A stretch of DNA of 44,887 nt from Trichosphaerium sp. ATCC 40318 (taxonomy: Eukaryota; Protista; Tubulinea): contig JALMLS010000599.1 of the NCBI GenBank assembly GCA_038496445.1, forward strand, positions 1 to 44,887, written 5' to 3'. A program made the translations under genes and the position numbers. The notes beneath the pieces were generated by a model. It saw only the letters and a list, made by a program, of their open reading frames with translations. It was not told where the DNA came from and did no database searches. The number at the start of each line of letters is the position of its first letter. Position 1 is the stretch's first letter. Positions 1 through 44,887 of the stretch are shown here, piece by piece.

Positions 1-888
1 AAATTATTTGACAGTAATCACGATGCCAGTATTTGCACTTGCTTATTGGCTGTAACAAATCTTGCATACCTACGTTGTACCAATCAGAGAAGAGGTGCAC
101 GCGCAATACCATTGCCGCCTCTTCAAAGCTACTCGTTTTTGGTCAAGTGTCAAGTTGCGTTGCGTTTCTTGATGTTTAGGCGCTTAAAGTCACGTCAGAA
201 CTTTTAGCTAATTTTTACACTGTCATTTGAGCTTTAATGTCTGTTTTAAAGAAAACGTACGGCAGCGGTTCGTTTTATATCTGCTTGGAACGTTTTCTTA
301 CGTTGTCGAGTTTGTTTAGTACAATTAGCGATATTTAATTGCAAAGCATCCCTAATGAATCGAGCCATGCGAATGACGGCGATACAGCACAATCATTACG
401 TTATTGAGATAAATTCTACAATACACACTATTCAGCTCAAGTACCTGGCGAGATATGTAGTGTTAAAGCCTATAAACGACCCAGCAATGTCTGGGTCAAC
501 TAATATCAGCAAACTGTATTCACAGAACCTGACAACTTCAAAACCTACACAACGAACATGTTGTCAACAGTGCATTAAGTCGTGTTACTATTATATTTTA
601 TTGAGCTTTGCTGTTGGTATTACATTAGTTCGTTAACCCAGCGAACAAATGGCTTTGTACTTGGACCAACTGTTACATTCTTAGTATTAACAATGCTGAG
701 CATACGTGACATGACATTAAAATTAATATCAAAAACTTTCCAACGGAAATCTTCATGTGCATTCTCTGCAACAAACTTCCAGCAGTGTTCATGTAATTCT
801 GAAGGTGCTGTATAAATTGCTTTCTTGTGTTATTATCAATAATTTTAAACTCCTCTCTAAGCAAATACATTGTAAGCACAAAAGAGAT
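1..888 (-). repeat. Inverted copy of ~8258-9148
   Basis: ORFs 355..636(+) and 582..815(+) are identical to 8511..8792(-) and 8332..8565(-). The window start (aaattatttgacag) is the reverse complement of the sequence ending at ~9148, and the match ends at aaagagat (888 / 8258). Confidence 0.95.
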
Positions 889-896
889 CAACACGA

Positions 897-1757
897 GAAA
901 AATAGAACAAATTTCTTGGGTGAGATAAGCAACGGTTTAACATTACAACCCCGATGCCTGGTAAGATTATTATTTCAAGACACGTTGTTAAATATTATAA
1001 TTTAAGGTATCGCGTATTACGGACCAATTAAGGGCATATGGAGGGTACAGGATTTACTACAGTATTGGCCTCACGTTCTTGGTAACATTGAGCCTAACTT
1101 AAAATGGCAATGGCATCGTTTTGGGTTCCTTGGAAAACATGCAGAGCAAAGGTTAGTAAATGACATATCATTTAGTGATGGGGCTAAGTGGATATTCTTA
1201 GGGCATTGGCACAGTGTTATCAGGGAGATATTTCCACAAGCGGAGGTAATAGAAGAAGCAACAATAGGTTTACAAGGAATGAATTATACGCGGATATCTG
1301 TTGATATTTATGTACCACAATATAGCTTAGCTATAGAGTATCAAGGTGTACAAAATTATAGTGATACATTCAAATGGCATAGTGGGATGCAAATCTCAGA
1401 AATACAAAAAATCCGAGATATGGAAAAGAATCAACAGTGTAAAAATGCGAGTACGTTTGGAACCACTTTGTCCTCTACAGATGTTGTTAGCAACTCACCT
1501 TGTATTTATTAGATATACACCTTGTTCCTATCCCGTATTGGTGGTCTCCAGGTGATATAGGGGCGCTTATTGCAACAATGATGTACTACTATCCAGATCT
1601 TGGATTGGAAATACCAAGTGGTGCTGTTCCTTTGCTTGAGGAGCCTCAGGATAACAAACGTGAGTATTTTAAGTTTATCAAGATAGCTTTACTTACTCAC
1701 TACCGATTAGGTAGCCCACTCATGGTGCCTCCTGCAGAAATGAACACATTTGCATAA
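897..1757 (+). pseudogene. 5'-truncated duplicate of Trp-repeat/PD-(D/E)XK nuclease gene A
   Basis: Matches ~9870-10729 with several indels; VDIYVPQYSLAIEYQG and IPYWW motifs present. Confidence 0.7.
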
Positions 1758-1884
1758 AGGGAATAATTTTATTCAAACCACTAAACCTTAATTCAACATT
1801 CCATTTTATTACGAATTATAGTTTTATTCTTGTGTTAGTCTCTTGTTGTCCTTCATTTGTACTGGCTTTGTAAATATTATAAGA

Positions 1885-3239
1885 TTACAAGTACTTCATG
1901 TGGAATTCAATATGCTCTTGTATGAATGTAGAAATAAAGAAGTAGCTATGATCATAACCATCTTGCATCCTGGAAAATGTACAATCAGAAAAAAATAAAT
2001 GAAATCAAAAGCTGTACCTGACATCCAATGCAACATTTGTATTTCCTTTAGCGGCAGCCTTAAACAAATGTAAAAATCTACAACAAGTACAGACAATAGA
2101 CTTACAGTAAGGTTTTCAGGTAACAGTTGCTTCTTCCCCAAGAAACCATCAACTGTACCCTACGCAAAGTTGTTACAACAAATACTGAGCCCTTCTTGGA
2201 TAATCCTGATCCTTCGTAAAAGAAAACTGTTCACGTGATTACCTGGTCAACAAGAATTGGTAGAGCGTCTCCTTCTCGTTTGTAACTCTTAATCAATTCG
2301 GTAGCATCATAAGCCTAAGTCAAGAGTAAGAATATTGGCGTTTTTTTTCAACCGAAATTTCAAAAACCAGAAAAATAGAGCACGTGCCTTCCAATCTTCT
2401 TTGTTGCTTCCAAGGTATCCCCCAAAGCATTTTTCGCCCCATGGGCAATTTACTGGGTTACTTATAGGAGCAAATGCGGAAACACTCTATACACAGTCGT
2501 GTGAGAGAACGTCGTGTGAAAAATAAAAATACCTTAAAAGTGTTTGTCTTTAAACCAATAATAAGAGCACCATGGCCGCCCATTGAATGTCCTGTGATAC
2601 CTTGCCTGTTAACGTCTACTGGTGCAAGAGATTCTACAACTTTTGGAAGCTCTTTTGTTATGTAGGAGTACATGCGATAATTTTTCCACTTTGGTTCAGT
2701 GGCGTCAACGTAGAAACCAGCGCCAGTGCCTAGACTGTTGTAAATAGATGTAAAATTGGTGTTCCTCTCCTAAGACGCTATGTAGTGCACACAAAAAGAT
2801 TTAAGCGGTAACGAAGTTGTGAATATAAACGTACCAAAGTCCCAACTCTCGTCTTCACCTTCAACGCCTAGTCCTCCTTTTGATAACAATAAGCGTTTAG
2901 AAAAAAAAAAAAACCGAATGACACGCACTTGGTGAAGTGTCTGGAGCGATTAGAATCAACCCTTTTCTGCAGCGTATTTCTGGGCACCTGCCTTTTGAAT
3001 AAAGTTTTGATCTGTGCACGTCAAGCCTGACAAGAAGTAGAGGACTGGGTAAGCTTTCGACGCCTAGGTATTTAGCTATTATTACGCCCAATAATACGTA
3101 CAGCGTCTTTATCATTAGAATCGAAAGGCAAATAGATGTGAAACTTCATTTTACAGCCGAGTTCGGTTGACATATGCTCATAGCGATCTACTGAACCTCC
3201 AAAGCAGCGTGTTGAGTCTAGTTGTTTAGGTGCTTCCAT
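1885..3239 (-). CDS. ESD: S-formylglutathione hydrolase (esterase D), duplicate copy with a 1-nt frameshift near 2960
   Basis: Same sequence as 10857-12211 ([17 protein letters not shown]), but one C is missing in the caacccc run. Confidence 0.8.
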
Positions 3240-3369
3240 TGTTTTTTGTAACTGAAAAAATACAGTTTAAGTCGCACCACGCCTTGTACCAAGTTAAAAG
3301 CCGTTAATAGTCCATGCACAGAGTGAAACTACTCACCAGAGATTGATCCACACGCAAATTAAGAGCACC

Positions 3370-6300
3370 TGTCAACCAACGTGAGCTATGCGTCATTTGA
3401 TGATTTATGCTTCGTATTTCATCAAGAGTGGCAGCCAATAGCAGTGGTACGCAATTGTAAAAAAATACCAATAATTAGCTCTTCTACGCTTAAATGCGCG
3501 TTTTATGTACTGCTGCTCATCAATTTGACTAGATAAAGCATCCAAAAACCTTTTGAATGAGCGCTTCTTTTTTGATGTTACAATTGCACCCACATTCAAC
3601 CTTAAGACAATTGACGCGTGGTACAATGTAGTAAGCGCTGATTTTTTGGACGCAGGGTTCTTCAAATTCATAGACAGGTAATTTTTCAAAAAAGCTTGCC
3701 TACTCTCCAAGTGATCTCACTTTACCCACCAGATATGGTGGATCTCCATCCAAGTGTCTACAAAACGTGTACCCTGAATACGAGTGGATATCGTGGAAGT
3801 TCAAGTACGATACCATTTTATTGCAAATCACGTGACTACGTATTTGATACGTCTTCTTGACGACTATGTAATGACAGTATCGCTCAAGGGGTGGTCCGAG
3901 AGGCCATTGGGAAGATGTAAAATCTAGATTATCTAAACTAGAGGCAGTTGCAGAGGAACTTGAACTCAAAATCGTTGAAGACTGGTATAAGGTTAATATA
4001 AAAGCTTTTCGAAACGTTAGTGGTTCAGGAGTCTTGGCAAAGTACGCTTATGAAAACACCATAGATTAATGTTAATATCTTAAAAGAGATGGTGGATCCC
4101 TTATAAAATGCCTTGCAGAAATATATCCAAACTTTGAATGGATAGAAGACAATTTCAAGTGCGCTCATTGTCTTTGATTGTCAAAAAAATGTTGTTCCTT
4201 ACTTTTTCTTTTTTGTACTTTAGTATGGTGACACGAGGTCATTGGAGCGACCAAAACAATCTTGTAGATTTTTTTAATAAGGTTGGTGAAAAAGAGGGAA
4301 TAAAGGATTTAGATGGATGGTATGACCTATCACGTAAGGCCATGGAAAAACACAATATATTTCGGTTTATAAGGTAAACTATTTTTCTGATCCCTACCTG
4401 CTTTGTCATCATTTCATCGTGTCTAAGACTTCTTTGCATAGAAGTAAAAAGGGGTTACTGGATAAACTTATTAAAGTATTTCCTAATTACCGATGGCTCC
4501 CAGTAGAGTTTTGGGAAAGCAGGTTTCTTCTTATTTGCATTTTTCAACATTGAGTGACCTGTTGTTAGACGTGCGCCTGCTGGGTATTGGAACTCAATGG
4601 ATAATCAACGCGCTCAATTTGAGGTTATTGGCCGACTATCGGGGATCAAGACAATGGATGGTTGGTATAAGGTCCCACAAGAAAAAATACTCAGCGATCA
4701 ATCTTTGAACTCCATAATGATATCAAAGTGCGTCCCACAGTTTTTAACCAGTTGAATACTCAAATCTTGTCAGGTATAGTGGATATTTAGATAAGGCACT
4801 GATGAGGTTGTATCCTCATTACTCTTGGGATTCATCACAGTTCAAATCTAGACGTACTAAACACCGACAGCATATCAACATGCAAAGAATGATTTTCGAA
4901 AATATTGGTAAAGAACTGGGTGTTAAGATGCTAGATGATTGGCGGGATATACCTGCTACAGATATTGCAAAGAAAGGTGGATCAGGAATTGTTCAATTAA
5001 AGTACTACACTGCATAAAGAGAAGATGTAAACTGACTTGTTCAACAAAAGGTATAATTCGTCAAGGAACAAAATGTTACAAGGTCTTTATCCACAACATC
5101 CATGGAATTTTCCTGTCATTGAATACGTTGAAAAAGGCCACTGGTACGCTTAAACACTTACTGAACACCAAGTTTACATAATTCATTAACTAACTAGGCT
5201 CGACACAACAAATCAGCGCTCGTTTTTAACGAAAGCCACTAAAGCATTGAATATTACTAACAACGAACAATGGTGCCACCTTTTTTTATCTTTTCTTTTT
5301 CTTATTAATGGGTAAAGGTATCGTGTTTCAGAGGATCAAATACGCTCTTTAGGCGGTAAAGGATTACTTGCCTATTTCCCAAGAGTTCTAAGTGTACTTG
5401 ATTCTGAGTTTCCTTGGCAATGGCATAAGTTCTTACATAAAGCAAAAAGAGCACGACAAAGGTACAATATATTCAACACGTGTTGAGGCTTAATCTCATA
5501 TCAAAATTTGCAGGTGGCTTCGCCATAGTATCAAGAGAGTATTACCTTCTATTGAAGTATTAGAAGAGCATGCTATTGGTAGCATTAACGCATCTGGGAG
5601 CCCTTTGACAGTTGATGTATTTGTTCCAAAACATGACCTTGCTATTGAATATCAGGGTACGCATACTTGTTTGCCTGCAACGACTTATATGCTTTGTAAA
5701 GGAGAACATCACTATCACGAAAACATGGCTTACTCTCAACCAAAAGCGATGTATCTCCTACGTGATTTGAGAAAGCTCAGCATTGCAAAGACAATGGTAA
5801 GAAAAAGCAACTAAAGAGTTTTTCAGCTCAAACTTTAATTGAACTTCCTTAGGTATATGTTTGGTGCCTATACCATATTGGTGGCCTGGCGATTTAGATA
5901 CACTTGTAGCAACATTATTATATTTTAAGCCAGACCTTGAGGTTTCTCATAAAATCACTAAACACATTGAACCATTATGTGAAAAACCAGTTGAGAGTAT
6001 TCAGCCAGGTGACTCTCCAGGTACGCTTGATATCCTTTTTATTTCTTTTGTTTCTATCAAAAAGGGTTAAGGCACTTTACTAATGATTGTTCTTACAAGG
6101 TGAGAAACTAATGAAGCCTACTTCAAATACAAGAGATACATTTGTTGAAATGGTTATTCAATGTACATAATCGACAAGGTTTGAAGTCATTGGCGGGTGT
6201 ACACACTATATACTTGTATGGGTTGTACTCAGATTACACTCGTGTTGAGGCATTAACTGGTGCACAGAATGTAATATACTAGCAAAATGCTCATTTTTTA

Positions 6301-7419
6301 ATCACAATGAGTTTGTTTATGCTTTGTGATAGAAAAAATTATTGTGCCACAAAAGTTAGTACCATGAACGCCCTTTAGTACCAATAACATTATATCTGGT
6401 TTCACTTTTTTTGCAGCACCGTTTTTGAAGTTGAAATTTATAAAACGTTTCTGTCATCAAGATATTTCCGCTGGATTATCCGCTTATTTCCTATTTTAAA
6501 AAACGGTACATGTGCCTTTTGTCTAGAAGTCTTGCCTGAGGCAAGGAGAGATAGTTTCCTATAGTTGAAACCGACACGGCCGCTCAGAAAAAAACCGGAA
6601 AATTCCGCGGAAAAGCTACCTTAACATCAAGTACATTATATCGTCATTAAACGAATATAAAAGTATGGCAGATAGCACTTTGGTCGAAGTTGAAGGCATG
6701 ACGCTCCATTGGGGTGACGAAGTACCTAAAGTACGTGAAAACAGCTTGTAAACGCGCTATCAAATTGATACCGCCGTTTATTGTAAAGGTAAGGTTAAAC
6801 CTCGTATAGAACATTAAAGACATAGCTCTCAAGTACATAAAAGAAAATCCGGGTACACCATTGACATAGAGCCTTGTACAAAAACGTACGCAAGACGGTG
6901 CCCTCGAAACATGTCCCATTAATTCTTTATGAAGTGTATCAGTTGAAATAGATGGAGTAGTTGTCGCTGAAAGTAAAGAGGCTGTAGAAGTTCACGAAAC
7001 AGCGCATAAAATGGTAGGTCAACAACTGCAAAGAGTCTAGCAGCTACGCCAAATGGAGTAGTTAAGCTTCATTTGCGCTAGTAAAAGTTGCATGAAAAAA
7101 ACACGTGTTTAAATCGACTGTTGACTGGATTAACCTTAGGTTTATTACTTACCACGAAAGGATGTCAAGGGGAAATTTGACTCCAGGAAGGAACATACTG
7201 TGCGTATTCAACTGGTTTACAATATGATTTTTGACTTTCTGTTGTATTTAGAGTCACTGTCCTTTTAAGGGTATGGCGTCATACTATGATATAGATATAA
7301 ATGGTAAACAATACTCTAATGCTATTTGGAGCTATGAGACACCAATAGATAGTGTAAAAGGAATCAAGGATCTGGTTTCTTTCATGCCACAAGAAACGTT
7401 GAAATGGAAGGTTGAGTAG
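3370..7419 (+). CDS. Duplicate of Trp-repeat/nuclease gene B
   Basis: Near-identical to ~12340-16396. This copy keeps the RDLRKLSIAKTM frame, which is shifted by an extra T in the second copy. Confidence 0.7.
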
Positions 7420-7547
7420 CCAGTGTTTAGTCTTGCATCTATTGTTACAATGTGTCAATGCTAGATATCTTTGTTTTTAATCACGTGAGCAATAAAGTAA
7501 AATAAATGGTGTTTGACAAACTTTGTTTATTGAAAGCAAAGCAAGAC

Positions 7548-8250
7548 TTAATGACACAAGTTTTGCATGGTTTCAGCTCCTTTTACTGGAGGAGATGTCG
7601 CTGAATTTTCTGTCACAAGCTTGATAGCAACATGGAAAGGATCATGGACTGTCTTAAAGATAGCGTCACCTTGTACGTTGTTCCAAAACTGAGCAACTTT
7701 AGGAGGAAGTTGATCATCGTATTTTCCAACATAAACACTCTGAGCAAGAGATGAAGCTAGTACCAATCAGCTATACTTAAGTTCATTCCAACAAGCCAAT
7801 GAGAATCTTTAAAGTAATTGTCATTATTAAAAAGATAGCTAAACAGAAAAGTCAGGAATAAAAACCACCTCTGAGAATACTCACCTCATCATGTAGTTTG
7901 TTATGTATTTCTCTTACTTTGCCAGTGTCTTTTTCCTTTACTTTGAGAACTGTAGGTCCAAAGAAATGATCATATGCTAGAGTGTTGAAGTCACAACAAC
8001 ATTTCCTCATATACGACCTCATAAACACTGTCAATCTGTTTGATAATACTTAGCTTAACACTGCCACGTAACAGTCGTTTTCCTTGATAGCGATTCCAGG
8101 CAGTAACTGGATAATAGCAAACTCGATTTTTTGATGTCAACAAATACCTTTCAAGTCAGGATATAAACTTACTGATGCCATGAACAAAAATACCTTGCTA
8201 TTGCATTTGAAGTGCGCAAAACAAATAGAGTCTTCATCCTTTAAAACGGG
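7548..8250 (-). pseudogene. 5'-truncated, error-rich duplicate of the GST gene
   Basis: Matches ~16525-17225 with many indels and breaks off at ttaaaacggg (~8250). Confidence 0.7.
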
Positions 8251-8257
8251 TCATTTT

Positions 8258-8527
8258 ATCTCTTTTGTGCTTACAATGTATTTGCTTAGAGAGGAGTTTA
8301 AAATTATTGATAATAACACAAAGAAAGCAATTTATACAGCACCTTCAGAATTACATGAACACTGCTGGAAGTTTGTTGCAGAGAATGCACATGAAGATTT
8401 CCGTTGGAAAGTTTTTGATATTAATTTTAATGTCATGTCACGTATGCTCAGCATTGTTAATACTAAGAATGTAACAGTTGGTCCAAGTACAAAGCCATTT
8501 GTTCGCTGGGTTAACGAACTAATGTAA
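8258..8527 (+). CDS. Probable 3' exon of an unidentified gene, cut by the duplication junction
   Basis: Open frame ending ...FRWKVFDINFNVMSRMLSIVNTKNVTVGPSTKPFVRWVNELM*, followed by aataaa. No recognisable domain. Confidence 0.3.
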   Translation: MSFVLTMYLLREEFKIIDNNTKKAIYTAPSELHEHCWKFVAENAHEDFRWKVFDINFNVMSRMLSIVNTKNVTVGPSTKPFVRWVNELM

Positions 8528-8778
8528 TACCAACAGCAAAGCTCAATAAAATATAATAGTAACACGACTTAATGCACTGTTGACAACATGTTCGTTGTGT
8601 AGGTTTTGAAGTTGTCAGGTTCTGTGAATACAGTTTGCTGATATTAGTTGACCCAGACATTGCTGGGTCGTTTATAGGCTTTAACACTACATATCTCGCC
8701 AGGTACTTGAGCTGAATAGTGTGTATTGTAGAATTTATCTCAATAACGTAATGATTGTGCTGTATCGCCGTCATTCGC

Positions 8779-10729
8779 ATGGCTCGATTCATTAGGGATG
8801 CTTTGCAATTAAATATCGCTAATTGTACTAAACAAACTCGACAACGTAAGAAAACGTTCCAAGCAGATATAAAACGAACCGCTGCCGTACGTTTTCTTTA
8901 AAACAGACATTAAAGCTCAAATGACAGTGTAAAAATTAGCTAAAAGTTCTGACGTGACTTTAAGCGCCTAAACATCAAGAAACGCAACGCAAACTTGACA
9001 CTTGACCAAAAACGAGTAGCTTTTGAAGAGGCGGCAATGGTATTGCGCGTGCACCTCTTCTCTGATTGGTACAACGTAGGTATGCAAGATTTGGTACGAG
9101 CCAATAAGCAAGTGCAATACTGGCACGTGATTAGCTGTCAAATAATTTTGCAACTAAAATTTACAATTAGGGAGAATCGTAGTGGGCTGATTACAACTTA
9201 TCTATTCGAGATTTATCCTGACTACAACTGGGACTCATGGAAATTCAAGTACATTTAAAAAGTGAAAGTAGAGCATGTGTTAACAAGAACACAGGGTTGT
9301 ACCTACTGAGTTTTGGAGTGATCGATTTAATTGCCTTGCTTGTCTCAATTATATTGGTGGTCTATTGAATGTTAAGGTTCTAGAAGATTGGAATACTATT
9401 AGTGCACAAGATTTCGCAAAGCATGGGGCAGGAAAATTGCTCAGGTTCGCCATTGACAAGTAGAAAAAAGCTAAAAGTATAACGTGTTTAGTCACTTCGA
9501 CAGCAGTATTGTGGCTTGTCTAGAGTACGCTTTTCCACATTATCAGTGGAAGTCGCAAGTAAGAAGGACAGGTGAGATATATTGGAGTGATACAAAGAAA
9601 CAGTCAAAGAGACTTGAAGTGATTGGACAGCGTCTTGGTATGAAGACACTAGATGATTGGTATAAAATAGAAAAACGACAAATAGTTAGGATGAGTTCAC
9701 GTGAGATGTTGTACGTGAAATCTATTTACGTGATTGACTGCGCCTTTTCTCACTTGTTTGTAATAGAAATGTTCATAATGGATCTGTGTATAATTGTTTA
9801 CAGACAGCCTTTCCTTCATACGAGTGGAGCCCTTATAAATTTAGAAAGAAAGCCTTTTGGCAGACTTCAAAAAATAGAACAAATTTCTTGGGTGAGATAA
9901 AGCAACGATTTAACATTACCAACCCCGATGCCTGGTAAGACTTATTATTTCAAGACACGTTGTAAATATTATAATTTAAGGTATCGCGTATCTACGGACC
10001 AATTAAGGGCATATGGAGGTACAGGATTACTACAGTATTGGCCTCACGTTCTTGGTAACATTGAGCCTAACTTTAAATGGCAATGGCATCGTTTTGGGTT
10101 CCTTGGAAAACATGCAGAGCAAAGGTTAGTAAATGACATATCATTTAGTGATGGGGCTAAGTGGATATTCTTAGGGCATTGGCACAGTGTATCAGGGAGA
10201 TATTTCCACAAGCGGAGGTAATAGAAGAAGCAACAATAGGTTTACAAGGAATGAATTATACGCGGATATCTGTTGATATTTATGTACCACAATATAGCTT
10301 AGCTATAGAGTATCAAGGTGTACAACATTATAGTGATACATTCAAATGGCATAGTGGGATGCAAATCTCAGAAATACAAAAAATCCGAGATATGGAAAAG
10401 AATCAACAGTGTAAAAATGCGAGTACGTTTGGAACCACTTTGTCCTCTACAGATGTTGTTAGCAACTCACCTTGTATTTATTAGATATACACCTTGTTCC
10501 TATCCCGTATTGGTGGTCTCCAGGTGATATAGGGGCGCTTATTGCAACAATGATGTACTACTATCCAGATCTTGGATTGGAAATACCAAGTGGTGCTGTT
10601 CCTTTGCTTGAGGAGCCTCAGGATAACAAACGTGAGTATTTTAAGTTTATCAAGATAGCTTTACTTACTCACTACCGATTAGGTAGCCCACTCATGGTGC
10701 CTCCTGCAGAAATGAACACATTTGCATAA
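8779..10729 (+). CDS. Gene A: four ~70-aa Trp-rich repeats plus a Vsr/DUF559/RAP-like PD-(D/E)XK endonuclease (multi-exon; start approximate)
   Basis: Repeat cores SDWYNV..IYPDYNWDSWKF, EDWNTI..AFPHYQW, DDWYKI..AFPSYEW and DAW|YRVS..FKWQWHRF, then ISVDIYVPQYSLAIEYQGVQHY..RDMEK..IHLVPIPYWW. Confidence 0.75.
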
Positions 10730-10856
10730 AGGGAATAATTTTATTCAAACCACTAAACCTTAATTCAACATTCCATTTTATTACGAATTATAGTTTTATT
10801 CTTGTGTTAGTCTCTTGTTGTCCTTCATTTGTACTGGCTTTGTAAATATTATAAGA

Positions 10857-12211
10857 TTACAAGTACTTCATGTGGAATTCAATATGCTCTTGTATGAATG
10901 TAGAAATAAAGAAGTAGCTATGATCATAACCATCTTGCATCCTGGAAAATGTACAATCAGAAAAAAATAAATGAAATCAAAAGCTGTACCTGACATCCAA
11001 TGCAACATTTGTATTTCCTTTAGCGGCAGCCTTAAACAAATGTAAAAATCTACACCAAGTACAGACAATAGACTTACAGTAAGGTTTTCAGGTAACAGTT
11101 GCTTCTTCCCCAAGAAACCATCAACTGTACCCTACGCAAAGTTGTTACAACAAATACTGAGCCCTTCTTGGATAATCCTGATCCTTCGTAAAAGAAAACT
11201 GTTCACGTGATTACCTGGTCAACAAGAATTGGTAGAGCGTCTCCTTCTCGTTTGTAACTCTTAATCAATTCGGTAGCATCATAAGCCTAAGTCAAGAGTA
11301 AGAATATTGGCGTTTTTTTTCAACCGAAATTTCAAAAACCAGAAAAATAGAGCACGTGCCTTCCAATCTTCTTTGTTGCTTCCAAGGTATCCCCCAAAGC
11401 ATTTTTCGCCCCATGGGCAATTTACTGGGTTACTTATAGGAGCAAATGCGGAAACACTCTATACACAGTCGTGTGAGAGAACGTCGTGTGAAAAATAAAA
11501 ATACCTTAAAAGTGTTTGTCTTTAAACCAATAATAAGAGCACCATGGCCGCCCATTGAATGTCCTGTGATACCTTGCCTGTTAACGTCTACTGGTGCAAG
11601 AGATTCTACAACTTTTGGAAGCTCTTTTGTTATGTAGGAGTACATGCGATAATTTTTCCACTTTGGTTCAGTGGCGTCAACGTAGAAACCAGCGCCAGTG
11701 CCTAGACTGTTGTAAATAGATGTAAAATTGGTGTTCCTCTCCTAAGACGCTATGTAGTGCACACAAAAAGATTTAAGCGGTAACGAAGTTGTGAATATAA
11801 ACGTACCAAAGTCCCAACTCTCGTCTTCACCTTCAACGCCTAGTCCTCCTTTTGATAACAATAAGCGTTTAGAAAAAAAAAAAACCGAATGACACGCACT
11901 TGGTGAAGTGTCTGGAGCGATTAGAATCAACCCCTTTTCTGCAGCGTATTTCTGGGCACCTGCCTTTTGAATAAAGTTTTGATCTGTGCACGTCAAGCCT
12001 GACAAGAAGTAGAGGACTGGGTAAGCTTTCGACGCCTAGGTATTTAGCTATTATTACGCCCAATAATACGTACAGCGTCTTTATCATTAGAATCGAAAGG
12101 CAAATAGATGTGAAACTTCATTTTACAGCCGAGTTCGGTTGACATATGCTCATAGCGATCTACTGAACCTCCAAAGCAGCGTGTTGAGTCTAGTTGTTTA
12201 GGTGCTTCCAT
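10857..12211 (-). CDS. ESD: S-formylglutathione hydrolase / esterase D (multi-exon)
   Basis: [49 protein letters not shown], nucleophile elbow [29 protein letters not shown]. Confidence 0.95.
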
Positions 12212-12339
12212 TGTTTTTTGTAACTGAAAAAATACAGTTTAAGTCGCACCACGCCTTGTACCAAGTTAAAAGCCGTTAATAGTCCATGCACAGAGTGAAA
12301 CTACTCACCAGAGATTGATCCACACGCAAATTAAGAGCA

Positions 12340-15300
12340 CCTGTCAACCAACGTGAGCTATGCGTCATTTGATGATTTATGCTTCGTATTTCATCAAGAG
12401 TGGCAGCCAATAGCAGTGGTACGCAATTGTAAAAAAATACCAATAATTAGCTCTTCTACGCTTAAATGCGCGTTTTATGTACTGCTGCTCATCAATTTGA
12501 CTAGATAAAGCATCCAAAAACCTTTTGAATGAGCGCTTCTTTTTTGATGTTACAATTGCACCCACATTCAACCTTAAGACAATTGACGCGTGGTACAATG
12601 TAGTAAGCGCTGATTTTTTGGACGCAGGGTTCTTCAAATTCATAGACAGGTAATTTTTCAAAAAAGCTTGCCTACTCTCCAAGTGATCTCACTTTACCCA
12701 CCAGATATGGTGGATCTCCATCCAAGTGTCTACAAAACGTGTACCCTGAATACGAGTGGATATCGTGGAAGTTCAAGTACGATACCATTTTATTGCAAAT
12801 CACGTGACTACGTATTTGATACGTCTTCTTGACGACTATGTAATGACAGTATCGCTCAAGGGGTGGTCCGAGAGGCCATTGGGAAGATGTAAAATCTAGA
12901 TTATCTAAACTAGAGGCAGTTGCAGAGGAACTTGAACTCAAAATCGTTGAAGACTGGTATAAGGTTAATATAAAAGCTTTTCGAAACGTTAGTGGTTCAG
13001 GAGTCTTGGCAAAGTACGCTTATGAAAACACCATAGATTAATGTTAATATCTTAAAAGAGATGGTGGATCCCTTATAAAATGCCTTGCAGAAATATATCC
13101 AAACTTTGAATGGATAGAAGACAATTTCAAGTGCGCTCATTGTCTTTGATTGTCAAAAAAATGTTGTTCCTTACTTTTTCTTTTTTGTACTTTAGTATGG
13201 TGACACGAGGTCATTGGAGCGACCAAAACAATCTTGTAGATTTTTTTAATAAGGTTGGTGAAAAAGAGGGAATAAAGGATTTAGATGGATGGTATGACCT
13301 ATCACGTAAGGCCATGGAAAAACACAATATATTTCGGTTTATAAGGTAAACTATTTTTCTGATCCCTACCTGCTTTGTCATCATTTCATCGTGTCTAAGA
13401 CTTCTTTGCATAGAAGTAAAAAGGGGTTACTGGATAAACTTATTAAAGTATTTCCTAATTACCGATGGCTCCCAGTAGAGTTTTGGGAAAGCAGGTTTCT
13501 TCTTATTTGCATTTTTCAACATTGAGTGACCTGTTGTTAGACGTGCGCCTGCTGGGTATTGGAACTCAATGGATAATCAACGCGCTCAATTTGAGGTTAT
13601 TGGCCGACTATCGGGGATCAAGACAATGGATGGTTGGTATAAGGTCCCACAAGAAAAAATACTCAGCGATCAATCTTTGAACTCCATAATGATATCAAAG
13701 TGCGTCCCACAGTTTTTAACCAGTTGAATACTCAAATCTTGTCAGGTATAGTGGATATTTAGATAAGGCACTGATGAGGTTGTATCCTCATTACTCTTGG
13801 GATTCATCACAGTTCAAATCTAGACGTACTAAACACCGACAGCATATCAACATGCAAAGAATGATTTTCGAAAATATTGGTAAAGAACTGGGTGTTAAGA
13901 TGCTAGATGATTGGCGGGATATACCTGCTACAGATATTGCAAAGAAAGGTGGATCAGGAATTGTTCAATTAAAGTACTACACTGCATAAAGAGAAGATGT
14001 AAACTGACTTGTTCAACAAAAGGTATAATTCGTCAAGGAACAAAATGTTACAAGGTCTTTATCCACAACATCCATGGAATTTTCCTGTCATTGAATACGT
14101 TGAAAAAGGCCACTGGTACGCTTAAACACTTACTGAACACCAAGTTTACATAATTCATTAACTAACTAGGCTCGACACAACAAATCAGCGCTCGTTTTTA
14201 ACGAAAGCCACTAAAGCATTGAATATTACTAACAACGAACAATGGTGCCACCTTTTTTTATCTTTTCTTTTTCTTATTAATGGGTAAAGGTATCGTGTTT
14301 CAGAGGATCAAATACGCTCTTTAGGCGGTAAAGGATTACTTGCCTATTTCCCAAGAGTTCTAAGTGTACTTGATTCTGAGTTTCCTTGGCAATGGCATAA
14401 GTTCTTACATAAAGCAAAAAGAGCACGACAAAGGTACAATATATTCAACACGTGTTGAGGCTTAATCTCATATCAAAATTTGCAGGTGGCTTCGCCATAG
14501 TATCAAGAGAGTATTACCTTCTATTGAAGTATTAGAAGAGCATGCTATTGGTAGCATTAACGCATCTGGGAGCCCTTTGACAGTTGATGTATTTGTTCCA
14601 AAACATGACCTTGCTATTGAATATCAGGGTACGCATACTTGTTTGCCTGCAACGACTTATATGCTTTGTAAAGGAGAACATCACTATCACGAAAACATGG
14701 CTTACTCTCAACCAAAAGCGATGTATCTCCTACGTGATTTTGAGAAAGCTCAGCATTGCAAAGACAATGGTAAGAAAAAGCAACTAAAGAGTTTTTCAGC
14801 TCAAACTTTAATTGAACTTCCTTAGGTATATGTTTGGTGCCTATACCATATTGGTGGCCTGGCGATTTAGATACACTTGTAGCAACATTATTATATTTTA
14901 AGCCAGACCTTGAGGTTTCTCATAAAATCACTAAACACATTGAACCATTATGTGAAAAACCAGTTGAGAGTATTCAGCCAGGTGACTCTCCAGGTACGCT
15001 TGATATCCTTTTTATTTCTTTTGTTTCTATCAAAAAGGGTTAAGGCACTTTACTAATGATTGTTCTTACAAGGTGAGAAACTAATGAAGCCTACTTCAAA
15101 TACAAGAGATACATTTGTTGAAATGGTTATTCAATGTACATAATCGACAAGGTTTGAAGTCATTGGCGGGTGTACACACTATATACTTGTATGGGTTGTA
15201 CTCAGATTACACTCGTGTTGAGGCATTAACTGGTGCACAGAATGTAATATACTAGCAAAATGCTCATTTTTTAATCACAATGAGTTTGTTTATGCTTTGT

Positions 15301-16396
15301 GATAGAAAAAAATTATTGTGCCACAAAAGTTAGTACCATGAACGCCCTTTAGTACCAATAACATTATATCTGGTTTCACTTTTTTTGCAGCACCGTTTTT
15401 GAAGTTGAAATTTATAAAACGTTTCTGTCATCAAGATATTTCCGCTGGATTATCCGCTTATTTCCTATTTTAAAAAACGGTACATGTGCCTTTTGTCTAG
15501 AAGTTCTTGCCTGAGGCAAGGAGAGATAGTTTCCTATAGTTGAAACCGACACGGCCGCTCAGAAAAAAACCGGAAAATTCCGCGGAAAAGCTACCTTAAC
15601 ATCAAGTACATTATATCGTCATTAAACGAATATAAAAGTATGGCAGATAGCACTTTGGTCGAAGTTGAAGGCATGACGCTCCATTGGGGTGACGAAGTAC
15701 CTAAAGTACGTGAAAACAGCTTGTAAACGCGCTATCAAATTGATACCGCCGTTTATTGTAAAGGTAAGGTTAAACCTCGTATAGAACATTAAAGACATAG
15801 CTCTCAAGTACATAAAAGAAAATCCCGGGTACACCATTGACATAGAGCCTTGTACAAAAACGTACGCAAGACGGTGCCCTCGAAACATGTCCCATTAATT
15901 CTTTATGAAGTGTATCAGTTGAAATAGATGGAGTAGTTGTCGCTGAAAGTAAAGAGGCTGTAGAAGTTCACGAAACAGCGCATAAAATGGTAGGTCAACA
16001 ACTGCAAAGAGTCTAGCAGCTACGCCAAATGGAGTAGTTAAGCTTCATTTGCGCTAGTAAAAGTTGCATGAAAAAAAACACGTGTTTAAATCGACTGTTG
16101 ACTGGATTAACCTTAGGTTTATTACTTACCACGAAAGGATGTCAAGGGGAAATTTGACTCCAGGAAGGAACATACTGTGCGTATTCAACTGGTTTACAAT
16201 ATGATTTTTGACTTTCTGTTGTATTTAGAGTCACTGTCCTTTTAAGGGTATGGCGTCATACTATGATATAGATATAAATGGTAAACAATACTCTAATGCT
16301 ATTTGGAGCTATGAGACACCAATAGATAGTGTAAAAGGAATCAAGGATCTGGTTTCTTTCATGCCACAAGAAACGTTGAAATGGAAGGTTGAGTAG
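12340..16396 (+). CDS. Gene B: six ~70-aa Trp-rich repeats, PD-(D/E)XK nuclease and a putative degenerate ATP-dependent ligase-like C-terminus (ends approximate)
   Basis: Repeat cores DAWYNV, EDWYKV, DGWYDL, DGWYKV, DDWRDI and EQW|YRVS, each followed by a (Y/F)Pxx(x)W-type motif. Then LTVDVFVPKHDLAIEYQG|EHHY..RD..CLVPIPYWW. Exons at 15070-16396 are assigned to this gene by inference. Confidence 0.7.
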
Positions 16397-16524
16397 CCAG
16401 TGTTTAGTCTTGCATCTATTGTTACAATGTGTCAATGCTAGATATCTTTGTTTTTAATCACGTGAGCAATAAAGTAAAATAAATGGTGTTTGACAAACTT
16501 TGTTTATTGAAAGCAAAGCAAGAC

Positions 16525-17423
16525 TTAATGACACAAGTTTTGCATGGTTTCAGCTCCTTTTACTGGAGGAGATGTCGCTGAATTTTCTGTCACAAGCTTG
16601 ATAGCAACATGGAAAGGATCATGGACTGTCTTAAAGATAGCGTCACCTTGTACGTTGTTCCAAAACTGAGCAACTTTAGGAGGAAGTTGATCATCGTATT
16701 TCCCAACATAAACACTCTGAGCAAGAGATGAAGCTAGTACCAAATCAGCTATACTTAAGTTCATTCCAACAAGCCAATGAGAATCTTTAAAGTAATTGTC
16801 ATTATAAAAAGATAGCTAAACAGAAAAGTCAGGAATAAAACCACCTCTGAGAATACTCACCTCATCATGTAGTTTGTTATGTATTTCTCTTACTTTGCCA
16901 GTGTCTTTTTCCTTTACTTTGAGAACAGTAGGTCCAAAGAATGATTCATATGCTAGAGTGTTGGAAGTCACAACAACATTTCCTCTTAACGACTCATAAA
17001 CACTGTCAATCTGTTTTGATAATACTTAGCTTAACACTGCCACTAACAGTCGTTTACCTTTGATAGCGATTCCAGGTCAGTAACTGGATAAAGCAAACTC
17101 GATTTTTTGATGCACAAATACCTTTGACAAGTCAGGATAAAACTATCACAATGGGGTGAACAAAAATACCTTGCTATTGCCCCTGAATCGCATACGATAG
17201 AGTCTTCATCCTTTAAAACGGGTATTTTACCTCTAGGATTCAATGACAAGAATTGTGGCGTCTTTTGCTCGCTCTTGACGAGGTTAACTTCCTTTGAAGA
17301 ATAAGATGTCATGTGTAATAAAGGTAGTCGTACTGATAGCTTTACGTTTACATTTGTAGCCACTGCTACCATGTACGCAAATCTTGATGGTAGAGATAAC
17401 GGATTCCAATAGAGGGTTGTCAT
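16525..17423 (-). CDS. Glutathione S-transferase (theta/phi-like)
   Basis: MTTLYWNPLSLPSR, EQKTPQFLSLNPRGKIPVLKD, DSGAIARYLC and a C-terminal LSIADL motif. Some middle exons appear to contain indels. Confidence 0.9.
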
Positions 17424-17865
17424 TTAGTATTTCACTATAAGTATCAGTCAAATTCCAAACGAAATTTCACCTTTTTTTGTACCGGCGTTTTTTCCTTTAC
17501 TTTATTTTCCCGATGGTACACATAAAATTTATCCGTGTCATCTTCTCTCAAAGTTTGAGCAATATCTCAGGTATACCCACATGGGATAAGTTTGTGTTCG
17601 AAAAACTTGTGTAATCAGAGGCTCAACCGTGTTCACAGAACGATTTTCTTGGTTCTGGGCTTCGGTTTCTAAGTATTACAGCTTGACACTGTGAATATTA
17701 ATATCAACTCAGTGGGTAGAACGGTACTTTTTAGAGCATCTGAGGCTCGAGAGTCAAATTCACTAGAGTTTTGACTCAATTTTGATTCTCTTAAATGTTG
17801 ACTTTTGTGTTTGTAATTAAACGGAACAAAGGCAACGCAACGGGTGCCAAATACCTCCACTACAA

Positions 17866-18744
17866 ATGAAACGTCGCAAACGCAAAGTAAAGATCGTAGG
17901 CAGAAAGAAGAAAAAGGCGCCAACAACGAATAACACTCTAAAAGCGCTGAAACAATCTCCATTCGAAAACTACGATATTGCCGTGCTCATAGTACAAACA
18001 GCATTTCCTGTAGTAAATTTTACACAAATTAACGCCTGGGGACGTCTAAACACCACACTTCACGAAGTAGTCAATGCTGAAGCGACGTTAAGCCATTTTT
18101 ACGAGCGTCATTATTGCCCAAAATATAAAATCACAGGCACCCTCTCAGATCCTTCTATCATCAAAGAATTCTTGCAAAACCGCCTCAAATTCGATAGAGA
18201 ACCCACGCCGAAAAAGCCACACTTAACCAGCTGTTTCATGGCCGACAACCATCTCGGCGATGACGCTCGCAATAAGCTCAGAATGGTTATACAACGTAGT
18301 ACTCTTCCTGATAACCTAAGGTTGATCACACGCTACAATACGTACAATACCGAAATTTACCGCATGAGCACTGATGAAGTACGAGAATTACAAACAACAG
18401 TTGATATTTTTCCCATCCGAGCTTCTCAAGGAACAAAACCACTCAATGTGACACTAAACTGTAGTGATACTATGGAGTTCGGTGCCGGAAGGTTAAGATG
18501 CAACATTACAATTTTACTAGACGATAAACTCGTGTGCAAAGGAGCGGCAGAATGGGGAGGCTCGTTAGACAAAATACAAGTAAAAACTGAAAATCTTGAG
18601 AAACTCTACAATATCATTAGTTGGGATAAGAGTAAAGACGCTACTAAGATTGAAAAAGTGTTGTTCATCATGACAGCATTATCACAACTACATTGGCCTG
18701 CTGAAATACTTAGTTCAGATTACCCTCAGGTAGAAGAGGAATGA
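17866..18744 (+). CDS. Intronless 292-aa hypothetical protein with a basic NLS-like N-terminus and a possible divergent F-box
   Basis: 879-bp ATG-initiated ORF; MKRRKRKVKIVGRKKKK; SPFENYDIAVLIV..WGRLNTTLHEVV loosely resembles F-box spacing. Confidence 0.65.
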   Translation: MKRRKRKVKIVGRKKKKAPTTNNTLKALKQSPFENYDIAVLIVQTAFPVVNFTQINAWGRLNTTLHEVVNAEATLSHFYERHYCPKYKITGTLSDPSIIKEFLQNRLKFDREPTPKKPHLTSCFMADNHLGDDARNKLRMVIQRSTLPDNLRLITRYNTYNTEIYRMSTDEVRELQTTVDIFPIRASQGTKPLNVTLNCSDTMEFGAGRLRCNITILLDDKLVCKGAAEWGGSLDKIQVKTENLEKLYNIISWDKSKDATKIEKVLFIMTALSQLHWPAEILSSDYPQVEEE

Positions 18745-18899
18745 ACCACTGCCTGAAAAGAAGAAAAAACGCAGAAAAAAAAGGTAAAGAACAAGCTTTT
18801 ATCTCAATAAAATTCTATTCTACATTGCCTACTATTTTACACTTACACTCAAAGCTTTTTGTTGTGGACCTTGCATCTAGTTTTTTTTTGTTAGGGCAT

Positions 18900-20377
18900 A
18901 CACATGAGTCTTTTTTCACTTCAGCTCGGTTGTCAAGGCTTTCTTTCTTCTTTCCGAAGTCATTCAATCATTCGTTCTTTGCACTTCTTGATCTCATAGG
19001 TATCACAATAATGTTTGTACGGAGTTGATTAATTGCCTAAACAATTATTATTAATAACCTAACTTGCTACAGCCTTTGGCAATTGAAAAAAAATGCCTGT
19101 ACTTTTGTGAAAAAAGATTCGAAAAAGTTGAGTTTACCATTGTTTAGATTTGCGAGATACTTTTGAGAAGAGGTGCCACTGCCATGTAAAATCATTATTT
19201 AAACCAGACAATGCGTAAGGGAAATAACGACAGAATCCTCCGCCTCCAAGTGCAGCAATCTGGTCAATAGAAACACGGTACCTAATTGCGAGTAAAAAAA
19301 TCAATGTGACACTTTTTTGGGTTAAAAAGAAAAGCCTTTGTTGTGTCATAAAGACATGTACAAAAACTGAGAATTAAATTGAATTAGTACCAATCTTGTG
19401 GTGAGCGTATACGTAATGCATTAGCTGTAGTTTTTAAGAACGCCATTTGATTAACTGGCTCCTCCCAATAACCAATTGGTTTCTCTCTATTGACCTTAAA
19501 ATTCCATGGAAATTCTGTATAAAGTGACTGTAACATCCTTGGCAACGAACCACGATAACTAAATAAATAAATATAAACATTAAGAGTATCTGAAGAGCAA
19601 AAAAAAAAGAAAGAAAAAAAAGTTAAATGTCATGTGTCAACAACATGTCAAAATGTCATTTTGCTTTTTTTAATTACCTATGAAGTACAGTTCCGCCTCC
19701 ACGTTTTATAACCTGTGTTGTCCTCACGGTATGCCAATCACTCAGAGTTTTGACGTCAAGGGCCTTTGCTATGTTGCTAAGAGTATTACGCTGATCATTG
19801 GCCCAAAATCGTTGAAGGTTGCTTGTAAATTGTTCTGGACGCCAATTGTATTTTGGATAAATACTACTGAGCGCCTTATACATGGAGCTGTCATACCTTG
19901 GATCAACGAGTAAGCGTTGAAAAACGGTTTTTTGCTAGTTTACTTTGTTGAGAAGATTGCAGCACCTTTCTCTGCCAGAATATCGCTAGGCGATACGCTG
20001 TACCAATCTTCTAGGGATTTTAAACGTAGGTTACGCCCAATCGCGTTAAACTTGTCTATTTGGTTTCCCAATGCGTCCCAATGGTTTGCTGGTACGTTTT
20101 TAAAGCGCCACTCTTGCCAATTATGCGTTGGAAACAGTACGCGCAGAGCTCGCGAAAGAGAGTAATTATACCTGTACGCTAATTAGTGGTTACGTAGTTG
20201 ACGCAATTATTATTACTTTTTAAGTATGGTTCCGCCACCAGCTTGCTCTACGTCATCAGTTGTAACAGTATACCAGCCATTAAGTGTTGTAATGTGTAGC
20301 TTTGGTGCTAAAACAGTTATAAACAAATGTCTGTGGTGGGCTCTATTGCCTGCCCACTTGAAGGTACGGTATTGCAT
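18900..20377 (-). pseudogene. Gene C: third Trp-repeat paralog (4 repeats) with a decayed or mis-assembled nuclease domain
   Basis: NGWYTV..LFPTHNWQEWRF, EDWYSV..IYPKYNW, SDWHTV..LYTEFPW and QDW|YRVS..FTWQWHLF. Downstream only a remnant (gtacaaacattattgtgatac, ~19000-19020) resembles gene A's VQHYSDT codons (gtacaacattatagtgatac). Confidence 0.7.
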
Positions 20378-21990
20378 TAATTAGACGGAAATAGTTGGAA
20401 AAGAAAAAAAAAACAAATTGGCTTCGATTTTTTGACACAAGAACAGGTTCGATATTGAACGAATGGCCGCACCGTTATTTCAAGAGTTCGTACTAGCGCG
20501 TCACGTGGATGTCTACAGCCACGTGATTCTGTGCGTGCTTTTTCGCAATTCAATGTTTTGAAACAGTTTTATTGTTCGTGTACGACAAAGACAACTACGA
20601 GATGGTTCTGGTCTTATATGTAGGATATCCGAATGCGACTTTCAGCTTGAGTTTTAAGATTAGCCAGAGCCAAGATATACGAAAATTGTTGAGTTTTCTA
20701 TGCAACAACGCTTTGCAATGTGTCGTTTTAGAAAATGGCATGAAACTCGCACAACTTTCGTTCACTGTTGTAAAGCAAAATACGGGGTACAAAATAGAAC
20801 ACCACGCAGCATAGTCAATTGTTGTATTTTAAGCTTTTGGGCAAAACAGTAACTCGAGTTTTTTTGTGGAAACGAGTTCTAAAAAATTCGTAAAATCTTT
20901 TTTATTGGCGTTTTCAATTTTGGTGTACCTTTTTTTAAAGTTTGCTCGCCCAATTTACGTAAAGAAAAGTAAACGAGAGATGCAAGGAGGAAAAAAAAAC
21001 CCAAAAAGTTTCTGACTTTATCTTCCAAATACGGCGGTTTCGTTAGGTACTTCGAATTGGTACATGGTAAATGCGTAGACGCTTTTCAAGCTATTCTAAG
21101 GCAATCCAAAGGAAGTCCGGCGAGATGGCCCCTGAACCACAAAACCTATGAGGGGTTGGCGCAAGTTGATTATCTACGCGTTGAAGTGTGTCTAGAGTAT
21201 TGTAGAGAAAACGAGTTTTATTTATGTTACCCTTTCGTTTGACGCCTTTTCATCGATGCGTTTAATATTACAGTCTTATATACAATAACTAACACTATTA
21301 AAAGCGTCGGTTTGGCATAAACTCGAATAGAGTTATTTGCCCCGGAACATCATTGTAGTTCATTGTCACGCTGAATTCATCCAATTGGAATCGGCCAGAT
21401 GTTCGAGTAGCGTTTATGGATGCAATTGCGTTTTGGTTTTCTTCGGATGCCGTTAGACGCCTTTTTACGCTAAACCTTGACGCTGCGAGTACATTAAAAG
21501 GGTGATTGAACAAAAAGCGTTTCGCAAATAAGAAAAAACGATATTACGCTTTTAATTGTAAATCTCGTTGTGCGTACTGCATTGTGCGTATGTCGTTATT
21601 CTCGATGAACCGGCGCCAACGTGTATTTGTTGTGTTTGTTCGATTTGACGTGAAGGATTTAGTAATTGTGATATATTCATTCTGTATGGCTAAGTTGTTG
21701 CGTGGGTGACTGTGAGGAAAACGTTTTAGCTAAAATTGTACTTTTCGTTAAGTACACTTCCGCAAATACGAAAACGGCGTCTGAAAATATTCGATTTTTA
21801 TCGGGCTGTGGAGAAGCGAGATACACAAATTTGTCGGGTGTTTCAGCTTGTTTTTTGCTGTGTCCCATCTTTAGCAACCAAAAAAAAAAAAAAGGAAAGA
21901 TACAAAGATGAACTTTTTTTAGAATTGTGGGCATTTCACCCAAAAGTTTTACATTTTCATACAGAGTAAAGGGGTCTTAACAGTAAAATT

Positions 21991-22050
21991 GGAATTGACT
22001 CAGATTATCGATAAACTGTTCTATCGATAATTTTTTTTTTCACGTGACGG
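21991..22050 (+). repeat. Left terminal inverted repeat
   Basis: ggaattgactcagattatcgataaactgttctatcgataattttt..cacgtgacgg; contains two TATCGATA palindromes. Confidence 0.92.
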
Positions 22051-22071
22051 AAATCAATGAAAGCCGGCTGT

Positions 22072-22133
22072 ACTTTTTATGCCGGTAATATAGCCGGATC
22101 ATAGAACCTCAAGAAACCGGCTATTTTGCCGGC
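22072..22133. repeat. Left subterminal GCCGG repeats
   Basis: agccggctg, gccggtaatatagccgg, ccggctattttgccggc. Confidence 0.8.
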
Positions 22134-22171
22134 ACCTTGGAATTGAAAGAAACGCGCGTAAATAAATGCCT

Positions 22172-22734
22172 TTATTCAACATTATTTTTCCACGTTGATG
22201 AGGGTACAAATTTACCACCTTGTCCTTCTTTGAGCCATGTGACGCCCTTGGCACCAAATGCGTATAGCTCCAGCTTTCTGAGTCGGTTTTCTAGTTCCAC
22301 TACACGACTCTCAACTTCAGAACCAATGGGTTCTATAGGTAGCACTTCGATATCTTCAGCTATGACAGATATCTCTACCAAAGCAAGCTGTTGTATTATC
22401 CCTGCCTCATGTAGTATTGTCATGAGTCCATCAGAAGGTGCTTTGCCTCGCTTAATGGTGCTTGCCAAAGATTGTCCTTTGTCATCATAGCCGCTTGCAA
22501 GTAGTGGCAGTAGGTGTTTAGGTACTATACTTAGTAAATTTATAAAGTTTTCATGAATACAGTACCTGCTTTGCGAGTTTCCTCATTATTGTATATCTTT
22601 CGGTAGCGTTCTATAATACCGCTACATACTAACGATGCAATAGTTGGTGCGTTTTTAGTGGAAGCAATGGTACTACCCAGAAATTTAGATAGCAGCTTTT
22701 CTTGATGAGTTGTGCACGTAAATAATGGGTCCAT
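22172..22734 (-). CDS. Transposon accessory protein A (~173 aa, 2 exons), function unknown
   Basis: ORFs 22540..22734 and 22172..22468 join in frame through a 41-nt GT-AG intron (22525-22565). Coiled-coil-like ESRVVELENRLRKLE. Confidence 0.7.
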
Positions 22735-22794
22735 TTTCGTTTGTTTACCTCAGTTTACCAACTTAGACTTTCCAAAGTCAATAACCAAGCACAA

Positions 22795-24019
22795 ATGGAA
22801 CAACAAACGGACTTGGAATCCAAAAACCCCTTAGATATGGCAGCGTTCATGTCTGCTGCTAATCTCGTGTGTTCACAATTCACAGTTTCGATTTCTAATG
22901 CTATCACAATAGATTAGCGACCCAGAACTGTCAAGTCACGCGGAAACTACCACAGAACCAATAGAAGCTGATTCAAGCGTACCTTTTGAGAGTTGGTTTG
23001 ATATAATAAACCCAAAAGCATGCCATACTGGAGATCTTATTGCATTTTTACGTGTTGACGGTGTTAGAGTCAACGTGTTCATAGGCTATGCGTTTCGTAT
23101 GGGTAGTTCAACTACAATTGCGTACTTTAAGCCCAAATCGCTACGAGGTGGATTGGTACGGTACCACGTTGATAAATGTGTACTACCTTCTGATGCAGTA
23201 CGTCATAAATTTATCAATTTCTTCAAATTGACTTTTTTCAGCGAGTTGTATTGTACCTTGGAAAACGCTTTGACAACTGGACATGGCCAGGTGGGCGTAA
23301 AGGATGCATGGCAGCATTTGCAACAGAGCCAATACTACCAGATGGGTGCACCGAAGCTCCAAATGTACCTGTTATTCTTGAAGCCGATCTTCAAGTATGC
23401 AAGAAAGTGCTTACAACGGGACAAGAAAACGCAGAAAAGTATGAAGCACAACTACTTACTATCTTGTGTCTTCAAACAGACGAAATGATACAGAAACTTA
23501 TACGGCATGGAAACACTGCAATAAAAAGAAGTGCTAAAAAACAGGTTCCGTCAATGCATAATCGAGGTACTGTATGTAGCAGTATAATATTATACTTACT
23601 CACAGTTTAGCACACTCATCACCAGGACCAACACGAGAACTTGCTATTAAATACAGCAACCATAGAAGTAAGTTCGCTGTGATAAATTTATCAATTTATC
23701 ACTTTTTTTGCTTAACACTTTAGCTGAGACAAAGCAAAAAGAAGAGCGACAACTTGCAGCAGAAATGGAAATAGCTATTCAAAAACAAGCTGCGGAGATG
23801 GAAAGAGTGCAACAGCAAGGTCAACCACCACCACAACTTCCCCAAACACCAGATGAATTTGAGCGTATGAATATGCAAATGTATCAACAGCAGAAAGAAC
23901 GTAAACAACGAGAAGAAGCAAGACAAGAACACCAAGAAGAAGCACGAAAACAAAGTATGAGGTATGTAGTTAATACAACCTACTCAAATACTTCATCAGA
24001 TGTAAATATGACAAACTAA
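22795..24019 (+). CDS. Transposon accessory protein B (~5 exons), unknown; beta-rich N-terminal region and Q/E-rich coiled-coil tail
   Basis: MEQQTDLESK..|ISDPEL..HTGDLIAFLRVDGVRVNVFIGYAF..|RVVLYLGKRFDNWTWPGG..|AETKQKEERQL.., joined via GT-AG introns. Confidence 0.65.
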
Positions 24020-24056
24020 AATAAATAAATTTATCAATTTTTTGTGAACACATTGT

Positions 24057-24969
24057 TTATTGTGCACATTCGTGGTGAGGCCAGGGACCAATAGGATTGT
24101 ATCTAAGTCGCCGCTTTAGAACTATGTTGGATGTATGTGCTGTAATATACAAGCACGACTCCAACACGTACAATGTTCCGCGAAAACGTTGCTTAAACAT
24201 TCCGTGTCTATCGAAATACCCATTCACATGCTCAACACGTCCACGATAGTTTTGCATCAATGCGTTAAAGCGATTTTGCGCCCTTGTGAGTGGTATTCTT
24301 GTCCTACCAGTTGAATAGGGTAGAACAAAGTGCTCGTTGCCCGGAATCACATTGAAGGCGCCGTCACCTAGAAATACCTCCCAATCAAAGGTTGGATGTG
24401 TTGCTATGGCATTATTCCATATATACCCGTCCCACAGCGTACCCAAATGAGGAGAAGAGAAGACTAAGATAGTGCCTAAAAAAGAAACTCCGAGGAGTAC
24501 TTTCACAACACAGTCTTTATATTTACCCGAATAAAATCGGGAGCGAATAGCGGACAAGCTTGGTTTGTTTATGCGCACAGGTAATGTATCTACAATACAT
24601 GTTACTCTGTATGGGAAGTGTTCCCCATGATTGAAGGGATTTCTAGAAAATAAATTTATAAAGTTGCAAAGTGTTGTGAACTTACAAACGTTCTTCCCAA
24701 ATAATCTCATCTAGGACTTCTCCCATCAAGTGCATCAACGGAACCAAGTTTTCAAGAAAATATGGCTGTGACTTTACTCCAATTTCATCCAATCTACGCC
24801 AAGTTGGGTACGCATGAATGTATCTATATACCAGATACATTTCACGTTGAGTATACTTTGTCTTTACCAAGTATTTGTAATAGACATGCTTTAGTGCCCA
24901 TTTAGGAACTCCTGTTTGTGCGTGACACTTCCAATTGGACACGTAATCTAGTGTCCACAGTTTGTTCAT
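24057..24969 (-). CDS. DDE transposase (DDE_Tnp_4; PIF/Harbinger/ISL2EU/IS5-like), 2 exons
   Basis: CIVDTLPVRINKP (D1), YSGKYK, FLGDGAF (D2), FN..RGRVEHVNG (E). Intron gtaag..ttctag at ~24643-24685 joins WEERL to NPFNH. Confidence 0.9.
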
Positions 24970-25043
24970 AGCAAAAATGGAACAAAGCGTGGGCACTAGA
25001 TTACCTAATTTGTCTTTGAGTTCACCAAATTTATAAATTTCCG

Positions 25044-26534
25044 ATGGAAAAACCTGAGGATGAACCAAAAGAGCAAACAGATGATGAACTGTGTAACCTT
25101 GTTCAATCTATCTTTCGTAAATACGATGTTCAGTCAAATGGTTCACCAGCAGTAAACTACAACGCTCTTGCTGAAGATATAAAAAAGCTGAAACAACATC
25201 ACTATCGATGGATACATGCTGCTCTCACTGGACCTCTTAAAGATATTAATAAAGGTATTAACAGAAGTTGCGGCTCACCTAACACACAAATTAGGTTTCT
25301 GGGGTAAGATAGCGTTATACTTTTCCGCGTACTTTCAGTGTGTACCAATTGGTCATGCCCAAATGAAGTACCGTTTTCGTGCATATCGACTCAAACACAA
25401 CGCAAGTACACTTACGAAGTACAACAACTAATTCCACACAGTTACCATGTCCACGCTCAAACAACAGCACGCCAACCAAAAGTATACCGGCAAAACAAAC
25501 TGAACCAAAAACTGCAATTCCACCACTCCCAAAAAAGAAAACAACAACACGTCCACCAACTCACACAGATTTTTCAGAACCGTACAATGTCTTTAATGAT
25601 ACAACTGTTGTGCAACACTTGAATCATCAACTAGCGAGAGACGTACCAAATAATAGTATGAAGTAAAAATTTATAAATTTTTGTTGATCTCCTATTTTTA
25701 GACCAAGAAGCCGATAAATTAGCAGAGCGTGTAACTGATATACTTATGGATGTGGAATTCAAATACTCACAGTACAATCGATTTTTATCAATATGTATCT
25801 CCAAAATGTCCAAGACTCGGTGTAACCCCAGCGATAGGCGTAAGTACATTTTTTTTGTATTCTTTCTCAGAGTTTTTGTAGCTAAACGACAACGAATTGC
25901 TATGTTTGCTAAGTATCAGGCTGATACTCTTGATTTTTGTAAGAGGCCTGTTGCAAACCCTGAAGGACTACCGCCCACTGAACTAGAGCTACAAAAACGC
26001 ATGGATGAGCTTGGTGCCATTAATAATTCCTTGAAGAGTGTACAAAAGCATAACCGTAAACTCGCTGGTAGGGTAAAGACAAGAGAAAAAGAAATTGAAG
26101 ATGAGAGAAAACAAAGGAAGGCCCGAAGAAAAGAGCAAGCTGAAAAAAAAAAAAAAAAGCAGAATACAAGACATCATGCTAGAATTGTCACCGAAAGTGG
26201 TAATGCGGCTATTATAGATAGCATTCGTCGTCCACCAAAATATAATGAAGGCAACAGAAGGGAGTCATTTGCAGCAGATGTATACGATGGCTCACCTTTG
26301 AGATTGAAGAAACCAACTACACAGCGATGGGATAGAGTAGACCCAACAGCGCCAGCTACATCAACGTACTACTCTAAGTATGAATCAGAGAGTGCTGATT
26401 TCCATGCTGCTCGTGGTGGTACTCTTAGAGCGAACGACAGGGACAAAACAGAACTTGAAGACATAGACCAGTATGTTGACAGTGACGGAACTTCAGACAG
26501 CGAATTCCATCCACAATATGATGAGGAACAATGA
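25044..26534 (+). CDS. Transposon accessory protein C (~5 exons), unknown; Cys cluster, coiled coil, basic NLS-like tract and acidic tail
   Basis: Consecutive + ORFs (25044, 25338, 25379, 25746) are linkable by GT-AG introns. Motifs WVCTNWSC..C..CP, LELQKRMDELGAINNSLK and KKKKK. Confidence 0.65.
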
Positions 26535-26584
26535 AATAAACGCCACTGTTTTTCTTATAATCTATTGTTTACTGTTTATTTACT

Positions 26585-26658
26585 GCCGGCAAAATGGCCG
26601 GAATTAGGTACAGTAGTACAAGGCCGGCACTCATTCTAGAGCCGGTAAAACAGCCGGA
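26585..26658. repeat. Right subterminal GCCGG repeats
   Basis: gccggcaaaatggccgg, ggccggc, gccggtaaaacagccgg. Confidence 0.8.
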
Positions 26659-26669
26659 AACTTGACGTC

Positions 26670-26729
26670 TCTGTCACCTGACAAAAAAATTATCGATAGA
26701 AAACTTTATCGATAATCTGAGTCAATTCC
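26670..26729 (-). repeat. Right terminal inverted repeat
   Basis: Reverse complement reads ggaattgactcagattatcgataaagttttctatcgataattttttt..caggtgacag. Confidence 0.92.
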
Positions 26730-27637
26730 ATTGTAAAAAACTATCGTTTCAGATAATTTGCTGAGTGCATTACGCTCTTACGAAAAGGAGTCTTAAAAAT
26801 AAAAGTTCAAACTAAAACCTAGTGCCAGTCATGTACTGATTTGTTTTTACATATCCCAAACTTTAAAATAATCAAATATTGGGAAAAAAAAACCAACCCG
26901 GATTACCTGTACATGTAGAAGAATCCTTTAGTGTGCCGTTTGAAAAATATCGCTTCATACAGCCAACCGCCGCAAAAGGAATGTGCTAGGTAAAAGTGAC
27001 AACATCCTTTGTAACTGTAGTTGCATTAGCCCGCTGTAATCCAACTTTGGTTTTGTACGTTATATTAGGATGTAGCTGGGTGTTTAAACAACCAGTTGTT
27101 GGACACTTTCTTCCGCTTGACACTGTTTTTGAGTCGAAGTCACTATTAGACAACTTTCTTTTTTACCTTGGCGACAGGAACCAATATCTAGTAGTTCGGA
27201 GTTTGGTTTTGCGTTTTTGGGTACTGTTAGTCATTTGAAGCACACAGAGCATGTGCAATATATGTAAGAATGCTACGTTTGATTTACGGCGTATTAGCCG
27301 CTTATATCAGCGTACATCTTTCTTAATGTTGTTAAAAGGAAAAACTTTGCGCAATTTCCCAAAAAAAGAACTCCTAACTATTTTGGTTTGAAATCAAAAA
27401 AATACGCAATCTCGCGTCGCTATCCTTTAGAATGGGTATTAGCGCCTCAAAACAACAAGATTGCACAAAAAAACTTTCTGAAAAAAACAAAAAAAAAGAA
27501 TCAACGATGAGCAATTTAGAGATAAGTACTACCATTTAAATTTACACAGAGAGATTTCTTTTTCCAAAAAAAAAAATACCAAGCCAAAAAAAGACAAACG
27601 AAGAAAAGTTTTTCCGCTGAAGGCATTTTCTCTTTTT

Positions 27638-30600
27638 TTAGTCCGAAGGTAATGCATTGTGTTCTTGTGATTCAGCGGTTAGTCTTTGTCTTCCACTTCT
27701 ATTATTACGTTTTATAATAGTGGCCTATTGAGTATATTAGTATGGGAAATACAACAGAGTGTTATAAATAGTACAGCTTGTGCTAGATCCCAACGTGTGA
27801 TCATGCCTCTCACTCCGTTATATACATCAGTTACTACCAAATGACGCAGTCCCATTGTCCTGAAAACTCTAAATACCCTTGATAGAGAACAACTCTCTTT
27901 AACTTGAAATGGGTTCCTGTGCATATCTAAAAAGTTAAAGTAAGCTAATAGGATTCACTACCAACAGCGATGATAATCGCAGAAGCCAAAAAAACAAAGT
28001 TTTTTATCCTCGTAAGGATTTGACTTCGTACAAGGCTTTAGGGTTATCCATGACTCCAGAGAGCTATCTGGAACTTCTATTTCTTTAATGGTGAGGAATC
28101 TAGGATAGTCTTCGCTAAAATCAGCCAAATCGATGCTAAACAAAATATCATTACAAATAAGTCACAATTGTGAAAAATTAAATGCTCATAGCTTACGGTT
28201 GATAGTAATTTCTGCGTATGCTCCCTGTGTCAGAAACAAATGCTCCTTTTTTAAGTAGAGTAATAAGCTGAGTCCTCAGAATAATACCCAAGAATGTATT
28301 ACCAGCATCAACAACAGGAAATCCATTGTGATCTGTATTTTTTAATACCTTCACAAAAAAAGTCAAACACAGAAAAAGTGGTTGTTACTGTACGCACTTG
28401 AATAACATTTTTCACCTTTACAGATTCTTTGAAACAAACAACAGGTGTTGCCATTATATCCTGAGCACGATACTTACGTGTGAAGTACTCAGGTTCCCAT
28501 TCTAGCAACGGTATATGCTTCAACTCAATATGAATATCATAGAGACCTAGAGAAGGTTTTAGTAATGGGTTTGAAGAGAAAACATTATTTTTGTAAATGT
28601 AACAGTCAAAACCTCAGCAAAACAAAACCATTTTCGTACCTTCATTAAAATAATCACCAACCCATTTAGCAACCTAATAAAGTATTTAGTTTAAACCTCC
28701 ATCAGCAGCACAAAAACAAATTTGGGTTGTTATTGGTGAAAAATTTAGTGTTAAAGATACGCAATTTTAATCAAGTTGATTGAGTATTCATGGTTTAATA
28801 GGTATGTAAAAAAGTTTATAAGTGAATACGAATGTACCATGAGAGTAACCATTATTGGTAAACCGTATGTAATATCATTGGTTGATTCTAGTAATATAAC
28901 ACAAAGCGATATAGTCATCCTTTAAAACAGAAGGAGTCAAACACGAGTTTACAACAATAGCCAATTGCACTTACCGCACAACACCTCCCAACATTGCAGC
29001 TGCACCTATCAGAGCGAAAGTACCTGCCTCAATATCCCAAGTTTCAGGTAAATACTCCTTCAGTATGTTGCCTAAGGTACGACTAATTAGACTCGAAAAA
29101 CTGTCATAATATTTCGGTAAATAATGGTACCCATAAGCCTTCCCATTGAAGCTCCTACTAGAATTGTAGGTACAAATAAACCAGAAGGAACAGAGACACC
29201 ATAAGTCCACGTTGCAAGGAAAAAATAGAATGCAAAGAAAACTAGCAGAGTAGTTTTACTGTAGGCATCCTCATTGTGAAACAAGCTACGTATGGCATCC
29301 TATGGGTATTAGTTAGTTTTTGTAGCTATTCTTGCACAACTGCACCTCTTGTGTTGTAAAGAAAATATTAGCCATATCGTTGTAAGTTCCTGGTGGACAG
29401 TAGAATTCATGTGTATTTGTAGATACGCGACTAGAAAAAATAAGTTAGTTACATGCTGGACATGGTCGGTGATTTGTAGTGGACTACAATTCAAGGAGTT
29501 AAACAAGCGTATTACCCGCAATCGTGAAAGTAGTAAGACAACATAAATGAGCACGTGCTTGTTACTGCAGCTACCAAAAGTGCCTTAAGATAATGATTAG
29601 CTAAAAATAAATTGAATGAACTTGAGCTCACCTCTGCGAATTTGAGATAACCTTTTTTAATGTATCGCATACGAAACTGTGTTAGACGTAGATTAATAAC
29701 ATTAAACAAAGCTCCACCGAATCCACCGAGTACACCTATATCACAATTATTATTTGATACGTAAATAGTAGAATTGACTAAAATGGAAATCAATGTACCG
29801 AGTAAGATAAAAAAAGGAAATTGTTGAACTTTATATCCATGATGTTTTTGTGTTGTAAAAGTGCCAAAATCGATCAATCCATTCTGTGATAATGCACCCC
29901 ACTTACCAACAACACCTGTTTTTTTAGGTGTAAATATTGTACTCGCAATGACAGGTATTTACTAAATTTGGGTCGTACCGGATAGTAAAAGATTCAAGGT
30001 AAAAGTTGATACCATTGAGCAAAAAAATGTACGCCACGTAAGTGCTTGATTCCAAAAACTAGATCCTTCTTCTAGAGAAAATAACACACCACCAACGGGT
30101 GCCCCAAAAGCCGCTGCTACACCAGCCGCTGCGCCTGTTACAGAATTAGAAAAAATGTCTAAAACTGACTCAAAAACATTACCTCCAGACACAAAATCAC
30201 GTTTTTCTTGATCGATTCGGAAGGATTTGCCCAGCCTAGTATCTATAGGAAATGATGAAGCTTTTCCTTGGCTAACACCACCAGCAATAATTGCTCCTGA
30301 ATGGATCATTGGCCCCTTTAAATTTTTCGTTAACAAAATACGAGACGTATTCGTATTCGTTGTGTTAGAAAAAGAGTGTACCTCTTTTCCAACAGCTAAC
30401 CCACCAGCAACTGAAAAAAGAACGCCAACTGCTTTTGCCACAAGAGTTTTAAAGCGAATGACGTTTGGTATTTTAATACCATTCAAATAGCACTAGAAAT
30501 AGCATGTGAGAATACAATACTTAGGCAGAGCGTTTCTCGCTTTTTGGGGTTTGTCCTATTTTCTTACTTTAATTTCTGGGATACCTGAGCCACCTGCAAT

Positions 30601-31230
30601 AGGCTCTATGAATGATACAAGAAACGCAGCGACAGATACAAGCGCCATATTAATACCTATTGACAACATTTAGCGAAAACGTCAAAACACGTGATAGTAA
30701 TAGATGTACGAACCTACATAAGCAAAAAATGGTAGATACAGACAGTCATCACAATCTACAGCTACTAAAATGAAGTTAATTAGGTTTTGCACGTAGTTAT
30801 AACCCGTACTCTTATTAATAAGGCTAAATTTTACTTTGGCTATCTTTTGTATTATAAAATCGATAAGGAAAGCAACAATTGCTGTTAAAAGACCAACAAT
30901 GAATGCTATTACCCATCGCGCTACAGAAATGTTTCTAAAAGCCTAAGACATGTCAATGACAAATTCAACTTCGCTATTTGTACACTGCGCGTCTTAGTAC
31001 CACGCTTCTTGTCGCTCAGATCATTTTCTATTGGATCGTAGTCCAAAGACTGTAAAAACGTTAATCATTACGTATCTACGCATCACAACCTCGTATTCCT
31101 TGTTGGCGTGCGCATTAATGTGATGGGCGCTTGACTTGTGGAAAGAATGTTGCTGTAGCCTACTTGTAGGTCCAGGGCCCATGGCAAATGGCCCTTGGCC
31201 ACTAATGTCATTAGGTACAATGGTGGCCAT
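27638..31230 (-). CDS. CLC-family chloride/proton antiporter (CLC-6/7-like) with two CBS domains
   Basis: [11 protein letters not shown]|[69 protein letters not shown]. Confidence 0.95.
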
Positions 31231-31473
31231 TGAATACACTGAATAAGAAACTTGAATTTCAACTGCAAGTCAAACTCCAACAAAACCTTGCGTGCAATTT
31301 TTAAAATTACAGTCGGTTTTGCGTAAATAGAGACGTCATGTTATTCATTTACCGCCTCAATAAAACAACTTTTTTTTATACAAATGTCAATAAGAAATTA
31401 TCAACTTGTGCATTCAATGGTTGTTTTTCAATACAACATAAATATTAGTACTAGCTCTTACAGCAATGGTTTG

Positions 31474-32302
31474 TTAATTGGGTTTTTTTTTAGGCGGCTG
31501 GAGTTTCATCACCCTTTTTCTCTTTTAGGTTTAATTTGATCTTATCAGCGAGTTCTTCGAGTGCTTCTCTGATACCTTTTGGGAATTAGGAGGCGAGTCG
31601 CAATAAAAGAAATTCCACTACGCACCATCGCCAGTTTTAGCTGAGATAGCAGCGCAAATAGCAGTACGCGAGCTAGAGTAACTTTGTACGTCTAGAGCTT
31701 CGCCAATTTCTGAATCTGTTTTTGCGCCATCAATGTCCTGTTTGTTTGCAATGACAAACACAAGAACACCTATCAACGTTAGAAAATACGATTAAAACTC
31801 GCAATAATTTTTTTGCAAAGCGAAAATACGCAATTTACCAACCAAAAAGTCATTTTTTACTCACCTGCAAGGTTAGGGTCTCTCATCGCCTTTGAGAGTT
31901 CCTTTTTCGACTCTTCAAGCCTCTCTTCATCGGCAGCATCTACAACCCAAATGACTGCATCAGGTACGTTGTCCTACGCTACAATTAAGGCGCGCAAAGG
32001 AAGATCTTCACTGGTGCTTTTGTTTCACGCGTACTTGCGAATAATAGTATTTCCAAAGACTTCTGGTACTCTCCTTTCCAGATATGTCCCAAACGTTGAA
32101 TTTTACGCCTTTTACTTTCAAGTTGTATATTTTATAGGCCTCTGTTGGTTCCACAGAGATATCCTGCTTCGGGTTCATGTACTTGTGTAAAAATGTGGTC
32201 TGTAAAGCTTGATCAGAAACGATCACTTATTAGGTGCTACATTACCTTTCCAGCACCATCAATGCCAAGAACAAGTATTCTGCTATGTACAGCGCCACCC
32301 AT
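31474..32302 (-). CDS. Arf/Arl-family small GTPase
   Basis: MG start, GIDGAGK|TT (G1), WDISGKE (G3), LWKYYY, WVVDAAD, ANKQD (G4), SAKTG (G5). Confidence 0.9.
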
Positions 32303-32425
32303 GTTGTTAGTTTGGTAGGTTTTTGTGCAGTAAAAAAACAACGGTCACATAATTTCCAAAAACAAAAAAAAACAAGTATATTTTCATCTTCTGACACCCT
32401 CTGTTTTGGTAAAAACACTCACATT

Positions 32426-34055
32426 CTAGTTTACTACATTACAACGTTCTTCGTATGCTTTCCAAGCTGCGTCTTTGTACTTTTCAGCTGCTTTGTCCGG
32501 TGCGTCAGATTGCGTCACTCCTCGCCCAACGATGATGATATCAGCGCCCTGGTTTCTGCACGAAGTTAGATTACACTTTTACGTCGTTTTGGAGTTCTTA
32601 CACTACTATCGATGGAGTCCTGTAGTTTTGACCCATTTTGTCACCCTTCTTCGCTAGGTGCACGCCAGGAGTCATGTTGAGGAAACCCAAGTCGTCCTAG
32701 GAAAGAGTTAATAACGCGACCGGTACACTTTTTATTCGTGAAACGCGATAAAATTATAACGTAAAATTAGTGTATGTCTTACTTGAGTGGAACCAACGCC
32801 ACTTTGACAGATAAATCCAATCACAAAATCTTTGTTTTCGCGAGCAGTTGTAAGCGAAACCTCCGCCGTTTTTGTATTAGTATTAGCGTCTTGCGTAGAC
32901 ATATGCGCTATGAGCAAACATGCACGATCTGGGAGACCTAAAACAGTGTTAAATTTTGTTTCTTCCCGAAACAGACAAACATAGTAGTATTTGTACCTGG
33001 TGTATCCTTAAGCGCTGTAATACTCTGGGCACCACTTACTACATGAGCATTGGTTATATCTGCCCAAGAAGAAATTTTGTAAACTCCGCTAGAGTACTAT
33101 GTGTCCTTGGTTATTTATCGTACTGGAAAACGGGATATTCCGTACTTGATGTTTTACGGTATTCCCAATATCGGCGAATTTGCGGTCTTCGAATATTAAA
33201 AAATCGTGCTTAATAGCTAAAGCGCGAAGACTGAGTACAAATTCACGATCGAAATCCTCTATGATATCTACGTGAGTCTTGAGGATAACAATATGCTGTC
33301 CAATGGATTCCGCAAGAGCCAAAATTTTGGTCTTGTCTGTCAAATCCGCAGCAACGCATAGAGTTGTTTTCTTCGTCTGTGAATGACTTGTAAGCATTAC
33401 GGATTACGTTGGGCTCTGTAAAACGCACCTCCATGAGTTGGAAGAGTCTCTTGGCGACAGCATTTTGTGCTAATGCCACGCGGTCCGAAAAACGAACGTT
33501 TCTTAATACAGACTTGTTTGCGTAAGGCGCAGGAACTTTGTTAGCGCTAAGCCATTCAGTAATTTCTTTAGCTACGACAGTGTCACTATTTTTCAGTAGG
33601 AAGGTAAGTGGTGATTGTACCTTTTTCAGGAGCTAGTTTCTTGTGTTTGATGAGAATAGCTACTACCTCAGAGATTGTACATAATGAGTACAAGTTGATA
33701 TTTTTTGCTTTCAAGTGTTGTCTTCCTCCTTGTTCGCGATCAATTACAACCATTGCTTCAGACGCAAGAAGACCCTTTATAAATAAGCTTATTTAAAATG
33801 GCTCGTATTTTGCGCAACCAAATACCTCTGAGTTGAGTAAAGCGGTAGTTTCGAGTACGCTAGCACCACTGGTAACGATATCTTCAACAATAATGCACGT
33901 GTCACCATTTTTAAAAGTTCCTTCTATTTGCTTTTTCGTTCCGTATGCTTTTTTCTCCTTACGTGTTATAAGCATAGGTAACTTGCATTCTTGGGATATG
34001 AGTGTTGCCAAAGGCAACGCAGTGTATGGAACACCAACGAGTTTAGTGTTTTTCT
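32426..34055 (-). CDS. UMPS: Bifunctional UMP synthase (OPRT + OMP decarboxylase); 5' exon(s) not resolved
   Basis: [32 protein letters not shown] (PRPP motif), [40 protein letters not shown]. Confidence 0.93.
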
Positions 34056-34841
34056 CTATGCGAACGCGTAAGTTGAAGTGGAAATGTCAAAAATCAATTG
34101 GCAATAAAATGGAAATAAAAAGAGGTGATTGCGTCGTGTGTTGTCCGTATGATTACAACCAGTACATATCACAACTGCGAACAGTACTGGTGTATGAAAT
34201 ACGAAGTAGTTTTCTTCTATGCATGCAAATTATTCTCTAGCGATCACAACAATTGCTGACACAAGCCAATATCAGCACTGCGGTGTGTCTGACAATTGGG
34301 CAAATGTACGCACAGACTTATTTACACTGCAGTGTAGAGCGTTTTGTTGAACAACACAGTGACTCTGGCACCGGTATTTTGAGTTTAGAAATGTTTTTTT
34401 AAAGCGTGTAAACACACTCGTAGATTAATTGTGGGCAAGTGCCAATCTCTTAGTGATTTCTTACCGTCATAGCCCGCCGATTTCTCAACAAAATTATTCC
34501 ACATCAGAGTACATATTTTATGCATCAATGCTGGGTGGCATGGCAATAGGCGTCTTAGTTTGAATAGTCAGCATTTCTCGAAAGAGTTAAAGTTTTTTAA
34601 AACGTACAAATCTACGCGCTGGTTAGTGGGAAACATGTGCGAAACGCGTACCAATGTAAAATGGGGAAACAACACCACTTTTTAGCACAAACGAGCCAAA
34701 CTTTACTGCGCCTACGTTAAACAGTTCAATTAGTGCCTCTTCCATTGTATATGATGGTTTTGAGATTACACTTAAGAAAAAGTGTTAAGTTTTCTCTACA
34801 GCGATTGTTTGTTTCTCTGTCCCTCTGGTTTATTCGTTTCG

Positions 34842-37800
34842 ATGTTGCGATTCGTTAGAGCGAATAAAATCGCTTGCAAGCGAACACGGGCTCCAAATCG
34901 AACTCATTGGCGTGTTTCTGCTCGTAGACGTTACTGTACTCTACAAGAGGCAAATAACGATGAACCAGTAGCCGAAATTGAGCAGACAAACGAAATAGTT
35001 GAAGAGGTCCAAGACACGTTTGAAAAGGTCTTGGCGCCCGACTTGGAAGGTGTAGAGATACTACCACCTATTGCAGACGACCCAGCTAATGAAATTATTG
35101 CCGACGCGCCTGTACAGACACATACACCTGTCATTCCAGAACCGTCGCGTAAACCACTAGACATCAAGGCCGCACAAGGTACTTTGAACTCAGAATAAGA
35201 TAACTTCATTTTAACGCTTTTCGCTGTCAGATCAAGTACTTCTAATAGATGGTCTTGGCTTCCTGTGGCGAGCATTTTACGCCAAAACAGGTAAAATTGA
35301 GACACCTCAGGGAGAGGACGCAAGAGCTTTTCATGGTTTTATGCAATCATTGTTTAAGCTGCTTAAAGTGTGTCCGTCTGGTTATGTTGGTAAGTTAGTC
35401 GCTGATACTGTGAGACTGGGGTAGTGCTGATACAGATTTTTAGTTGTTTGCTTGGATGCTGGAAGAAAGAGTTTCAGGAATAGGTTGTATCCACCTTACA
35501 AGAAAAATAGGCCACCAAAGCAGCACCTCATACAGAAACAACTTGTTTTTGTCAAGGAAGCACTTCGTGAATTGAATATTGCAGTTGCGTAGTGTTCTTT
35601 TTGTGGACAAAAACTCTTTCTATGAAAATTTGACACATCATTTCATTTTTTCGTTTGACACATTGCATAGTATGTCGAAAAATCAAATTATGAAGCAGAT
35701 GATATTATTGCTACTATTGCAAAGGAGGCTGTATTTGCCGGAAAGAAGGTAAATTTATATTTGATTTTAATGCATAGTGATCTAAACCTATACAGGTTAT
35801 TATTGCTGGTAAAGACAAGGATCTCATGCAACTTATTGATGAAAAAGTGCAACTATATGACTCTGGAAAATTTTATGGTAACAAATTTTGGTGTTAGATT
35901 CAAGGAAGCTGACTTTATTTAAAGGTCCTGAGGAAGTACGCAATAAATTCGGTGTTGAACCTCAACAGTTACCGGATTTCCATGCACTTGTAGGAGATAG
36001 TGCTGATAACAGTATGTTGTCGTCAATTCAATTAATCTTAATGCGTTTGTTAGTACCTGGAGTACCTTCTATTGGTAAAAAGGGCGCAGCTCAATTAATT
36101 TGTGAGTTTGGAGATCTTGACACCTTGCTGGGTAATCTGGCAGAAGTAAAGGATCCTAAAAAGCGAGAGAGGTAATTAGTTTTTTTAGGATAGTAGAAGA
36201 ATAAATTTAATTTATACTCTAGGCTTAAAGAAAATGCTCGTATGTTAGAGCTTTATTATGAACTCGCTCGATTACGTCGTGATATTACCTTACCTGCACT
36301 TGAGAATCTTGTTGCAAATTTTAACGGAGAAGCTGGAAAAAACCATTTCGAGTTTTTCAACTTTAAACATTTTTTCAAGCCTTTGGATATGTTGAATGAA
36401 ATATACAAACAAATACGACCTGTTGAAGATCGCAAAGAAGTCATGCTTCAAGAAGAACTTGATGCTATATATGAAGCCGACGATCTCACAGACGAATCGC
36501 CGAGAGAGTTTGTTGCCATGGAAGTACGTTAATTTTTTTAGTCGCTTCAGCGCCTTGCCCTTATCTCGCTTAGAAAGCAGCTGCGACTGAAGGTCCTTCG
36601 TTATATCCTACTCTTGATCAAGTGGATCTTTTCCAAGGTGAAAAGACGGAAGGTAAAGCAACACCGGTGTCGGATATGCCAGTACCAGAGAAAAACAAAC
36701 AGGTAGCTATCACCTGTGTATATCCTTCAATTAAATATTACTAGCTACCTGATATGCCTCCTGTAAGATCAAATGGTTTCCCACAGGATCATTGGGATAT
36801 CATGCATGACAAACAGTATCAAAAGAGTCTCTTTAAGCGTATTGCTAGAGGTACTGTTTCAAGGTGTTTTTGTTATCATTCTAAAACTATTAACTAGATT
36901 GGAAGCCTGCATACAAAAAAGTGAAGGGAGTAACAATAGTCAATGATAAGAAATCCGCAGAAAGGGTGATAAAGATGCTATATGAGTACAAAGACAGGTA
37001 AATACTACGACTATTTACGACTCTGACAATACATAGATATCATGCTTGTGATACTGAGGCAATTGGTTTGGATTTGAAAAAAATGAACGCTGTTGGATCT
37101 GGTGTTGTTTTTGCTGCTTCAATATACCTCGGTAAGTTTACTTTAGTTTCATACATCTGATGATCCTGTTAACTAAGTTGTTAGGACCTGATTTGGACTT
37201 TGGAAATGGACCAAGAATTTTTATTGACAATCTAGACCGCGCTAATGGTACCCTTGAGCTTTTCAAGGATTACTTTGAAGATGAAGAAATCCTTAAAGTG
37301 TGGCACAACTATTCCTTTGATAGGGCAGTTTTGTATAATCATGGTATACTCTGTGAGGTAATGAGGTTCTTTATTGTCTTTTAAAATCTTACGTTTTGTT
37401 ACAGGGTTTGGGCGCTGATACTATACATATGGCAAGGTTGTATGATACTTCAAGAGATTCATTTAGTTTGGAGTCTCTTTCAAAGGTTTGTAAAAAATCT
37501 TTAGTGTCAGAAATTCATTACGTTGTTAATAGGATTTACTTGGCTCAAAAGAGCATAAAAGAAGCATGAAAGACCGATTCTCCGAACCTAAGAAGGAAGG
37601 ATCAAAGATGATGGTTCTTCCTGAGTTGGATGATTTACAGCGCAACCCAGAAAAAGTAGAAGAATGGATAGGTACGCATTATTTTCTGACAATACGGTCG
37701 AATTAATATTCTTGTAGACTATTGTACTTTGGATACAGTTGCTACTTGGGAACTTCGAGAGAAACTTGAGGTACTATACGTACCTGCTTAACTCTTGTTC

Positions 37801-40542
37801 TTACTCAGTTAAAGGGTTTCCTCAGGAAGAGACCTTGGGAAGCAAAATACTTATGGGATGAAGTGCGATCTTAAATTATAAGATTTGATGTCAAAAGTGA
37901 ATTTTGACGTTTTTAGAACCCTGTGAACACAAAAACTATGTTTGATTTGTACTTTGATTTATGGAGACCATTTGGTACTTGTTTAACGAATATCGAACGT
38001 CGTGGTGTCAAGGTATGCATGTTATTAACATTGTTTCAGCCAATATTAATTATACGCAATGTAGGTTAATGTAGATTACTTAAAACTCCTTGAACCACTG
38101 GCGGAACAAGATATCAAGAAATACCATGACTTCTTCCGTAGATGGGCTATTAAACACTGTGATGATGCAAAATACATGAATGCTTGTACGAGAACAGCTA
38201 TTGGTTGTCCAAACAGTTTACTAAGACTAACCTGTAGCGTCTGATGCACAACTTCAACAACTGCTGTTTGCACCTTGTAACAATAAGAAGAACACTTCAT
38301 TGAAACGTGAAGCTGAGAAGACTTTTACTATCATCTTCCAGGATGAAGAATGGGCAGAAATGGAGAAACAAGCTGAGCTTGAAGCTGCTATAGCAGCAAA
38401 AGAAGAAGAAGAGGCTAAAGCTAAAGAGACTGATTTTGAAGAAGTAGAAGAAGATCTTGGTGAAGCTCATGGAGGAGCTATTTCTTCTGATGCTGTTAAT
38501 GAAGAAGTAGAACAAGATCTTGAGGATGAAGAGGGTACTGATGTGGATTGGATTCAAGAAGACAAGACACCAAAGAAGAAAAAGAAGAAGAAATCTAAAA
38601 AAGCAAAAGCAAAGGAAGAGGAGTTTGGAGAAGAAGACGTATGAAAAATACTTTGTGATTTAGTACCCTTTTTTGTTCTTTTCTTTTAATGATTTATTAG
38701 TTGTTTGAAGATGAAGAGGCTCCAGAAGAACCACCAAAGAAGAAGAGGAAGAAAGTCAATAAGAAAGAGATTGTCCTCAAAGGCATGGGTTTGCCATACT
38801 TTGTACGTCTTGTTTAAAGAAGTAGCAAGCGTTTAACGTTGTGTGTTAATTTTAGGATGTAACAGCATCAGGGTGGCCAGCTGTTAGTGCAGATGCTTTG
38901 CGTAAGTTGGCAGGTGAACCACCAAACAAGTATGGTGCATTGTTCAGATACCAGAAACTTCGAAGAGGTACACTTTGGTGGCTACGACACTAGTTGTTAT
39001 ACACTAACAAATATACTATAGCTGGACAAAATAATGCCATGTATGCTTGTGAAGCTATTAGCGCATTGACTAAGGCATCACAAATTGAAGTTCTCTTGAA
39101 CACTTTTATAAAGCCATTGCAAGGTAAAGCTGTTTAACTTTTTTTTTGTTTGTTAACACGTGTTTTGTATAGTTATTCCAGACGAAAATGGGCGTATTCA
39201 TGCATCATTGAATATCAATACAGAAACTGGACGACTTTCTTGTAGAAAACCTAATCTACAAAATCAACCAGCTTATGACAAAGACACTTACAGGATTCGT
39301 TCAGCATTTACCTGTGAGCCAGGAAACAGTCTTATTGGTACCACCAACATCTTTTTGTTTAATAATTCTGTATTGACCATCGTGTAGTCGCTGATTATGG
39401 GCAACTGGAATTAAGGCTTCTTGGACACATTACACGATGTGAGAGTATGTTACAGGCATTCAAAGAAGTACGTATAGAAAGCAGCATTGCTTTTGCATCT
39501 AGATGCTAACAGGTTTTTGTCAAGGGCGGAGATTTTCACTCAAGGACAGCTGTTGGTATGTACCCAGAGATCAAAGAGGCTCTTGATAAAGGAGAGGTAC
39601 ATATATCTATGGTGTACGAGATATTCTTCTTACTAATAATAAACTAGGTTCTTTTGGAATGGGATTACGCCAATGGCAATCCTCCAGCTCCACTTGTAAA
39701 AGAAAAATATGCTACTGAAAGGCGACGAGCTAAGATGCTTAACTTTTCTTTGGCGTATGGTAAAACTGTTGTTGGTCTCTCTAAGGATTGGGGAGTCAGT
39801 GAGACAGAAGCGCAAAAAACGCTTGACGCTTGGTACGAACAACATACGTAGTTGAGCATAAGAAGCTAACACGAGAGTTAAAAATAGGTATCGAGATAGG
39901 CCAGAAGTTAAAAAATGGCAAATGTGGTCCAAGAGGAGAGCAGAGAAGTATGGTTGGACAAGAACGTTGATGGGTCGGTATCGTCCACTTCCTGCAATGT
40001 CAGAAAGAGGAGCCATGCGAGGTCATGCAGAAAGAGCAGCGATTAATACACCTCTTCAGGTAAATCATTTCTTAAGCCATTGTTTTGTTAGTGCACTTCT
40101 GATGCATTTTAGGGTGGCGCTGCTGATATTATGGTTAAAGCTATGCTGTTGATAGAAGCACATCCGAGACTAAAAGAACTCAAATGGTTACAAGTGATGC
40201 AGATTCATGATGAAGTAATTCTAGAGGTAAACAAAAAACCAGCCGTAAGAGTAATTATCTAACTTTATTCAAAAAAGGGACCTGAAGAACACCAAGATGA
40301 AGCACTTGAGGTACTAACGTTTTAAGCTTATTTGGTGTCTTATTGTATACTATAGATTGTAATGGACCTTATGCGTAACCCAGTTCATCCTGGTGATGTC
40401 AAAAAGCCATTGCTTGTTGATCTCGTTGTAGATAGTAATGTTGGTAAAAACTGGTACGAAAAATGAAGTCTTTAAGTTGTTTTTTTTGCTAAGCTACAAC
40501 TTGTGTTTTCTGACTTTTTTGTAAAGGTATGAAGCCAAGTAA
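34842..40542 (+). CDS. POP: Organellar family-A DNA polymerase (POP type) with 5'-3' exonuclease, 3'-5' exonuclease and a mitochondrial-presequence-like N-terminus
   Basis: Arg-rich N-terminus. 5' exo: LLIDG, YEADD, KDKDL, GDSADN. 3' exo: ACDTE, GPDLDFGNG, WHNYSFD. Polymerase: TETGRLS, ADYGQLELR, RRRAKMLNFSLAYG, QIHDEV; ends NWYEAK*. Confidence 0.93.
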
Positions 40543-40896
40543 GTATCTCGATTCATTTTTTATTTTGGGAATGGAGGGCATGTATAATAAAAAACTGGTT
40601 GGAAGAACAATTCGAATGAAGTCTGAGAACATATTATGTAATATTTGTTGAACCAGTTGCATTTTGTTTGAGAAATATTGACGTCAGAAATGATGATCAA
40701 CCTACGGTTTGCCGTTAAGGTAGAAACATTATCAAACATCAGCAGGATGTTTTACATTAATAGTATTAACTCGTTTCTCTGAAGAGTTCCAGCAATTCTC
40801 CTGTTTCGTACCGTTTTGTGAACTTTAAGTCACCTCAAGATAATAAAGTCATCATTCTGACGATCCAACTTGTTCAAAGACTGGTTTAGTAGTGTC

Positions 40897-42489
40897 ATGG
40901 CAAATACTGATATTTGGGAAGCTGAAGAGATACTAAAACGGCGAAATACGAAGGTTGGGTCAACTACAAGAATAAAAGTAACTGTCTTTAGACCGGAACG
41001 GAATACCTAGTTAAGTGGTGCGGCTATGGAGTAGAAGACGCAACTTGGGAGGTAAAAGCAATCAAGAACAGCAAGTAAACACGTTGTAACTCTCTACATA
41101 GCCTGAGGATGACGTAGACGATGTTTTAATCTATAAATTCGTTTCCAGAAAGAAAGTACATAAACAACCCTCAAAACAAGCGTCAAAAAGTAAAAAGAAG
41201 CGTAACAAAGCCAAAGAACCACAACCAGCACTTACAGTAAATCCAAAAGAACTTTTTGATCTAGAATGGGAAAAGGGAGATCCAAGCCACTTTTTCAAGA
41301 AGTACCCTTACGCTGATGATGGATATGTTAAATCTTTCGATCCAGAGGATAGCAAGACATACCTTGAGTACTTGAAGACATATGGATTCGTTGTTGTTCG
41401 TATCCTAACAGAGGTAGAATGTGAGGCTTCAGTGAAGGTATGATATTTATCTATTTTTAACTGCAACTTATCACGTGATTTTTTTCGGTATAGGCTTTAT
41501 TTGAAGAGGCTAATGAAGCTGCTGCTGATACACAGAAAACAAAGATTTTATTGGAAGATCCAATGACATGGGAGATTGAGAATTGGCCCAGTAGAAGCAA
41601 GTTTTTATTCCGTGGTGCTGCAGTACATCCTATTGCATGGAAAAATAGAGTGAACAAAAATATGTACAAAGTTTTTAGTGAGATTCATGGAACAAAGAGA
41701 TTATGGACTTCAATAGACTTTTGGAGTCTAATGCGTGGTTCATCAAATCTACGGTTTGTTAAAGAAGATACAAAGGAAGTTTACTATACATCAAGAAAAG
41801 ACTGGCGTTATCAACTTTCTCTTCATTGGGATCTAAATCCATGGGATTATGTACAAAGGATAGAAAAAGGTCTTACAGCAAGATATCAGGCTCTTGTAGC
41901 TTTAGTAGATTGTCCGCAATCTGTAGGCGGATTCTTACCTGTACCAGGATCTACACGTTATCTTCCTAGATGGTATGTGTTTTTTTTAATTTTAGAAACT
42001 TTTCTTTTATTTGTGCTGTTGACAGTACCAGTGCATTGTATTGTTGTTTGTCCTGCCATAATGTTAATATGTTAGGTGTTCAAAACATAAGAAGAAAGAA
42101 GGCGACGTATCTATTCGTGTGCCTGCTGGTGACATTATGCAAAAACACACACAAAGAGTGCGTTTTCATTTTTTAAAACTCTACTGTCATTTCTTGTTAC
42201 TTTTTTGTACAACTTACATCTGTACAAGATTCCAATACGTAAGGGTGAGATGGTTATTTGGAATTCTGGCTGTGCACATGCAAACTATTCAAATAACTCT
42301 GATAAAATGAGGTTAATACAATTTGTTAAAATGGCGCCTGCCAAAAAAGAGTGCTATGATAGAGAAAAAAGGGCAGCTCCTCGTATGTTGGATGATGTAC
42401 CATCTCTTAGAGAAGAGCTATCAAAGATACAACTTGATGATTTTGGAAAAAAACTATTTGGACTCAAAGATTGGACTGCAGATGATTAA
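40897..42489 (+). CDS. Chromodomain fused to a PhyH-like 2-oxoglutarate/Fe(II) dioxygenase
   Basis: WEAEEILKRR..EYLVKWCGYGVEDATWE|PEDDV (chromo), then YGFVVV, LHWDLNPW (HxD), YQALVALVD..GGFLPVPGS and GEMVIWNSGCAHANYSNNSDKMRL (distal His and Arg). Confidence 0.85.
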
Positions 42490-42688
42490 AGCATATAACT
42501 CTTGTAATAACATATTGAATCGACACATACAATAGGTCTAATGGTCAAGTTTTGAACAAATGGTAAAGTCCATGACTAGTGTTAAGCAGACTTTACAGGG
42601 TAGGCAAGATAAAAACAGTTTAAATTGAAATAAACACCTTTTACTGTCCCTTAAAAGGGTTCTGGGCAAGTTGGTTTGTTTTCCTTCA

Positions 42689-44887
42689 CTAAGAGTACTC
42701 CTGTGGATGCTTACTAAGGGTTCTCCTGTGGTATATATTATATATTTTCTTTTTTAATGTGTTTTACAAGTTTTCTTCTTCTTTTACATTTAGCCAACTC
42801 TTTCTTCTATCTCTTTTAGAGGAAGTTGACAATAATCCTCCATCATACATTTTCGTTACTTTCATTGTGAAAACATCAGGTTCTTTAGGTTCTTTAGGTG
42901 GTACAGGCGGGGGCCTTTTACGCTTGGGAAACAAAGCAGCATTTGGAGGAGCTGGTGCGCCAACTGAAAAAAAAGTCATTAAGTCGAAAACATCAAAAAA
43001 TAAAGAAGACGAACTTGTGTTCCTTTGGCGACCTATACTTTTTCCGTTTGCGTATGGATGTAAAAAAGGTGCTGAAGTACTTCCTACAAGAGGAGGTGGC
43101 CTATTTGGCGGTCGAGAAGGTTTTAAATATCCTTCAGACTTTGAAGTAGAAAGTAGATTCGGATTGTTATAAATCGCATTGTCGTTTGCATAAGTGCCAA
43201 TATTTGTGTTTGATCTCTTCTGTCCAAAAGATCTTTTTTTTTGTTTCTTAGTATGATCATCGTCTTATGGTATTTTATTATGCGTACTTTATTCGTTTGG
43301 AGTGTTTACCACGCTTAGGTGCACCAAGAGATCTTTTTGAAGAAACTGTTCTAATTTGAGGTGCTTTTTTAGCTGACGGATCTTTCCTGCTCTCTGTCAC
43401 ACTCACAACGTATCTTGGTAGTATCTATACAATTTAGTCATTAAATATGCTGGATAGGTATGGATAGTATACCTGGTATTCGTTGAAAATCACTAACTCA
43501 TCAAAACACAATCCAGATTTTGGTTGAACTGGTTCACCGTATTGATTTACTATCAAACAATAAGAACTTGTTGCAGAATGTTTATATAATGAGTACCAGT
43601 GGCGTAGTGAGCAGTACATCCTTCCATTTGTGGTTTGCCTAGTATTGAAGGCATGTAAGTTTATGTACAATGAGCACGTGCTGATCACATGCGAGAGGAC
43701 AGCAGTTCAAGAAAACTGTTGGTGCTATTTTGGTGTACCTTTTAAGCTGATTTTTTTGTTAAGTGGATTCTCTGTTGCAGGATAAGCTTGCCCTGGTATT
43801 ACATAGCAAAGAGCTAGTGTCATCTCTCCTGCATCATCTGGTGAGCAGTATCTCTAGGTTGTAGAAGTTAGAGTTTAAGAAAATGTTGTGATGAGCTTGT
43901 GGTGAGGCTGCGTACTTGGACCATATAAGGAACTGAAGAAGAAAAGTATACCCCATCTCCAAAGTTACCATCTTTGTTCTTAAGACTAGTAGCACCACCT
44001 ATTGTTTTTATCAAAAGTAAGAGAGACGTTCAAGCTTGAACTTTTTTTCTTCTTCGTTGTTTCTTTGTTTTTGTTTTAAATAGATACTTACCTAAATTGC
44101 ATAGGTTCCATACATCTATATTACTACCTCCAAATACACAAGGGAGAATACTTATCTAAAAAGGAAAATTTAAGTAATTATAAAAGTGTTATGATGGCTT
44201 GAATGTTTTTTCTTTTTTTTTGTGGATTGTACTTTGGGATCTGCGAGTTTACATTTCGCTATCCGTTTTTGCAAATATTCACTAACAGTATTCCTCTTTG
44301 CACTACCTTTATCCTATACAAATACAATATTTAACATCAAAAATAAAGTCACAGATGTTGTTGATAGCGAAAAAAAAACCACAAAGACTTACTGTTGTTT
44401 TCCATCGTTGACTTCTATGTTTTGGATTTTCTGCATTAAAAAATTAGCACATACAATAGCTCTAATATGTAGGAAAATAAAGAGAAAGTACTACCTTTTA
44501 TAACTGTCAACTCGTGATGTTGTATATTGTAGCATTGTTCAAAATTCTTTACCATAGCTTCATTATGTACAGCGTAAATATTAACTATTTTAAACGCTCT
44601 ACCACCTAATTTAAACAAAAAGTTATTGACGCAGGTCGCTATTAAAAGTTCAACAGGTAAACAAAAAGAGTTGTCAACGATGGACATGTATTAGGAAGTC
44701 TATAATCATGACTTTTAATAAAACTGATAAACGTACTGAGCAGTTGGTTAAATATTGTGTATACTTTCTTGAGTTCTCTTGTGCTTTTTGTATAAACATA
44801 CTGAGACTCTTCTTCAAGCCTAGAATCGTATATTTTCAAGGCTTTTGTAGGTTCTTGTCCATCTTCAGCAGGGAGATTTTGCCATCC
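42689..44887 (-). CDS. PARP-like ADP-ribosyltransferase-domain protein with a Pro/Lys-rich tail; 5' end lies outside the window
   Basis: IYAVHN, LPCVFGGS, DGNFGDGVYFS, LCYVIPGQAYP, AHYA, FDELVIFNEYQ|ILPRYVV. Confidence 0.75.

What the first reader, a model, noticed from the sequence alone, without database searches (positions are those of the whole stretch)
40897..42489. Chromodomain-PhyH-like dioxygenase fusion: candidate non-JmjC chromatin demethylase or hydroxylase
Seen: one spliced frame links a chromodomain with an intact aromatic cage (W in IWE, W in VKW, Y in GYG) and a Lys-rich NLS-like linker to a 2OG-Fe(II) domain with HxD (HWD), distal H (AHAN) and 2OG-binding R (MRL). Established: chromodomains read methyl-lysine, and the well-known chromatin dioxygenases are JmjC, TET/JBP and AlkB types, whereas PhyH-like enzymes mostly act on small molecules. 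Inference: a possibly new reader-eraser or reader-writer acting on histones or nucleic acids.
Basis: partly seen in the sequence, partly recalled or inferred. Interest (0 to 1): 0.75.

Follow-up and report, generated by a model that had tools for sequence, protein, structure and literature searches.

The report
Chromodomain fused to PhyH-type oxygenase
An amoeba-like protist has an expressed, spliced gene that joins a methyl-lysine-reading chromodomain to an apparently active iron/2-oxoglutarate oxygenase of an uncharacterised protist family; I found this pairing in no relative and no paper, so it may be a new kind of chromatin-directed oxygenase, but its substrate is unknown.

Summary
Window 40897-42489 (+) is a six-exon GT-AG gene for a 424-aa protein. 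It has an N-terminal chromodomain (Pfam Chromo, E 1.2e-15; cage W7/W28/Y31; nearest solved relatives CDYL and CBX). A Lys-rich linker follows (aa 55-78). The remaining roughly 330 aa are a 2OG/Fe(II) oxygenase domain with H262-x-D264, H355 and R366.

cDNA contigs of one public run confirm four of the five introns, including those that join the chromodomain exons to exon 3. Exon 3 alone encodes the chromodomain end, the linker and the oxygenase start. Homologues align without gaps across every junction.

The oxygenase belongs to a small protist family: 230 hits among 1.84 billion representatives, from Amoebozoa, a euglenid and a foraminifer. It sits in the PhyH clan, with DUF1479 (Gig2/YbiU) as nearest solved fold; that group has no established substrate. 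None of 164 homologues or 16 metagenomic loci carries a chromodomain. Some carry an MJ1316 RNA-end domain, ankyrin repeats or a NIF phosphatase, which hints at macromolecular substrates.

The chromatin function is inferred, not shown. The scan has noted this fusion before on five other pieces of the same genome; the transcript evidence and the other fusions are what this report adds.

The parts
40897..42489 (+). Complete CDS of the fusion gene: 6 exons, 424 codons plus TAA
   Evidence: Splice model; cDNA joints; end-to-end homology
40897..41149 (+). Chromodomain, aa 1-55, spread over exon 1, exon 2 and the first 48 nt of exon 3. Cage codons: W7 40915-17, W28 41016-18, Y31 41025-27
   Evidence: Pfam PF00385 E 1.2e-15; CDYL 3e-10 and CBX6 1e-9 with aligned cage residues; coordinates
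41150..41269 (+). Lys/Arg-rich NLS-like linker, aa 56-95, lying within exon 3
   Evidence: Sequence; 7 K/R in a 10-residue window, and similar patches in the nearest homologues
41270..42486 (+). PhyH-clan 2OG/Fe(II) oxygenase domain, aa ~96-424: end of exon 3 plus exons 4-6. H262 41824-26, D264 41830-32, H355 42277-79, R366 42310-12. The conserved W311 is encoded across the exon 4/5 junction
   Evidence: phmmer/blastp to the family; conserved columns; fold of the 48%-identical P0001
40954..40991 (+). Intron 1 (38 nt)
   Evidence: cDNA joint 40951->40990, GT..AG, cut +2
41052..41101 (+). Intron 2 (50 nt)
   Evidence: cDNA joint 41049->41100, GT..AG, cut +2
41438..41493 (+). Intron 3 (56 nt), with no listed joint
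   Evidence: GT..AG; contig record 2 begins matching at 41492 with its letter 152; homologues align without a gap across the junction
41973..42075 (+). Intron 4 (103 nt)
   Evidence: cDNA joint 41971->42075, GT..AG, cut +1
42158..42228 (+). Intron 5 (71 nt)
   Evidence: cDNA joint 42157->42229, GT..AG
42490..42615 (+). 3' UTR, at least as far as the cDNA contig reaches; AATAAA at 42629
   Evidence: Record 2 extends to 42615; motif found

Best explanation
This is a real, transcribed fusion gene. Its product has an HP1/Polycomb/CDY-type chromodomain at the extreme N-terminus. A flexible basic, NLS-like linker ties that domain to a catalytically intact Fe(II)/2-oxoglutarate oxygenase from a small protist-specific branch of the PhyH clan. 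Proposed mechanism, inferred rather than shown: the basic patch takes the protein into the nucleus. The aromatic cage (W7, W28, Y31) then docks it on a methylated lysine of a histone tail or another chromatin protein. The tethered oxygenase uses Fe(II) held by H262/D264/H355 and 2OG held by R366 to oxidise a nearby macromolecule. The most likely reaction is hydroxylation of a protein side chain, or of RNA or DNA associated with marked chromatin. The chromodomain was added in this lineage to an enzyme that already existed, and was probably already nuclear, in other amoebae.
For: Shown: the gene model and its transcription. The chromodomain passes Pfam's cut-off, and its cage aligns with CDYL and CBX6. 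All four catalytic residues and 20 of 21 near-invariant family positions are kept. The family passes the PhyH gathering score in 73 of 77 members. A confident DSBH model of a 48%-identical homologue (pLDDT 93.6) matches PhyH-clan enzymes. Suggestive: other members of the same oxygenase family are fused to macromolecule-binding or protein-acting modules. These are MJ1316 RNA-end recognition (P0048 from Reticulomyxa, and a truncated P0036), ankyrin repeats (P0099), a NIF-type phosphatase (P0124) and a Cx7Cx4Cx3H pattern (P0017). A basic patch directly precedes the catalytic domain in the closest amoebozoan relatives that lack a chromodomain.
Against: There is no biochemical or localisation evidence. 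All solved neighbours with a known substrate act on small molecules; the two nearest folds (Gig2 and YbiU, DUF1479) have no established substrate in the held literature. The fusion is confined to one genome as far as I could search. The window protein itself could not be scanned or folded whole, so the catalytic-domain fold rests on a homologue. The exon 3-exon 4 junction lacks a listed cDNA joint.
Confidence: 0.5

Rival explanations
1. CDYL-like logic. The chromodomain parks a small-molecule enzyme on marked chromatin. There it oxidises a metabolite, for example an acyl-CoA or another cofactor-like compound, and changes chromatin only indirectly.
For: CDYL has the same layout, an N-terminal chromodomain plus a metabolic-enzyme fold (own knowledge), and its chromodomain is the best PDB match to this one. 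All characterised PhyH-clan neighbours act on small molecules or CoA/carrier-bound substrates: PHYH, SnoK, EctD, KanJ, SptF and SyrB2.
Against: Fusions of the same catalytic family to MJ1316, ankyrin and NIF phosphatase modules point to macromolecular partners. No CoA-binding feature was identified, and none was tested for.
Confidence: 0.2
2. The family's native substrate is RNA or an RNA-bound protein. In this protein the chromodomain serves as a general protein or RNA interaction module, reading a methylated non-histone protein in the way cpSRP43-type chromodomains bind non-histone partners, rather than as a histone-mark reader.
For: MJ1316 (Pfam: RNA cyclic group end recognition domain) is fused to the same oxygenase in two clusters, and P0017 has a CCCH-like pattern. 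cpSRP43 chromodomains are among the PDB matches. A PhyH-fold protein, RESC14, sits in an RNA-editing complex and matches at Z 15.8.
Against: The best chromodomain matches are histone-mark readers (CDYL, CBX6, CBX1, CBX8), and all three cage positions are aromatic. The CCCH match is below Pfam's threshold (E 0.03).
Confidence: 0.2
3. This is a young, lineage-specific exon-shuffling product without a selected chromatin function: a duplicated and decaying gene family in a repeat-rich genome where chromodomains are spread by mobile elements.
For: The fusion is seen only in this genome. Earlier notes list several copies, one with a frameshift, and chromodomain-like modules inside transposons of the same genome (not checked here).
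Against: This copy has an intact frame, canonical splice sites, cDNA support, and every catalytic and cage residue. No terminal inverted repeats flank it, and it lies tightly between two other expressed genes.
Confidence: 0.1

Closest known systems
CDY/CDYL (chromodomain plus crotonase-fold enzyme)
   Same: The chromodomain sits at the extreme N-terminus and is followed by a domain of a 'metabolic' enzyme superfamily. The CDYL chromodomain is the best solved match (E 3e-10).
   Different: The catalytic domain here is a DSBH 2OG/Fe(II) oxygenase, not a crotonase fold, and the chemistry is oxidative.
Reader-linked JmjC histone demethylases/hydroxylases (e.g. KDM4 with Tudor, PHF8/KDM7 with PHD, JMJD6)
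   Same: The logic is the same: a methyl-lysine reader tethered to an Fe(II)/2OG oxygenase (own knowledge).
   Different: The oxygenase here belongs to the PhyH clan. No JmjC family appeared in any Pfam scan. No PhyH-clan enzyme is known to me to act on histones.
DUF1479 / Gig2-like proteins (C. albicans GIG2 6akz, Y. pestis YbiU 4rgk)
   Same: These are the nearest solved folds to the catalytic family (Z 22.5, 285-293 residues aligned).
   Different: Identity is only 13-15%. Pfam Gig2-like is matched weakly by 4 of 77 family members (best E 0.0013). They have no reader domain, and I found no established substrate.
Phytanoyl-CoA 2-hydroxylase (PHYH) and PHYHD1
   Same: Same Pfam family, PF05721 (73 of 77 relatives pass). 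Same HxD...H triad, with the 2OG Arg 11 residues after the distal His.
   Different: Distant (profile E 0.19-0.26 against PDB sequences; Z 15.6-15.7). PHYH is peroxisomal, acts on an acyl-CoA and has no chromatin module.
Chromodomain-enzyme fusions SUV39/Clr4 (SET), CMT3 (DNA methyltransferase), CHD (helicase)
   Same: A chromodomain directs a catalytic domain to marked chromatin (own knowledge).
   Different: The catalytic classes differ; none is an oxygenase.

Membership tests
Chromodomain (Pfam PF00385) | Profile match above the gathering score over the whole domain | tested here: met
   57.5 bits against a cut-off of 25.1, profile positions 1-53 of 53
Chromodomain (methyl-lysine-reading HP1/Pc/CDY type) | Three aromatic cage residues at the canonical positions | tested here: met
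   W7, W28 and Y31 align with Y/F, W and Y/W of CDYL and CBX6
Chromodomain (methyl-lysine-reading HP1/Pc/CDY type) | Binding of a methylated lysine peptide | not testable with these tools
   Needs peptide arrays, ITC or similar
PhyH family (Pfam PF05721) | Profile match above the gathering score | tested here: inconclusive
   The window protein could be scanned only exon by exon: PhyH E 0.057 on exon 6 and nothing on exon 4. Its homologues (42-48% identical) pass in 73 of 77 cases.
PhyH clan 2OG/Fe(II) oxygenases | HxD...H iron triad, plus the Arg that binds the 2OG C5 carboxylate about 11 residues after the distal His | tested here: met
   H262, D264, H355 and R366 lie on the invariant or near-invariant family columns
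PhyH clan 2OG/Fe(II) oxygenases | Double-stranded beta-helix fold closest to PhyH-clan structures | tested here: met
   By proxy only: the AF2 model of P0001 (48% identical, pLDDT 93.6) matches Gig2/YbiU at Z 22.5 and TlxI/AsqJ at Z about 20. The window protein itself was not folded.
Gig2-like / DUF1479 (PF07350) | Profile match above threshold | tested here: not met
   Only 4 of 77 relatives match, best E 0.0013; the resemblance is structural only
JmjC histone demethylases | JmjC domain | tested here: not met
   No JmjC family in any Pfam scan; no JmjC chain is listed among the top 50 structural matches
CDY family | Chromodomain followed by a crotonase/enoyl-CoA hydratase fold | tested here: not met
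   The C-terminal domain is a 2OG oxygenase

The most novel reading that the evidence does not exclude
This would be the founding example of a PhyH-clan, non-JmjC/TET/AlkB chromatin oxygenase. The enzyme would read a methyl-lysine mark and oxidise a histone residue or chromatin-bound nucleic acid. Its chromodomain-less relatives across Amoebozoa, euglenids and foraminifera would form an unrecognised family of protein- or RNA-modifying oxygenases. The Trp-rich HWDxNPW active-site motif might be suited to a methylated ammonium group; that last point is pure speculation.
Probability: 0.3. Interest if true: 0.85.

Novelty: new variant of a known kind. Interest (0 to 1): 0.55.

Why it matters
All known oxidative chromatin and nucleic-acid modifiers belong to the JmjC, TET/JBP or AlkB branches of the 2OG oxygenase superfamily. 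A reader-tethered PhyH-clan enzyme would add a fourth branch. It would also give a functional handle on a whole uncharacterised protist oxygenase family, and perhaps on the substrate-less DUF1479/YbiU/Gig2 group, because the chromodomain says where to look for the substrate. If the enzyme instead acts on a metabolite, it would be a second, independent case of CDYL-like tethering of a metabolic enzyme to chromatin.

Tried and rejected
1. Transposon cargo or a misjoined gene. No terminal inverted or long direct repeats flank the gene. It lies about 270 nt after an expressed DNA polymerase gene and about 150 nt before a convergent expressed gene.

2. Chromodomains in relatives. A local phmmer search with aa 1-60 against 164 homologues found nothing at E<=10. 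Pfam over the 77 aligned members and over 20 longer members individually showed no Chromo. tblastn against 16 metagenomic loci with up to 4 kb of flank gave only noise. The ESM Atlas shape search showed only PhyH clusters.

3. Literature. 'chromodomain' combined with 'phytanoyl-CoA dioxygenase' or 'PhyH' returned only gene-list co-mentions. YbiU/DUF1479 papers give no function. MJ1316 is barely mentioned.

4. Direct PDB sequence search with exon 4 gave only chance hits.

5. The first related-loci run with the 77-sequence alignment failed for lack of conserved stretches. It was repeated with 12 close members.

The catalytic fold therefore rests on homologue P0001, and the window protein was scanned exon by exon.

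7. The residue numbers printed were shifted by the --keeplength option.

8. I could not work out where the first 151 letters of cDNA contig record 2 lie. The binned depth in 41364-41560 is lower than expected if they covered the end of exon 3.

Full report
**Gene model**

Reading 40500-42900 and splicing by GT..AG rules gives six exons: 40897-40953, 40992-41051, 41102-41437, 41494-41972, 42076-42157 and 42229-42489. The CDS is 1275 nt and the protein 424 aa. The first ATG is preceded by an in-frame TGA at 40858, and an AATAAA lies at 42629.

**Transcript evidence**

The one public run that holds this stretch (X1) consists of cDNA contigs. Their loose ends look like cDNA-synthesis (SMART-type) primer sequence; that identification rests on my own knowledge. 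The contigs skip short GT..AG segments in this gene and in both neighbouring genes.

- Joints 40951->40990, 41049->41100, 41971->42075 and 42157->42229 reproduce introns 1, 2, 4 and 5 of my model exactly.
- One contig (depth 10.9) joins exons 1, 2 and 3.
- Another contig (record 2, 1101 nt) joins exons 4, 5 and 6 and runs into the 3' UTR as far as 42615.

Intron 3 (41438-41493) is not among the listed joints. Record 2 starts matching at 41492 with its letter 152, which is what a spliced AG|GCT junction would give. The table does not show where its first 151 letters lie, and the binned depth does not settle the point. I count intron 3 as supported indirectly only.

The fusion does not depend on intron 3. 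Exon 3 is one open frame that encodes the last 16 residues of the chromodomain, the basic linker and the first ~55 residues of the oxygenase domain. Homologues also align without a gap across every exon junction. The conserved Trp W311 is rebuilt from a codon split by intron 4.

**Chromodomain**

- Residues 1-57 match Pfam Chromo over the full profile (57.5 bits, E 1.2e-15).
- Against PDB sequences, the best matches are CDYL (3e-10), CBX6 (1e-9), CBX1/HP1beta (5e-9) and CBX8.
- In those alignments W7, W28 and Y31 occupy the three aromatic-cage positions.

This is a canonical HP1/Polycomb/CDY-type domain, placed at the very N-terminus as in CDYL.

**Linker**

Residues 55-78 are Lys/Arg-rich, with 7 K/R in the stretch KSKKKRNKAK. 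Calling it a nuclear localisation signal is an inference.

**Oxygenase domain**

Exon by exon, Pfam sees only a weak PhyH match (E 0.057 on exon 6, nothing on exon 4). Language-model features of exon 4 point to PhyH clusters.

An exhaustive phmmer search with exon 4 against 1.84 billion representatives found only 230 proteins at E<=1e-3 and 88 at E<=1e-10. The best was 54% identical over the exon.

The full model aligns from about aa 62-105 to 420 with these proteins. P0001 gives blastp E 7e-117 at 48% identity. Named sources are:

- Trichosphaerium, Protostelium, Phalansterium, Nematostelium and Balamuthia, all Amoebozoa;
- Arcella (Amoebozoa) and the foraminifer Reticulomyxa;
- the euglenid Ploeotia.

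The window's own protein is not in the 5.8-billion-sequence collection.

In a 77-member alignment G242, G291 and H302 of P0001 are invariant, and H207, D209 and R313 are among the nearly invariant columns. H207, D209, H302 and R313 correspond to H262, D264, H355 and R366 here. The window protein keeps 20 of the 21 invariant or nearly invariant positions. The Arg lies 11 residues after the distal His, the same spacing as in PHYH and EctD (own knowledge). Seventy-three of the 77 members pass Pfam PhyH.

**Fold and nearest known enzymes**

AlphaFold2 on P0001 with this alignment gives pLDDT 93.6.

- Foldseek against the PDB returns PhyH-clan small-molecule oxygenases: SptF, PtlH, KanJ and TlxI (E about 1e-10, 11-16% identity).
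- The exhaustive VIA search ranks C. albicans GIG2 (DUF1479, 6akz) and Y. pestis YbiU (4rgk) first, both at Z 22.5 with 285-293 residues aligned.
- TlxI and AsqJ follow at Z about 20. PHYH scores 15.6, PHYHD1 15.7 and the trypanosome RNA-editing protein RESC14 15.8.
- A family profile against PDB sequences gives SnoK 1e-10, EctD 6e-7 and GIG2 0.0016.

In the held literature YbiU/DUF1479 has no assigned substrate. The catalytic domain is therefore a divergent, uncharacterised PhyH-clan lineage. Nothing in the solved-structure comparison tells protein, nucleic acid or metabolite apart.

**How unusual the fusion is**

None of the 164 homologues collected has a chromodomain by local phmmer. Pfam finds none either. 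None of the 16 metagenomic loci encoding relatives has a chromodomain-like segment within the available flanks. The Atlas shape search shows only PhyH clusters. No paper links the two domains.

The closest relative, a complete Trichosphaerium ORF, has only a 41-residue basic N-terminal tail. The chromodomain was therefore most likely added in this lineage.

**Other fusions in the family**

- The Reticulomyxa protein P0048 carries an N-terminal MJ1316 domain (Pfam: RNA cyclic group end recognition; E 1e-7).
- P0036 carries a truncated copy of the same domain (blastp E 1e-15 to P0048).
- P0099 has ankyrin repeats, and P0124 has a C-terminal NIF/HAD phosphatase-like region that is sub-threshold in Pfam.
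- P0017 has a Cx7Cx4Cx3H pattern that is sub-threshold in Pfam.
- Twelve of the 35 aligned sequences with an N-terminal extension of at least 35 aa (the window protein included) have a patch of five or more K/R in 10 residues. These include the nearest amoebozoan relatives P0001, P0016, P0152 and P0154.

These are modules that bind or act on macromolecules, which tilts the odds towards a protein or RNA substrate and a nuclear location for the family. This is inference from architecture only.

**Explanation**

Shown: an expressed gene encodes a cage-bearing chromodomain, a basic linker and a PhyH-clan oxygenase with a complete catalytic set.

Inferred: the protein is nuclear, docks on methyl-lysine marks and oxidises a nearby macromolecule.

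Rivals:
- a CDYL-like tethered small-molecule enzyme;
- an RNA/RNP oxygenase that uses the chromodomain for a non-histone contact;
- a young fusion without a selected function.

**Earlier scan notes**

The scan has already noted chromodomain-PhyH fusions on five other pieces of this genome: s1-397164, s1-397224, s1-383767, s1-409643 and s1-406797. Two follow-up agents reached the same reading. One stated that splicing was untested, and one reported a frameshifted copy. s1-406797 has exactly the length of this gene (1593 letters), so it may be an allele or a recent duplicate.

I could not read those pieces. This report adds the cDNA support for the splice model, the other fusions in the family, and the observation that the basic patch predates the chromodomain.

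**Limits**

Only one cDNA run was available, and it is kept as contigs, so transcript ends, strand and expression level cannot be read from it.

Noticed in passing
window 41169-41234: One low-depth cDNA contig (3.6, only 29 letters on the shorter side) skips 66 nt inside exon 3. The skip is in frame and removes almost the whole Lys-rich linker (about aa 62-84). Its ends read CT..AC on the + strand, which is non-canonical for this gene. It could be an antisense-strand intron, a linker-length variant in another copy or allele, or a reverse-transcription artefact.
   Followed up: partly
window 39190-40575 (+): The gene immediately upstream encodes the C-terminal part of a family-A DNA polymerase; I recognised the HDEVILE and AINTPLQ motifs by eye. 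Eight short introns (45-73 nt) are confirmed by a 978-nt cDNA contig.
   Followed up: partly
window 42770-43640 (-): A convergent downstream gene lies on the minus strand. It has cDNA support and two small introns (about 43233-43287 and 43550-43596, CT..AC on +). The product is Pro/Lys-rich near its C-terminus and was not identified.
   Followed up: no
P0048 (Reticulomyxa filosa RFI_04399) and P0036: In these two proteins the same protist oxygenase family is fused to an N-terminal MJ1316 'RNA cyclic group end recognition' domain. I did not look for a description of this fusion; it may itself point to an RNA-directed oxygenase.
   Followed up: partly
P0016 / KAL6078392.1 (Balamuthia mandrillaris): This family member is named 'Sodium channel protein type 8 subunit alpha' in NCBI. 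It is a 382-aa PhyH-domain protein (Pfam PhyH 48 bits), so the name looks like a misannotation.
   Followed up: no
window 42688-42731: Two copies of a 19-nt direct repeat, 25 nt apart, lie in the short spacer between the two convergent genes. Their meaning is unknown.
   Followed up: no
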